A stretch of 62,467 nt of DNA, counting the filler, from Bdellovibrionota bacterium (GTDB lineage: Bacteria; Bdellovibrionota; Bdellovibrionia; Bdellovibrionales; JAEYZS01): NCBI GenBank assembly GCA_963169515.1. It is 6 parts of 6 records of this genome, joined end to end, with 100 filler letters (N's around TTAATTAATTAA, not from the genome) between each part and the next. Parts side by side here need not be neighbours in the genome. Positions count along the whole stretch, not along the records: positions 26,127 to 34,650 come from CAUJEF010000141.1; 5 more parts are not named here. One strand, given 5' to 3'. Below the pieces are notes generated by a model. The model saw only the letters and a list, made by a program, of their open reading frames with translations. It was not told the origin of the DNA and did not search any database. Of this stretch, positions 1-62,467 are shown piece by piece (within the stretch, counting starts at the first letter, position 1; the number at the start of each line of letters is the position of its first letter). The position numbers and the translations under genes were made by a program.

Positions 1-51
1 CGGCCCCCCCTCCCACAGGTGATAAATTATACAATTAAATTCAAAAATTAA

Positions 52-336
52 TTAACGCTCATCTTCGTAATCGTCAGAGGACATATCCGCATCGTCTGTA
101 TCGCGGTAATCTCCTTTGGCTTTTTTTCCATTTGAATCAAATTTATCAAAAAAATGATTCAATTCCGATTTTGCTTGGTCCTGTTTCAGGCCGAGCTTTT
201 TTTGCATGAGGCCTTCAAGTGCTTTTACATTCCCTTGAACTTTGTCCAATTCATCATTCGTAAGAGCGCCCCATTTCTTTTGAAGCTCGCCTTTGATTAT
301 CTTCCACTGGCCTTTGATGATGTTCTCGTTGATCAT
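52..336 (-). CDS. CsbD/YjbJ-family general stress protein
   Basis: MINENIIKGQWKIIKGELQKKWGALTNDELD matches the CsbD family; AAGGAG RBS precedes ATG at 336. Confidence 0.9.
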   Translation of the reverse strand: MINENIIKGQWKIIKGELQKKWGALTNDELDKVQGNVKALEGLMQKKLGLKQDQAKSELNHFFDKFDSNGKKAKGDYRDTDDADMSSDDYEDER

Positions 337-384
337 AACCAGAACTCCTTTCGTGCGTGCGTTCAAATCTGCACTAGCCCATGA

Positions 385-400
385 AGCAACCCCTGTGCCA
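385..400 (-). promoter_or_regulatory. sigma54 (-24/-12) promoter of the CsbD gene
   Basis: Minus strand reads TGGCAC-AGGGG-TTGCT, a perfect consensus. Confidence 0.85.
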
Positions 401-482
401 CCGCAGTAAAGTTTGCGTAATATGGCTAAATTTGTTCTCGTATTAGTTACAGCGTATCATGGGATTATTTGCCCCGGATTTT

Positions 483-1529
483 TTACAAATCATGGGGGCG
501 ATAAGTCTCAATAAAATTAAAAGACGGTTTTTGAGTTGTTTTTTGGCTGCGGATTATATGTAAGACAAGGGATTCAGCCACAGGGGCAATAAAAATACCG
601 GAAATACCTAACATCATGATGGATCCCACCAACGCAATAAAAGAGACAATAACATTGTTCTTTGAATAGGACGCGTTAACCATGGATCGGATAATGTTGT
701 CCATGGTTCCTGCTATAAGTGATACTGCCAGCATACCAAGTGCTGCGCCCTTGGTCCCCTCTACTAATAATAGCAAGGCCAAAAATACTCCAAATGTTCC
801 GGCCCCGATGACTGGTATCAACGAAAAAATAAATGCAACAAAAAATACCAGCAGAAAAGACGAATAGCCGCAAAACAGTGCGCCGATAGAGATAATCAGT
901 GATTGCACTCCGCCGATTAAAAATGTGCTAAACAGCACGTGCTCAGAGGCAGAAATGAAGTTTTTCACAAGAGAGGCGCCCATCGGAAAGAGAGAGTCGA
1001 TCTTTTGTGGCGCACTTTCTACCCGAGGCAGTAAAAGAATAAAACTAAGAATAAAGATAAGAGTTTTGAGCAGCAGCTGTGGAGTAGCGAGAAATAGTTT
1101 TTGTGAGGCAGAAAGTGCGAATTTCGCAATGGCGACAGCTGCTTGTTCTATGCTGTCCCAAATTTTGTCGAATGAAAATTCAATTGGTAGGTTGAGATGA
1201 GCTTTCAGCCAATCAGGAATTCTTTCTTGAAGATTAATAATATCGTTTACATATTTTTCAACTCGTTCCTGCTTTAAAATCTCTGCCAGGTCAGAAATAG
1301 AGCCCGCGATCCCAAGGCCTAATACAATGAGGGCCGCGATTACAACCACGATTGCTATGACAGTCATGGATTTGTAGTGGCCCGGTAAAATCTTCTTTTT
1401 AGCTCTTACAAGTAAAGGCGATAGCCCGCAGGCAAATATCGCTGCGAGCGCGATTGGTATTAAAAAAGGGATGAAAAAAAGGCCATAAAACAAAAGAATT
1501 CCAACGCTTGCAATGCTTTCTTTTTTCAT
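483..1529 (-). CDS. AI-2E family (PerM/YdiK-like) membrane protein
   Basis: 348 aa polytopic protein with FSLIPVIG, DNIIR and GISGIFIAP motifs. Confidence 0.8.
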   Translation of the reverse strand: MKKESIASVGILLFYGLFFIPFLIPIALAAIFACGLSPLLVRAKKKILPGHYKSMTVIAIVVVIAALIVLGLGIAGSISDLAEILKQERVEKYVNDIINLQERIPDWLKAHLNLPIEFSFDKIWDSIEQAAVAIAKFALSASQKLFLATPQLLLKTLIFILSFILLLPRVESAPQKIDSLFPMGASLVKNFISASEHVLFSTFLIGGVQSLIISIGALFCGYSSFLLVFFVAFIFSLIPVIGAGTFGVFLALLLLVEGTKGAALGMLAVSLIAGTMDNIIRSMVNASYSKNNVIVSFIALVGSIMMLGISGIFIAPVAESLVLHIIRSQKTTQKPSFNFIETYRPHDL

Positions 1530-1546
1530 GAGCCTCGTTATCTAAT

Positions 1547-2233
1547 TTACAATTCGAGTGGAAAACCTACGCTTACTGTATATCCCTTGGCGTCGGTGTC
1601 GATGTTTGTGTCACCTCGCAAAGCTAAGCTGCCAATGCGCTGTATGCTTGTTTTACCATACTTTGCATCGTGGTACTCTACATTCACGCTAACTGTCGCT
1701 GCATGAACACCGGCACCAATTCGATAACCTTTGAAGTTTTCAAACTTTAAATTTAGGCCAGAAACGCCCTCGGCAGGATCCGAAAATCCGCCAAGTAAAT
1801 ATGTTCCCCAAAGCCGGACACCGGCCCAAGGGGTCTGAACGCCAAGTGTGGCGCCATAGTTAAAGTTATCCGTGTCCGCACTTTGATAAAATGAATTAGC
1901 CAAAGATGTGCGCGAATATCTGAGATCAGCAGCAAGCCAAACGGCTTCATATATATGACCACCGAGCCGACCGCCGATGCCAAATCCGTCGTTTGTTCCG
2001 GACGCATCATCGGTAATTATTGGAAGTTGTGAGGTACGAATGTTGGTATCGGTTGCTTCATAATCAAGGAACGGCTCTAGGAAGGCGCCCCATCGAGATA
2101 GAAATCCCGTCCCATCCGTCTTTGTCGTTATTGTTGTTTCGGGTGTATCCGTAGCTGTTTGTGCACTTACTGAGTGTGAAAAGAACCCAACGACAAAAAA
2201 GATACTGCTGGTAAATAGTGTAAAATTTTTCAT
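1547..2233 (-). CDS. Outer-membrane beta-barrel protein
   Basis: Signal peptide, amphipathic beta strands, C-terminal YTVSVGFPLEL. Confidence 0.75.
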   Translation of the reverse strand: MKNFTLFTSSIFFVVGFFSHSVSAQTATDTPETTITTKTDGTGFLSRWGAFLEPFLDYEATDTNIRTSQLPIITDDASGTNDGFGIGGRLGGHIYEAVWLAADLRYSRTSLANSFYQSADTDNFNYGATLGVQTPWAGVRLWGTYLLGGFSDPAEGVSGLNLKFENFKGYRIGAGVHAATVSVNVEYHDAKYGKTSIQRIGSLALRGDTNIDTDAKGYTVSVGFPLEL

Positions 2234-2282
2234 GATGCCCACCTTTTGTGTGATTCAGGGTTAATAAAGTAGCTTAGAAAAG

Positions 2283-2298
2283 TGCAAACGCGAGACCG
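2283..2298 (-). promoter_or_regulatory. Possible sigma54 promoter for the beta-barrel/AI-2E operon
   Basis: CGGTCT-CGCGT-TTGCA: GG-N10-GC spacing with a weak -24 box. Confidence 0.45.
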
Positions 2299-2356
2299 TA
2301 GGATTTTCTTATTAGACATGGACAAATGTGCAAAAATGTGGCATTTTTCCTCTGCT

Positions 2357-3796
2357 GTGGCTAAATTGAACAAGAACCAAAATAGTGATACCCAAGTCAT
2401 TGTTATCGAGGATGATGTCGACGTCCAAGATCTTCTACAAGCCTACTTCAGCCCGCGAGGCTATTCCCTCACGTTCTTTGATAATCCCATGAATTTATTA
2501 GCCGAAGCCCGCAAAACAAATTTAACTGCCGACGCAATCATTACTGATTTAGTATTACCTGAAATTTCAGGAATGGAACTGATTAAAAAACTACGAGGGT
2601 GGGGAATTCATTTGCCAATCATCCTAATGACATCACGTTCATCAGTCCAAACGGCGTTTGAGGCCACGCAGGCAGGCGCGTTTGATTTTATTGTAAAGCC
2701 GCTACAACTACCTCAACTGGAAGTTTCATTGCAACGGGCGCTTAAGTTCAAACAAATTTTGCATGAAAACACGACGCTTCGGCAAGCACTGAAAGAACGT
2801 TCAGACTCTCAGATAGAGGGGATTATTGCCAAAAGCCCGGGCTTTCGTGCGGCCTTGGAACTTGCAAAACGCGTTTCAACAAGCTCGGCAAACATTTTGA
2901 TTACTGGGGAAAGCGGCACAGGTAAAGAAGTTATAGCCAAAGCGATTCACGAATGGGGAAATCGGAAAAATGGGCCGTTCCTAGCCATTAATTGTGCTGC
3001 GATTCCAGAGGCTCTGTTAGAGGCCGAGCTGTTCGGTCACACAAAAGGCTCGTTTACGGGTGCGATTGATAAAAAAGAAGGTCTGTTCGAAGAGGCTCAA
3101 GGGGGAATCCTGTTGTTGGATGAAATAGGAGACATGGGGCTTCCACTTCAAGCAAAAATTCTGCGCGTACTCCAAGAGCGAAAAATAAAGCGAATTGGCG
3201 AAAATAAATATCGTGATGTTGATGTTCGTGTGATTGCGGCAACACATAAAAATTTAAAAAATGAAGTTATGGAAAAGCGGTTCCGCGAAGATTTATTTTT
3301 CCGCTTGAATGTAATCCCTATTCACATTCCACCATTACGAAATCGCAAGGAAGATATTATTCCTTTGGCAGAGCATTTTTTGAGTCGATTTGCGATTCTT
3401 AATTCTGTTCACGCCAAGAAATTTTCTAAAGAAACTCTATCTTACTTATTAACACACACTTGGCCTGGAAATGTTCGCGAGCTAGAAAATACGATCGAGC
3501 GTGCGGTGGTCCTGTCTGAACGGGATGAAATCAAGGTCAGTGATTTGCTGCTTGAAGAGTATTCATCGGCATCCAGGGTAAATTACAATTCTGAGGAGCC
3601 TGTCGCGGCAGCTGTTGAAATCGAAGAAATTTCGGGAACAGATGAAGAAAGTGTGAAATTAGAAAAAATTGTAAAACGCCATATATTAAAAATTTTAGAC
3701 CTAAACAAAGGGGCCAAGGATAAAACAGCCAAGATGTTGGGCATCGATCGAAAAACTTTGTACCGCAAATTGAATGATTATGGTTTAACGCATTAA
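2357..3796 (+). CDS. NtrC/AtoC-family sigma54-dependent response regulator (REC-AAA+-Fis HTH); start uncertain
   Basis: IEDD receiver, GESGTGKE Walker A, GSFTGA loop, LDEIG Walker B, WPGNVREL, LGIDRKTLYRKL. Confidence 0.95.
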   Translation: MAKLNKNQNSDTQVIVIEDDVDVQDLLQAYFSPRGYSLTFFDNPMNLLAEARKTNLTADAIITDLVLPEISGMELIKKLRGWGIHLPIILMTSRSSVQTAFEATQAGAFDFIVKPLQLPQLEVSLQRALKFKQILHENTTLRQALKERSDSQIEGIIAKSPGFRAALELAKRVSTSSANILITGESGTGKEVIAKAIHEWGNRKNGPFLAINCAAIPEALLEAELFGHTKGSFTGAIDKKEGLFEEAQGGILLLDEIGDMGLPLQAKILRVLQERKIKRIGENKYRDVDVRVIAATHKNLKNEVMEKRFREDLFFRLNVIPIHIPPLRNRKEDIIPLAEHFLSRFAILNSVHAKKFSKETLSYLLTHTWPGNVRELENTIERAVVLSERDEIKVSDLLLEEYSSASRVNYNSEEPVAAAVEIEEISGTDEESVKLEKIVKRHILKILDLNKGAKDKTAKMLGIDRKTLYRKLNDYGLTH

Positions 3797-3840
3797 ACAT
3801 GAGTTGCTTTATAGTGACCCACAAAAAGGGAGCAAATTTT

Positions 3841-4152
3841 ATGTCTTTCATTACACCGGAAATACAGAAAACCTATCTGTCTCGACGAAACAAAGATATT
3901 CAGGAATGCACGAAACGCTTGGCTCAGGCTGATTGGTTTTACTTCGAAAACCTAGGACACCAATTAAAGGGTAATGCGTCTAGCTTCGGTTACGACGATT
4001 TAACGGCTATTGCAAAGAAAATAGAGGCGTTCGGGCGAGACAAAGACACCCAAAGCCTTCAGACCGTTTTAGAAGATTTTAAGCAATGGTATCAAAAGCA
4101 CGCACCGGAAACCACTGGGCAAGCAACAGACTATCCAGAATCCCTTAACTAA
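3841..4152 (+). CDS. Stand-alone Hpt phosphotransfer protein
   Basis: GHQLKGNASSFGY Hpt signature; GGGAG RBS before ATG 3841. Confidence 0.85.
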   Translation: MSFITPEIQKTYLSRRNKDIQECTKRLAQADWFYFENLGHQLKGNASSFGYDDLTAIAKKIEAFGRDKDTQSLQTVLEDFKQWYQKHAPETTGQATDYPESLN

Positions 4153-4206
4153 CTGAACACTTAGGATGTGTGCATTCGCAACTGAGATTGCAGCTGCTCT
4201 TTCCAA

Positions 4207-4389
4207 TCAGGGTAACGTCCGCTGGTTCCTCCCGGAAACCAGCGAAGCAAGAAAGCTGATGAAGGCGAGAACTAGAAATGCAATGAGAATCATTTTCCCG
4301 GCCTCAATTGAAAGCCCTGCAAAGTTATAAGCACCCAGCGCGATTGCCATTAAACCAAGTATTAAAAAGATTATTGCTGCTCTAAACAT
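4207..4389 (-). CDS. DUF1328 (YtjA-like) small membrane protein
   Basis: MFRAAIIFLILGLMAIALG...GLSIEAGKMILIAFLVL, 60 aa; AAGGAG RBS. Confidence 0.85.
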   Translation of the reverse strand: MFRAAIIFLILGLMAIALGAYNFAGLSIEAGKMILIAFLVLAFISFLASLVSGRNQRTLP

Positions 4390-4426
4390 AGATCTCCTTT
4401 CTAAGGAGGTTCAAATTAAATAGTCC

Positions 4427-4442
4427 AGCAAGTAGAGTGCCA
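4427..4442 (-). promoter_or_regulatory. sigma54 promoter of the DUF1328 gene
   Basis: Minus strand TGGCAC-TCTAC-TTGCT, a perfect consensus. Confidence 0.85.
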
Positions 4443-4471
4443 AGAAACACGAAGGGCATTACGCCCCAAAG

Positions 4472-6781
4472 TCATTTGAGGGTAAAGTAGAAGGTTGCTC
4501 CATTTTTCGGTTTGGATTCAGCCCAGATTTTACCGCCGTGCCTAACAATGATACGCCGACAAATTGCAAGCCCGATGCCTGTTCCGTCAAAATCTTCGGC
4601 CGAATGTAGTCTTTGAAATACACCAAAAAGCTTATTTGTATAGCGAGGATCAAAACCTTCGCCGTTGTCCTTAATAAAATAGGTTTTTAATTCTAGCGTC
4701 CTTTTGAATCCGAATTCAATCTTTGCGAGCTTTGTATTTTGGGTAAACTTCCAAGCATTTGAGAGCAGATTTTCTAAAACCGAAGTGATGAGACCAGGAT
4801 CGGCAACATCTACCATATCGGGCTGGCAGATAAAGTCGACATTTCTGTTGGGATCTTGAATACGGTAGCGCCCAATTATTTTTTCTGCCTCCTGAGAGAG
4901 GTTTACTTCTTCTTTATTCAATTCGGCGCGACTATAACGAGAAAGATTGAGCAGGTCATCAATCATTTGCCCCATTCTCTTAACACTATCGCGGACAAAG
5001 GAAATGTATTTCAAGCCTTGGCTATCGAGCCTCGGGGAATAGTCTTCGGCAAGAGCTTGAGTGAACCCATCAATCCCCCTGAGCGGTGCACGCAAGTCAT
5101 GCGAAATTGAATAACAAAAGGCCTCTAATTCTAGGTTCGTGGTAGAGAGTGCTTGGTTTACATCCCTAAGATCGCAAGTGCGGATCTCGATAACTTTTTC
5201 GAGTTGCTCTTGTGACTTTTTTAATGCTTCCTCAGCTACTTTTTGATCGTGAATATCGGTGCATGTTCCAAACCAAAACTTAATTGTTCCTCGGTCATCT
5301 CGCAATGGCAGTGCCCGAACGAGATGCCAACGGTATTCACCGGATGCGCTTCGCACGCGATATTGGGTTACGTACTCTGTCCCTTTGCGGATGGCATCAA
5401 ACCAACTGTTTTTCTCTGTCAGCATCAACTGCAGATCATCTGGATGGACAGTCTTTCTCCAACCAGCGCCTTTGCTATCATCTATTGAAAGCCCCGTGTA
5501 TTCATGCCACTGTTTATTAAAGAAAATGTTGTCGCCATTTGGTTTGGCCATCCAAACCAAATTCGGAATGGTTTCTATTATTAGTTTAAATTTTGTTTCC
5601 GATTCAGCCAGATTTTTTTGTGTTGCCCTTAATTCTGTTAAGTCCAGGGCAAAGCCGACGCCGCGATCGCCCTCTTCTTTTAGGCGAGTTGCACCAACCA
5701 GGACAGGCAGGATTGTTCCGTCTTTTCGGATATATTCTTTTTCAAATGGAGCAAAGCTGCCTTTTTCGTAGTATTCTTTCATGGCTTTATTGTCTGCATC
5801 GACCCACTGTGGCGGAGTCATGTTACGCCAAGTGACCTGGCCTTTTTTGAGTTCTTCCTCTGTAACGCCCAACATTTTTAAAAATGCATTGTTGGCTTCC
5901 CAGATCATTCCGCTTTCAGAGTCGAAAAACGAAACGCCGAGAATATTGGCATCCATGAGCCGCCGCAAACGCGATTCGCTTTCACGAAGGCTCTTTTCAA
6001 TTTGTTGTTGTTGTGCATTGTCCTCTATGATTGCGACAAAATAATCTGGGTTTCCGGATGAGTCCCTAGCCAGAGAAATTGTACTTCGTGCCCAAATATA
6101 AACCCCGTTTTTTCCTTTATATTGCGGTTCGTGAAAATAGTGTGAAAGCTCACCCGTCAATGAACGTTCAAAGATGTTTGTGAGTTTTGTTATATCATCA
6201 GGATGCAAATATTCTTTTGCGTTTGTACCGACAAGCTCGTTGCCTCCAAACCCCATAATTGTGTGTAAGCTTGAGTTCGCCATCATAATGGTCCCATCCA
6301 GTGCGATGTGGGCTATGCCAATGCCAGCAAGGTCGAATGTTGTACGGTACTTTTCTTCACTGTGTGCAAGGGCTGCATTAACTTCCATAAGATCTTTGGT
6401 GCGATTTTCAACCCGCCTCTCCATTTCCGCGTAGGCTTTTCGAAGTTCGGCGTCCTTTTCTTTTGATGTTTGAGCTTGGCGAATAAACCTTGCGAGGCTT
6501 TGCTTCGACAGGACAGTGATAAGCACAGCTACAGCGCCAGACGCCGCCGCCGCAGCCTTAACCGCCAACACAACCCAGTATTTTGATTCCCAGGCGGTGT
6601 AAGTCTCTAAAAAGGAAGTAAGGCTGTCGGCAAAGAGAAAAATAAGGAATGCTAATAAGACAAGGCTCGCTCCGGGCCGGACTTTCTTGACAAAAAGGTA
6701 GGTTGTGATAGCCAAAATTAGGAAGCTAACAGCAGTTACGACGTCAGAAATTAGCATAAGTTTCGTTAGATTTTCCATCAT
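4472..6781 (-). CDS. Membrane sensor histidine kinase: ethylene-receptor-like 3-TM N-terminus, 3 PAS domains, Cph1-type HisKA/HATPase
   Basis: YSISHDLRAPLR H-box, NLLSNAWKF, DNGEG, FQRLH, GTGIGLAI; PAS motifs HPDD. Confidence 0.9.
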   Translation of the reverse strand: MMENLTKLMLISDVVTAVSFLILAITTYLFVKKVRPGASLVLLAFLIFLFADSLTSFLETYTAWESKYWVVLAVKAAAAASGAVAVLITVLSKQSLARFIRQAQTSKEKDAELRKAYAEMERRVENRTKDLMEVNAALAHSEEKYRTTFDLAGIGIAHIALDGTIMMANSSLHTIMGFGGNELVGTNAKEYLHPDDITKLTNIFERSLTGELSHYFHEPQYKGKNGVYIWARSTISLARDSSGNPDYFVAIIEDNAQQQQIEKSLRESESRLRRLMDANILGVSFFDSESGMIWEANNAFLKMLGVTEEELKKGQVTWRNMTPPQWVDADNKAMKEYYEKGSFAPFEKEYIRKDGTILPVLVGATRLKEEGDRGVGFALDLTELRATQKNLAESETKFKLIIETIPNLVWMAKPNGDNIFFNKQWHEYTGLSIDDSKGAGWRKTVHPDDLQLMLTEKNSWFDAIRKGTEYVTQYRVRSASGEYRWHLVRALPLRDDRGTIKFWFGTCTDIHDQKVAEEALKKSQEQLEKVIEIRTCDLRDVNQALSTTNLELEAFCYSISHDLRAPLRGIDGFTQALAEDYSPRLDSQGLKYISFVRDSVKRMGQMIDDLLNLSRYSRAELNKEEVNLSQEAEKIIGRYRIQDPNRNVDFICQPDMVDVADPGLITSVLENLLSNAWKFTQNTKLAKIEFGFKRTLELKTYFIKDNGEGFDPRYTNKLFGVFQRLHSAEDFDGTGIGLAICRRIIVRHGGKIWAESKPKNGATFYFTLK

Positions 6782-8322
6782 TTTATTTTTAAAATATCCT
6801 TAACCGTATCGATAATTACGTTTCGATCAATTGGTTTTCGCAAATACCTTTCGACACCCATCTCGCGTGCCTTTTTGTCCAAGTCTTCAATAGCGGACAC
6901 AAGCACCACAGGCACTTTGAACTTATTGATCATTTTATCAGTTGTCGTTCCACTAACTTGGTAGTCCAGAAGCACCAGTTTAAGATTCTTAGCGAGCTTG
7001 AGCACATCATCTGTACTAGCGGCATCGCCAGACTCAAAGACCTTAAAGCCCTCGTGAGTGAAGATTTCTTTCAGGACGAACCGCATATCTTCATCGTCAT
7101 CAACGATCAAGATTTCCCCCAGGTTGGGGACCGCTTTGCAAAAAAGCTCTTTGATCTGTGGTAAGAACTTTTTAGTGTAGGGATGATGATTTTGTGTTTT
7201 TATTTCGTTTTTCGAGCTGTCATCAGTTGGAATGCAAATCTCGAAGGTTGTTCCCTTGTCGGGTTTGCTTTCAACTTTGATGGTGCCGTCGTGAGCATCA
7301 ATGATCCCTTTCACAATAAAGAGCCCAAGTCCCAAGCTACCAGCCTCGGCTGTATGGGTTTGCCAGTAGCGATCAAACACATGATCTAAATCATCGGCTG
7401 GAATACCTTTGCCGGTGTCAGAAATGAAAAGCTTAAGCCGGTCGGATTCTCGTCGGCACCATATTTTGATTTTGCCTCCAGAATTCGTAAATTTTATTGC
7501 GTTTCCTATTATATTTCCCAAAGCTTGAAAAATGCGGTCGGGGTCGAAGACTCCGGTGAGATTGTCTTCAGTTGGTATAACTTCGAAATCCAGGTCCTTT
7601 CTGAGTGCTAGGGGCCGAAACACTTCCTCAAGGTCAGAAAGAATTTGATTTATTGAAAAGGATTGCCGTTCCACTCGAAATCGTCCCACAGCAATCTTGG
7701 TTTCATCGAGGATGTCATCAATTAAAAACCGCATCCGTCGCAGTGATTTCTGTGCCCGTAGCATAAGCAATTCAAGGTGTTCGTTTTCGCCTGGCCTGAG
7801 ATTGCCTTTCTCATACATTGCTTGCATCTGCTGTAAATTCAATTGAACAGCGGAAAGGGGGTTCCTTAAATCATGAGAAACAACAGCAAGGATTTCTTCG
7901 CGGTCTCGTTGAGCGGCCCTGGACATCAACCTGGACTGTTTTTCTCTTAGGCTTCGACGGACGGCTGAGCCCAAGCGGTTCCATTTTCCTTTTACTAGAA
8001 AGTCGTCAGCTCCTGCCTTCAATGCTTCGACTGCCAAATCCTCACCGACGGCTCCCGAAACCACAATGATCGGCGTTTCTTTGTCTGCGCTTCGGATGTC
8101 ATCAATGGCTGCCAGTGTTCCATAACCGGGAACATTGTAGTCCAAGAAAATAATGTCCCATGATTCCAATAAGGCTGTTTTCAGTTGTGTCGGGTTTTTT
8201 ACAATTTTGTGCTGAATGGATAGGCCTTCGCGCTTCATTGCCCGGAGAAGAAGTTCGGCGTCTGCGATATTATCTTCAATGAACAGTAAGCGCAGCGTTT
8301 TTTTGTCAGCTAATATTTCCAT
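6778..8322 (-). CDS. Hybrid kinase REC-HisKA-HATPase-REC
   Basis: N-terminal IEDN receiver, VSHDLRNPL, NAIKF, DTGKG, GLGL, C-terminal VDDD receiver. Confidence 0.9.
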   Translation of the reverse strand: MEILADKKTLRLLFIEDNIADAELLLRAMKREGLSIQHKIVKNPTQLKTALLESWDIIFLDYNVPGYGTLAAIDDIRSADKETPIIVVSGAVGEDLAVEALKAGADDFLVKGKWNRLGSAVRRSLREKQSRLMSRAAQRDREEILAVVSHDLRNPLSAVQLNLQQMQAMYEKGNLRPGENEHLELLMLRAQKSLRRMRFLIDDILDETKIAVGRFRVERQSFSINQILSDLEEVFRPLALRKDLDFEVIPTEDNLTGVFDPDRIFQALGNIIGNAIKFTNSGGKIKIWCRRESDRLKLFISDTGKGIPADDLDHVFDRYWQTHTAEAGSLGLGLFIVKGIIDAHDGTIKVESKPDKGTTFEICIPTDDSSKNEIKTQNHHPYTKKFLPQIKELFCKAVPNLGEILIVDDDEDMRFVLKEIFTHEGFKVFESGDAASTDDVLKLAKNLKLVLLDYQVSGTTTDKMINKFKVPVVLVSAIEDLDKKAREMGVERYLRKPIDRNVIIDTVKDILKIK

Positions 8323-8325
8323 TTG

Positions 8326-8751
8326 TTACTGTAGCTCGCTGATGGGAGATTCATTTAATTCTAACCAATAAAAACTCAGCATTTGAATGACATTCATAAA
8401 CATTCCGTATTCAACGGGTTTGCGAACGTAGCTGTTTGCACCGAGTTCGTACCCCTTTCCAATATCAGATAGCTCCGATGACGATGAGAAAAGAATAACT
8501 GGAATTCTAGCTGTTTCAGGGTTGCTTCGGACGGATTTGAGGACTTCGTGGCCGTCGAATTTAGGCAATTTTATATCCATAAAAATGACGTGTGGTGGTG
8601 ACTGATGTTTTAAATACTCTATCGCTTCGGCACCGTCACGAACGACCTTAATAATAGTGTTCATTTTGACGTTTTGAAATGCTCGAAGCGCTAATATCTC
8701 ATCTTGCTTATTATCTTCCACCAACAATATTTTTTTGGTTGGCAACTGCAC
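8326..8751 (-). CDS. Single-domain response regulator (Rcp1-like)
   Basis: ILLVEDN, DIKLPKFDG, GANSYVRKP, FYWL. Confidence 0.9.
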   Translation of the reverse strand: MQLPTKKILLVEDNKQDEILALRAFQNVKMNTIIKVVRDGAEAIEYLKHQSPPHVIFMDIKLPKFDGHEVLKSVRSNPETARIPVILFSSSSELSDIGKGYELGANSYVRKPVEYGMFMNVIQMLSFYWLELNESPISELQ

Positions 8752-8952
8752 GGTTTACGCCCCTGTGGATTGACTAACACCTAGCAGATTAGATTTTTTT
8801 TTGATTTTTTGAAAGGGAATAATGTAGCTATCAAATGGAATTTGTTTATAAAGTATTAAACTGTAATTTATGGCCTTTTCCTAGACCGTATTTCGTGAAA
8901 CTGCGAAATACAATATCTATTTTACATAAAATTAAAATCTGCAAATACCACT

Positions 8953-9489
8953 TTAGCTTGGATACAGATGCGATTTTACGGATTCAATGGAATCCGTTCC
9001 AAGCGATGGTTGATCTTCAATTTCATCGAGGATTTCTTCGCATTTCTGAATATATTCCTCCCCCAGCTCTTCGAGCTCTGTGCGGCTAAGATGGTTCCGG
9101 GCGTCAGCAAATAAATCGTCTTCTTCTTTGTCCAGGTGATGTTCGACCATTTCAACCAATACTTTGCCCTTGGCTGCAATTTCGTCATTCCATTGATCGG
9201 GAAAGTTACTGCCTTCGATTTCATCCATTAATTGTTCGGTAAGGTTGTGTTCTGTTTGAGCCTCCAAAAACTGTGGACGAATATCTCGTATTTCTAAGAG
9301 CGTATCATAAAACACTTCTTCTTCGGCTTTTGTATGCATTTTTAGACCGATCATAAATTCGCTTAGGCAATCGATTCGTTCATTTTTAGATTCATCTTCG
9401 TCCTTTATGACATCAATGTTTTCGCGAAGCATATCGTGGTGGTTTCGGATCAGCTCCAAAATATTTTTTTTATGTTTATTTTTCGCCAT
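8953..9489 (-). CDS. Hemerythrin/HHE cation-binding domain protein
   Basis: HTKAEEEVFY, EH and HHLDKEEDDLF motifs. Confidence 0.85.
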   Translation of the reverse strand: MAKNKHKKNILELIRNHHDMLRENIDVIKDEDESKNERIDCLSEFMIGLKMHTKAEEEVFYDTLLEIRDIRPQFLEAQTEHNLTEQLMDEIEGSNFPDQWNDEIAAKGKVLVEMVEHHLDKEEDDLFADARNHLSRTELEELGEEYIQKCEEILDEIEDQPSLGTDSIESVKSHLYPS

Positions 9490-9512
9490 CCCGTAATCCT
9501 TTCTATTTTACT

Positions 9513-9878
9513 TCAATCATAATGAGTGTCGTCGATGCGTGTGTCGGACCGTTTCCTTGGTGACCCAATTACAAAGACCAGTGTCAGTATCGTGATGGAC
9601 CCCAGAACGAGAACCAAACTGGAGATGCCAATAGAAGTCATGCCAAACCTATGGTTTATATTATAAAAAAACCCCAGGTCATAAAAGAACATCGCAATCC
9701 CAGAAACAAGAAGCAAGGACAGAGTAAGCCCCAGAAATGTTAGGGAAAGGAATCGCTTGATTAAAATACGGGGAAGCTCTGCCAGCTCAAGACCGATTTC
9801 TGCAAAATTGCGTGTTGGGCGGGTAACCAACAAGTACGATGCAGCCATTCCAATTGCCACCTTTGTTAGGGCGCGCAT
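9513..9878 (-). CDS. Small membrane protein, possibly a YqjE-like partner of ElaB
   Basis: Two or three hydrophobic helices; lies directly downstream of the ElaB-like gene. Confidence 0.55.
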   Translation of the reverse strand: MRALTKVAIGMAASYLLVTRPTRNFAEIGLELAELPRILIKRFLSLTFLGLTLSLLLVSGIAMFFYDLGFFYNINHRFGMTSIGISSLVLVLGSITILTLVFVIGSPRKRSDTRIDDTHYD

Positions 9879-9886
9879 AAAGATTT

Positions 9887-10078
9887 TTACCTACGCCGAA
9901 AGGCGCTGCCAATGACGGCGCCGAGTGCGATCGCGCCAAGTACAGAATACAATGGGTACCGTCGGATAAAGTCCTCAGAGACATGGTATGCACGATCCGT
10001 AGACGCCCGCAAGTGATCCAGTCGATGTCGAAGTGAATTAACTGTGTCGGCACCATTTTTAGTAATATTTTTTTCCAT
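9887..10078 (-). CDS. ElaB/YqjD (DUF883)-like tail-anchored protein
   Basis: FIRRYPLYSVLGAIALGAVIGSAFRRR C-terminus; AGGAGG RBS. Confidence 0.8.
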   Translation of the reverse strand: MEKNITKNGADTVNSLRHRLDHLRASTDRAYHVSEDFIRRYPLYSVLGAIALGAVIGSAFRRR

Positions 10079-10122
10079 TCATCCTCCTAAGGTCTAAGGT
10101 TGCGCATACCATTTTTAAACTA

Positions 10123-10138
10123 AGCAAATGAAGTGCCA
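10123..10138 (-). promoter_or_regulatory. sigma54 promoter of the ElaB-like/hemerythrin operon
   Basis: Minus strand TGGCAC-TTCAT-TTGCT. Confidence 0.85.
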
Positions 10139-10244
10139 TGACTGAAGTAATCGCAACTAGCCCGTGGGGTTGTAAATAACCCCGCTGAGGTGGTATTTTT
10201 CCCCATGATCTGATGCTCGCATCGATGTTCCCAGAAGTTTAAGG

Positions 10245-10260
10245 TGGCACCCCGTTTGCC
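10245..10260 (+). promoter_or_regulatory. sigma54 promoter of the divergent receiver-like gene
   Basis: TGGCAC-CCCGT-TTGCC. Confidence 0.75.
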
Positions 10261-10297
10261 TCACTGAACAAGCAAAACAACAGGGAGCGAGGAATTT

Positions 10298-10807
10298 ATG
10301 GAGTTTGCCTCAAGTATTTTTGGCTGGGACAACATGAAGGTAACGCATTTGTGGCCCAATTTTTTTAAGAACAATAATAAAAAAATTCTTGTAATTGAAG
10401 ACGATGATGAGATGGGAAGTGTAATCAAAAAAAGTTTGCGCTCTAAAATTTCATTCTTAATCCCACTCCGAGACCACAACTTTGATTTTGAATACAAGTC
10501 GGACCCAGAAGATGCGCTGAGGTGTTTTCTCCAAGACGATATGGATCTCATAATTCTGGACTGGAATTTTAGGGCGATGAACGCAAACGAAGTTATGAAG
10601 CTGTTTGATGAGCAAATCGAAAAGAATCTGACAGCCGATCGATTGGTTCGAAAAACACCAGTGGTTATTCTGGCGCCCAATAATTTTAACGAGCAAGATT
10701 TGGATCTGAAATACTTTTATTTATATAAAACAATACCTCGAAACTCTTCTGCTGCAAAAATTGTCAATTTGTTAAATTCAACGGTACATTCCGCTCTGAC
10801 ACATTAA
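10298..10807 (+). CDS. Atypical receiver-domain protein
   Basis: KILVIEDD, DLIILDW and TPVVIL present; the conserved KP motif is not evident. Confidence 0.7.
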   Translation: MEFASSIFGWDNMKVTHLWPNFFKNNNKKILVIEDDDEMGSVIKKSLRSKISFLIPLRDHNFDFEYKSDPEDALRCFLQDDMDLIILDWNFRAMNANEVMKLFDEQIEKNLTADRLVRKTPVVILAPNNFNEQDLDLKYFYLYKTIPRNSSAAKIVNLLNSTVHSALTH

Positions 10808-10858
10808 TCTTGTGAAAGGAGCTTGCCATGATCAATAAGCGCTTGCTAAAGTTCAACT

Positions 10859-11584
10859 ATGAGCATAATGCGGAGCATAGTCATTCTTGTTGGGCTTTGT
10901 GCCAATGCACATGGCTATGAGCTACGACCAATTAAATTGAAATACTCCAATGTTTTTTTAATCAAAGCGCAAAAAAATATTCTAGTCGATACAGGCTCTA
11001 AAGGTGAAATTGAAGATCTTATAAAAAGGTTATCGGACATGAAGGTGAAGTTGGACGATGTGTCTCTGGTCGTTTTGACACATGCTCATTCTGATCATGC
11101 GGCAAATGTTGCGGAAATCAAGCATCGGTCTAAGGCAAAGGTCGTTTTGCAACGAGGGGATTTAGGATTTGCAACTGCAGGTGACCACGGAAAGCTTCGC
11201 GTAAGCTCATTTTTAGGTTATTTCTTAAAATGGTTTATTGACCCGAAATATGAGGCTTTTACCCCTGATTTTATTTATGACAGTATGTATGATCTGATTC
11301 CATGGGGGATCGGCGGCTATATTATGGCAATGCCGGGTCATACCAAAGGATCAAGTGTCATCATTGTTGATCAAACAAAAGCTTTTGTGGGCGATATGTT
11401 TATGGGTGGCTACTTTGGAGGTGCCTACAGACCAGAAAAGCCAGGGGAATACTATTTTAGCGACGATATTGAAAGAAATAAATCAAATATTAAAGTTCTA
11501 ATCGACATGGGCATTGAGACTTTTTATGTGGGCCATGGTGGGCCGGTTTCCCGATCTGATCTTGTCAAGTGGATTACAGATTAA
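10859..11584 (+). CDS. Secreted MBL-fold metallo-hydrolase
   Basis: Signal peptide; THAHSDH, PGHTKGS, GD, GHG. Confidence 0.9.
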   Translation: MSIMRSIVILVGLCANAHGYELRPIKLKYSNVFLIKAQKNILVDTGSKGEIEDLIKRLSDMKVKLDDVSLVVLTHAHSDHAANVAEIKHRSKAKVVLQRGDLGFATAGDHGKLRVSSFLGYFLKWFIDPKYEAFTPDFIYDSMYDLIPWGIGGYIMAMPGHTKGSSVIIVDQTKAFVGDMFMGGYFGGAYRPEKPGEYYFSDDIERNKSNIKVLIDMGIETFYVGHGGPVSRSDLVKWITD

Positions 11585-12071
11585 TTCTTGGTGGCTTTAC
11601 GTAAACGAACTTTCCATCCAGCAGGCGCAGTTTTCCTAAAAGAACTTCGGCGTTATTTTCGAATGGTGGGATCACAATTACAATATCTTCGTTTTTATTC
11701 TTAGGTAACTTGTAGCCTGGACCACGAGGCGCATTCTTGCTAAATTTGATTTTGGTATGTTCGGAAAATGCACGGAAGATTTCAATTTCAGGTATGTATT
11801 GTTTCGTAAGGTCGACGATTTCGTTTTCGATTATTTTTAGAACTTTGAGCCGGAATCCATCGACGGCTTCCAAGAACAGAACCAATTCGCTTTGGCCATC
11901 CATAAAAACAGCAAGCTCACCCCAGCCATTTTCAAAATGGGTGAAACGCATATAAGTCTTTTGTTCGTTGATAATAAGATTTGAAAATTCTCCTGGCTTT
12001 TCAGAAAATTCCCGGACAGTCTTTGGCGGAACTCCAAAAATTCGTTTAAAGACCATTACTATATCAGACAT
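11574..12071 (-). CDS. Hypothetical protein
   Basis: 165-aa ORF filling the gap; no recognised motif. Confidence 0.55.
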   Translation of the reverse strand: MSDIVMVFKRIFGVPPKTVREFSEKPGEFSNLIINEQKTYMRFTHFENGWGELAVFMDGQSELVLFLEAVDGFRLKVLKIIENEIVDLTKQYIPEIEIFRAFSEHTKIKFSKNAPRGPGYKLPKNKNEDIVIVIPPFENNAEVLLGKLRLLDGKFVYVKPPRINL

Positions 12072-12206
12072 TGTTTTATTTTATGGCAATTGTTTGGGTT
12101 TTCGCAGTATTTATTTATCCTTAGCTTGTTCTTTGCTAGTCTTTGGAATGGACATTAACTTAAATTAATTAGCAATGACGTAAGCAGAAGGCTACAATTT
12201 GCTGTT

Positions 12207-13433
12207 ATGAAATTTCGATATTTCATCCCTGTTTTTGCTTTGATTTCAAGCATAGGCCTTGCTGCGGGTAAATCCAAAGTTGATTTGAGCATGGCTTTTT
12301 TGTCGGCGTTGGAAAAGACAGAAACAAATGCAATTGACCGCTCGTTAATTAATCAGGCTGATGCCCAGGTGGGTAAGGCACGCGCAAAATTTCTTCCGCA
12401 ATTATCTGCGACGGGGGAATATTCCCCTGCAAACTCCTATGAATCCGAACAATACTCTGCGAAACTTACCCTTACTCAATCGCTGTTTCAGGGTGGTCAA
12501 TATAAATCCGCCTATAATGCGGCAAAAGCGACAAAAACTTATGCGGATCGTGCGGCAGAGGCTTCGCGTAACGAAATTTTTTCGAACGTTGCACGGAGTT
12601 TTTTTAAAGTCCGTTCAACTGAAGAGGAAGTTAAGAATTTGAATAATACAATTCAAGTTGCCCAGTCGCGAATAGCCGATTTGCGGAAACGACTTAAAAT
12701 TGGACGCAGCCGCGTTGGAGAGGTGTTGACAGCTCAGTCTCAGCTGGCCGTTTTGCAATCACAACTGGAACAGGCCGAGGGGCAGCTTTCGACGGCGCGT
12801 GATGATTTTGCTTATGTGACAGGCTTAGATCGAAATGCAGAGCTGGATGAAAGAATAAGTGCACCGAAACCAAAAAGATTGGAAGAGTATCTGGAGCTTG
12901 TATCCAAGAGGCCCGACATTCAAGCATTGGATGCAAAATGGGTCGCGGCAAAAGAAAATGTCGGTGTTGCCCGCGGGAAACATTTGCCGACGCTTGCTGC
13001 AGTTGGAAACTATTATTTCGCTGGAAACGGAACCCGTGAGCCCGATGACTGGGACGCGGGGGTCGCGTTAACATTGCCGCTTTTTGAGGGGGGTGGAACG
13101 CAAGCAGGGGTCCGTGAAGCTATTGAAGTGGCCAGTCAGTCTGAGCTGGCATTTAAACAAAAACAGAGGGCTGCAGAGGCAGAAGTGCGATCGAATTATC
13201 ACAGCCTGGTTAGTTTGCTTGAACAAATCGAAGCGCTTGAAAAGGCGTTAGATGCGTCGGAAAAAAATTATCGAGAACAGGTCAAAGATTACAGATATAG
13301 TACGGTGACGAACTTGGACGTGATTCAGGCGCTCAACACATTTCACGATGCCAAGCGATCGCTCGACCGAACACGTTTTGATGCACAAGTTGCATGGGCA
13401 AACCTAAAAGCATCAGTTTCGCAGGTACCTTGA
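12207..13433 (+). CDS. TolC-family outer membrane efflux protein
   Basis: Signal peptide; FLPQLS, RPDIQA, LTLPLFEGG; helical repeats. Confidence 0.9.
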   Translation: MKFRYFIPVFALISSIGLAAGKSKVDLSMAFLSALEKTETNAIDRSLINQADAQVGKARAKFLPQLSATGEYSPANSYESEQYSAKLTLTQSLFQGGQYKSAYNAAKATKTYADRAAEASRNEIFSNVARSFFKVRSTEEEVKNLNNTIQVAQSRIADLRKRLKIGRSRVGEVLTAQSQLAVLQSQLEQAEGQLSTARDDFAYVTGLDRNAELDERISAPKPKRLEEYLELVSKRPDIQALDAKWVAAKENVGVARGKHLPTLAAVGNYYFAGNGTREPDDWDAGVALTLPLFEGGGTQAGVREAIEVASQSELAFKQKQRAAEAEVRSNYHSLVSLLEQIEALEKALDASEKNYREQVKDYRYSTVTNLDVIQALNTFHDAKRSLDRTRFDAQVAWANLKASVSQVP

Positions 13434-13434
13434 T

Positions 13435-16400
13435 ATGAATATATCAGAAGTTTCTATCCGAAATCATGTCTTTGCTTGGATGCTGATGGCGGCACTTCTT
13501 ATTTTTGGCGGCATCAGTTTCAGTAGAATGGGCGTGAGCAATTTGCCTGACGTGGATTTCCCTATGGTGAGCATCAGCGTCGATCTCGATGGGGCGGCTC
13601 CAGAGGTTATGGAGCTTGATGTTGTAGATTTGATCGAAGGATCGCTTACCACGGTCCAAGGGGTTCGTAGCATTTCTTCATCTTCTCGAACAGGAAGCGC
13701 ACGAATTACTGTCGAATTTGGCTTGGACAAAGACATCGACGTTGCGGTTCAAGAAATTCAAACTGCAATTAGCCGAGTGCTAGGACGATTACCTGATGAC
13801 ATAGATCCCCCATCCGTTCGGAAATCCAATCCGGAAGATCATCCCATTTTGTGGTTGAGTGTTTCGGCGACCGATATGGAGCAAAAAGATCTCATGGCGT
13901 TGGTGCGTGACCAGGTTCAAGATCGGTTTTCAACAGTTCCCGGTGTTGGCGATGTGTTTTTGGGCGGTTACCGTGAACCCAATTTGCGGATATGGCTTGA
14001 TCAAAATAAGCTGGATCAATACCAGTTGACCGCAGATGATGTGATTAGCGCTGTTCAGCGCGAACACTCAGAAAAGCCCGGCGGACGTATAGAGACCGCC
14101 GACCAAGAACTCAACATTCGAACGATGGGCGAGGCGCCAACGGTCGACGATTTTGGGGACATTACCATCAGTCGTCGGGGAGGGGCGCTCAATTACCTGC
14201 CGGTGCCGCTCAAGGCGGTAGCAAAAGTTGAAGAGGGCACGGCCGATATTAGAAGTATTACAAGATCGCAAGGAAAGGTCTCTGTGGGGCTTGGAATTCG
14301 CAAGCAGCCGGGCTCAAATGCGGTATCAGTTGCAAAAGGGGTTAAGGAGCGCTTGAAAGAGGTTCAAGAGCGTCTTCCTGAAAATGTTAAAATCGGAGTT
14401 CCATTTGATTCGACCGTGTTTATCGAAGAAGCCGTCAGCGAACTAAACCATACGTTGCTTTTGTCCGCATTATTAACAGCTTTGGTGTGTTGGCTTTTCC
14501 TTGGATCATGGTCCGCTACTGTGAATGTTATTATGGCGATTCCGACTTCAATTGTTGGTAGTTTTATTATTCTTTATGCGCTTGGATTTACGTTGAATAC
14601 CTTTACCTTGCTGGGGCTGTCACTTGCGATTGGTATTGTGGTGGATGATGCGATTATGGTTTTAGAAAATATCGTGCGACACAAAGAGATGGGAAAAAGC
14701 CGGATGAATGCCGCCCTGGATGGATCGCGCGAAATTATTTTGGCGGCGATGGCGGCAACCGCTGCGATTGTTGCCATATTTTTACCTGTTGCGTTTATGG
14801 AAGGGATTATTGGAAAATATTTCTTGCAGTTCGGTGTAACGCTATCAATCGCAGTAGTCCTTTCACTTTTGGAAGCATTAACGCTCACGCCGATGCGAAC
14901 GTCGCGATTTCTATCGGTTGAGCCAAGAACGACAGTTGTTGGGCGGGCGATCGAAAGGGGATTTCATCGTGCGTCTAATCTGTATCGCAAAATTATTCCG
15001 ATCACTCTTAATCATCCTTTTTTGACAGTACTTGGAGCGGTGGCGTTTTTTATTGGAACAATTTTAATTGGGAAAAATTTAAAGCAGGAATTTGTTCCAC
15101 CACAGGATCAGGGACGCCTGATGGTCCGCATTCAAACGCCGGTTGGATCTTCATTGCCGTTCACGGATTCGAAAATGAAGGAAGTCGAAAGCTACCTTAC
15201 TTCGCGTTCTGAAATAGAAAGCTATTTTGGGTCTGTTGGCGGCGGCATGGGAGGATCATCGGTAAATTCTGGAATGTTGTTCCTGAACCTGAAGCCCCGC
15301 AGTCAACGCATGAGTGCCCAGGAATTGATTCCTGTTTTGCGAAAAGATATGTCAAAGATCAAAGATGCCAAAATTGGGATACAGGACCCATCGCTTTCAG
15401 GGTTTGCATCAGGCAGAGGATATCCGGTGGAATTTACAATTCGTGGAGCGAATTGGGACAAACTTATTGAGCTTTCAGGAAAAATGACGGAAGCCATGGA
15501 AAAATCGGGTCAGATGACCGATGTCGATACGAATTATGAAAAGGGTATGCCTGAGGTTCAAGTGATGCCTGATCGAGTGAAGGCTCGCCTGCGCGGAGTT
15601 GACGTTGCTGCGATTTCATCAACAGTAAATGTGATGATGGCGGGGGCGGTGGCGGGAAAGTTCTCAAAAGACGGTAAGCGTTTTGATGTCCGCGTGGCGC
15701 TTCCGGTTTCAGCACGCGATTCGGCAGAAACGCTTAAGCGCCTTAAGGTTAGAAATAATCGGGGCGAGCTAATCCCATTATCCGATGTCGTAACGCTGAG
15801 GCAACATGAGGGTTTGCAGTCTATTTCCAGAGAGGATCGCCAGAGAGCAATTAATATATTTGCAAATGTGGCAAAGAACAGTTCGCAGGCAGAAGCGATT
15901 AAAACAGTTCAGCGTTTGGCGGATGAAGTTTTACCCCAAGGCTATGCGGCGGTGATGAGTGGCAGCGCACGAACATTTAAGGAATCATTTTCGAGCCTAA
16001 TTTTCGCTCTTGTTTTGGGTATTGTCGTGGCGTATATGGTCTTGGCTTCCCAATTTAATAGTTTTATTCATCCGATCACAATTTTGATTGCGTTGCCGTT
16101 CAGTGTATCGGGTGCTTTTATCGCACTTGCAATTGGCGGACAGACGTTAAACATTTACAGCATGATTGGTTTGATTTTGTTGATGGGAATTGTAAAGAAA
16201 AACTCGATCCTTTTGGTTGAGTTTACTAACCATATGCGCGGCCAGGGAATGGACGTGCGGGATGCTCTGATTGAGGCCTGCCCGATTCGGTTGCGTCCGA
16301 TTTTAATGACGTCGATTGCGACGATTGTGGGTGCGATACCGCCGGCCCTTGCTATCGGGCCGGGGGCAGAAAGTCGAATTCCGATGGCCCTTGCAATTAT

Positions 16401-16506
16401 CGGCGGCGTGCTTGTTTCGACCATACTAACACTCCTTATCGTCCCCTGCGTATACCTACTTTTTCAAAAGGTACCCACTCACTTTTGGCGTGACGACGCG
16501 TCGTGA
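13435..16506 (+). CDS. RND efflux permease (AcrB/MdtBC-like, HAE1)
   Basis: 1023 aa; GIVVDDAI, KKNSILLVEF, RLRPILMTS. Confidence 0.95.
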   Translation: MNISEVSIRNHVFAWMLMAALLIFGGISFSRMGVSNLPDVDFPMVSISVDLDGAAPEVMELDVVDLIEGSLTTVQGVRSISSSSRTGSARITVEFGLDKDIDVAVQEIQTAISRVLGRLPDDIDPPSVRKSNPEDHPILWLSVSATDMEQKDLMALVRDQVQDRFSTVPGVGDVFLGGYREPNLRIWLDQNKLDQYQLTADDVISAVQREHSEKPGGRIETADQELNIRTMGEAPTVDDFGDITISRRGGALNYLPVPLKAVAKVEEGTADIRSITRSQGKVSVGLGIRKQPGSNAVSVAKGVKERLKEVQERLPENVKIGVPFDSTVFIEEAVSELNHTLLLSALLTALVCWLFLGSWSATVNVIMAIPTSIVGSFIILYALGFTLNTFTLLGLSLAIGIVVDDAIMVLENIVRHKEMGKSRMNAALDGSREIILAAMAATAAIVAIFLPVAFMEGIIGKYFLQFGVTLSIAVVLSLLEALTLTPMRTSRFLSVEPRTTVVGRAIERGFHRASNLYRKIIPITLNHPFLTVLGAVAFFIGTILIGKNLKQEFVPPQDQGRLMVRIQTPVGSSLPFTDSKMKEVESYLTSRSEIESYFGSVGGGMGGSSVNSGMLFLNLKPRSQRMSAQELIPVLRKDMSKIKDAKIGIQDPSLSGFASGRGYPVEFTIRGANWDKLIELSGKMTEAMEKSGQMTDVDTNYEKGMPEVQVMPDRVKARLRGVDVAAISSTVNVMMAGAVAGKFSKDGKRFDVRVALPVSARDSAETLKRLKVRNNRGELIPLSDVVTLRQHEGLQSISREDRQRAINIFANVAKNSSQAEAIKTVQRLADEVLPQGYAAVMSGSARTFKESFSSLIFALVLGIVVAYMVLASQFNSFIHPITILIALPFSVSGAFIALAIGGQTLNIYSMIGLILLMGIVKKNSILLVEFTNHMRGQGMDVRDALIEACPIRLRPILMTSIATIVGAIPPALAIGPGAESRIPMALAIIGGVLVSTILTLLIVPCVYLLFQKVPTHFWRDDAS

Positions 16507-17250
16507 TCCGTATTTCGGACCATTTTTATGGTATCTGTGAATAAACCTTAGAATGGCTGGATTTGCAGGGTTGCATATGGTTCATATGCCAAGAAAAATA
16601 ATTCCACCATCAAGTAATTTCCCATACCATGTTACGGCCCGAACCAATAATAGAGAGTTTTTCAAGCTTAACTTATCTGTCATATGGGAAATCTACTCTG
16701 ATTATTTGTTTTTCTTAAACAAAGGTTTTGACTTCAATATTCACCTGTTTGTGTTGATGAATAACCATTTCCATCTTGTTGTCGACACCCCTGATGCAAA
16801 TCTCGGTGAAGGTATGAATTATTTCTTGCGAGAGACGAGTCGTATAATTACACGAGAAACAAATTCAATTAATCATCTTTACGGCGGTCGTTATTTTCGC
16901 TCTTTGATTCAAACAGAAGCTCACTATCGAAATGTGTACCGTTATTGTTATCAAAATCCAATACGGGCGGGAATTGTTAGGGAATCGCAGAGTTATCCAT
17001 TCAGCACACTGCGGGGATTGATTGGGTTTCAGAAAATGTGGATACCTCTGTGTGAAGATGTCATTTTTTTCTCATCAGATCTGGAAGAATATCTTGAATG
17101 GATTAATTGCACATTTGAACCCGACGAATTAGAGGCTATTAGAGCAGGGCTAAGAAAAACTATTTTTAAACTTCCTAAAAACAGCGCCGGATATCTTAAC
17201 GAATTAAACAACTTTGACGCTCCGTCACGCCAAAAGTGAGTGGGTACCTT
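16468..17250. mobile_element. RAYT element bounded by 28-bp perfect inverted repeats
   Basis: AAGGTACCCACTCACTTTTGGCGTGACG at 16468-16495 and its reverse complement at 17223-17250 flank a Y1 transposase gene. Confidence 0.8.
16586..17239 (+). CDS. REP-associated tyrosine transposase (RAYT, Y1_Tnp/IS200-like HUH)
   Basis: MPRK start, YHVTARTNN, LMNNHFHL (HUH), YCYQNPIRAG, YPFST. Confidence 0.9.
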   Translation: MPRKIIPPSSNFPYHVTARTNNREFFKLNLSVIWEIYSDYLFFLNKGFDFNIHLFVLMNNHFHLVVDTPDANLGEGMNYFLRETSRIITRETNSINHLYGGRYFRSLIQTEAHYRNVYRYCYQNPIRAGIVRESQSYPFSTLRGLIGFQKMWIPLCEDVIFFSSDLEEYLEWINCTFEPDELEAIRAGLRKTIFKLPKNSAGYLNELNNFDAPSRQK

Positions 17251-18433
17251 AGAAAGTTGCGGGGTCGTAGTCGATGACTATGCTTGCGCCTTGTGGGGGA
17301 ATGGCGGAGCCGCGGAATTCTACGTAGTGGAAACCGCTGTCTAAAACATAGGCCCACCCGTTGGATGGATTTTCTGGAATATTTACGCCATTGACGGTCA
17401 CAACAATGCTTCCCATAACCGGTTCACGCGAAAGTTGGAATCGGCTTGAAAGAGTAATAATTTGGCGAGCGATATCATTTAACTGCTGCGAAAAATCCGT
17501 ACTGCAAATGCTTCCGATCACGCCATTTGTCGCAGCGGAAATTGCCATATAGCGATTGCCTTGAGTCGCTTGGGGGTGCAATCCATACGGACAGTTGTTG
17601 ATATCCTGAAGTATAATTCCATTCACATTGTATTTCCGGTTTCCAGGCACCCCACCAGTGTAGCCATCCATAAATGTCACGAACTCGTCGACATATTCTT
17701 GGTCACTAGAATAATTCGTTAAATTTTGTTTACGCGATTGGTCTTCTTCGTCGGTGACAATAATTACAGCTAAAAACGCGTCGGGTCTGCGGAAACTCGA
17801 CAAAACGGTGTGCGTTTCCCCGCCATAGCCGATGCTTCCGTCGGAATTTCTACGCAAAATGGAACGCAAACTTTGGAGGCCTGCTTCAGCAACACCGTCA
17901 CCACGAGTACCGGTTCGAATATTAGTTGCAAACGTGCTGAGAACTGTTGCTGGCGGCATTGCACTTGTGAGCAAGTAAGTGCCACTTCGTGCACCTGGCG
18001 TTCCAGGAATTCCGTAAATATCGCCATCGCGAAATTGAGTTAAAGTACCAAAATTTGCATAGGTAGAATTACAATCAGCGCTAGAATAATATTGAAGGTT
18101 TGGATTATGTGTTGGATTTGGGTTTGAGCTGCAAGTTCCAGCGTTGTAATCATATTCACGAATCCAGGCGTCAACACCGCTAACCACCATCCTGTTATCA
18201 TAACCTTGACCGACAAAGTCCCCGATGAAATCGGTGAAGTTGTTTGCAAGATTGGATTGGTGATTCACCATCGTGCCAGAGGCATCGACCATCCAAATGA
18301 TATCAATTTTGTTGTTAAATGAAGATGTGCTTTGTTGGAAAACATCAGTTTCTGGAAGTAAAGAAAAATTAGGATCTCCGCCACCACAACCAAATAAAGT
18401 AAGCAGTGCAAATCCAAGGGCTAAGTGTTTCAT
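17249..18433 (-). CDS. VWA-domain lipoprotein (CglB-like)
   Basis: Lipobox LFG-C; IDIIWMVDASGTM MIDAS-type motif, VTDEED, GSICS; AAGGAAGG RBS. Confidence 0.75.
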   Translation of the reverse strand: MKHLALGFALLTLFGCGGGDPNFSLLPETDVFQQSTSSFNNKIDIIWMVDASGTMVNHQSNLANNFTDFIGDFVGQGYDNRMVVSGVDAWIREYDYNAGTCSSNPNPTHNPNLQYYSSADCNSTYANFGTLTQFRDGDIYGIPGTPGARSGTYLLTSAMPPATVLSTFATNIRTGTRGDGVAEAGLQSLRSILRRNSDGSIGYGGETHTVLSSFRRPDAFLAVIIVTDEEDQSRKQNLTNYSSDQEYVDEFVTFMDGYTGGVPGNRKYNVNGIILQDINNCPYGLHPQATQGNRYMAISAATNGVIGSICSTDFSQQLNDIARQIITLSSRFQLSREPVMGSIVVTVNGVNIPENPSNGWAYVLDSGFHYVEFRGSAIPPQGASIVIDYDPATF

Positions 18434-19028
18434 ACGTACCTTCCTTAAACGGACAACATGAAATTTTACCCATTTGAATTTACATACCAGGACAGGCCCA
18501 CAATTAACTTGGGGCCTGAGGGGTTCTTTACATTTTACCGCACTTTGGTCCAGGCCCGCAAAAGCACTGTAATTCATGGAAATAACAATGGAATTGATAA
18601 ACCTTCTCAGAATGAGACAGGCTATCTACTGAAATATTCTGCGTTTGTAATTTCACTCAATATTTATTCTCAAAATAACTATCTAAAAGTTTTTCGAAAT
18701 TTTGAAATTATCGACAAAACTGTCGGTGTATTAGCGATGAGTACCTTCTTGTTTTTCTGCTCAGTTTCTAAGCTAGCGGTTGACCGTTTGTAATTCAAAA
18801 AATGGCAAAATATGCTGTATTAGCAAATTATACTGGATGCCATAACTGTAACCATACGGTTTAGTTCAAAAATTCTTGATGTGAATATTTTTAATAAAAC
18901 GGCTGTTATCTTAATTGACCAAGGTCTGGAGGTCTCATAGCGTTAATATGACCACTTTATATAAACCAGTAATAGGGGCTGGTGTTTCTACAGAGTGCCG
19001 AGAACACTCTACTATCGGGGGGGATGAA

Positions 19029-20036
19029 ATGAAGAAGTTTCTATTTGTAATGCTGTTGGCATTATCCGTAAATGCGTATGCAAAGCCCATTAGTATTATG
19101 GCTTACAACGCTGAGAATCTGTTCAATACAACATTTGATCAAGGCACAGACGATTATACGTATCTGCCTCTGGCGACAAAACAAAAAATGCCGGAACAGG
19201 CGGCTTACTGTGCAAGTATGCCAGAAGGACAGTACAAGAAAGACTGTTTAACAGTTGATTGGACGCCAAAACTCTACAAACAAAAAATCATGAACCTATC
19301 TGAAGTAATTACCTCTTTTGACCAACGTGGGGTGGGCCCAGACATAATTGTTATGGAAGAAATCGAAAATATCGAGGTCTTGGAGGATATTGTAACGATT
19401 GGCCTGCCGGGCCTTGGTTACGAACAAGTGGTTTTGATAGAAGGTGATGATTCACGCGGTATTGACGTGGGTCTTATTTCTAAATTTCCCGTTGTGAGCG
19501 CAAAACATCATTCCGTTTATTTAAATCGAAAAAAATTAAACACTCGCGGAATTCTCGAGGTGACCCTTGATGTTCGTGGAAAACTTGTAACAGTGTTTGG
19601 AAACCATTGGCCAAGCCAAAATAATCCTGCGGAAGAACGCGTCGCTCACGCGAAACTTTTATCCAGATTGGCGGCTGCGACAACGTCAGATTTTGTTGTT
19701 GCTGTCGGGGATTTTAATACGGTCTCAACTGATGACCCTCAACCTTTCGATGTGCTGGACGGGTTCATAGATGCTGAAGTTAAAGCCCGTGCGATGGGGG
19801 TCCCATTGAACCCTGGCTCTCACTTCTTTAAAGATGAGTGGCAATCCTTAGATCGTATTTTTGTACATGAAAATTCAGTGTTGACCCCAATTTGGAGTTC
19901 ATTTCAATTTGTGGTCCGCCCGTTTATGATGGGACCCGACGGTGGCCCGATGCGCTTTAATAAAACCACGGGGCGGGGTTATTCTGATCATTTGCCAGTG
20001 ACAGTAAAAGTGGAAATAGACAATCGATACTGGTAA
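19029..20036 (+). CDS. Secreted endonuclease/exonuclease/phosphatase-family protein
   Basis: Signal peptide; YNAENLF, EIEN, NHWPS, GDFN, LDRI, YSDHLPV. Confidence 0.9.
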   Translation: MKKFLFVMLLALSVNAYAKPISIMAYNAENLFNTTFDQGTDDYTYLPLATKQKMPEQAAYCASMPEGQYKKDCLTVDWTPKLYKQKIMNLSEVITSFDQRGVGPDIIVMEEIENIEVLEDIVTIGLPGLGYEQVVLIEGDDSRGIDVGLISKFPVVSAKHHSVYLNRKKLNTRGILEVTLDVRGKLVTVFGNHWPSQNNPAEERVAHAKLLSRLAAATTSDFVVAVGDFNTVSTDDPQPFDVLDGFIDAEVKARAMGVPLNPGSHFFKDEWQSLDRIFVHENSVLTPIWSSFQFVVRPFMMGPDGGPMRFNKTTGRGYSDHLPVTVKVEIDNRYW

Positions 20037-20069
20037 CAAATTCCCGAGGCAAATTGACCCAAATTCCAA

Positions 20070-20085
20070 TGGAACGAGATTTGCT
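20070..20085 (+). promoter_or_regulatory. sigma54 promoter of the CBS gene, embedded in a hairpin
   Basis: TGGAAC-GAGAT-TTGCT; overlaps the 9-bp inverted repeat TGGAACGAG/CTCGTTCCA. Confidence 0.65.
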
Positions 20086-20111
20086 CGTTCCAACTGGATG
20101 GAGGATCAATC

Positions 20112-20600
20112 ATGGAAACTGGCCTTATCGCAGTGCCCTCACTTTTTGTAAAGAATTTAATGAGTAGACAGATTAATTTGGTGACGGTGCTTCCATCCAC
20201 TCCGATCACAGAGGCCGCGAGGTTGATGCGGGAACACCACGTCGGAGATGTAATCGCCATCGAAGAGCAAGAGCCAGGGAAAAATATTCCCATCGGAATA
20301 ATTACTGATCGCGATATTATCGTTGAAACATCCGGACAGGGGGTCAGCGTTGAACCGCTGACTGTGGCGGATATCATGGTCCCATTTGTTGAAACAGCCA
20401 AAGTATCCGATGACGTTTTTGAGATAATAAAAAAGATGAGGAAAACTGGCGTCGGTCGGCTACCAATAATCGACGAGGACAAAAGGCTTGTTGCAATTGT
20501 TACGGCCAAACATTTGCTACAAACGTTAGCTCAAGGGATTTATGATTTAGCCGGGCTTTCTGAGCAACAACAAAAAAATGAGCGGCAACAGCGTCATTAG
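20112..20600 (+). CDS. CBS-pair domain protein
   Basis: EAARLMREHHVG, GIITDRDI, GVGRLPII; GGAGG RBS. Confidence 0.9.
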   Translation: METGLIAVPSLFVKNLMSRQINLVTVLPSTPITEAARLMREHHVGDVIAIEEQEPGKNIPIGIITDRDIIVETSGQGVSVEPLTVADIMVPFVETAKVSDDVFEIIKKMRKTGVGRLPIIDEDKRLVAIVTAKHLLQTLAQGIYDLAGLSEQQQKNERQQRH

Positions 20601-20662
20601 ATCGCTGGATCGAAGTTGATTGATCGCGGGCTTGTGTCTTCAATCATTATCATGGAGACGAA

Positions 20663-20785
20663 ATGTTGCGTCAGAAAAAGCTCTCGATCCTAAAGGAAAA
20701 ATCTATTTCGCAAAAGGAAGCGGCTAAAATTGCAGGAGTGAACCCTAGCGCTTTGTCCGGATGGCTCACAGATAGTCTTAGATGA
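20663..20785 (+). pseudogene. Truncated XRE-type HTH regulator remnant (40 codons)
   Basis: Translates to MLRQKKLSILKEKSISQKEAAKIAGVNPSALSGWLTDSLR*; too short for the ORF track. Confidence 0.55.
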
Positions 20786-20901
20786 TGGTGGTGTAGCGAA
20801 CGTATTTGGTGAGATCTGTTATATCGATGGTGAATACACCTTTACTGCGAATTAGCCGTAAATTCTATTTAAAGCTTGAAATATCCCATATTTCTTGTTA
20901 A

Positions 20902-20925
20902 TAATAATTATTAATTATTAATAAT
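20902..20925. promoter_or_regulatory. Probable antitoxin operator (two abutting 12-bp palindromes)
   Basis: TAATAATTATTA then ATTATTAATAAT directly before the RBS of the RHH gene. Confidence 0.55.
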
Positions 20926-20936
20926 GGAGAATTGTT

Positions 20937-21173
20937 ATGAAAACTGCAAAGGTGATTAGCCTATCCCTTCCCCCAGATATGGAAAAAGAAGTTCAAAAAG
21001 TAGCTAAAGAAGAACACAGAACTGTTTCTGAACTCTTGAGAGAAGCGTTCCGGCAATATCTGGCTAATCGTGATTTGGCTATCGTAAGAAAAGAAGCTCA
21101 CAAGATTGTCAAAAAAATGAAATTGAAACCCGAGGATGTTGCAAGAATCGTTCGCGAAAGCAGAAGCAAATAA
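20937..21173 (+). CDS. CopG/RHH antitoxin
   Basis: VISLSLPP...RTVSELLREAFRQY ribbon-helix-helix. Confidence 0.85.
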   Translation: MKTAKVISLSLPPDMEKEVQKVAKEEHRTVSELLREAFRQYLANRDLAIVRKEAHKIVKKMKLKPEDVARIVRESRSK

Positions 21174-21176
21174 CAA

Positions 21177-21587
21177 ATGCTGAAGGTCTGCATTGACACC
21201 AACATCTGGATTAGCGGCATCATGTTTTCCGGTCCGCCCGCGACAATTGTAAGCATGGCCTTCAATAGAAAGTTCGATGTCATTCTTTCCCAAACCATCC
21301 TTAACGAACTTGAGCGCAACCTTCTCAATAAATTCCATTTTAGCCGAGGTAATACCAAAAGAATGATAAATCGCGTTTTGCAGGTGTCTGATTTGTATGA
21401 ACCTACTGGCTCCATTAAAATTATACCAGACACCCATCCTGACAACTTAATTCTTGAAACCGCGTTTCTAGGTAACGCCAAATATCTGGTTACTGGTGAC
21501 AAAGAACATTTACTGCCACTTAAAAGATTTAAACACGTTAAAATCGTAGAGCCATCAGAGTTTTTAATTCGTATGAAAAATACGTAA
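21177..21587 (+). CDS. PIN-domain toxin (VapC-like, PIN_3 type)
   Basis: IDTNIWIS, DNLILETA, LVTGD; 3 bp after the antitoxin. Confidence 0.9.
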   Translation: MLKVCIDTNIWISGIMFSGPPATIVSMAFNRKFDVILSQTILNELERNLLNKFHFSRGNTKRMINRVLQVSDLYEPTGSIKIIPDTHPDNLILETAFLGNAKYLVTGDKEHLLPLKRFKHVKIVEPSEFLIRMKNT

Positions 21588-21885
21588 GTTTTGGCACTGT
21601 TGTTATCACAGTTCAAATTGCCAAACTATGACCAAAGCCTGTGCCTATTTTGTGCCAAAAAATTCAATAAAATTTCTGAAAAATTTAGTACTACACTTAT
21701 AGTAATGAACCTTTGTACTGCCGATAAATTTGAAATGAACGAAAACCGAACTTTCGGATCATTGTAAGGTGTTCACGGGAGGGATTGTCCGTCGAGAGAA
21801 TGTCGGCTTGCGAAACTTATTAAAACTTCGACTGCGAAGGAACCATCAACTAAACAGAAGTAGAGTTAATCAAACATCCTAGTTT

Positions 21886-22620
21886 TTACCGGCCAACCTC
21901 GACGAATTCTTTTACAAATGGGGTTTTGGGCTCAGTTTGAATTTGTGAGGGGGTTCCTATTTGTTCTATTTGTCCTTTGTTCATCACAACAACTCGGTCG
22001 CTCATTTGGAAGGCCTCTTTCTGATCATGGGTGACGTAAACAAGAGTGAGTTTGAGCTGTTGTTGAATGCTGCGAATATCTCTGCGCATTTTTTCACGCA
22101 ATTTTGCATCCAAATTCGAAAGAGGCTCGTCCAATAAAAGAATTCTCGGCTTCATTACTAGGCCCCGAGCTAAGGCTACACGTTGCTGCTGGCCTCCAGA
22201 CAGTTCACTTGGTTTTCGGCTTTCTAAGCCGTCTAGTTCGACCGTTTTTAGAACAGCAGTGACGTCTTCTTTTATTTTTGATTTTGATAAATTTTGAAAT
22301 TTTAATGGATACGCAACATTTTTAAATACGTTCATGTGCGGCCAAACGGCATAGGATTGAAACATCATGCCGACGTGTCGTTTTTCTGGCGGAAGAAACT
22401 TTTTATTTTTCGGATCAGAAACGACATCATTGTCAATTTGGATTACACCGTGGGTGTTTTCCTCAAGGCCGGCAATCATTCGTAGTGTTGTCGTTTTTCC
22501 GCAACCCGACGGTCCGAGAAAGCTTACGAATTCGCCGCCCTTAATTTCCAAGGAAAAATCTTTTACAGCCCAAATGTTTCCGGGAAAAAGCTTTCCGACA
22601 TTTTGAAACTTGCAGCTCAT
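21886..22620 (-). CDS. ABC transporter ATP-binding subunit (FbpC/PotA-like)
   Basis: [32 protein letters not shown]. Confidence 0.95.
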   Translation of the reverse strand: MSCKFQNVGKLFPGNIWAVKDFSLEIKGGEFVSFLGPSGCGKTTTLRMIAGLEENTHGVIQIDNDVVSDPKNKKFLPPEKRHVGMMFQSYAVWPHMNVFKNVAYPLKFQNLSKSKIKEDVTAVLKTVELDGLESRKPSELSGGQQQRVALARGLVMKPRILLLDEPLSNLDAKLREKMRRDIRSIQQQLKLTLVYVTHDQKEAFQMSDRVVVMNKGQIEQIGTPSQIQTEPKTPFVKEFVEVGR

Positions 22621-24242
22621 AAACCGTAACGTCCTTTCGAAATTTTCTTTAGGGCAAAATTAAGTGAAAATACAATTCCAACAACTAAAACAGATAAAAC
22701 AGCGGCCCCACCGCCACCAACATCTGAGTATTCTTGTAACGAAAATATCAGGGTACCAACTGTTTCAAGCCCTGGTCCCGTAAGCAAAATTGTCATGGTG
22801 AGTTCGCCCATGACGGGCATAAAAATAAAAAATGCCGACGCAATTAACGACGATTTCAAAAGGGGCAAATATATCGTTTGCAGCGTAGCCCACCATGATG
22901 CCCCAGATATGCGGGCCGCTTCTTCGAGGGACGGGTGTATTAACGAATAGCCATCTTGAACTGTTTTAATGCTAAGGCTCATGTACTTAACAACATAAGC
23001 AACTAAAATCAGTCCCAACGTATTGTACAGCGAAGGCCCTGCACCGAAATATCCCTGGCTGAACGTGAGAATCAGCGCAAGCGCCAAAACAGTGCCCGGG
23101 GTGGAGAAAGGAACAGAAGCAAATATGCCGAGCATATTTTTCCCGCGCCAAGTTGTCCTCACTGGGAAATAGGCAATGAAAAAGCTGATACTGGTGCAAA
23201 TCAAGGCAGCGCCAAATCCCAAAAACAACGAATTACCAATCGCACGAGCTGTTTCTTCAGTTTCAAAAAGTACTCTGACAAAATTCCCCAGTCCCAGGTT
23301 TGAAAAGGACCAGGATCCTTGAATAGTACTTAGCGCAGAAATTAATACCCCCAACAAGGGTAGTGCGAAAATAACAAACAATAGAAGGCTTAAGATAATC
23401 AATAAAGGGACCTTTGAGTTCTTGAGATGGATTAAAGATGGGCGAACAGATTTTCCACTGACCAGGTAGGTCTTCTGTTTACCGATTGTTGTTTGCGCCG
23501 AAAATAAAAGTATCAAGGTGGTAATCATTAGCAATACGGAAACGGCCGTTGCCATTTGAATTCCCTGGGTCGTCCCCATTCTTTGGAACGTGTAAATCTG
23601 TGTTGTCATTAAATAAATACGGGCAGGTCCTCCAATCATTGCGGGCACCCCAAAGCTTGCAGCCGTAGCAAGGAACGAAAGAACAAAGCCGTTAAAAATT
23701 GCAGGTTTTAGTAAGGGGAGCGAGATGTCTCGGAACACCTGAAGTCCGTTGGCCCCAGATAATCGTGCGGCCTCTTCAAGCGATGAATCCATTTTGTCGA
23801 GCGCGGTAAGCGTTGTAAGAAGCACGAAAGTAAATAAGAAACTTGATTCAATCCAGACAAGTCCAGGGAAAGAATAAATATTCAAATTCAGACCAAAAAC
23901 AGTGTTCAGCAGACCGCTAGTGGGGTTTGCTAAAATAATCCATCCGATGGCGCCGACATAAGGGGGAATCGCGTAAGGCAAGCAAAACCATGAACGAAGG
24001 CTGTCTTTGGATGGTATATTGGTTCTCGTAAGAAGCCACGCGAGTGGGACGCCGATTGCTACGCAAACTAGCCCTACGGAAAGTGAAACCCAAAATGTAT
24101 TTTTAATCGCCTTGATCGTGTTTTCATGTTTTAGGATTTCCATGTACTGATCAAAATTTGGAAGTGTTACTAAATGACCGAGGGGCGCTACAAAAAAAGC
24201 TGCAACCAAACCCCATGCAATTAGATAAATCAAAATTCGCAT
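22617..24242 (-). CDS. ABC permease, FbpB-type duplicated membrane domain
   Basis: Two LEEAAR...GA (EAA) loops, about 12 TM. Confidence 0.9.
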   Translation of the reverse strand: MRILIYLIAWGLVAAFFVAPLGHLVTLPNFDQYMEILKHENTIKAIKNTFWVSLSVGLVCVAIGVPLAWLLTRTNIPSKDSLRSWFCLPYAIPPYVGAIGWIILANPTSGLLNTVFGLNLNIYSFPGLVWIESSFLFTFVLLTTLTALDKMDSSLEEAARLSGANGLQVFRDISLPLLKPAIFNGFVLSFLATAASFGVPAMIGGPARIYLMTTQIYTFQRMGTTQGIQMATAVSVLLMITTLILLFSAQTTIGKQKTYLVSGKSVRPSLIHLKNSKVPLLIILSLLLFVIFALPLLGVLISALSTIQGSWSFSNLGLGNFVRVLFETEETARAIGNSLFLGFGAALICTSISFFIAYFPVRTTWRGKNMLGIFASVPFSTPGTVLALALILTFSQGYFGAGPSLYNTLGLILVAYVVKYMSLSIKTVQDGYSLIHPSLEEAARISGASWWATLQTIYLPLLKSSLIASAFFIFMPVMGELTMTILLTGPGLETVGTLIFSLQEYSDVGGGGAAVLSVLVVGIVFSLNFALKKISKGRYGL

Positions 24243-25234
24243 CAGAATATTATTTTAGAAAATTCATCCTTAATCTTTTCGCGAGATCGCATGGTTTCGC
24301 TTAAAAACTCTTTTGACCAAGGATGGGCTGTTTTTAAAACTGATTCCGATGACGGCGCACCAACGGGCGGTGCGTTGCCGGGAACTGCTGGGTACATAAA
24401 GGATTTTGCCATAGCTTCTTGCCCTTTTTGAGCAAATAACCAATCAGCCACCTTTTTCGCAAGCGCTTGGTCGGCTTCTTTTTTAATAATCCCAAGGACG
24501 TTTGATTGCATTACCGCTCCATCACCAGGAACGATGTGTTTTATGCGTGGATCGCTTGCCGCTAAGCGGAGTATATTTTCCATTAAGACAACACCCACTG
24601 GGCGTTCTTTACTCTGAAGTCGGCGAACAACGCCAGAGTTCCCACCCTCTGCAATCAATTCATTTTTCCTTAGAGCTTTGAAATAATCCCAGCCATAAGA
24701 TTTTGCAAGGAATGCGACCGTTGTAAAGCTTGTTCCAGAGGCAAGCGGGCTGCCTGTGGAAACCTTTCCTTTCCACTTGATATCAGCGAGTTCCTTAAAT
24801 GTTTTGGGAGCATCTTTATCTGAAATCGCTTCTGAGTTGTATGCTAAAACCATGACAGGGTAGCTAACCGTTGCGTATGCGCCATCGGCATCCCTAAATG
24901 CTTCGGCCACTTTTTCAGAATTAGCTGGTTGGTATTTTAATAGTTTTCCTTGTTTGGCCATACCCTCAAACCAGAAGCGGTCTGAAAAAATCAAAATGTC
25001 CGCTTGAATTTTGCCGGCAAGTTCTTCGGCCTGAACCTTTGCTGCAACTTCTTCTGAACCGGCTTGATAAAAATTAAATTTTACTCCAGGAAAGTCCCGC
25101 TCTAGCTGCGGTTGAATATCGGCGACGGTGTCTTTGTATAAAGATGTATAAATCCAAATACTTTGCGTATCTTTTTTGCCAGTGCAAGAAGTTAGTAATA
25201 GGGCCCCTAAGATAGGTAAAATGATATTTTTCAT
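24242..25234 (-). CDS. ABC substrate-binding lipoprotein (iron(III)/thiamine-type)
   Basis: Lipobox LTS-C; WIYTS, PLASGT; first gene of the operon. Confidence 0.85.
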   Translation of the reverse strand: MKNIILPILGALLLTSCTGKKDTQSIWIYTSLYKDTVADIQPQLERDFPGVKFNFYQAGSEEVAAKVQAEELAGKIQADILIFSDRFWFEGMAKQGKLLKYQPANSEKVAEAFRDADGAYATVSYPVMVLAYNSEAISDKDAPKTFKELADIKWKGKVSTGSPLASGTSFTTVAFLAKSYGWDYFKALRKNELIAEGGNSGVVRRLQSKERPVGVVLMENILRLAASDPRIKHIVPGDGAVMQSNVLGIIKKEADQALAKKVADWLFAQKGQEAMAKSFMYPAVPGNAPPVGAPSSESVLKTAHPWSKEFLSETMRSREKIKDEFSKIIF

Positions 25235-25402
25235 AGCGGGAATTAAACCAACAACGGCTATTGTTGCAAGCATATTGTGGAGAGAGGCGATTAGGGGCGC
25301 GTCGGGCAGCTATTTTCGAATTGAAACAAAAAAAATTTGAACAAGTTTATTGACCCTGTTGGCGTTTATATTCATTATAGCCCTTCGAATAGAGGTGCGC
25401 TT

Positions 25403-25861
25403 GTGAAAAATGTGACAGAATTTCCAAATTTTAAATTACTCCAAGGGATCAAGGTTAAAACAGCTTTAGCAGCAGAGGGCAAAACGCCTGAAGAAATTCA
25501 AGCGGCGATTGGTGAACAGTTTAAACTTGAGGGCGATAAACTTAAATACTTTTCAAACGCGCTGGATGTCGCAAACCAAAACACAGACAAACTCGTTCGT
25601 GTAATGGTCGTAACCGTTGGTGAAGGCGAAAATCCACCAGTAAAAGCAACAAAAGTTGAAGAGCACTACTATATTCCTGAATATCCAGCGGCACCAAAAC
25701 CAGCAGAGCAAAAGGATTCTAAGGGTGGCAAGGGCGGACGTCGTGGTGGAGGCGGAGGCCGTGAGGGTGGAAAACCAAAAGGATCTCCATGGGGAATGAC
25801 TCCTGAAGAGAAAGAAGCTAAAAAATCCGCAAGCCAAAAAGCAAAAGCGGTGAAAGCTTAA
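25403..25861 (+). CDS. Hypothetical protein with Gly/Lys/Arg-rich C-terminal tail
   Basis: GAGGTG RBS before GTG; TTGACC-N17-CATTAT upstream; tail GGKGGRRGGGGGREGG. Confidence 0.75.
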   Translation: MKNVTEFPNFKLLQGIKVKTALAAEGKTPEEIQAAIGEQFKLEGDKLKYFSNALDVANQNTDKLVRVMVVTVGEGENPPVKATKVEEHYYIPEYPAAPKPAEQKDSKGGKGGRRGGGGGREGGKPKGSPWGMTPEEKEAKKSASQKAKAVKA

Positions 25862-26026
25862 TTAAGGCAAACTTGTAGATCGAGAAAATACTAAATTAAC
25901 AGAACCGTTTGCGGCTGTACCGGTGCCGCAGGTACCATCCTCTGCACCAGCGGCGCCGCCTGCGGCCGAGTATGCTGATCCACTCAATGTTGAAAGACAA
26001 GCGCCGCCGCCGGCGCCCGGGCCTGA
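25862..26026 (-). CDS. 3' end of a Gly/Ala-rich protein truncated by the contig end
   Basis: Open frame SGPGAGGGACLSTLSGSAYSAAGGAAGAEDGTCGTGTAANGSVNLVFSRSTSLP*. Confidence 0.55.
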   Translation of the reverse strand, partial: SGPGAGGGACLSTLSGSAYSAAGGAAGAEDGTCGTGTAANGSVNLVFSRSTSLP

Positions 26027-26126
26027 NNNNNNNNNNNNNNNNNNNNNNNNNNNNNNNNNNNNNNNNNNNNTTAATTAATTAANNNNNNNNNNNNNNNNNN
26101 NNNNNNNNNNNNNNNNNNNNNNNNNN
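26027..26126. other. Artificial contig linker
   Basis: N44-TTAATTAATTAA-N44 (stops in all six frames). Confidence 0.98.
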
Positions 26127-26174
26127 CACTATTGGCTTGGAAGAGGGGGGGATGGTCAGCAGAAGTACAGGTCG

Positions 26175-28964
26175 CTACTCAGCCCACTCTGGTATCGGGA
26201 AGGAGTAAGGTCCACCAATTTTGGGTAGCACAAAAGATCCTGATGGCATTTCCCACACAGGCAAACCAAAATCATATGTTGAAAAATTTCCAGGTACAGC
26301 CATTTGTGCGCTTGTTAATGGCGTCATGTTAATCAAGTTTGGCGCGGCAATAACTCCACCGGCCTCATACTCAGGAAAAAAATCCGAGTTATAAAAATTT
26401 GTTCCATTTTCTAGTGATGTAGATGCACCCGAAAAAGTTCCAACAATAGGGCCAAATGTTGAGTCCGCTCCCGGCGCACCCGTAGCTTTAAATACTTTAC
26501 CCGTAGAATAATTTCTGCGAGCAGCATTGCTACCGTTCCTTTGAAGAACTCCAAATAATCCACCGACACTTTGCCCGCCACGAACATTACCATAAGCAAA
26601 ATTATCAGTTGCGCGATTTGTTGTTGTACGTATGTATCCCGATAATCCACCGACATACAAATTCAAGCCACCATCAACGCTTCCAACAGCAAAGTTTCCA
26701 ATTAAGTAACGATTAGAAGTCGTACTTCCACCCTCAAGTCCACCGACATAACTTCCATTACCAACTACATTACCAGCGGCATAAGATCGATAAATATTGC
26801 CACCACCAACGCCCACCAAGCCACCTGTATAAGCTCCACTACTTATAATGTTTCCTGTGGCATAGGTGTCACTCACATTTGTCGCCGTATCCTGTGAATA
26901 ACCTACCAGCCCGCCGGCCCTTGAAAAACCAATAACATTACCAGTAGCATAAGATAAACTAATCGTATGTTGGTTTTGGTAGCCAACAAGCCCCCCAATC
27001 TCTATACATTGCGCACACGTTACACTGCCAGTTGCGTATGACGAAGTAATATTTCCGCGGGAATATCCCATCAAGCCGCCAATGCGCTGATGAGTAAAAA
27101 CTGTCCCAGCAACAGTCACACTCACACTTCCTGTTGCATAACAATTTGTGCAATCAGCATTATTTTGCTCTGACGATCCAAGCAAGCCGCCAATGTATCT
27201 GACCGCCGCACTATCATCTGCCAAATCCGCAGAGATATTACCTTCTGCGTAAATATTTAAAAGATCTCCTGTCCCAAAATAGCGACCAACCAGACCCCCT
27301 ATGTACATCGGAGTTACTCCAGTTGTTGTCACGTTTCCCTCTGCATATGAATTTGTAATTGTTAATGTCGCACCAGATGAATATCCAACTAACCCGCCAA
27401 CATAATCCTCTTCACCCAGAACATTCCCTGTTGCAAAAGAATCATCTACCGTATCCCCATCATTCATTCCAATAAGGCCACCAATGTAAGTTATTCCACC
27501 TGTTACGCTTCCCGTGGCATAACAACTTTGAATTGTATCTGCTCGGTTGTAGCCAATCAAACCACCGCTATATGTTGCTGAACCACCAATCACATTTCCA
27601 GTTGCATAGCACGAATTTGTGGTTGGTGGTGCCGATCCCAAAGGCCGTGTTGCCGCCGCCGAAGTTCCTACAAGCGATGAAGCCGCTCCCTCCAGACGAC
27701 CAAATAATCCACCCACAGAATTGCCTCCGGAACGAGTAACCGTTCCAGTCGCATAAACGTCGGTGTAATCACCATATCCTTGACCAACTAGTCCGCCAAT
27801 ATTACTCGAACTGCCCGTGACATCAGCTGTACTGTAAACACGTTGTACATCTGAATTATCATCGTTTTCGCCTTGATATCCGATCAACCCACCTACGTTA
27901 GAGTTCCCCACAACAGTACCGCCAGACACATAGCTATCCACGATTAAAATGGAAGTTAAGTCGTTAATATACCCAATCAATCCGCCTGTATTATTTTTTG
28001 AATCTATTGTTACATTTTGCGCACTCGAGTTCGAAACGCTTAATGTTGATGCTCCACTGGTAACATGGCCGATCATTCCACCTGTTTCTCCTACAGATGC
28101 ATGACTTGTTGTAATTGCAATTGTATCCAAGTGAATATTTGAAAAAACATTTATTCCAGTGCGAACAACACCTACCAAACCGCCCGCACGATATAGGGCT
28201 TGTATCGTAGCATTTTTAATATAAAGATTTTGAATTGTCGCTCCTTGAGTTTCTCTAAACAACCCTTGATGGGTTGCCGTTGAGGTTATCGAAAAATTAG
28301 AAATTTCAAACGAGTGGCCTTCAAATGTGCCAGTGAATAAAGTTCCAATTGCGGTAAAGGCAGCGCCGCCAATATCAATGTCATTTCCCAGTTCAATTGA
28401 GGCCGATAGCACAGTACTGACATTTGAAAGCTGGACCGCCGTACAAACAATCCAAGGGGGAACCCCCGTTGTATTTGTATTCGCAAAAGTATCTAAACGT
28501 GCACTTGAGCTATCACAAGCGGTCGTAATTTTATTCAAAATACGTGTAGCAGGTAAACCGATCAAGTTGTCTTCTTCGTCAATCATCCGCGCATTCACAG
28601 TGACACTTCCCAACGCCGCAGAGGATGTGTTTACTGTCGCCGTCCATGTTTTATCAAGACCGCAAATTGTGTACCCTGTGGCGTCACCATAAATTTCTAT
28701 CGGTTTACCAGCCGTTCCACAGGTTCCTGATAATCTTTTTTGATAACCCACAGGCGAGCCGTCTGTAGCTGGGACAGTAATCGCAATGGTTAAATCATTA
28801 TCCGAAGGTACCTCTATGGTGTTGTCGGTGTTAAATAATTTATCGACACCACTCCCGTCGCTGCATCCAACAAAGCTAATCATAAGTAAAAATAGGATTG
28901 ATCTTATCTGCGTATGAACCCCTCGGCTAAGCATACAATAATTCAACCTTATGAAGTGTTTCAT
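26175..28964 (-). CDS. Large GLUG-repeat (beta-helix) surface lipoprotein, adhesin-like
   Basis: Lipobox-like FVG-C; Ig-like N-terminal segment; many YATGNV...GGLVG repeats; ATGA overlap with the motB stop. Confidence 0.85.
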   Translation of the reverse strand: MKHFIRLNYCMLSRGVHTQIRSILFLLMISFVGCSDGSGVDKLFNTDNTIEVPSDNDLTIAITVPATDGSPVGYQKRLSGTCGTAGKPIEIYGDATGYTICGLDKTWTATVNTSSAALGSVTVNARMIDEEDNLIGLPATRILNKITTACDSSSARLDTFANTNTTGVPPWIVCTAVQLSNVSTVLSASIELGNDIDIGGAAFTAIGTLFTGTFEGHSFEISNFSITSTATHQGLFRETQGATIQNLYIKNATIQALYRAGGLVGVVRTGINVFSNIHLDTIAITTSHASVGETGGMIGHVTSGASTLSVSNSSAQNVTIDSKNNTGGLIGYINDLTSILIVDSYVSGGTVVGNSNVGGLIGYQGENDDNSDVQRVYSTADVTGSSSNIGGLVGQGYGDYTDVYATGTVTRSGGNSVGGLFGRLEGAASSLVGTSAAATRPLGSAPPTTNSCYATGNVIGGSATYSGGLIGYNRADTIQSCYATGSVTGGITYIGGLIGMNDGDTVDDSFATGNVLGEEDYVGGLVGYSSGATLTITNSYAEGNVTTTGVTPMYIGGLVGRYFGTGDLLNIYAEGNISADLADDSAAVRYIGGLLGSSEQNNADCTNCYATGSVSVTVAGTVFTHQRIGGLMGYSRGNITSSYATGSVTCAQCIEIGGLVGYQNQHTISLSYATGNVIGFSRAGGLVGYSQDTATNVSDTYATGNIISSGAYTGGLVGVGGGNIYRSYAAGNVVGNGSYVGGLEGGSTTSNRYLIGNFAVGSVDGGLNLYVGGLSGYIRTTTNRATDNFAYGNVRGGQSVGGLFGVLQRNGSNAARRNYSTGKVFKATGAPGADSTFGPIVGTFSGASTSLENGTNFYNSDFFPEYEAGGVIAAPNLINMTPLTSAQMAVPGNFSTYDFGLPVWEMPSGSFVLPKIGGPYSFPIPEWAE

Positions 28965-29629
28965 TTTGGCTCAATGATAAGAGATAAAGTCCGAGAATTA
29001 CGACTTGCATCTGCAGAACCTTTCGCACTTACTCTGTCAATCGGCGTACCTAAACTTAAAGAATACTGTAAAGCCTTTGTGGCCCTCATTACACTAAGAT
29101 CGAAGTTATCCTTAAGCATACTATCATTTCTAAAAAAGGGCATTTGATCGGTATGTCCAACGAAAGTAATTTGGATTTGTGAATAATATGGAGTAAGACT
29201 TTTAAACAGAATACCCATTTGATTTTTTATATCAGACGTAACTTGAAATTGTCCCAAGCTATATATGTTGTCTGGAAACTCCAGAATGATTTTCTTTTTG
29301 CTTTCTTCAATTTTTATATCCAAACCTTTTAGCGCTTCAACAAGGCTTTTTGTTGGCATTCCCGCAATGCCGCTGGGACCTCTCGCGGAGCCCCCTCCCA
29401 TACCCGAACTTGTCGTTTTTAATTGGGTGTCTTTTAGAATTCGCTGAATTACATCTTGTTTAACCTCGCTATCGACAGAAAAGAAAAGAATAAAAAAGCT
29501 CAATAAAACCATCAAAAAATCAGCATAAGAAATAGCCCATAAATGTGTAGTTTCATCATCAACATGAAAATCATCGCTTCGTTCGATTCGTGGCAAGCGA
29601 GTTTTAATATCTTGATCCTCAAGCGACAA
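28961..29629 (-). CDS. motB: MotB-type stator subunit with OmpA-like peptidoglycan-binding domain
   Basis: WAISYADFLMVLLSFFILFFS with conserved Asp; GHTD, NFDLSVMRA, SR; GGAGG RBS before TTG 29629. Confidence 0.88.
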   Translation of the reverse strand: MSLEDQDIKTRLPRIERSDDFHVDDETTHLWAISYADFLMVLLSFFILFFSVDSEVKQDVIQRILKDTQLKTTSSGMGGGSARGPSGIAGMPTKSLVEALKGLDIKIEESKKKIILEFPDNIYSLGQFQVTSDIKNQMGILFKSLTPYYSQIQITFVGHTDQMPFFRNDSMLKDNFDLSVMRATKALQYSLSLGTPIDRVSAKGSADASRNSRTLSLIIEPK

Positions 29630-30326
29630 TCTGGGCCTCCGACATTTCACCTTCTATCAAGGCTTGTGGTTCATTCTGGTTGATTAATAAAATAACTTTA
29701 TACAAATTCTGTAGAATTCGTTTTCTATTTACAGATTTAATCTGAATACGATCTGCAAGTGGCGCAATAATGACGTTTGTTAAAAATAGACCAAAGAAAG
29801 TAGCGGTCATTGCAAGCGCTATGTTTTTTCCTAAAGTGTCTTTGTTGCTGTCAAGTGTTGAAAATAAACCGATCATGCCCATTACAGTTCCTGTGATACC
29901 AAGGCCTGGAGGATACTTTGCTAAATTTTTTAACGATTGAAGCGCTTCCAAAGTATCATTTTCTAGATGAGCTTTCTTTTGAGATAGCAATACTATGAAT
30001 AGATTTGAATCTATACCCTGACTCCATAATTCAGCAGCATAATTTATTAATGGATTTCGAGATGATGCGCCCAAGGCCCTTTTTTTGGATAGAGCTTCGA
30101 TTTCACCACGGTAGTCTTCAAATCGTTCATCTTTGCTAAAAAGACCCAGGATTTCTCGGAAAATAATTTTTATCCCAAAGTCTGGTGTAATTAAAAACAT
30201 GATCATCAGTGTTCCACCAACAACCAAATAAATTGCATGTTTTTGCAAATATTGGTTAAAGCTTCCTTCAACAGCCAATAAAACCATGGCCAACATTCCA
30301 AAAATGCCAAAAATCAAACTTTTCAT
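29619..30326 (-). CDS. motA: MotA-type stator subunit
   Basis: LVVGGT, PPGLGITGTVMGMI, IALAMTATFFG, IIAPLADRI; AGGAG RBS. Confidence 0.88.
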   Translation of the reverse strand: MKSLIFGIFGMLAMVLLAVEGSFNQYLQKHAIYLVVGGTLMIMFLITPDFGIKIIFREILGLFSKDERFEDYRGEIEALSKKRALGASSRNPLINYAAELWSQGIDSNLFIVLLSQKKAHLENDTLEALQSLKNLAKYPPGLGITGTVMGMIGLFSTLDSNKDTLGKNIALAMTATFFGLFLTNVIIAPLADRIQIKSVNRKRILQNLYKVILLINQNEPQALIEGEMSEAQIVA

Positions 30327-30438
30327 GATACTCTCCTAATTCATTAGTTCGACTCGGTAGACCTTTAACTTAAGGGATCTTCATAAGATAAAAAAAAAGT
30401 TATTTATGCCCTAATCCATAAGAATTGGAAAATTTAAT

Positions 30439-30465
30439 TAATTTTTAACCTACAGCTTCCGATTT
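30439..30465 (+). promoter_or_regulatory. Possible sigma28 (FliA)-type promoter
   Basis: TAATTTTT-N11-TCCGATTT versus consensus TAAAGTTT-N11-GCCGATAA. Confidence 0.35.
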
Positions 30466-30478
30466 TGATTTTAAGTAT

Positions 30479-31072
30479 ATGGAACAGTTTATTAACATTT
30501 TCAGATTCTGCCTGTTATTAACTTTAGTTGGTTGCTCGACTTTTCAAGGCATAACATCAACTACCGCGCCAAAATTTCCTGTTCTAGTTGTAAAAAGCGA
30601 TGTGAATGTTCGAACTTATGACGGAAAACAAGAAGCAAAGTCTGCAGGTCAAAAAATTGAAATGAACGACGGGCAGCCCATTTTGTTAGAGGCGCCAGGA
30701 AAAGTTAGTGTTCTGGTTTTGCCTACACAAGATTTATCCTCTGAAGTTACTGTGACTATGTCAGCTGTGCAAGAAATGGATATTAAAACTCAATCAATTA
30801 ATGCTGAACCTGTGCTAAACGATATTTTACCAAAAATCATTGAAATTCAAACCCTTTTAGCCAATAAACAGCCTCAAAAAGCAATGGAAAAATCAAAGTC
30901 TTTGCGGCAAACATATCCATTAATATCTTATTTAAAAGTCATAGAAGGAAGTTGCCTTGTCATGCTTGGAAAACTTGACGCAGCAAAAGTTCTTCTGAAA
31001 TCAGCGCTTGAGGATAATCCGGGGAACGAAACGGCACGCATCCTATTATCAAAACTTGAAGGAGTAAAATGA
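30479..31072 (+). CDS. Lipoprotein with C-terminal TPR-like repeats
   Basis: Lipobox LVG-C; G..LVMLGKLDAAKVLLKSALEDNPGN TPR pattern. Confidence 0.8.
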   Translation: MEQFINIFRFCLLLTLVGCSTFQGITSTTAPKFPVLVVKSDVNVRTYDGKQEAKSAGQKIEMNDGQPILLEAPGKVSVLVLPTQDLSSEVTVTMSAVQEMDIKTQSINAEPVLNDILPKIIEIQTLLANKQPQKAMEKSKSLRQTYPLISYLKVIEGSCLVMLGKLDAAKVLLKSALEDNPGNETARILLSKLEGVK

Positions 31073-32526
31073 GGTCTATCTCTATTATTATGATTTTTAT
31101 TTTTTCAATTCCCTCACTTGCTCTGCCGGAATTTGATCAGCTTTCTGCAATTAGAAGAAGTATTAAACAAGAAACTTCTAATATAATTCATAACATTGAC
31201 CCAAAAGCCTCCATTTACGTAAAATTAACTCCGGTTACTACAGAAATTAGTCTTCCCGGAACTCCATTTAACCTGGAAGATCTTACTTTAAAAAATCCAG
31301 AAGGCGCGATTATCCTAAAAGAAGTCAACATTAAGGTATTCACCAGACAAGACGATATACCAAAGGATTTTACTAATTATATAGAGCAGTATGTTTTTGA
31401 TGCGTATGGGGTGAAACCAACCATTGAAATAAGTAAATTTGACAATGCTCTCAACTGGAGTCGTCTTGTAATTTTTGACGTTTTAACAAAGCCGGAGAGT
31501 TTTATTACTGCTTTTTTAACCCTTATAATAGTCATTTTTTCCCTCGTCTTTGTGCTTTTTTATCGAACATCCAAAACAGAGTTCAATCGTACCTTAATCA
31601 AAGGGATCGATAAAATTTCCGAGTCTTTAGAATCAAGTCCCGACACACCTTATCTCGATAAGGATGAAAACAATAAGAGAGCTACAATTACCTCTGATGA
31701 AATGGATTTCGATAAAGATCTTATTGCAAATCTTCCAAACGAAGGACTTCTTAATTTGATCGCAGACTGTTATTGGTCCGAAAAAGATTCTTATGCCGCC
31801 TATGTTTGGAAATTTATTGGGATTGAAAAACGCAAGTACATTCTAGAACAAAGCACATGGCTAAAGGAATATTTAAAATATCTTGCAGAGGTTGCGCCAG
31901 AGCCTGGCAGTTATCATCAAGACCCATATTACCTCTCACCACTTCCACTTTGGCATTTGAATAATGACGAATTGGTAAAAGAAGTTAAAAAAAATAAAGA
32001 TCTTTTTTATCAATTACCACAATGCAGAACCGATAATATGCTAATAAGCGCAATAGAAAAAATTGGATTATTAAAATCAAAAAGCATCTCAAGTTCTGTG
32101 CACTTAGCAGATTTTAAAAACAAAAAAGCATCACAACCTCGTAAATTAAAAGTATCAATAAAACTTAATATTCAATCGATCGATGAGGAAAGAAAACTTT
32201 TAGAAGGTGGGCTGAGCTTTGAAATTATGGAGAGCATACCCTCTTTAGGATGGCTTTCTACTCTTTCTAATGAAAAAATTGAAGCTATTTTAAAAAATTT
32301 CAGTGCCGCAGAGCTTGCAAGTGCCTGGATCGGACCAGAGGAAGTCTTAGATAAATTAAAAACATGCATAGCTGAAAAAAAATTTAAATTATTGAATTCT
32401 TATTTGGAAAGAATAACACCTAATCGCTCCTCACGTGTTTTCTTTCTTTTACACAAATCTTCAATTGAAGAACTAAAAAATATGCATCATGAAAGCTTCA
32501 GCAATGACGCCAAAAAAGTTGCTTAA
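31069..32526 (+). CDS. Single-pass membrane protein: signal peptide, periplasmic FliF-RBM-like domain, TM, FliG-like cytoplasmic domains
   Basis: C-terminal LSTLSNEKIEAILKNFSAAELASAWIGPEEVLDKLKTCIAEKKFKLLNSYLERITPNR aligns by eye with FliG_C; one TM at about aa 145-165. Confidence 0.7.
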   Translation: MRSISIIMIFIFSIPSLALPEFDQLSAIRRSIKQETSNIIHNIDPKASIYVKLTPVTTEISLPGTPFNLEDLTLKNPEGAIILKEVNIKVFTRQDDIPKDFTNYIEQYVFDAYGVKPTIEISKFDNALNWSRLVIFDVLTKPESFITAFLTLIIVIFSLVFVLFYRTSKTEFNRTLIKGIDKISESLESSPDTPYLDKDENNKRATITSDEMDFDKDLIANLPNEGLLNLIADCYWSEKDSYAAYVWKFIGIEKRKYILEQSTWLKEYLKYLAEVAPEPGSYHQDPYYLSPLPLWHLNNDELVKEVKKNKDLFYQLPQCRTDNMLISAIEKIGLLKSKSISSSVHLADFKNKKASQPRKLKVSIKLNIQSIDEERKLLEGGLSFEIMESIPSLGWLSTLSNEKIEAILKNFSAAELASAWIGPEEVLDKLKTCIAEKKFKLLNSYLERITPNRSSRVFFLLHKSSIEELKNMHHESFSNDAKKVA

Positions 32527-33118
32527 ACAATCAGTTTACATCGTGCTGTGGTTGGTTTTAATGCCCATCCCTGTTCACGCAGATTCTATCGTAACCTACA
32601 TTCCCAAGGTAAATAGTGAGCCACAGAAACAATCACTTTATTTTTTGTCGGGTATTGGGTCTTACACAACACAGTATGCATCCCTTCAGGGAATCGATTT
32701 TGGAGTCGGATACAAAATAGCTTTCAGTGCAAAATGGGCTATGACAACCTCTGTTAAACAGTCTTTAAATATCAGCGGGTTTAAAAACTTAAACTCTGAA
32801 ATATCGCTCGGAGCTTCTTACGCCCTTAACAGACATTACTCAGAACGACAAAAAATCACATTGAATGGTATCGAAATGGCTGATGTTCGTCCTTATTATG
32901 AAAAGGGAATTTTTATTATAGGAAATATAGTACAATATTTTTTTAATGGGTCACAAAATGTAGTTCCCTTAACTGGTATTGGCTTTGGTGGATTATATCA
33001 TTTCGAGTCTAGCGGCAAGACCCAAACACATGTGGGGCTTAGTTATAATTTCGCACAGAATGAAGCAAATACGATTTCTACTATCAAAGTACTTTTTGGT
33101 TTCAGCTATTTTTTATAA
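32489..33118 (+). CDS. Small outer-membrane beta-barrel (start possibly 32504)
   Basis: Signal peptide (PVHA), about 8 amphipathic strands, C-terminal VLFGFSYFL beta-signal. Confidence 0.75.
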   Translation: MKASAMTPKKLLKQSVYIVLWLVLMPIPVHADSIVTYIPKVNSEPQKQSLYFLSGIGSYTTQYASLQGIDFGVGYKIAFSAKWAMTTSVKQSLNISGFKNLNSEISLGASYALNRHYSERQKITLNGIEMADVRPYYEKGIFIIGNIVQYFFNGSQNVVPLTGIGFGGLYHFESSGKTQTHVGLSYNFAQNEANTISTIKVLFGFSYFL

Positions 33119-33123
33119 TACTC

Positions 33124-33804
33124 TCATCTGCTATAATCTATCACTTCTATAGGGACTGTGAGCGGCTCTGGAATACCTTGCATATCCCATTTAGCAAATT
33201 CTTCAGCATAGTCTTGATAATATTCTCGCCGCTCGCTCTGATATAGGTGAAGTTTCCATAATTCTATACTAGGTGGACCTGGGACCAGAAGAATTCCATC
33301 TCGCAAATAAAGAATCCCTGTGTTTTCGAGAAACCTAAAATCAACAAAAACTGAGTTCTCTGGTCTTACGCCAATCGTGTCCGGCCCAACCTCTGGGGTT
33401 GTTATAAAGATTCCGGTCAAGTCCTCATTGTAATCCGTAATATATCCCGAATAATAAAAAGGAGTCCAACCCGCCCGCAACCCTTTGGTCTTCAATATTT
33501 CTTGCAATCCTTCTTTGCTAGTATAGTGGCGAAATACTTTTCCCTCTGAAGAAATGAGTTTAAGCGTCGGCGGCATCCCTACCCTAATTCGAATATAATG
33601 GGGCTCCTCTACGAACAGTTTATTTCTTTCCATCCCTCTCTTTGTTTGAGAAGCTTCAATCATATTTTTTGCAATCTCCAAAGAGGGATGATCGTTACCA
33701 AAGAGCGCATGACATGTGTCCAAAGCCTGAACAGGAAAAGACAATAAAATCGATATGAGCATCACCATACTCGGAATAATACCAGTCTTTATGAAAGTTT
33801 TCAT
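33124..33804 (-). CDS. Secreted protein with ADP-ribosyltransferase-like (Tox-ART-HYD1-like) domain
   Basis: Signal peptide; FRHYTSKEGLQEILKTKGLRAG...GIFITT. Confidence 0.6.
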   Translation of the reverse strand: MKTFIKTGIIPSMVMLISILLSFPVQALDTCHALFGNDHPSLEIAKNMIEASQTKRGMERNKLFVEEPHYIRIRVGMPPTLKLISSEGKVFRHYTSKEGLQEILKTKGLRAGWTPFYYSGYITDYNEDLTGIFITTPEVGPDTIGVRPENSVFVDFRFLENTGILYLRDGILLVPGPPSIELWKLHLYQSERREYYQDYAEEFAKWDMQGIPEPLTVPIEVIDYSR

Positions 33805-33839
33805 ATAAATTCTTAATTCAAATTTCTTGCCACCTGAGC
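33788..33839. repeat. 52-bp direct repeat, copy 1
   Basis: 50/52 identical to 34599-34650. Confidence 0.95.
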
Positions 33840-33873
33840 CGGTAATTCATCTGAATTCAATTAAGTGAAGTGT

Positions 33874-34182
33874 TTAAGCCACTTCTTTCTCTGCTTGCCA
33901 GATATCAAGTTGAACTTGCAAGTTCATCCACATTCTGGGGTTCGTTTTTAAAACTTTACTGATGAGTACAGCGAACTCAGCACTCATGGCTCTTTTTCCA
34001 CTGATCACCTCATTGAGTTTGGTCTGAATAGTGGATTTCTTTGACTGTCCACCAGAGGCATTTGCAAGTAGATCTGCAAAATGGGATTGTGTGTATCCCA
34101 GTTCGTCCAGCCAAAGTTCTTTAAGAATTTCTCCTGGATGAGTAGGTTGCCTTGTCGGCCTTTTTTTTGTTAATTTAGCCAT
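33874..34182 (-). CDS. higA: HigA-family antitoxin
   Basis: PTHPGEIL, LNEVISGKRAMS, WMNLQ. Confidence 0.92.
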   Translation of the reverse strand: MAKLTKKRPTRQPTHPGEILKELWLDELGYTQSHFADLLANASGGQSKKSTIQTKLNEVISGKRAMSAEFAVLISKVLKTNPRMWMNLQVQLDIWQAEKEVA

Positions 34183-34190
34183 ATAGTCTC

Positions 34191-34487
34191 CTAGTGATAG
34201 TCTTCTATTTTAACATTCACAAACTCATGATCGATAAACTGAAAGGTGATTCTCCAACCAGAAAGTTTGTGTACATCTATCGCCCAATCACCCTTGCGAT
34301 TACCAGTTAATGGGTGAAGGCGGATGCTGGGTGGGAATCCCTTCATTTTTAAATCTTCAAGACTTTCAACAGCTTCCATAACATCTAGCAAATGAATGGC
34401 TCTTTTCCAGTATTGCCTTGGTAGGCCCTTACAAGAGCCCTTGTGGAAAAGGTCGTAGGCCAACTTATTACCAAAGTCTTTTATCAT
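34191..34487 (-). CDS. higB: HigB/RelE-family toxin
   Basis: PPSIRLHPLTGNRKGDWAI, WRITFQF, EDYH; toxin-first gene order. Confidence 0.92.
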   Translation of the reverse strand: MIKDFGNKLAYDLFHKGSCKGLPRQYWKRAIHLLDVMEAVESLEDLKMKGFPPSIRLHPLTGNRKGDWAIDVHKLSGWRITFQFIDHEFVNVKIEDYH

Positions 34488-34598
34488 GATGAACCCTCAA
34501 GAAGCTATTCCACAATACTATATTACGGTAAAACAGTAAAGAATTATCTTAATTCTCGCCCATAGCCTCGAGAACTGCGCCTCAAGCCATCATGCGGT

Positions 34599-34650
34599 TT
34601 TATGAAAGCTTTCATATAAATTCTTAATTCAAATTTCTTGCCAACTGAGC
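34599..34650. repeat. 52-bp direct repeat, copy 2 (runs into the contig end)
   Basis: 50/52 identical to 33788-33839. Confidence 0.95.
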
Positions 34651-34750
34651 NNNNNNNNNNNNNNNNNNNNNNNNNNNNNNNNNNNNNNNNNNNNTTAATT
34701 AATTAANNNNNNNNNNNNNNNNNNNNNNNNNNNNNNNNNNNNNNNNNNNN
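34651..34750. other. Artificial contig linker
   Basis: N44-TTAATTAATTAA-N44. Confidence 0.98.
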
Positions 34751-35254
34751 CAATTAGGCTGGAACAAAGAAAAATTTTTGCGAGCACTTGAAACATTTAA
34801 AGGGGTTAAGCGCCGACAGGAGATTATCGGGCAACCTAATAATATCACGATTATAGAGGACTTTGCTCATCACCCGACCGCAGTAGAGGCAACTGTGGAT
34901 GCGGTTAAAGAACGCTATAAAAAATCAAAAGTCATAGCTTTGTTTGAGCCACGCTCGGCAACTTCCAGACGAAATTATTTTCAAAAAGACTATGTCCGCG
35001 CACTCAGAAAAGCAGATGTTGTCATTTTACCAGAGATTTTTCATGCCGCTCAGCTGAGCGGCGAGGAACAGTTGTCACCGAGAAAAATCATCGAAGATTT
35101 AGGCAAGCTGCAACGAGAAGCCTATTTTTTACCAAAAACAGAAGAGATTGTTAGTTTTTTAAAAGGATATGCAAAACCCGGCGATGTGGTGCTCATTATG
35201 AGTAATGGTTCGTTCTATGGGTTTTATAAAAAACTTTTCGATGTATTGAAATAA
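34751..35254 (+). CDS. mpl: Murein peptide ligase, 3' part (5' truncated)
   Basis: FKGVKRRQE, DFAHHPTA, FEPRSATSRR, IMSNGSF. Confidence 0.85.
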   Translation, partial: QLGWNKEKFLRALETFKGVKRRQEIIGQPNNITIIEDFAHHPTAVEATVDAVKERYKKSKVIALFEPRSATSRRNYFQKDYVRALRKADVVILPEIFHAAQLSGEEQLSPRKIIEDLGKLQREAYFLPKTEEIVSFLKGYAKPGDVVLIMSNGSFYGFYKKLFDVLK

Positions 35255-35333
35255 AGTTGTGGCAACTTACCCCGATATCTTAAAATTATTCTACCATATT
35301 TCCTTTAAAGTAGATTTGTTACGGTTACAGTAA

Positions 35334-35349
35334 GGGCACGCCAATTGCT
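35334..35349 (+). promoter_or_regulatory. sigma54 promoter flanked by 11-bp inverted repeats
   Basis: GGGCAC-GCCAA-TTGCT between ACGGTTACAGT (35321-35331) and ACTGTAACCGT (35355-35365). Confidence 0.7.
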
Positions 35350-35393
35350 CTTCAACTGTAACCGTTGCAATTTTCCACAAAGGAGATTTTTCG

Positions 35394-35972
35394 ATGAAAT
35401 TTTTATTATTCTTGTGTCTTTTGGGTCCTCAAGTTTATGCGGCTCCGGACACGCGATTGGATCCAAATGTTTTAGAACAAAACTTAGAAGCATTCCGTTC
35501 GGGCGATCAATACTATATGACTTCTCATGTTTTACTGGGGTCATTGGAAGGTGTTCTGGGATGGAAACTGATGCGATATGCGCAAGCTTTAGGTGCCGAT
35601 GCCCAACGTCTTAAAATTCTTGAAAGCCGAATTGCGGCTGATCGCGAAGAGTTAAAAACAATTAGCTTCGATGTTGGCCAAGGTGAATCGACAGTGAACG
35701 ACAAGCGAATGGACGTGCTCCATAGAATAGAGACAAATGAGCGAGAAATGTATGGCTTGCAACGGAATATACTGGCCCGAGCGACAAGATCTGGCTTACG
35801 AGTTCTTTCAGTTGCCGGAGTTGCTGCGATTGTTGTCAATGTAGGGGCAAAGGCCTACATAATTCTAGCCCTTGGGAAAAAAGCGAGCTTATTTCCAGTG
35901 ATTGAAGCATTAAGGGGGCAAGAAGGTCATGTCCTTAGCTACATTTCTAAAATGTCTGAATGGTCACGGTAG
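35394..35972 (+). CDS. Secreted helical hypothetical protein with hydrophobic segments
   Basis: AAGGAG RBS, signal peptide, coiled-coil, C-terminal hydrophobic helix. Confidence 0.75.
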   Translation: MKFLLFLCLLGPQVYAAPDTRLDPNVLEQNLEAFRSGDQYYMTSHVLLGSLEGVLGWKLMRYAQALGADAQRLKILESRIAADREELKTISFDVGQGESTVNDKRMDVLHRIETNEREMYGLQRNILARATRSGLRVLSVAGVAAIVVNVGAKAYIILALGKKASLFPVIEALRGQEGHVLSYISKMSEWSR

Positions 35973-36044
35973 GTAACTGAATGTTTCCAGTAGATAACTG
36001 ATTGGTCCCGATAGGTAAAATGTGAAAATGGTCTCGATAGGTTT
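35956..36044 (+). repeat. Degenerate 21-bp tandem repeat (3 copies plus 1 offset copy)
   Basis: CTGAATGGTCACGGTAGGTAA / CTGAATGTTTCCAGTAGATAA / CTGATTGGTCCCGATAGGTAA / GAAAATGGTCTCGATAGGTTT. Confidence 0.75.
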
Positions 36045-36060
36045 TCAGAAATTTATAAAC

Positions 36061-37119
36061 ATGAGAAATCCACTTCTCGCTTTTGTTTTTTTTCTGTCAG
36101 TCAATGCTGATGCCAGCAGTGTGTGTAATGATGTATTCTTAACTGCTTCTAAGCCAGGCTTTGTGCGGCCGATGCGAGCCTATGTACGAGAGGTCATTGA
36201 TACAAAGGGCCTTCGTATTTTTTTTAAACAGGATAATGAAGCCCCCCAATCCAAACAAAGCATTCGGGGCAAACAAAGTATCCGGGGCAAGCAAAGCATT
36301 CGGGGCCGAATATATAATTATTCAGTCAAGGAGCCGTCAAAAGCCATAACTGGATTTGTAATGGGCAAGCGACTTGTCCCGACGCTTGTGACAACAGGGA
36401 TTTTGTCTTCGGCTTTTGTTTATTATCCGATGGATTCATATTTAGATAGTCGAATAGAGCAGGTGGAAAATAGGCAGGAATTTGAAAACGCAGCGCTACT
36501 CAAATACGATTATCGATTCCGTGTATATGAGCAAGCCGTTGAAAAAAAAGAAATTTCATTTGATGAGGCCTTGGATCTTACGGCAATGCTTCGAGAAGTT
36601 TATAAACAATACTATGAGGCGTATTATATAAACGGGGTTCCATTTAATATTGAATACGATGTTACAAAGGCAAAAAATTCTGTCTTATATTCGGACCTGT
36701 TAGAGTTCTTGGAAAAAGGTGTCAGCAATCGGCCAGGGTTTCCCGTAGAAAAAGAGGGGATGCTTACATTGGAACAAAAAAAAGAACTGGTCCAGCTCAA
36801 GCATGAACTTTTGCTTAAGTATGCAGTGATAGATGATTATATTTTTCAACCTGAGCACTTAGGGGCTGTAAAAAAATCGAACTATATTAGCTCTATTATA
36901 AAACAAGTGGATGAGAACCCATACCGTGTGTCCCTGGAAAAGATGGTTTCCGAAGGGCGTATGCTAAAAGATGAATATCACTACCGTATGCAGAGGGACG
37001 CATATATGGAATATAACTACAAAATTTTTGCAGTAATGGGCATAAATCCTGTCGACAAAAATGGAAAGCCCTATACGCTTAACGATATTCGAGCTCAAAC
37101 CATTCAAAGTCTTCAGTAA
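36061..37119 (+). CDS. Secreted or membrane hypothetical protein
   Basis: Signal peptide MRNPLLAFVFFLSVNADA, one internal hydrophobic helix, KQSIRG x3. Confidence 0.75.
   Translation: MRNPLLAFVFFLSVNADASSVCNDVFLTASKPGFVRPMRAYVREVIDTKGLRIFFKQDNEAPQSKQSIRGKQSIRGKQSIRGRIYNYSVKEPSKAITGFVMGKRLVPTLVTTGILSSAFVYYPMDSYLDSRIEQVENRQEFENAALLKYDYRFRVYEQAVEKKEISFDEALDLTAMLREVYKQYYEAYYINGVPFNIEYDVTKAKNSVLYSDLLEFLEKGVSNRPGFPVEKEGMLTLEQKKELVQLKHELLLKYAVIDDYIFQPEHLGAVKKSNYISSIIKQVDENPYRVSLEKMVSEGRMLKDEYHYRMQRDAYMEYNYKIFAVMGINPVDKNGKPYTLNDIRAQTIQSLQ
36253..36306 (+). repeat. In-frame 18-bp tandem repeat x3 (KQSIRG)
   Basis: AAACAAAGCATTCGGGGC / AAACAAAGTATCCGGGGC / AAGCAAAGCATTCGGGGC. Confidence 0.95.
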
Positions 37120-37173
37120 CGCGCCATGGCCATAACAGACATAGCCGATCAATTATGTTAGCTGTTTTTTCCT

Positions 37174-39873
37174 ATGGGGGCGAACACGAAACTTACACCT
37201 TTGATGCAACAATATTGGGACGTTAAATCGGCGCACCCAGATAAGATTGTATTTTTTCGGATGGGTGACTTTTACGAATTATTTTATGATGACGCAATCA
37301 CAGTCGCACCTATTTTAGGTATTGCGCTAACATCTAGAAATAAAAATTCAGGTGACGAGACGCCAATGTGTGGAATGCCCCATCATTCGGCGGCAAATTA
37401 CATCAATAAACTGTTGGCACAAAATTTTAAAGTGGCGATGTGCGATCAGATCGAAGACCCCAAAATGGCCAAAGGGATTGTTAAGCGTGCAGTGACGCGC
37501 ATTTTGAGCCCCGGAATGGTTTTAGACCCAGAAACTTTGGATCACCAACGCACGAACTACCTTGCTGCATACGATTTAAAAACGGTGAGTTTTTTGGAGC
37601 CTACAACAGGAGAGGCTTTTTATTACATTTTTTCAAATCCGAAAGAATTAGAAAAGCTGTTAGATTTGGTTCGCCCTGTTGAACTGGTTCTCACAAAGCA
37701 GCAAAAACATGATTTCTTAGAAGATAAAAAAAATTTAGAGGGACCACATCTTAGTGAATTTGAAGGTAACCATGCAGATTCTTGTTCGAGATATCCTGAA
37801 AGTGCCGAACGCTTAATTGCTTATGCCGTATCTATGCAAGGTGAAGAGATTTTAAAAACTCTATTGCCTTTTGAAGAACGCAAGCTTGTTAAGCGCCTAG
37901 AGCTTTCAAAAAATGTCATTCGACATCTGGAAATATTTGAAACCTATCGTGGAGAAATAAAGGGAAGCTTTTTTTCTGCAATTGATCGCACAAAAACATC
38001 TGCGGGGGCACGAAAGCTTAAAAGCTGGATATTGTTCCCATTAACAGATACAGCGGCTATTTCAAAACGGCATGATGAAATACAACATTGGATGCAGATG
38101 CCTGCCGATTTAAAAGATTTGCGAAAAATCTTAGGCCAAATGGGAGATATAGAACGACGATTGGGAAAAATTTCAAACCCCAACTGCAATGCTCAAGACT
38201 TGATTTCTTTAGCGCGATCACTTCAAGCCGGCCTGGATATCAGCCAGATTTCAGGCTTGCGGAAGCACTTAGATTTCCAGCCAGATCAAAACTTTATTGC
38301 TACTCACAATTTAGTGCAAAAAATTCTGACAACTGTTGTGGCCGAACCACCTGTAGCCACTCGCGAAGGTGGAATGATCCGTGAAAAAATAAACCCCCAA
38401 TTGGATGAACTCATTTTATTAACCACCGATTCTCAAGCGCGGCTGCTTGCGATGGAAAATCAGGAAAAAGAAGAGACGGGCATTGCTTCGCTCAAGATCC
38501 GTTATAACAATGTTTTTGGATATTATATTGAGATCACAAAAGCCCATGCCGCTAGGGCGCCAAAGCATTACATGAGAAAGCAAACATTGGCGAATGCAGA
38601 GCGGTTTATCACGCCAGAGCTACAGGAGCTTGAAAGTAAAATCTTAAGTGCTCGTACAAAGCGTTCTGAATTGGAGTATGAGATATTCAACGACCTACGC
38701 AAAACGATCCTAAATCAAGCCACAGTGCTGTTAAAGCAAAGCCATGCGTGGAGTGAGTTGGATGTTTTAACCAGCTTTGCGTGGCTTGCAATTGAAAATA
38801 ATTATTGTCGGCCGATTTTCAGTTTGAATGTATCAGTGGCCGCACTTGAAAATTCGTCGAAAAATCCTGTAAGCAATTTTTCAGGAAATTCTTCAAGGAA
38901 TTCTTTAGGAAATTCTTCAAAGACTATAATCGAAAAATCATTGGAAAGTCCCGCCAAAAGTTCATTTATGCCGGGAGAGTTAAATATTCAATCCAGCCGC
39001 CATCCGGTGATCGAACAAATAGTTCCTCGATTTGTACCAAACGACATTTTGCTGCAACCACAAGGATGTATGTTGCTCACGGGTCCCAATATGGCTGGCA
39101 AAAGCACTCTGATGCGACAGTTGGCGCTGACCAGTTTAATGGCGCAAGTGGGATCTTTTGTTCCAGCAAAAAAGGCAATTTTACCTGTTTTTGACCGTAT
39201 TTTTACAAGGATAGGCGCAAGCGATTTTTTGACAGAAGGTTTTTCAACTTTCATGGTGGAAATGATCGAGGCTGCTGAGATTTTAAATGAAGCAACGCCA
39301 AACTCACTTGTTGTATTGGACGAAATCGGTCGCGGCACCAGTACTTATGACGGTATGAGTTTGGCCCAAGCAATTTTAGAATATCTCGTGGATAAAGTGA
39401 AATGCACTACTCTTTTTGCGACCCACTATCATGAATTAACGGAGATGGATCGATGTTATCCCCAAGTCCAGAATCACCATATGAAAATAGTAGAAAGAAA
39501 TTCACAGATCGAATTTATCCACACTCTCGCAAGCGGGCCAGCAAATAAATCCTATGGTATTGAAGTGGCCCGCCGAGCCGGATTGCCAGTTTCTGTTTTG
39601 AAGCGGGCACAAAAGATTTTAAATAATACCGAATTTTTGCCACAGCAGCAGTTGAGTTTTATAAACGTACCCGACATAGAAGCACTTGACACAGAAGTAT
39701 CCGATATAGAAGTCCCCGGCGCAAAATCAGAAATTAATATTTGCAGAGCAGATTCTGGCAAAAATAGGGAGCTAGAAGCATTGCTCTCTGAGCTCAAATC
39801 CACATCTGTGGGAGAAATCACTCCTCTGGAAGCTCTTAATCGAATTGCAAAGTGGCAGGAGCGCCTGATCTAA
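37174..39873 (+). CDS. mutS: DNA mismatch repair protein MutS
   Basis: TPLMQQYW, GDFYELF, TGPNMAGKST, DEIGRGTSTYDG, FATHYHEL. Confidence 0.97.
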   Translation: MGANTKLTPLMQQYWDVKSAHPDKIVFFRMGDFYELFYDDAITVAPILGIALTSRNKNSGDETPMCGMPHHSAANYINKLLAQNFKVAMCDQIEDPKMAKGIVKRAVTRILSPGMVLDPETLDHQRTNYLAAYDLKTVSFLEPTTGEAFYYIFSNPKELEKLLDLVRPVELVLTKQQKHDFLEDKKNLEGPHLSEFEGNHADSCSRYPESAERLIAYAVSMQGEEILKTLLPFEERKLVKRLELSKNVIRHLEIFETYRGEIKGSFFSAIDRTKTSAGARKLKSWILFPLTDTAAISKRHDEIQHWMQMPADLKDLRKILGQMGDIERRLGKISNPNCNAQDLISLARSLQAGLDISQISGLRKHLDFQPDQNFIATHNLVQKILTTVVAEPPVATREGGMIREKINPQLDELILLTTDSQARLLAMENQEKEETGIASLKIRYNNVFGYYIEITKAHAARAPKHYMRKQTLANAERFITPELQELESKILSARTKRSELEYEIFNDLRKTILNQATVLLKQSHAWSELDVLTSFAWLAIENNYCRPIFSLNVSVAALENSSKNPVSNFSGNSSRNSLGNSSKTIIEKSLESPAKSSFMPGELNIQSSRHPVIEQIVPRFVPNDILLQPQGCMLLTGPNMAGKSTLMRQLALTSLMAQVGSFVPAKKAILPVFDRIFTRIGASDFLTEGFSTFMVEMIEAAEILNEATPNSLVVLDEIGRGTSTYDGMSLAQAILEYLVDKVKCTTLFATHYHELTEMDRCYPQVQNHHMKIVERNSQIEFIHTLASGPANKSYGIEVARRAGLPVSVLKRAQKILNNTEFLPQQQLSFINVPDIEALDTEVSDIEVPGAKSEINICRADSGKNRELEALLSELKSTSVGEITPLEALNRIAKWQERLI

Positions 39874-39914
39874 GGGGCGCTCGGATCTAAGGCTGACACT
39901 TCGGACGATTGCAA

Positions 39915-40817
39915 TTAGCTATAATCTAAATTTCTAATTTGGTTATGCCCCCGACACAATAATCTTAAATTTTCTAACGTCGCTTTACCTCCCGCATAGA
40001 TAGGTTGTATGTGATCAATTTCTAGAAAATGACTGGAATCACATTGTTTTCCCGTTTCAGCATCTCTATAAGTACAACGGCCACCATCCCTCATCCAAAC
40101 CTCAGATCGGAGAGGGGCTGGAATATATCTGATGTATTTTGAAATTTTCCCGGCGTCTATAGCTCGTGTTCTATCGCTTTTGTCTCGGTCTCCTCTGCTA
40201 TTTTTAATATTGGGATCAATTTTCTTTAAAATAAAATCACACATATCGTTGATAAGATTTTCATAAGACAAATTGGGATTTTTGTGCGAGCGCAAAGCCT
40301 TGATCCTGTTCAATTTGCGAATCACGTCGTTATTCACCGTAAGTTGAATTTGAGTTGTTGAATGGGTCATCATTTTAAACCGGGCTTTTGGCATAAAGAG
40401 ATCCTTGGCCTCTGTGTGTTGCAAAAGAATTTTTTCGGTTTCAAATTTTGATTTGTTTTCAATTTTTTTTAATACACTTCTTTTCTCTGCGGGGGTTAAC
40501 TGCTCACGCCTAAAAAGTGTCTGGGCCATGGCCAAAGTTGTGAGTGATAGCGCCCCGTCATCTAGCTTTTCTTTGATTTCAGGTAGCTCACGCGCAATTC
40601 GAACAGTGGCAATTCGCCGATAAGCACAGGCTTCGGAATATCCCAGTGCCTGGTTGCAATAGGCAAAAAGAGTCGGATAGCCCATCTTTAAATGGATTTT
40701 TTCATCTGCAACCCGTTGCAACCCTTCAATAATTTTACTGGTTAGAGCCCTCTCTTCGCGAACTAAATTTAAAATTTCATTGTGTAAGTGTTCATGCTTA
40801 TTGTTTGCACTTTCCAA
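39915..40817 (-). CDS. HNH endonuclease with DUF222-like helical N-terminus
   Basis: VWMRDGGRC...C...EIDHIQPIYAGG...NLRLLCRGHN. Confidence 0.88.
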   Translation of the reverse strand: MESANNKHEHLHNEILNLVREERALTSKIIEGLQRVADEKIHLKMGYPTLFAYCNQALGYSEACAYRRIATVRIARELPEIKEKLDDGALSLTTLAMAQTLFRREQLTPAEKRSVLKKIENKSKFETEKILLQHTEAKDLFMPKARFKMMTHSTTQIQLTVNNDVIRKLNRIKALRSHKNPNLSYENLINDMCDFILKKIDPNIKNSRGDRDKSDRTRAIDAGKISKYIRYIPAPLRSEVWMRDGGRCTYRDAETGKQCDSSHFLEIDHIQPIYAGGKATLENLRLLCRGHNQIRNLDYS

Positions 40818-40843
40818 GAGAACCTCCCATTCATGGTGGCGCC

Positions 40844-40872
40844 AAACTATGCGTATATTATGCGTAAGTCAA
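40844..40872 (-). promoter_or_regulatory. sigma70-type promoter with a direct-repeat operator in its spacer
   Basis: TTGACT-N17-TAGTTT; TATGCGTA repeated at 40848 and 40859. Confidence 0.6.
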
Positions 40873-41096
40873 GCAAAGGGATTTTTTGAATGACGCAGTT
40901 ATTCGTCTCCATGAGAGAAATTTGAAGCACAGTCTTGTGATCAATCTTAGCCCCACGATGCATTGGAAACATTGGTGACCAAAGCTACAAAAGCCCGCCG
41001 GATCCATTTTAAGATAATGGGTAAGGTTTTTGATCAAAGAATTTGGCTTTTAGAAATTAGAAAATTCCTGATCTTATCGTTGGCTAACCATTAAGG

Positions 41097-41540
41097 TTAT
41101 TTATCGCCGTAATAATATGATTGAGTACAAATCTCTGAGTCCGATAATCCGGTTACCGTAACCCCATCAGGTGGTAAATGAATACGCGGACCTTCTTGAT
41201 CGACCCCAGGAACAACAGAACAAAGATACTTTTGATTCCGATCACCGGAATCTTCCAAAATTATTCCTAGTAATGTATTCGATGAATCAAAACATAAAAT
41301 AAGGCGAGACATATCGCCGTCTTGTACGAGCAAGGAAAACTGAGATTTGATATGTCGGGTCTCTGGAGTGTCAAATGTCATAAACTGGTTTGAATCAATC
41401 ATCAAGCTTTGGTTGCGTGCCGAGCAAACGACCATTGAATTTTGAAAATTACACGCTTTTGGGCCCCTAACTGCAGTATGAGCAAATCCAAATACAGGTG
41501 TAACCAGGACAGCGAATACATATAATTTAAAGGCCTTCAT
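41097..41540 (-). CDS. Secreted Cys-containing hypothetical protein
   Basis: GGAG RBS; signal peptide MKAFKLYVFAVLVTPVFGFA. Confidence 0.7.
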   Translation of the reverse strand: MKAFKLYVFAVLVTPVFGFAHTAVRGPKACNFQNSMVVCSARNQSLMIDSNQFMTFDTPETRHIKSQFSLLVQDGDMSRLILCFDSSNTLLGIILEDSGDRNQKYLCSVVPGVDQEGPRIHLPPDGVTVTGLSDSEICTQSYYYGDK

Positions 41541-42124
41541 AAAAACTCCATTGTAATCTATTCTCAAATCAGCCAATTTTTGACAGCCTACAAGTTGTCA
41601 AAACCTATACATCTACATCTATAAACTTCTTGTGCTTATGCATGGAAAAAGCGTGCCTGACGGCCTACAACCGGAGGCTATCCCAGCTACGAGTCAAAAG
41701 ACGCTGGCCTTGTAGCGCAGCCTTTCGTCTCCAGGAGAGCCTTGAAACCAACAGCACTAAGTCGTATTTTTTTGAAGGCTACTCAGACATTTTTTAAGGT
41801 TTGCGCTTTTGCTTAACTCAAAAATAATTTATCGGCTTCATTAAGCATAGTTTGTGAGCATTTATAGGCATGGACTGTAAAAATCTGAAACCGAGCTGGC
41901 ATTTGGGCTTGTCGTGGCAGTTAAGTATTTGAAACTTCAGAAATCAAAAAACAGTTACATAATATTTATTTGTATAAAAATACTAACCGAGCAGGACAAA
42001 AAAACCGTCTAGTTTTTAGAAAGTTTCAGTTTTTAGGTATTGCTCTAAAGACTAAATGCTGACAGACTTTTATAGAGTAGAGTCGAATGGGGTTTTTATT
42101 AACACTTAAGTAGGAGGAGCAAGG

Positions 42125-42493
42125 ATGCTCAGAGATGTCCTAATTAACCAAAAAGGTTTATCAAACAGAGAAGCGGAAGTTGCAGAACTCGTGACAAAAG
42201 GCTTGTCCAACAAGGAAGTTGCTAACCAACTTTTTGTTACAGAAAAAACTGTAAAATTCCATCTTACTAACATTTACAAAAAGATGAATTTGAAGTCTCG
42301 TGCTCAGCTCATCGTATGGTGTATGCCGCATTTTTCTTTTGCGGAGACAGCGCCAGCACAAGCGCCATCGGCACAAGCGTCTTCAAACGCAGCTCCACGC
42401 CCAGCGGATGCAAGTCAGAATACAATTCCATCTGGCTTAACAACTGTTGGTGGACGCAGCGATATCGATAGCGGAAGCGGATTCGGTATTTAA
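42125..42493 (+). CDS. LuxR/GerE-type HTH regulator
   Basis: LSNREAEVAELVTKGLSNKEVANQLFVTEKTVKFHLTNIYKKM; GGAGGAG RBS. Confidence 0.92.
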   Translation: MLRDVLINQKGLSNREAEVAELVTKGLSNKEVANQLFVTEKTVKFHLTNIYKKMNLKSRAQLIVWCMPHFSFAETAPAQAPSAQASSNAAPRPADASQNTIPSGLTTVGGRSDIDSGSGFGI

Positions 42494-42522
42494 TCAAAAC
42501 TTTTCTAGTGTAGGAGGGGGCC

Positions 42523-42999
42523 ATGGGAGACGCGAACAGTGTTTCCTCTTCTCAGGTGCAAATGACTGAGCTGGTTCTCCCCTCACACACAAATGCTCTT
42601 GGAAGTATTTTTGGCGGCGTGATTATGTCGTGGATCGACATCGCCGCAGCTATCTGTGCCAGCCGGCACTCTCGAAAAACAGCTGTCACTGCCAGTATTG
42701 ATGCCTTAAACTTTGTGGCACCCGTTTACAAAGGGTGGATTGTAAATCTAAAAGCCAGTGTCAATTATGCCGGAAAAAGCTCAATGGAAATCGGCGTTCG
42801 TGTCGATGCAGAAAACCCACGTACAGGAGAGATGTTTCACACGGCATCCGCCTATCTGACCTTCGTTGCAGTGGATGAAAAATGGAAGCCTGTTTCTATC
42901 CCAAAACTTATTGCCGAAACGCCGGAACAAAAGCGTCGTATGGAAGCTGCAGAGGAGCGGCGAAGAGTAAGGCTTGCTCAGAAAACAAGCAAATCTTAA
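42523..42999 (+). CDS. Acyl-CoA thioesterase (YciA-like hotdog fold)
   Basis: N.LGSIFGGVIMSWID, SSMEIGV, TFVAVD. Confidence 0.92.
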   Translation: MGDANSVSSSQVQMTELVLPSHTNALGSIFGGVIMSWIDIAAAICASRHSRKTAVTASIDALNFVAPVYKGWIVNLKASVNYAGKSSMEIGVRVDAENPRTGEMFHTASAYLTFVAVDEKWKPVSIPKLIAETPEQKRRMEAAEERRRVRLAQKTSKS

Positions 43000-44346
43000 T
43001 TATTTTAAGTACTGTCTGACTTCCCATGGGCGAATATATTCGACGGGGATGGGCCGCGTGGACATAAACACCCCATAAACTTCGCTTTTGTGAAATGAAC
43101 CATGCATGGCATGCAGACCTGACAAATAAGTTAAAATTTCTAATGTCATATTTGTAAAAGCATAGCCACGTTCAGCGGCTGCTAGCACTGGCGCCGGATT
43201 TTTTGCGTTTTTGTAAAAACCTTCCCATGCATTGACCAAAGAATTCGGAAAATCTGTCGACTGTGAACTGTAAAAATATTCATCCCATGACAATTCGATA
43301 GATTTTACAATTGAGTTATTGGGGCCGCTTGTCTTTTTAAAAAGAGCAATTTGTTTGAGCGAATCTTCGCCGCGTAAGACTTTATATCCAACTTTGCGCT
43401 TTTCAGGGTTAATGGAGATTTGCGTGGCGCCGGATTTAGAATATACATTGATGACATTTTCTTTCTCAAGGGCAAGTGTTACATGGATGCCTTTGAGTTT
43501 TGCAAGGTCTTGAGCAAATTTTTTTTCTTGTTTGGGCAGGACATAAAAAGCGCCAAATGCAATGATTTCTGGCGCGACAAAAGCGTATTCGGTGGGCTTT
43601 GCCAGTTGAGAATTCCAATGCCAACCGAATTTTTCAAGCGGCTTTAGATCGATCCCTTTTGGCTCGACCCAATCGTTGCCATGGTCGCTCACAATGATAA
43701 AATCAAGTGTTCGCTTAAACTTTTCATGGTATTTTTTCCGCAAATCTTTGAGTTTGCCTTCTGTAAATTTTAAATATTTTAATGTCTCTTTTTTACCGGA
43801 CACGTGACTGATAAAATCCGTGTTGACCACGAAGGCGCTGAACGGTGATTTAGGATTTTTTTGTTCGAGAAGCGTTCTCTCTAAATCATCGATCCAATAG
43901 TGGGCTGTTGTTTTTGTCCACACAACATTCATTGCGTGTTCCAATGGAGATTCAGTTTTGTAATTGAATTTTTTTTCAAAGGCGGGTGTATATGTAATGT
44001 GCTTCAAAATATTACCGACCTCTTTTCCAACACCGTTGCGATCTTTGTATGACATTAAAAAATGCGCTTTGGTGTAACTGGGCTCAACGGGCGCGCTCAT
44101 AATTTGGGCCCAATTAGGGTCTGAAATAGAGGGGAACGTGGCTACCATGGGAATCGGTGGCTGGAAATCGCGAAAATAGCCGCCACGATACATCTCCATG
44201 ACAGTCTCATAGCCAATTCCATCAAAACCAACCATAAGCAGGTCAGAGTCTTGAATTTTTACAGCTGTGGATTGCAATGGAATGGTCAAAAAAAGAATCG
44301 AAAAAAAGCCAAGCCAGGCAAAAAAATTGGGGCGTAACATAATCAT
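43000..44346 (-). CDS. Alkaline phosphatase/NPP superfamily secreted enzyme
   Basis: FDG, TFPSISDPNW, DFISH, SDHG, HGS. Confidence 0.8.
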   Translation of the reverse strand: MIMLRPNFFAWLGFFSILFLTIPLQSTAVKIQDSDLLMVGFDGIGYETVMEMYRGGYFRDFQPPIPMVATFPSISDPNWAQIMSAPVEPSYTKAHFLMSYKDRNGVGKEVGNILKHITYTPAFEKKFNYKTESPLEHAMNVVWTKTTAHYWIDDLERTLLEQKNPKSPFSAFVVNTDFISHVSGKKETLKYLKFTEGKLKDLRKKYHEKFKRTLDFIIVSDHGNDWVEPKGIDLKPLEKFGWHWNSQLAKPTEYAFVAPEIIAFGAFYVLPKQEKKFAQDLAKLKGIHVTLALEKENVINVYSKSGATQISINPEKRKVGYKVLRGEDSLKQIALFKKTSGPNNSIVKSIELSWDEYFYSSQSTDFPNSLVNAWEGFYKNAKNPAPVLAAAERGYAFTNMTLEILTYLSGLHAMHGSFHKSEVYGVFMSTRPIPVEYIRPWEVRQYLK

Positions 44347-44434
44347 TGGTCACCAATTAACTATTTGAAAATTTTCATTGTTTTTGTATTTAGTCAACAG
44401 TTATAAAATGAGTATTCTACAGGGAGAATTTAAA

Positions 44435-44995
44435 ATGCTTAAGATCAGCCAGACGACTACTACGACGGAAACATTTGCTACCATCAGAAGTGCACTTCCC
44501 ATTTTTGCTGCGACAATTTTTATAGCGTTGATGGCTCAAATCTCAATTCCGTTGCCGTTCACGGTTGTGCCAGTCACAGGCCAAACATTTGCGGTTTTTT
44601 TGATTTCAGCGGTGTTGACACCTAAAAAAGCTGTGGGGTCTGTGTTGAATTACATTTTTCTTGGCGCCATGGGTGTTCCTGTATTTGCAATGTCAACCGC
44701 AGGGACAGCAATTTTGATGGGGCCAACGACAGGTTACATTTTGGGTTTTGTTGTTTCGAGTTTTATCGTTTCTGCACTGATCCACACTTTAAGGCCACAA
44801 CGGATCATTACAATAGCCCTAAGTATGTGGGTGGGCTCGCTCGTTGTCTTTTCGTTCGGGTATCTGTGGCTGGGCCATTTTACAGGATACGACAAAGCTT
44901 TTGCAATGGGCGTTCTGCCGTTTTTGCCAGGTGATCTGGTTAAGATTTTTCTGGCAGCAACCAGCTATAAGCTATATATTCATTTCATTAAATAG
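44435..44995 (+). CDS. bioY: Biotin transporter BioY
   Basis: PFTVVPVTGQT, GPTTGYILGF, GVLPFLPGDLVK. Confidence 0.92.
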   Translation: MLKISQTTTTTETFATIRSALPIFAATIFIALMAQISIPLPFTVVPVTGQTFAVFLISAVLTPKKAVGSVLNYIFLGAMGVPVFAMSTAGTAILMGPTTGYILGFVVSSFIVSALIHTLRPQRIITIALSMWVGSLVVFSFGYLWLGHFTGYDKAFAMGVLPFLPGDLVKIFLAATSYKLYIHFIK

Positions 44996-45014
44996 CTGAG
45001 TCATGGGGTGAAAG

Positions 45015-45299
45015 ATGAATCATGTCGACTCAAAAATGTCTGCTGACAAGCAAGAGTTAGTAAAAAAAATCATAAAAGAATTGAATCTAGACAGAATGGT
45101 TGTCACGTTTGACGAAAAAAATCAGGAGTTTGAATTTGTCCTAGATCGCCGAACGGTTGCTGTTCCATTGAAGTTAGCGCAAGGGGAAGTTGACGAATCC
45201 GTAAGGTACTTGTTTAGATCAATTCTCATGTCACCAAATGCAAAATGGAATCGCGCTGCTGATAACAACGACTGGCACGTCAAAAACCCATACAAATAA
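45015..45299 (+). CDS. Hypothetical protein
   Basis: 94-aa ORF with GGGGTG RBS. Confidence 0.6.
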   Translation: MNHVDSKMSADKQELVKKIIKELNLDRMVVTFDEKNQEFEFVLDRRTVAVPLKLAQGEVDESVRYLFRSILMSPNAKWNRAADNNDWHVKNPYK

Positions 45300-45364
45300 T
45301 TTCTTGTGAGCCTAGTTTTTAGGGAATATGATCTAGATCAGTATGCAAGCAAAGGAGATCATCT

Positions 45365-45544
45365 ATGGATTGGGCGTTATTTTCGCAGTCGGGCTTTGAG
45401 TTTGTTTTCCGATGGATTCATTTTTTATCTGGCATTACGTGGATTGGGATGCTGTATTACATGAATTTTTCTCAAGGAGGATTTTTTAACTCGACGACAC
45501 CACAAGTAAAAATAGCTGCGCAAACAGGTTTATTGCCAAACGTG
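45365..45544 (+). CDS. PuuD/urate-oxidase-N-like membrane protein (3' truncated)
   Basis: FRWIHFLSGITWIGMLYYMNF. Confidence 0.7.
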
Positions 45545-45644
45545 NNNNNNNNNNNNNNNNNNNNNNNNNNNNNNNNNNNNNNNNNNNNTTAATTAATTAA
45601 NNNNNNNNNNNNNNNNNNNNNNNNNNNNNNNNNNNNNNNNNNNN
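45545..45644. other. Artificial contig linker
   Basis: N44-TTAATTAATTAA-N44. Confidence 0.98.
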
Positions 45645-46802
45645 ACCGCGGTCACGAGAACGGTGAGGATCGATACGATAGAAACGTTCAAATAGCCGAG
45701 GTATATGTTCTGCTGCAATGCCCGGTCCGTTGTCTCTGCAAATTAGATTCACATGGGAATTTTCTTTGCTCCACTCAAGCTGTATTTCTGTTCCCTGTGG
45801 GGTATAACGAAGAGCATTTTGAATCAGATTGGTAATGACCTGTTCAACCAATCTTCCGTCACAGTTCAGTTCCTCGACCAAGTAACTCTCTTTTAGTTTA
45901 AAATTTCTATTTTGAATTTCAGCACTGAATGGCTTCAAAGCATTTTGAGTGATCAATCTTAGGTTTTCTTTATTTTTTGGCAGTTCAACATCAGATTCAA
46001 GCGTCGACAACTGCAAAAGATCCTGTACCAGAAAATTAAGGCGAGCCACATTTTCTTCGATTACAACAAGATCACCTTGGATTTGCGCATAATCCTTGTT
46101 CTTCACATCTTCTTTCATACTTTGCACATAACCTGAAATTGATGTCAGCGGTGTCCGCAATTCATGGGACACATTTGAAACAAAATCTGTTTTTACTCGA
46201 TCCAATCGACGCATTTCTGTAACATCAGAAAAAATCATAAGAACGTCACGCAAGCCAGCCTCGTTACGCTTGGCGTACGGAATTTTAATCACAATATAAT
46301 CACGCTTTGCCTGAGAACCTTCTGGCTTCAACTTCATTTCGCGCGACGACGCCTTCTTTTCATCCAATGCCTCTCGAAAAAATTCAACAAAATCTGGCTC
46401 CCTGAAAATTTCCAACAGGGGCAAAACATTACCTCTCTCTATGTTCTTAAACTCTTTACAAAAGGCTTGATTGGCAAGAATAACTTTCCCATCTGGCTTT
46501 GTAATAAGCGACGGCATCGGCAGATAATTTATTAGCCTTTTCAGAGCTTTTTGTATTTTTTCTTCGGAATGTTGGCTGTCGTCGAAAAAATGTTGCACAT
46601 CCATAATTTCTTGCTCTATCGCATTCCAAAAATCAGGCAACTCTGACATCAATTGTTCTGGCCTATCTGCAAATGTTTCGAATTGTTTGAGCGCTCGAAT
46701 TTTTTCTAAAATACTGGGGACGGGTTCGTAGATTTTCTTTTTTATCCAAAGATAAATAATAATGTATGAGAAAATGACAAATACTAGTATTGAAATGATC
46801 AT
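45645..46802 (-). CDS. phoR: Phosphate regulon sensor kinase (3' truncated)
   Basis: FVSNVSHELRTPLT, HIPRLFERFYRID; operon context. Confidence 0.9.
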
Positions 46803-47485
46803 GCCTGAGCTCTGTACCCAACTCCCCTAACAGTTTCAATCACGTCCGCACAGTTTCCAAGCTTTTTTCTTAGACTTACCATGTGTGTGTCAATAGAACG
46901 TTCAACAACCACCACCCCTTCACCCTGCACTGCAGGCACCAGCTGTTTCCGTGTCATAACTTTGCCAGGATTTAAAAGCATTGCTCGCAACAGCTTGAAC
47001 TCGGAAACAGTCAATTCAACCTTTTCACCATGACATTTTACTTCATGGATATCTGTATCCAACTCGAGTCCGTTCAAGGACAATTTTGAAGGCAATGCCT
47101 CGGCTTTTTTAGCATATCGCCTAAGAACAGCTTTTGCTCGTGCCTTTAGAACACTTAATTCAAAGGGCTTAGTTACATAGTCGTCGGCACCAGACTCTAG
47201 GCCTAAAACGATGTCCTCATTTTGAACTTTGGCCGTAACCATTAGCACACCAAATCCCATTTCTTCTTTCCGATTTTTGACCCGGGATAAAATTTCAATC
47301 CCACTCGCTTGCGGCAACATCCAGTCCAACACGAGCAAATCATAGTGAGTGGACTGAATTTTATGTATGGCTTCATTACCGTCAAATACTTGATCGATTA
47401 TGTAACCATCCTTTTGTAAGCTCATAGCAATTAAATTGCTGATAGATTTTTCATCCTCAATAACAAGAACTCTAGGGTTTTTCAT
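46799..47485 (-). CDS. phoB: PhoB-type response regulator
   Basis: LDWMLP, GADDYVTKPF, IETVRGVGY. Confidence 0.9.
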   Translation of the reverse strand: MKNPRVLVIEDEKSISNLIAMSLQKDGYIIDQVFDGNEAIHKIQSTHYDLLVLDWMLPQASGIEILSRVKNRKEEMGFGVLMVTAKVQNEDIVLGLESGADDYVTKPFELSVLKARAKAVLRRYAKKAEALPSKLSLNGLELDTDIHEVKCHGEKVELTVSEFKLLRAMLLNPGKVMTRKQLVPAVQGEGVVVVERSIDTHMVSLRKKLGNCADVIETVRGVGYRAQA

Positions 47486-48143
47486 TAACAAGCCCCCCAT
47501 GCCTAATATCATCGCCAGATAAAATGAAAATGATATCTTCGGCAATATTTGTTGCATGGTCACCCATACGTTCCAAATTTTTTGCAATAAATATAAAATC
47601 AACTCCAGAATCAACAGCCGTGGAGTCTTGCTTCATAATTTGTCGAACAAAATCATTAATTTTATGGCGAAGCGAATCTACAACATCGTCCCTTTTTAAT
47701 ACCTCTTCTGCCTTGTTTTCATCTTCAGAAACAAACGCATCTAATACATTCTTAACCATCCACCGCACTTCGGAAATCAAGAGCAGGAAGTCTTTATCTA
47801 CAGGAAGCTCCTTATGGGTTAAGTAAAACTTTACATTTCGAGAGACGTTCACCGCGAGATCGCCCATTCGCTCCAAATCGCTATTGATTTTAATCGAAGC
47901 CAAAATGCGGCGCAAATCCGTTGCAAACGGCGACAATTTAGCCAAAAGGTTTAAGCAGTGCTTATCGATCAGCACATGAGAACGGTTAATCTCTTTTTCG
48001 AGTCGCTCAGGGTTTTCGAGTCGACTGGCGTCCCGTTGTATTAGCGCTTGGGTTGCTTCCTCAAGGGCCTTTTCCACATAACCCCCCATTGTTAGAAGCT
48101 CATTTTTCAATTGTTCGAAATCAGTTTTCCCAAATTGTTCCAC
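47472..48143 (-). CDS. phoU: Phosphate signalling protein PhoU
   Basis: DLERMGDLA and LERMGDHATNIAE; GGAGG RBS before GTG. Confidence 0.95.
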   Translation of the reverse strand: MEQFGKTDFEQLKNELLTMGGYVEKALEEATQALIQRDASRLENPERLEKEINRSHVLIDKHCLNLLAKLSPFATDLRRILASIKINSDLERMGDLAVNVSRNVKFYLTHKELPVDKDFLLLISEVRWMVKNVLDAFVSEDENKAEEVLKRDDVVDSLRHKINDFVRQIMKQDSTAVDSGVDFIFIAKNLERMGDHATNIAEDIIFILSGDDIRHGGLVNEKP

Positions 48144-48168
48144 ATCGCCTCCAGCGATCATACGTTAG

Positions 48169-48927
48169 TTATCCAAATCTTCCCGTAATGTAGTCTTCGG
48201 TCAGTTTTGCTTTCGGCTGCGTGAAGATCTGCTCTGTTGGCCCAAATTCTATCAGTTCACCCAATAAAAAGAAGGCCGTTTTTGAAGAAACTCGTGATGC
48301 TTGCTGCATATTATGTGTAACCATAATGATGGTAACATACCTCTTCAAATCTTGCAGCAAGGTTTCAATCTTGGCCTTTGAAATCGGATCCAGCGCACTG
48401 GTTGGCTCATCCATCAATAAAATTGGTGGATTCACCGCCAATGCGCGGGCTATGCAGAGCCTTTGCTGCTGACCTCCCGACAAGCTTGTTCCTGGCATTC
48501 TTAGTTTGTCTTTTACCTCGTCCCATAAAGCTGCTTGCTTAAGAGACCTTTCCACAACTTCATCCAGAGCGGATTTCCGTCGAATTCCTGCCAATTTTAA
48601 ACCAATTGCCACATTGTCATAAATGCTGAGAGATGGGAATGGATTTGGTTTTTGAAATACCATTCCAATTTGACGACGGACGCGCACGGGATCCACAGTT
48701 GATCCGTAAATATTTTCGTTTAAGATTTTTACTTCGCCCTCGACTCGCGCGCCAATAATTTCTTCATGAAGACGATTTAAACAGCGAATAAACGTAGATT
48801 TACCACAACCTGATGGACCGATTATCGCCAAAACATCGTTGTGCTGAACTGAAAGTGAAATTCCTTTCAGAATCTGCTGTTCGCCGATCCAAGCCTTGAG
48901 ATTGTTCACTTCGACTAAGTTAGTCAC
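48169..48927 (-). CDS. pstB: Phosphate ABC transporter ATPase
   Basis: [24 protein letters not shown]. Confidence 0.97.
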
Positions 48928-49789
48928 GAGAATCCCTCATGTTCGAAAAAAAAGATCGGATCACAAGATTTATTAAGAACACAAATATAATTAAAACTAG
49001 TGCCCCCGTCCAGGCTTGCATTTGCCATTCCTCATAAGGGCTAATGGAGTAGGTATAAATCTGCACCGGAAGCGACGAAGTTGGATCTTTGAGCGAACCG
49101 GACCAATACTGGTTATTTAGTGATGTAAACAGTAGCGGCGCAGTTTCACCTGAAATTCGAGCTACACCAAGGACAACTCCCGTCATGATTGCTCCCCATT
49201 TGCCACGAACCAGAATGAAGAGAATGACTTTCCACCGCTGAATCCCGAGAGCCAGCCCTGCCTCGCGATAATGGATTGGCACGGTTTTTAACATTTCTTC
49301 TGTGCTGCGTGCGATAATCGGGCACATTATGATTGCAAGTGCGACGGCACCTGCATAGGCTGAAAATCCACCCATTGGTCGTACCACAACTGTAAAAATA
49401 AAAATACCGATCACAATCGATGGCACGCCCATTAAAAGATCAATCACAAATCGCAGAGTTTTTGAGGATTTTCCATAAGAATATTCAGAAAGATAAACGC
49501 CCGTTGCAATTCCCCATGGTACACCCAACAGCGTCGCCATGCCGATAATTTTTAAACTTCCTAATAACGCATTACCCATCCCCCCTCCGGACTCGCCTAT
49601 CGGCGCGGGAAGAGATGTAAAAAATGTCCAACTCAAGTTATGATATCCTCGTTCTATTACATAATAAAAAATACTAAATAGCGGAGCCAATGCGACAAAC
49701 GCTCCCAAAACAATTAAGCCGATCATCATATAATTAATCAGCTTTCTTCTGTAATCGTTAAAACTAAGAGCGGATGAAAGGGACTTCAC
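48920..49789 (-). CDS. pstA: Phosphate ABC permease PstA
   Basis: [18 protein letters not shown]. Confidence 0.95.
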
Positions 49790-50718
49790 TTGCCAACCCC
49801 AGTTCGCATCTGAAATCGCTTTTGAATGATTTTTGCGAATGTGTTCACTGCAAGCGAGACCATTAGCAATACAAGTCCCATCGCCGTTAACGCCGCCAAA
49901 TGGGAACTATTGCTGGCCTCGTTGTATTCATTGGCAATCAGGCTTGCCAATGTTTGTGCCGGGCTGAACAGCGACGGAGAAATTTGAGGGCGGTTTCCGA
50001 TCACCATCGTAACAGCCATAGTTTCACCAAGGGCACGACCCAACCCCAAAATAGATGCACCAAAAATCCCAGACACAGAAGATTTCACAACCGCAAGCTT
50101 CATCATTTCCCAATGGGTTGCTCCAAGCGCAAGCGCTCCCTCGCGGAATAGGTTCGGAACAGAGTAAAAAATCTCACGACAAATAGATGACACCGTGGGA
50201 ACAATCATAATAGCCAAAATAATTCCCGCAGCTAAAACACCCACACCATAGGGAGCGCCATAAAAAAGAGGAATAAATCCAAGATACTTTCCTAAAAATG
50301 GTTCAACACTATTTCGTAGCCACGGAACCAAAACAAACAATCCCCATAAACCGTAAACCACACTCGGAATTGCTGCGAGCATTTCAACCAAAAATGAAAG
50401 TATTTTTTTTATTTTTGAATTTGCAATTTCAGTTACAAAAAGGGCGATACCTATACTGACAGGAACGGCAATCACGATGGCCAAAAGCGAAGTGACAACG
50501 GTGCCATAAATAAACGGAAGGGCGCCAAAGACCCTTGTCACAGGATTCCAATCATTAAGTATAAAAAATTTAAGTCCGAATTTTTCAAAGATCGGAAAAG
50601 ACACCTTGAGCAGCACCACAACCAGAGCCGCCAAAAGAACCATCGTCCCGTAGCCCAGGATTTTTAGAATCCAATAAAATATTTTATCTGAAAAATCTTT
50701 ATCTTTTTTTTTCATCAA
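49786..50718 (-). CDS. pstC: Phosphate ABC permease PstC
   Basis: LAAIPSVVYGLWG, GRALGETMAVTMVIGN. Confidence 0.95.
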   Translation of the reverse strand: MMKKKDKDFSDKIFYWILKILGYGTMVLLAALVVVLLKVSFPIFEKFGLKFFILNDWNPVTRVFGALPFIYGTVVTSLLAIVIAVPVSIGIALFVTEIANSKIKKILSFLVEMLAAIPSVVYGLWGLFVLVPWLRNSVEPFLGKYLGFIPLFYGAPYGVGVLAAGIILAIMIVPTVSSICREIFYSVPNLFREGALALGATHWEMMKLAVVKSSVSGIFGASILGLGRALGETMAVTMVIGNRPQISPSLFSPAQTLASLIANEYNEASNSSHLAALTAMGLVLLMVSLAVNTFAKIIQKRFQMRTGVGK

Positions 50719-51722
50719 TTAAATTTTATTTGGGTAAGCGCACCCCTTACCTTTTTAATAAGATTGCCTGGAAGCGGCGCATACCCTAAGTTTTTTGCAA
50801 GCTCTTGTCCCGGACCCATTGACCAATTCAAAAATTCAACAAGGGGCTTGCCAATATCTTTTCCCATATTTTTATACACAAGAATATAAGTAAACGCCGA
50901 TATCGGATATGCATTTTTTCCATCGCCGTTTGTTATCGACATTCGAAAGTCTTCCGGCATTGCTTGCAATGTCCCTTGAGCCGCGGCCGTAACAGTGTCC
51001 AAAGACGGGGCTACAAAGGTCCCTGCATTATTCTGAATGTTTACATACGAAAAATGATTTTGTTTTGCATATATCAATTCGACATAGCCAATAGAGCCCG
51101 GGGCCTGCTTGATCAAGCCCGAAACACCTTCATTGCCCTTTCCCCCCAACCCTGTGGGCCATTTTACAGATTTGCCGGACCCAACCCTTTTCGACCATTC
51201 AGGACTGATTTTTACTAAATAATCTGTAAATATCGCAGTCGTACCGCTGCCGTCTGAACGATACATAACTGAAATGTATATGTCCGGAAGCTTTACTTCT
51301 TTATTTGTCGCTTGTAATTTAGAGTCGTTCCATTTTGTGATTTTACCCATAAAAATGTCAGAAATAAGTGCGCCTGTTAGATTCAACTTTGTAATGCCCG
51401 GAAGATTGTAGCTCAATACCACGGCACCAAGAACTGTAGGGATGTGCAGCACTGGAGACTTAGCCATGGAGAGTTCTTCCTCTGACATAGGCGCATCTGA
51501 TGCGCCGAAATCCATTGTCTGATCTATAAGCTGACGAATCCCGCCGCCGCTGCCAATGGACTGATAGTTAATTTGCACGTTCGGTTTTTGCTTGTTGTAT
51601 TCATTAAACCATTTAGAATAAAGCGGATACGGAAATGTTGCCCCCGCACCGTTGATCAATTGAGCCGCGGATGCGTAAGCGTAGAAGGACAAGATTAGGA
51701 CCAGGATCACGAGTCTTTTCAT
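50715..51722 (-). CDS. pstS: Phosphate-binding protein PstS
   Basis: GAGATFPYP, GSGGG, RSDGSGTT, GKGNEG. Confidence 0.97.
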   Translation of the reverse strand: MKRLVILVLILSFYAYASAAQLINGAGATFPYPLYSKWFNEYNKQKPNVQINYQSIGSGGGIRQLIDQTMDFGASDAPMSEEELSMAKSPVLHIPTVLGAVVLSYNLPGITKLNLTGALISDIFMGKITKWNDSKLQATNKEVKLPDIYISVMYRSDGSGTTAIFTDYLVKISPEWSKRVGSGKSVKWPTGLGGKGNEGVSGLIKQAPGSIGYVELIYAKQNHFSYVNIQNNAGTFVAPSLDTVTAAAQGTLQAMPEDFRMSITNGDGKNAYPISAFTYILVYKNMGKDIGKPLVEFLNWSMGPGQELAKNLGYAPLPGNLIKKVRGALTQIKFN

Positions 51723-51777
51723 ACGATCTCCCTATCGGCTAGCTAAATTAAATATACCCAGACCTTAATTTTGAATC

Positions 51778-51795
51778 ATGTTAGGGTTCTGTCAG
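51778..51795 (-). promoter_or_regulatory. Pho box-like direct repeat upstream of pstS
   Basis: Minus strand CTGACAG-AACC-CTAACAT, 11-bp period. Confidence 0.6.
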
Positions 51796-51814
51796 GATTC
51801 CGAGGTGTTTTGAG

Positions 51815-52279
51815 ATGAATTACATAACTATGAAAGGACTGGAAAAACTCAAAAAAGAACTCAAGGAGCTCATGCACGAAGAGCGCCCCAAAGTCGTAGC
51901 GACTGTGGCATGGGCGGCAAGTAACGGCGACCGAAGCGAAAATGCGGATTATATTTATGGCAAGCGACGCCTTCGTGAAATTGACAGACGCGTGGCTATT
52001 TTGACAAAAAAAATTGAAGACGCTAAGGTCGTAGACCCCACCCAAGTGAAATCAAAAAAAATTGTTTTTGGCGCGACCGTAACAATTGTCAACGAAAGTG
52101 GCGTTGAAAAAACATATCAGATTGTCGGCGAAGATGAGATCAATATTGAAAACGGAAAAATCTCTTGGAAATCCCCCATTGCAAAAGCCCTGATTGGCAA
52201 GTCCGTCGGTGATGAAGCTGTCGTTCAAAAACCTGCGGGCCCAGAAACTCTTGAAATCCTTGAGGTTGAGTTCATTTAG
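51815..52279 (+). CDS. greB: Transcription elongation factor GreB
   Basis: WAASNGDRSENADYIYGKRRLREIDRR. Confidence 0.95.
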   Translation: MNYITMKGLEKLKKELKELMHEERPKVVATVAWAASNGDRSENADYIYGKRRLREIDRRVAILTKKIEDAKVVDPTQVKSKKIVFGATVTIVNESGVEKTYQIVGEDEINIENGKISWKSPIAKALIGKSVGDEAVVQKPAGPETLEILEVEFI

Positions 52280-52284
52280 AACCC

Positions 52285-52313
52285 TTGACCCGTAGACCTA
52301 ATGGGCATACATT
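52285..52313 (+). promoter_or_regulatory. sigma70 promoter of tatA
   Basis: TTGACC-N17-TACATT. Confidence 0.65.
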
Positions 52314-52328
52314 CGTGACGAGGTTTTA

Positions 52329-52535
52329 ATGAGCTTAGGCCCAATGGAAATCATACTGATCCTTGCGATCGTTCTTATATTTTTCGGCCCAAAACGTCTC
52401 CCGGGCCTTGGAAAGGCTTTGGGAGAAGGAATTCGAAGCTTTAAAACGGGCTTAGACGACAACAAAACCGAAAAATCAATCAACGCAGCATCACACGACG
52501 ATACCGATGCTACAAAGACCAACAAAGATTCCTAA
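52329..52535 (+). CDS. tatA: Twin-arginine translocase TatA
   Basis: FFGPKRLPGLGKALGEGIRSFK. Confidence 0.95.
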   Translation: MSLGPMEIILILAIVLIFFGPKRLPGLGKALGEGIRSFKTGLDDNKTEKSINAASHDDTDATKTNKDS

Positions 52536-52595
52536 CCATTTACAACCCTAAAATCGAGTACTACAGTTAAAGCATACAACATAGGGTGACCATAT

Positions 52596-53700
52596 ATAGA
52601 ACAACACAAGACGAGCTCTCATCACAATCGCATAATCGCGCTAACCATTGGCGCCCTGGGTGTCGTTTTTGGCGACATTGGAACGAGCCCTCTTTATGCT
52701 TTCAAAGAATGCTTTGATCCCCAGCATCACTTTATTTCGCTAAATAACTTAAATATTCTGGGCGTGCTTTCCCTTATTATTTGGACCCTGATTTCAGTTG
52801 TCTGCTTAAAATATATGATTTTTATTTTGAGTGCCGATAACGAGGGCGAAGGCGGAATCTTGGCTCTCACGGCTCTTCTTGGTTTCAATAAAAATAAGGA
52901 AATTACGAAAAAAGGGCTCATGTTTGTGCCTCTTGGGTTATTTGGTGCAGCTCTTTTATTTGGCGACGGCATTATTACGCCGGCAATTTCCGTACTTTCT
53001 GCGGTAGAAGGTTTGAAAATCGCGACACCTGTCTTTGATCCATATGTCATTCCGATTACATTTGTTGTCATCATCGGACTATTTATGTTTCAGCATTTTG
53101 GGACTGGGCGTATTGGTGCCTTTTTTGGCCCCATCGTTTCGCTTTGGTTTTTCACCATTGGCGCCCTAGGGGTCCACGGAATTTGGAAGAACCCAGATGT
53201 CTTATCGGCATTTAATCCTATGTACGCTTATGACTTCATAAAAATAAACGGCGTCGAAGGTTTTTTTGTTTTAAGCTCGGTGTTTCTCGTTGTTACTGGA
53301 GCTGAAGCTCTGTATGCAGATCTGGGCCACTTTGGAAAATCTCCAATTCGATTTGTTTGGTTCGCTCTGGTTTTTCCAGCATTGCTACTTAATTACTTGG
53401 GGCAAGGTGCACTCTTAATGACCCAACCAGAAGCATCTGCAAATCCATTCTTTTTATTAGCCCCGCCCAAGATGGTGATCCCACTTGCAATACTCGCGAC
53501 AGCCGCGACGGTGATCGCATCACAGGCTTTAATTTCTGGAATTTTTTCTCTTACTCGCCAGGCGGTTCAACTCGGATATCTGCCTCGGTTAAATATCATC
53601 CATACATCTCATCGCGAAATCGGTCAGATCTATGTCCCCGCTGTAAACTGGGCGCTGATGGTTGGCGTTCTATGGCTTGTTTTTGAATTTAAATCTTCTG
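52596..53700 (+). CDS. kup: KUP/HAK/KT potassium transporter (3' truncated; apparent ATA start)
   Basis: GVVFGDIGTSPLY, ADNEGEGG, GAEALYADLGHF, GQIYVP. Confidence 0.92.
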
Positions 53701-53800
53701 NNNNNNNNNNNNNNNNNNNNNNNNNNNNNNNNNNNNNNNNNNNNTTAATTAATTAANNNNNNNNNNNNNNNNNNNNNNNNNNNNNNNNNNNNNNNNNNNN
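53701..53800. other. Artificial contig linker
   Basis: N44-TTAATTAATTAA-N44. Confidence 0.98.
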
Positions 53801-53808
53801 CCATCTAA

Positions 53809-54384
53809 ATGGGATTTAATCCAAAAGATCATTACTTTCATAAGGCAAAAGAAGAGGGTTACCTCGCCCGTTCGGCTTATAAACTAAAAGAGATTCAAAA
53901 TAAATACCGTGTCATAAAAAAATCAGACAAAGTTTTAGACCTCGGTTGCGCACCGGGCTCGTGGAGCCAAGTCGTGCTTGAGCTTATAGGAAATAATGGA
54001 TTTTTGCTTGGTATAGATCTAACCCCAGTTACTCTAATCAAGCCGAATGCAAAATTCATTGCCCAGGATATTTTTACTTTTGAACATGATAAATTTGAGG
54101 GTGCCCCTTACAATTGTATTCTGAGCGATATGGCCCCGAAGACCACGGGTATTGCTTTTACAGATCAGGCTCGATCTGAAGAGTTGTGTTTGAAGGTTAT
54201 AGAACTAAGTGATGTGGTGCTTTTGAAAGGTGGCTTTTTGGTGATGAAATTATTTGAAGGGGGTGGGGCTGGCAAAGTAGCCTCCGAAATAAAGAAAAGA
54301 TTCGAAAAGCTAGAGCGTTTTAAGCCTCAAGCGACACGCTCTATTTCAAAGGAAATCTATGTTATTGGGCTTAGAAAAAGATAG
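53809..54384 (+). CDS. rlmE: 23S rRNA Um2552 methyltransferase
   Basis: RSAYKL, DLGCAPGSWSQ, SDMAPKTTG, SKEIY. Confidence 0.93.
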   Translation: MGFNPKDHYFHKAKEEGYLARSAYKLKEIQNKYRVIKKSDKVLDLGCAPGSWSQVVLELIGNNGFLLGIDLTPVTLIKPNAKFIAQDIFTFEHDKFEGAPYNCILSDMAPKTTGIAFTDQARSEELCLKVIELSDVVLLKGGFLVMKLFEGGGAGKVASEIKKRFEKLERFKPQATRSISKEIYVIGLRKR

Positions 54385-56265
54385 CTAGGACAAGATTTTA
54401 TAAGTGCCAACAGCCAGTACATAGGCCACAACATTCAGAACAACCAGCTGAATGATAGCAAAACTCCAGGAGCGCATTTCACGTATGGCAACGGCGGACG
54501 TAGAAATACATTGCAATGCAATCATAAAATAAATAAGCAGCGCCGTTACTGAGGCTGTAGTGAAAACTTTTTGTCCGTCAGATCTTTCTGCATTGTGCAT
54601 TTTTTCCAGCAAAGAGTTTTGCATCGAGGCTTCGTCACTGCTTTCGCTTATGTTAAAAATTACTGATAGAGTTGACACAAAAACTTCTCGCGCCGCAAAC
54701 GCTGATAAAAGCCCCACGCCAACACGCCAATCAACGCCCATGGGTTCGAAGACAGGTTCGATTGCTCGTCCCATTTGACCAAAGTAGCTTTGCTCTAGCC
54801 GATGGGTTGCATCTGGTGCATCTGCTTTTGGAAAGCTGGAAAGAGTCCAAATTAAAACCGATAGAGTAAAAATGACAGGCCCTGCACGTGTCGCATAGGA
54901 TCTTGTTTTTACTATTGCATTTTTTAAAACTACTCTGAAATTTGCTCGTCGATACAGGGGTAATTCCAACATGAAAAAGGACTTGGCCTCTTTTTTTAGC
55001 ATACGATTTAAAATTGCGGCTGCTATGGCACCAACAAGCAGTGCTCCAAAATATAACGCTGCAAGAGCAAGCCCTGGTTTCCATGCCGCCTGACCTAAGA
55101 ATACAAAACTCAAAAGCAAGGCATAGACAGGAAGCCTTGCAGAGCAAGTCATCAAAGGAATAATGAAATTTGTAATCCAGCGTTCACGTTTGTTGCTGAG
55201 GGTTCGCGAGGCCATCATTGCCGGAACGGCACAAGCAAACCCCGACAAGATCGGAACGAAGCTGCGCCCGTTTAATCCCAGCTTTGAAAATGGTTTATCA
55301 ATTAAAGTTGCCGCTCGAGCCAAGTATCCAGAGTCTTCTAAAATTCCGATTCCGAAAAACAAAATAAAAATTTGAGGAACAAAAACAAGTACTGCGCCAA
55401 AGCTAGCAATAATCCCATCCGAAAGAAAATCGCTAAGCAAGCCATCGCCCAGTGTTTTTTTTGTGATTTCTGCGAGCCAAGAAAACACCCCGTCAATAAC
55501 ATCCATAAAAGGTGCCGCCATCCAAAAGATCGAAGAAAATAACACGATCATTACGGCAGCAAATATAAAAAGGCCAGCGACAGGGTGTAATAGTATTTTG
55601 TCGATGCGCGCCGTCTTTTGAAAAATAGAAAGCTTCCCATTTTTTTGTTTGGTGATCAAATTTTTTGTCAGAAGTTCGAGTTCTTTTAGAATGTTTTCTC
55701 GTTTGTCTTCGTTCCAATGTTCAAGTTTTTTAACGACAATATTTTTATTTTGAGTCTTTTTAAGGCTTTCAATTAATTCTGGGACTCCACCACCTAAGGT
55801 TCCGTCTATGCCAACCACCTGGCAGTTAAATATTTTTGCGATTTTATCCAGGTTCACATCCATATTGTCTTTGCGTAAAAGATCTATCATGGTGAGTGCG
55901 ATGGTGTACGAATACCCAGCTTCTTGGAGCTGTCGAACCAGGTACAAGTTGCGAGCAAGCTGTGTCGCATCGACGACAATGACCACATGGTGAATGTCTG
56001 AACTTTTCTTTTCAAACAACACCTCGTGAGTGACAAGTTCGTCGCTACTTTTTGGAAACAAACTGTAAACGCCCGGAGTATCAATTATATCGATATCAGC
56101 GCCATAACGGGTGTGGGCCCTACCTAAATTGTAATCGATCGTTGATCCTGGGTAATTCACAGTTCGAAATTTTGAACCGGTAATCCAATTGAATAAAGTA
56201 GTCTTTCCCGAATTGGGGGGACCAACAAGAGCTACGGTATTGCGAGCTGTTTCAGTTGCAGACAT
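54385..56265 (-). CDS. feoB: Ferrous iron transporter B
   Basis: GPPNSGKT, NYPGST, DTPG, EDSGYLAR, CSARLPVY, FAAREVFV. Confidence 0.95.
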   Translation of the reverse strand: MSATETARNTVALVGPPNSGKTTLFNWITGSKFRTVNYPGSTIDYNLGRAHTRYGADIDIIDTPGVYSLFPKSSDELVTHEVLFEKKSSDIHHVVIVVDATQLARNLYLVRQLQEAGYSYTIALTMIDLLRKDNMDVNLDKIAKIFNCQVVGIDGTLGGGVPELIESLKKTQNKNIVVKKLEHWNEDKRENILKELELLTKNLITKQKNGKLSIFQKTARIDKILLHPVAGLFIFAAVMIVLFSSIFWMAAPFMDVIDGVFSWLAEITKKTLGDGLLSDFLSDGIIASFGAVLVFVPQIFILFFGIGILEDSGYLARAATLIDKPFSKLGLNGRSFVPILSGFACAVPAMMASRTLSNKRERWITNFIIPLMTCSARLPVYALLLSFVFLGQAAWKPGLALAALYFGALLVGAIAAAILNRMLKKEAKSFFMLELPLYRRANFRVVLKNAIVKTRSYATRAGPVIFTLSVLIWTLSSFPKADAPDATHRLEQSYFGQMGRAIEPVFEPMGVDWRVGVGLLSAFAAREVFVSTLSVIFNISESSDEASMQNSLLEKMHNAERSDGQKVFTTASVTALLIYFMIALQCISTSAVAIREMRSWSFAIIQLVVLNVVAYVLAVGTYKILS

Positions 56266-56456
56266 TGGGCCTCTTCCTCCCTAAGTGAAATGTGGGTTTG
56301 ATCGAGTTCAACCACGAGCGGTCCTCTAAAGGGCAGTTTTTGAATAAATCGAATTTTTTTTTCTTTGCGAAAGCCCATTTCAGACAAGCGTTCGAGGAGC
56401 AAGGCATCACCAGAGAACCCAACAATTTCATAGAAAGTATCTAACGAAATATCCAC
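56232..56456 (-). CDS. feoA: FeoA
   Basis: RLSEMGF, PFRGPL, ISLREEEA. Confidence 0.9.
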   Translation of the reverse strand: MDISLDTFYEIVGFSGDALLLERLSEMGFRKEKKIRFIQKLPFRGPLVVELDQTHISLREEEAQCLQLKQLAIP

Positions 56457-56553
56457 CCATGAGCCTCCGGTAATTGCGATATTAGTATCAGCGGTCGTGG
56501 GAAATGAGAATGGATTTCTCTTCTGGACGCCTTATTGAAAATCAGTTGATAAG

Positions 56554-56585
56554 ACATGGGCACACCATTTGTGACGTGCCCATGT
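56554..56585 (-). terminator. Hairpin downstream of hppA, probable terminator
   Basis: ACATGGGCAC...GTGCCCATGT 10-bp stem; weak U-tract. Confidence 0.6.
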
Positions 56586-56603
56586 TTTCAAATGCTTCTG
56601 ATC

Positions 56604-59006
56604 TTAGTCGTTTTTGATTCTCATACCAAAGAAGGATCTCCATACGAAAAACAATGCGACCACTAAGAATATAGTTCCCAAAATTGCGGGTAAGGATGGG
56701 CTTGTGTGTTTTGCCTCAACGGCAATTTCAACAGCTAATAGCCCAAACAATGTTGTGAATTTGATGATTGGGTTCAAGGCGACTGAAGACGTGTCTTTGA
56801 ACGGATCTCCGACGGTATCTCCAACAACCGATGCGTCGTGGAGTGGTGTACCTTTCTCGCGCAAATCGACTTCAACCAATTTTTTTGCGTTATCCCATGC
56901 TCCACCCGCGTTTGCCATGAACATGGCTTGGAACAGACCAAACACGGCAATGGAAACAAGATAGGCAGCAAAGAACTCAGGCTCAAAAAACGCAAAACTC
57001 AATGTAAGCGTGAAAATTACCATAAAAATGTTAATCATTCCGTACTGGGCGTACTGGGTACAAATTTTCACAACTTCATTTGAATCTTTTTCTGATGCTT
57101 TGCTTGCGCCTTCAAGCTTGATATTCTTTTTAATGTATTCAACGGCTCTATGAGCGCCCGTTGTAACTGCTTGAATTGATGCGCCCGTAAACCAGTAAAT
57201 AACCGCGCCCCCCATTACGAGCCCGAATAACACGGTCGGTGCTAATAAATCCAATTTTAAATTCAACATCAAAATAATTGAAAATATCATTGTTGTCGCG
57301 CCGATGACTGCCGTGCCGATCAGTACGGGCTTTGCCGTCGCTTTAAATGTGTTTCCGGCGGAATCGTTTTCTTCGAGAAGGTGTTTTCCCCTTTCAAAGC
57401 TTGGATCAAATCCGAAATTAGATTTAATATCGGTTTTAACATTCGGAACCTGTTCAATTTGCGACAATTCAAAAATAGATTGAGCGTTGTCTGTTACAGG
57501 ACCGTAGCTGTCTACGGCAATCGTTACAGGGCCCAGTCCCAACATACCGAACGCAACGAGACCGAATGCAAAGACCGATGGATAGATCATAAATGTATCA
57601 AGGCCCATCTGCGATACTTTGTATGCAACAAACATCAGTATGACCATTGTAAAGCCTTTCCAGAATGCGGAAAAATTACCTGCAACAAGGCCTGAAAGGA
57701 TGTTTAACGATGCACCACCTTGGCGTGAAGCATTCACGACCTCGACTACGTGTTTCGACTTTGAAGATGTAAAGATTTTTGTAAGTTCTGGAATTACGGC
57801 TGCAGCAATTGTTCCACACGAAATGATTGTTGAAAGCTTCCACCACATTCCATCCGTCATATCACCGATAATCAAATAGCTAACTGTATAAGTAACGATG
57901 ATGGAAAGAATTGAAGTGATCCAAACGAGGGTTGTCAGTGGCAATTCAAAATCAAATTTATCTGCATTTCCAAATTTTGCTTTCGCCCATAGTCCATTTA
58001 CCCAGTACGAGGCGATGGATGTTACAATCATAAGAACGCGCATTGCAAAAATCCAAACAATCAATGAGCCTTGAAGCAATTGACCATTTGCCATCGGCGC
58101 GTGAGTTCCGTCCGGATTCATAGACATACCAACAGCAAGGACGATAAATGTGATCAATGCAACGCCAGTTACGCCGTACGTTTCGAATCCGTCTGCCGTA
58201 GGCCCGACAGAGTCGCCCGCGTTATCTCCAACGCAGTCTGCAATTACGCCCGGGTTACGAGCATCGTCTTCCTTAATTTTAAATACGATTTTCATTAGAT
58301 CTGAACCGATATCTGCGATTTTTGTGAAAATGCCACCGCAAATACGAAGCGCAGATGCACCCAAAGATTCACCGATTGCAAACCCAATAAAGCAGGCGCC
58401 CGCGAATTCTGCTGGAACAGCCAGAAGGATAAAAATCATCATGAAAAGCTCTACGCAAATCAACACCACCCCAATCGACATACCGGAGCGAAGGGGGATG
58501 TCCATAACGGGATAGGGTTTTCCTTTCAGAGAGGCAAAAGCCGTCCGAGAATTTGCGTATGTATTGATACGAATACCGAACCAAGCAACTGAGAAAGATC
58601 CCAAGATTCCAAGGATTGACCATAGTAAAATCAAGCCCACGCGACCGAAATCGAAACCACGCAAAAAGCCAAAGTAATAAATTATACATGCGCCAATAAA
58701 GACTTCGAGAAGGATTAAAAGTTTACCCTGCTGTAGAAGATATGTTTTACAAGTCGTGTAGATCAGGTGTGGATCATCTAGCATCGCCTGATGGGCAGGG
58801 AGATTTTTCACCTTAACAAATTCAACAACACCAAAAATGAGTCCGAGTACGGAAATCAGAATACCTAACTGGAGAATTCCTGTGCCCGTTAAACCACCCA
58901 AGGCGGGGAACGAGATATTAAGATTGGGAATAAGCAGGTCGGCCTCGCTTGCAAAGCTCGAAATAGGCAACACCAGAACAGCAAACAACGACGCGATAAA
59001 CTTCAT
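56604..59006 (-). CDS. hppA: Membrane-bound pyrophosphatase (divergent type, GNTFKA)
   Basis: GGIFTKIADIGSDL, EDDARNP, DSYGPVTDNA, GGAWDNAKK, GDTVGDPFKDT. Confidence 0.95.
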   Translation of the reverse strand: MKFIASLFAVLVLPISSFASEADLLIPNLNISFPALGGLTGTGILQLGILISVLGLIFGVVEFVKVKNLPAHQAMLDDPHLIYTTCKTYLLQQGKLLILLEVFIGACIIYYFGFLRGFDFGRVGLILLWSILGILGSFSVAWFGIRINTYANSRTAFASLKGKPYPVMDIPLRSGMSIGVVLICVELFMMIFILLAVPAEFAGACFIGFAIGESLGASALRICGGIFTKIADIGSDLMKIVFKIKEDDARNPGVIADCVGDNAGDSVGPTADGFETYGVTGVALITFIVLAVGMSMNPDGTHAPMANGQLLQGSLIVWIFAMRVLMIVTSIASYWVNGLWAKAKFGNADKFDFELPLTTLVWITSILSIIVTYTVSYLIIGDMTDGMWWKLSTIISCGTIAAAVIPELTKIFTSSKSKHVVEVVNASRQGGASLNILSGLVAGNFSAFWKGFTMVILMFVAYKVSQMGLDTFMIYPSVFAFGLVAFGMLGLGPVTIAVDSYGPVTDNAQSIFELSQIEQVPNVKTDIKSNFGFDPSFERGKHLLEENDSAGNTFKATAKPVLIGTAVIGATTMIFSIILMLNLKLDLLAPTVLFGLVMGGAVIYWFTGASIQAVTTGAHRAVEYIKKNIKLEGASKASEKDSNEVVKICTQYAQYGMINIFMVIFTLTLSFAFFEPEFFAAYLVSIAVFGLFQAMFMANAGGAWDNAKKLVEVDLREKGTPLHDASVVGDTVGDPFKDTSSVALNPIIKFTTLFGLLAVEIAVEAKHTSPSLPAILGTIFLVVALFFVWRSFFGMRIKND

Positions 59007-59153
59007 GAGTCCTCCAGACCGATTGAATTTTTGATTTCGGGCAATTTTTATGTTCTAACGCGTATGGAGTCAAAGAGTTAAACGGCTCCAATAAAGATTT
59101 GGGCCGTCAATTGACAAGATGTGTCCCTTCGCCTGCTGCTTAAAAATTACGCT

Positions 59154-59798
59154 TTATTCCACGGTCCTTATTTTTTTGATTAAAAAAAGTGAGATGAAAC
59201 TAAATGAAATGGCGATAAAGCCTACGAGATCATAGTTCTGAAGCTGCCCATCCGCACTTTTTACAATTATTATACCTGCAAGATAAGACGCGGCAGCAGA
59301 AGAAAACTGTTGGACTGCGCTATTTAGGCTCATAAAACTTCCACGATTCTTTGGTGTTACAGTTGAAGTAATCAAGGCCATTGCAGGAATCATTCGCCCA
59401 GACATCGCCATAAACAGCAACGCCGAAACTGGTATGACGTAGTATAACGGCATTGGGGTCAAATGCGTGATCAAATAAATTGGAATCATAGAAACAACAA
59501 CCCCGTAATAAAAAACTTTCTTTTTTCCATATTTGTCGGCAAGTCGTCCCACCAAAGGGGATGAAAAAATGGTAAGAATTCCACCAACAAGATAGGTCAA
59601 TGGTAACTGCGCCTCTGTAACCCCCGCATTTGCAACCAGGGATGGGCTAATAAATGGGATCACAGTGAAGTGGCCTAGGACCAAACAAAACATAAAAAAT
59701 AGTGCGAACGAATTATTTCGATTTTTTAAAATCATCAGAAAACTCTGCACGGCCGTTTCTGCCGTTTTCATTTCCAAGTGTTTTGTCAACGCAGGAAC
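59154..59798 (-). CDS. MFS transporter, C-terminal half (5' truncated)
   Basis: GRLADKYGKK motif A; RGSFMSLNS. Confidence 0.85.
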   Translation of the reverse strand, partial: VPALTKHLEMKTAETAVQSFLMILKNRNNSFALFFMFCLVLGHFTVIPFISPSLVANAGVTEAQLPLTYLVGGILTIFSSPLVGRLADKYGKKKVFYYGVVVSMIPIYLITHLTPMPLYYVIPVSALLFMAMSGRMIPAMALITSTVTPKNRGSFMSLNSAVQQFSSAAASYLAGIIIVKSADGQLQNYDLVGFIAISFSFISLFLIKKIRTVE

Positions 59799-59898
59799 NN
59801 NNNNNNNNNNNNNNNNNNNNNNNNNNNNNNNNNNNNNNNNNNTTAATTAATTAANNNNNNNNNNNNNNNNNNNNNNNNNNNNNNNNNNNNNNNNNNNN
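59799..59898. other. Artificial contig linker
   Basis: N44-TTAATTAATTAA-N44. Confidence 0.98.
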
Positions 59899-61730
59899 GT
59901 TTTAATATCCTCAGACTTAATTTTTTTCCACTTTTCTTTCGCGGCCTCGATATTCCCAAGGTTTTCTTCGAGAACGCTGTCTTCGTAGAGAGCCTTCATG
60001 TTTTTTCTAAGATAGACGGTATATTCACCTTGAAGTTCAATCAGCTCTGAGTTCTTTGGGTCTAGTTCCAACCCTTTTTTTAATTTAGCCAGGGCCTCTT
60101 TTAGTTTTTCTTGAGATTTGAAATCCGCGGCCTCTTTTTTGTAAGCTACCACCTTGGTTTGAAGCTCCTGTTTTAGATCTTGAAGTTCTATTTTAGATTT
60201 AATTTTTAAGTTTTCTGGGTCTGGATATGCCATGGAAATATGACGTTGAAAAGTTTCAATGGCCTCTCTGGTTTTTCCATCATTTTTGAATCTCATTGCC
60301 TTGCTGAACAAAGTCTTTCCGCTTTGCACCTGTCCATTATATGCAGCTTGATTCTGCATTTGAATCTCCCGTGTTCTTTGAGCGTCTTCGGCGCGTGAAA
60401 TTAGTGCTTGGGCATCGACGTTTCCTGGGTCCAGGTCTAAAGCTCCAACGAGACAATCTCGAATAGCATCCGGTGACGTTGTGCCTGATTGAAATCGATC
60501 TTCACATTCATTAACAATAGTTCGGATGCGGGTTTGAGTCTCTTGTTCTTGTTGTTCTCGCATCTCAATTTCTTTTTGGGTCATTTTAAGCTCTATAGCC
60601 TCTTTCGATAGAGCTTCGATCTCGCGCGAATTTTCGTACTGTGGAATAATCTGATGAATTTTGTCTATTTCTGTCAACGCCAACTCATACCTTTGGCTCA
60701 TGAAAAACTGTTCTGCGAGCTTAAAAGTTGTTTCAACAAACTTTTTCTGCTCAGAGGTCAGTTCCTTGTTAACTGATGGCATTTGCTTTTCGCTAAGCAG
60801 AACACGACGCTTTGGTTTTGGATCTTCGGAGCTGAATACGAAGGAAAGCAAGATCACGGCAGTGATCACGAATGTGATAGGTCTTTTATAAATAGGCAAC
60901 TTTTGATCTAATCGCACTGCGGCAGTACCGCGTGTAGGAAAGCCCAGGTGATTAGAGACCGTCTGCCCCCAGCTGGTGCTCGAGTGCTCAACGGGAAGGT
61001 TCTTCATTTTATCTTCAAAGTGGGGGTCTCGAACTTCAAAATAAAATATTGTGTTGCCGATTCGAAACTCATCTCCAGACATAAGCGGAGTCGGAATATT
61101 TTTTTCTAATTTGTGCCCATTAAAGGTGACGCCATTTGAGCTATTTAAATCTCGGAGCGTAAATATCGATCCTGCTTTTGATATTTCTGCGTGTGTACGA
61201 CTTGATTTTGGGTCGTCAATAAAAATTTCATTGTTCTTATCGCGGCCGATAACCCAGTATTCTCCCTCAAGCCGAAGGGTCTCGCTGTGCTTATCAGAAT
61301 AGGTAATTTTGAGGAACGGAACTCCAGCGCTCCAGTTCACAGAGGTCTTGTCCGCGACAAATGTTTTATCATCTACTGATACAATCGCATCAGTGTGGTC
61401 ATCCGTCTGGAGTGGTACAGTTTCTGCGCCGGCATCCACCGGTTCTGATTCGAATTTAAAAATATATATGGCTACAGCAAAAGTATCGCCGGATTTTAGA
61501 TCAAAGCTTTTTTGGGGTGAATTATTATAGATAATGTCCCCGTAGCGAGCGATCAGGCGAACGATCCATTTATTTGCTTCGTAGGAAATTTTAAAGTGTT
61601 GGCGAGATAGACCCTCGTCATTCAAGCAAAGATCGTTGTCCGCAGAACGACCTACAGAATATTCTTTGCCTGGTTCTAGTTCAAGAGTAGCAATTTCATT
61701 GTCTTTTTGATAAACAATCAACTTTGCCAT
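59899..61730 (-). CDS. Membrane protein with two FHA domains, one TM and periplasmic TPRs (3' truncated)
   Basis: GR..SRQH and GR..SRTH..SSNG FHA motifs; TM; LELDPKN TPR. Confidence 0.85.
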
Positions 61731-62467
61731 TATTCGCTACTCCGAATGATTAAGCCTACTTCGTTGAACTTTTCTTTTGCTTCTTGATAAATTTTATTAG
61801 TAGGATCATTTATTAAAATCATCACATTTTGATATGAGGACTGCGCTTCTCGGTATTTATTCTGCTCCATGAACCGTTGGGCCTCATTAAATGTGAACTG
61901 CACTAATTCATCGTGACGCTTCTTTGATAAATTATAATAGTGTTGCGCAAGCTCATGTTCTGGGAAAATTGCGATTGCCGCGCCAAACGACTGCAATGCT
62001 CGAGAGTAGTAGCCTTCTCTATAGTCTCGAAGTCCTTTTAAATATGCAGCATTTGCTTCTTGGTATTGGCCTGTATTTTTTTTGGATACAACCTGTTGGC
62101 GGATGAGATCTTCTTGGCGGCGCTTTGAATCGTCGATATGCTGATCAATGTCTGCATCTGTAAGAATTTGTGTTCCTGCGCCTTTGTTTTCATCTTGGCT
62201 GTATAGCCAAGCACCTCCAATAATAACGGTAGAAAGGATTATGTAAAACGGAAGTTTGCTTTTTGGGCTCTGTCTGCCCAAGCCCGATGTTGAAGTCCTA
62301 GGGGCAAGACTAATAGGGCCTGTTACCTTAGCAGGTAACGCACTCATTTCTTCAAAGCGGATAAGAGTATTACCCATTGTGATAGTTGATCCTGGGTTTA
62401 AGAATGCCTTGGCAGATTTAGCGCCATTTACTTCAACGGTTGCATTTGTACTTAGATTTTCAATTAT
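61730..62467 (-). CDS. FHA-TM-TPR protein (5' end outside the window)
   Basis: Frame open to the window edge: IENLSTNATVEVNG...LNPGSTITMGNTLIRF (FHA tail), TM, TPR helices. Confidence 0.75.
   Translation of the reverse strand: MIENLSTNATVEVNGAKSAKAFLNPGSTITMGNTLIRFEEMSALPAKVTGPISLAPRTSTSGLGRQSPKSKLPFYIILSTVIIGGAWLYSQDENKGAGTQILTDADIDQHIDDSKRRQEDLIRQQVVSKKNTGQYQEANAAYLKGLRDYREGYYSRALQSFGAAIAIFPEHELAQHYYNLSKKRHDELVQFTFNEAQRFMEQNKYREAQSSYQNVMILINDPTNKIYQEAKEKFNEVGLIIRSSE

Follow-up and report, generated by a model that had tools for sequence, protein, structure and literature searches.

The question raised by this locus is whether six adjacent genes of a Bdellovibrionota bacterium encode a rotary machine that stands apart from the flagellum. 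The window, i.e., the whole stretch of 62,467 nucleotides analysed here, consists of six contigs joined with N spacers, and the genes lie on the 8,524-bp contig CAUJEF010000141.1 (window positions 26,127-34,650). All six open reading frames are present, three on the minus strand and three on the plus strand. They form two divergent three-gene operons, as the original prediction had described: the spacer between motA and the TPR gene measures 152 bp (about 150 bp noted there), and the genes overlap by 4 bp (cargo/motB), 32 bp (motB/motA), 4 bp (TPR/fusion) and 38 bp (fusion/barrel). The features are as follows.

26175..28964, minus strand: cargo/adhesin, a large surface lipoprotein of 929 aa (lipobox Cys and VDKLF, then a GLUG-repeat body; Pfam Glug E 1.9e-28, 9 stretches)
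28961..29650, minus strand: MotB, 229 aa (Pfam MotB_plug; one membrane helix, Asp44, plug region, OmpA-like peptidoglycan-binding domain)
29619..30326, minus strand: MotA, 235 aa, of a dedicated short subfamily (Pfam MotA_ExbB E 1e-14)
30347..30373, minus strand: candidate FliA (sigma28)-type promoter of motA-motB-cargo (TTAAG-N16-TCGAAC, 8/11 matches)
30438..30464, plus strand: candidate FliA-type promoter of TPR-fusion-barrel (TTAAT-N16-CCGATT, 9/11 matches)
30479..31072, plus strand: TPR protein, putative periplasmic adaptor, 197 aa (Pfam TPR_19; lipobox, beta-rich domain, short TPR domain)
31069..32526, plus strand: natural fusion of FliF-RBM3, membrane helix and FliG(M+C), putative rotor subunit, 485 aa (by predicted fold)
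31126..31452, plus strand: within the fusion, the periplasmic RBM-like domain with a beta-hairpin insertion, residues ~20-128 (predicted structure and structural matches)
31699..32487, plus strand: within the fusion, the cytoplasmic FliG middle and C-terminal domains, residues ~211-473 (structural matches)
32489..33118, plus strand: eight-stranded OmpA/NspA-like outer-membrane barrel, 209 aa (by predicted fold)

In Pfam, neither the 485-aa fusion nor the 209-aa barrel has a meaningful match. Flagellar genes are absent from the contig, as had been noted, but this absence carries almost no weight because the contig is just 8,524 bp long.

The gene set recurs far beyond chance, in dozens of loci, confirming the proposed co-conservation in other genomes. 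Among 42 distinct loci, the TPR gene is found at 36, the barrel at 34, motA and motB at 31 each and a large surface protein at 29, with all five partners together in 21. Identical gene order was recovered in distant loci from independent barrel and MotA searches, in further loci and in held-out metagenome contigs. The motAB pair is absent within five genes in 11 of the 42 loci, about seven of them with ample flank, and no large cargo is nearby in 13. Barrel-profile matches in L110, L116, L117 and L118 were dismissed, being weak and without an adjoining fusion. The mirror-distance correlations among the five proteins are modest (0.08-0.51) and were not used as evidence. This recurrence largely refutes the view that the cluster is what remains of a second flagellar system in decay, or a chance assembly, which we regard as very improbable: the low mean identity of the fusion, TPR and barrel proteins (21-24%), the patchy spread, the lower G+C content and a higBA module close by would fit it, but the frames are intact, residues are invariant, gene order is kept across many families, the promoter is conserved and there is no second FlhA or FliF.

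The 485-aa protein had been proposed to be FliG-like, and its structure model agrees, showing a FliG middle and C-terminal fold plus an RBM fold. The model is confident and comprises a signal peptide, a single periplasmic domain of ~110 residues, one membrane helix and the two FliG domains. The best Foldseek match of the FliG region is 1lkv (prob 0.98, E 2.6e-3), and structural comparison with 1qc7 gives Z 6.7 and rmsd 3.7 over 85 aligned residues. The RBM-like domain resembles FliF 6scn (Z 7.6, rmsd 4.7, 97 aligned), EscJ (Z 8.1) and SpoIIIAG (Z 7.3), and is equally close to the unrelated KH and OsmC folds (Z ~8). At the sequence level, the fusion shows weak profile similarity to the genome's FliG (hhalign prob 6%, E 0.006), a PDB profile search for FliG/FliF likeness was weak (E 0.23-0.36), and the A2 profile search did not recover the genome's FliG and FliF. 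The family is nevertheless bridged by profile (99.1%) to fusions with Pfam FliG_C/FliG_M matches, and these relatives also carry the RGD motif found in the genome's FliF. The likeness to FliG and FliF is therefore suggested by predicted folds and bridging relatives rather than by direct sequence match.

The fusion is not a complete FliF, with two membrane helices, RBM1-2-3 and a housing for the export gate, as it has one domain and one helix; a PF01514 search finds only the separate canonical FliF. Compared with the flagellar motor core, the module shares the RBM3-like domain with its hairpin, the FliG M+C fold, a flagellar-type MotA, and a MotB that has the plug, the proton Asp and the OmpA-like domain. 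In contrast, its rotor would be one natural fused chain lacking RBM1/RBM2 and any recognisable FliG-N, genes for an export gate, rod, hook, FliM or FliN are absent from its loci, its torque charges are remodelled, and rotor and stator are accompanied by a TPR protein, a barrel of eight strands and a cargo lipoprotein.

The same genome encodes elsewhere a canonical fliG-fliH-fliI cluster, along with fliF and flhA, seven matches to the flagellin family and two further motAB pairs; the search for a separate fliFG and motAB, advised in the original prediction, thus revealed a full flagellum. All 30 carriers tested are flagellated, and each has one canonical FliF and one FlhA (split across contig ends in some), therefore showing no second export system. 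Around the 42 loci, no export-gate, rod, hook or FliM/FliN family recurs. The EHPQ motif, which we take to be the FliM-binding motif, is present in the genome's FliG and missing from the fusion. FliA drives flagellar genes as well, and flagellin genes adjoin three of the loci. Together with the FliA-type promoter and the flagellation of every carrier tested, this adjacency would suit a reading in which MotAB is a spare stator of the polar flagellum, with the remaining genes either accessory or just co-regulated; Morehouse et al. reportedly found in 2011 that all three motAB pairs of B. bacteriovorus contribute to the motility of its one flagellum. We consider this reading quite improbable, as it leaves a second FliF-FliG ring, the barrel and the cargo unexplained, and the stator itself argues against it. 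The operon MotA forms a clade of its own (SH-aLRT 96), outside which the genome's C7 and C31 stators fall, and scores 58 bits against PRK09109 (cut-off 237), compared with 277 for the C7 MotA; the predicted distinctness from the ordinary flagellar stators is thus upheld for MotA. Of 401 genomes, 26 encode an operon-type MotA (E<1e-70), and all but one of these also carry the fusion (25/26); 6 of the 31 fusion genomes lack this MotA. In B. bacteriovorus HD100, FliL bound MotB3 and not MotB2 (PMC11323537), and motAB3 is reported to be universal whereas motAB1/2 are patchy (bioRxiv 2025.02.19.638989), which also speaks against a spare flagellar stator.

The promoter candidates were scored against the published Bdellovibrio FliA consensus, TTAAG-N16-CCGATA (PMC3627812), used instead of a strict sigma28 pattern that matched in 8 of 53 regions. 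A FliA-type site (score at least 8/11) precedes 35 of 48 TPR-labelled genes, compared with 50 of 199 control genes, and a sigma70 scan gave nothing beyond chance. By sequence, the operons therefore resemble FliA-dependent, attack-phase genes. Three RNA runs contained 0.06-0.10 of the words, as scattered contigs of 150-270 bp at depth 2-4, and two of them may be DNA; they give no support for expression or habitat.

MotB has the traits of a flagellar-type ion-transporting stator (proton Asp, plug and OmpA-like wall-binding domain), with D44, G165, H166, D168, N182 and R220 invariant in 31/31 operon MotB rows. The operon MotA aligns end to end with the C7 MotA (profile alignment 98.8%), although it is some eight residues shorter in the torque region, where the cytoplasmic helix bearing the Glu98-equivalent is deleted. 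The canonical torque pairs are MotA R90-FliG D289 and MotA E98-FliG R281 (PMC6680979), and in our alignment each has lost one partner: the R90-equivalent is 97% basic and the R281-equivalent 99% basic, while the D288- and D289-equivalents of the fusion are acidic in 8% and 0%, respectively. Half of the canonical torque charges being lost, ordinary torque transfer is not supported, and the rotation originally suggested gains no support from these charges. This non-complementary loss would instead suit a non-rotary contact sensor or Tol/Ton-like transducer, in which the load on the adhesin would be passed to the ring and gated or reported through MotAB with no continuous spin. The lack of motAB in some loci, a SpoIIE phosphatase gene flanking the L119-type variant and a kinase gene after the barrel in L133 point the same way. 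Nevertheless, the MotB proton Asp and wall anchor are kept in 31/31 rows, K438 and R453 of the fusion's FliG region are 99% basic and MotA R83 97% basic, and the loci of the close group share no signalling gene, making such a sensor rather unlikely.

The barrel model (pLDDT 90.7) has eight strands and an extra beta-hairpin at residues 118-136, which probably faces the periplasm, and its closest match is NspA (Z 19.4, rmsd 3.1, 146 aligned). To our knowledge, a single eight-stranded barrel of the OmpA class has no protein-sized lumen. With just eight strands, instead of the at least 12 and protein-conducting lumen of a translocon-type barrel, it is too narrow for an export pore, and the suggested export of the adhesin through it is not supported. 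The TPR lipoprotein stands for this copy, which has both TPR_19 and a lipobox, but does not generalise, as about half of the TPR relatives lack the lipobox (18/45, by a crude rule). Its beta-rich domain is PEGA-like in distant relatives (PEGA matches in 3/9, one above the cut-off).

The adhesin had been presented as a GLUG protein; the cargo here is indeed a GLUG lipoprotein, but GLUG is merely one of many cargo types. The cargoes vary, and in many of them the lipid cysteine is followed by a common short motif (VDKLF in this locus), found in 12 of 22 cargoes and in 2 of 162 other lipoprotein-like ORFs. Six of 12 held-out cargoes exceed the 99th background percentile for this motif, which was built from the cargoes themselves and is loose in distant loci. 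The cargo gene often immediately follows the barrel gene, and in L068 a homologue of the GLUG cargo adjoins the barrel gene. Between unrelated giant cargoes, the lipobox and a short motif are all that is shared, and this, together with the gene order, could indicate an ion-powered translocator, in which the motor would move the cargo across the outer membrane or to a translocon, similar to GldLM in type IX secretion, with the motif as export signal. It is an unlikely reading: there is a single eight-stranded barrel, the loci have no recurring larger channel, ATPase or chaperone, and the cargo would have to pass through an oligomeric pore or a translocon encoded elsewhere.

Comparison with other ion-driven systems helps to place the module. 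A recent review describes GldLM as an ion-driven 5:2 motor that works on a ring and on a large adhesin at the cell surface, and as not homologous to MotAB (PMC13104615). The likeness to type IX secretion and gliding (GldLM, GldKN, SprB) would thus be one of functional analogy only, i.e., a 5:2 motor, a ring and a large adhesin. In contrast, the ring proposed here is FliG-based and in the inner membrane, the loci have no large translocon in common, the cargo is a lipoprotein acylated at its N terminus, and none of the six proteins matches a T9SS family in Pfam or NCBIfam. ExbBD, TolQR, AglRQS and ZorAB share with the module a homologous A/B ion-channel core doing non-flagellar work. They differ in that the module's B subunit has a plug and an OmpA-like domain, which are flagellar-type traits according to PMC12505986, its A subunit groups with MotA and not with ExbB/TolQ in our tree, and its partner is FliG-like.

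The closest counterpart in a cultured species may be the motAB2 region of HD100 (Bd3013-Bd3021), whose gene sizes and order, the only features compared, are those of L119/L121/L122. In these loci a 575-585-aa protein matches the distant-fusion profile, and the L119 copy has Pfam FliG_C/FliG_M matches. Bd3014-Bd3021 therefore looks like a distant variant, although the region has an additional 320-aa gene and another short barrel-like gene, lacks a giant cargo among the neighbours listed, and is regarded in print as a spare flagellar stator. Most genes of this look-alike operon are flagged silent in both attack and growth phase. The attack-phase "rose-like complex" of HD100, which has a 17-nm cytoplasmic ring and spans the periplasm, is suggested by its authors to be a type I secretion system (bioRxiv 2022.06.13.496000); for this reason, and because the look-alike operon is silent for the most part, the complex offers no more than a weak lead to the module's product.

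Our preferred reading is a stand-alone rotor-stator whose output is the large surface lipoprotein. Contacts between RBM3 domains and between FliG domains would assemble copies of the fusion into a single ring in the inner membrane, without export gate, rod or switch, and wall-anchored MotA5B2 units would turn this ring by ion flow, probably in one direction, across a remodelled interface of a basic FliG helix facing acidic MotA patches. A bridge across the periplasm could be formed by the hairpin of the RBM domain, the TPR adaptor and the barrel's periplasmic hairpin, and the barrels would serve as an outer-membrane mount rather than a pore, gripping the cargo by its lipid-proximal motif. The adhesin may then be spun, swept or tensioned in the attack phase for contact with surfaces or prey. 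That the six products act together, apart from the flagellum, is very probable; that the device rotates is somewhat favoured; that the entire mechanistic chain holds is slightly doubtful.

We found no paper describing this module, which is conserved in Bdellovibrio-like predators and looks like an undescribed second motor made of flagellar parts. We propose, more tentatively still, a new class of rotary nanomachine, in which a dedicated MotAB turns a one-protein FliF-FliG rotor that drives an outer-membrane barrel mount with an interchangeable giant adhesin. It would then be the first non-flagellar motor based on FliG, with variants in up to a third of the sampled Bdellovibrionota genomes and a laboratory-tractable form in B. 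bacteriovorus. We know of no FliG rotors other than those of flagella, and if a FliG ring had a stator of its own but no export gate, this would show the torque core to be capable of working by itself on another load, bearing on the origin and minimal size of the motor. If true, the module would offer a living model of the flagellar motor in minimal or ancestral form, and HD100 motAB2 and other "extra" motAB pairs would be recast as parts of another machine. The gliding motor, adhesins and force transmission of Bdellovibrio are still described as unidentified in the 2026 review (PMC13104615), and this module would be a candidate for the unexplained surface motility or prey attachment of these predators.

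The original prediction holds up at the level of the genes: the six open reading frames, their overlaps (4, 32, 4 and 38 bp) and the divergent spacer (152 bp) were all recovered. The window consists of six contigs with N spacers between them, and the module is carried by one of these, C141, a contig of 8,524 bp in a host genome of 2.38 Mb and 173 contigs (listed completeness 96%). The features in this part of the window are:

26175-30326, minus strand: motA, motB and the cargo gene, encoding a large surface lipoprotein (929 aa, GLUG)
30479-33118, plus strand: genes of the TPR protein (197 aa), the fusion (485 aa) and the barrel (209 aa)
33124-33804, minus strand: 226-aa secreted-looking orphan, convergent with the barrel gene
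33788-33839 and 34599-34650: 52-bp direct repeat (96%)
33874-34487: higA-higB toxin-antitoxin pair

The repeat flanks higA-higB and also begins contig C156; G+C is 0.35-0.37 at 30-34 kb of the window versus 0.425 in the genome, and the region 33788-34650 may be an insertion site. The sole match of the orphan is sub-threshold (Tox-ART-HYD1, E 0.074), and no homologue of it was found in related loci.

Co-conservation was found in a survey of 401 genomes of Bdellovibrionota, this phylum alone, in which a six-row fusion profile matched 35 genomes, 31 of them strongly. After duplicates were merged, 42 distinct loci remained, in which the neighbours within five genes included the TPR gene in 36, the barrel gene in 34, motA and motB in 31 each and a large surface protein in 29, with all five together in 21; these counts take in related, non-independent genomes, and the P value was omitted for that reason. 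Several missing partners coincide with contig ends, and motAB is missing in about seven loci despite ample flank; L113 has no motAB at the locus, but operon-type motAB (with the short MotA of the module) elsewhere in the genome. The commonest gene order is TPR-motA-motB-fusion-barrel-cargo, of which the divergent arrangement of the window is a variant, also present in L011, L014, L060 and L139/L140. Independent searches of the phylum with barrel and MotA profiles gave matches separated by about 3 kb in six genomes outside the profile-building set, where the operon takes a more distantly related form. A distant-fusion profile matched 129 of the 401 genomes (E ≤ 1e-12), and part of these loci, 15 of the 129, were inspected: a TPR gene is near the fusion in all 15, a colinear TPR-motA-fusion-barrel core was identified by profiles in nine, and a lipoprotein of >1,000 aa is among the neighbours listed in eight. 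Twelve metagenome contigs, with several fusions <50% identical to earlier ones, display the same neighbours where length sufficed, the exceptions being L135, with just the TPR gene, and L137, which shows none of them. A second variant, with a 780-800-aa FliG fusion, TPR and motAB (L095:3251-14105, L128 and L129), is common in family f23, and in L095 it stands in tandem with a 578-aa variant. In genus g70 (L084, L086 and L087), barrel, motAB and cargo genes are all missing and the fusion gene has at most a TPR gene beside it; this form may be degenerating or have been repurposed.

The fusion belongs to no Pfam family and has 361 relatives (E ≤ 0.001) among 50%-identity representatives; relatives with names are mostly Bdellovibrionota. 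In its model (mean pLDDT 88.7, built from 143 sequences), a signal peptide precedes an alpha/beta domain (20-128) into which a hairpin is inserted; a single membrane helix then leads to a cytoplasmic part made of helices. Foldseek returned zero matches below E 0.001 for this model, its best rows being FliG (1lkv, E 2.6e-3, prob 0.98), FliF RBM3 rings and SpoIIIAG. Using VIA-align, the model scored Z 7.6 with FliF and Z 8.1 with EscJ, residues 211-473 scored Z 7.6 with FliG M+C, and FliG-C scored Z 6.7 (rmsd 3.7, 85 residues); for the N-domain, ribosomal KH and OsmC folds equal the best scores (Z about 8). Direct sequence similarity to FliG is weak, and the link is firmer because intermediate relatives bridge the two. 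The fusion family matches 13 distant operon-mates by profile (99.1%), two of which have FliG_C and FliG_M above cut-off, and many of which present the RGD motif of the host genome's FliF; with the two Pfam-positive rows omitted, the host FliG is still top-ranked for the other 11 (E 0.0017). The ESM Atlas likewise gave FliG_C/FliG_M fusion clusters (score 0.90). Elsewhere, a stand-alone 155-aa FliG_C-like protein (L002:1399-1866, on C30 of the host genome) adjoins a Tad/CpaF-type ATPase gene, and a 118-aa protein (L115:9717-10073) matches the fusion family solely over the C-terminal FliG-like end and is not surrounded by an operon. The full-text literature searched, which leaves out most subscription papers, yielded no account of an operon that joins a natural FliF-FliG fusion to MotAB, a barrel and an adhesin; in the available part of a stator survey, FliG comes up a single time and a group of this kind is not described (PMC12505986).

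The stator stands apart from the host's other stators in the phylogeny: in a 47-row tree, a clade (SH-aLRT 96) unites the 12 close operon MotAs, and the host's C7 and C31 stators branch outside it, as in another tree with weaker support. These two motAB pairs are among ten host matches to the MotA/ExbB family; with a curated flagellar model (cut-off 237 bits), the C7 MotA passes (277) whereas the window MotA fails (58). A further divergent MotA-like gene (host C164:10612-11631) has a very long branch, its MotB-like partner being truncated by the contig end. Operon-type MotA (E < 1e-70) is present in 26 of the 401 genomes and the fusion in 25 of them, the 26th having a 2.2-kb contig bearing TPR-motA-motB. 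MotB Asp44 and the GHxD/N/R residues are kept in 31 of 31 rows, and that the module is a mere relic seems very improbable. At the torque interface, FliG K438 and R453 are 99% basic and MotA R83 97% basic; the FliG D288/D289 equivalents are Ser and Tyr, and the MotA helix bearing the E98 equivalent is deleted. Therefore, each canonical charge pair (PMC6680979) is without one partner. New conserved acidic MotA positions (75, 99, 106, 108 and 120) could lie opposite the basic FliG helix. Non-rotary sensing or transduction, in which the ring would not spin continuously, is in our view unlikely.

Separate flagellar genes do exist elsewhere in the host genome (canonical fliG-fliH-fliI, fliF and flhA), together with seven flagellin-family matches outside C141. 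Each of the other 30 strong carriers has flagellins, a single canonical FliF and a single FlhA (split across contig ends in some); therefore, the module is an addition to the flagellum, with no export gate of its own. Since the carriers are all flagellated, independence from the flagellum cannot be shown by its absence in these genomes. Flagellin genes adjoin three loci (L063, L064 and L066). Bd3013-Bd3021 of B. bacteriovorus HD100 (motAB2) resemble a distant form of the operon, the L119-type variant, in gene size and order. In 2011, Morehouse reportedly counted this HD100 pair as a spare flagellar stator. The accessible parts of two later sources also treat it as a spare stator, one finding that FliL bound MotB3, not MotB2 (PMC11323537), and the other that motAB3 is universal and motAB1/2 patchy (bioRxiv 2025.02.19.638989). 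Six genes of Bd3013-Bd3021 are flagged as silent and Bd3019 as growth-phase in PMC3627812. That the six genes encode auxiliary flagellar parts appears improbable.

The barrel model (pLDDT 90.7) is eight-stranded and resembles NspA/OmpA (Z 19.4), with an additional hairpin after strand 4 that the strand topology would place in the periplasm; its gene is single-copy in the host genome. The TPR protein also contains a beta domain, which resembles PEGA in three of nine distant relatives. Cargo lengths lie between about 700 and 3,000 aa, and the 17 + 4 cargoes scanned show mixtures of invasin/Big Ig domains and of laminin-G, NHL, Kelch and GLUG repeats. Many present a hydrophobic-Asp-x-hydrophobic-hydrophobic motif following the lipid cysteine (12 of 22 cargoes versus 2 among the genome's 162 other lipoprotein-like ORFs, the pattern being derived from the cargoes themselves). 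When 12 cargoes were held out for testing, 6 exceeded the 99th background percentile and 9 the 90th; a few unrelated ORFs also had high scores, and we regard this sequence motif as a lead of moderate strength. Powered export of such cargoes is a rather unlikely reading.

The published attack-phase consensus of B. bacteriovorus is TTAAG-N16-CCGATA (PMC3627812). Scored against it, 35 of the 48 TPR-labelled genes, a set from which neither the window, a near-identical pair nor a false member was removed, are preceded by a FliA-type site (≥8/11). The share is 50 of 199 for the remaining first genes of these loci, 153 of 827 genome-wide and about 10% in shuffled sequence; before internal genes such a site is rare (motB 3/43, fusion 4/53, barrel 4/51). 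Both window operons have a candidate site upstream. In many related loci, 7-10 bases often separate the end of the FliA -10 box from the TPR or cargo start codon, and this spacing suggests leaderless transcripts.

The mechanism that we tentatively consider the most likely, while still short of an even chance, is that of a stator-driven ring coupled to an adhesin mount in attack phase. The fusion would assemble by itself into a ring, which the module's own wall-anchored stator would turn; the TPR adaptor and the barrel hairpin would link this ring to an outer-membrane mount, which may hold and move the adhesin in attack-phase cells.
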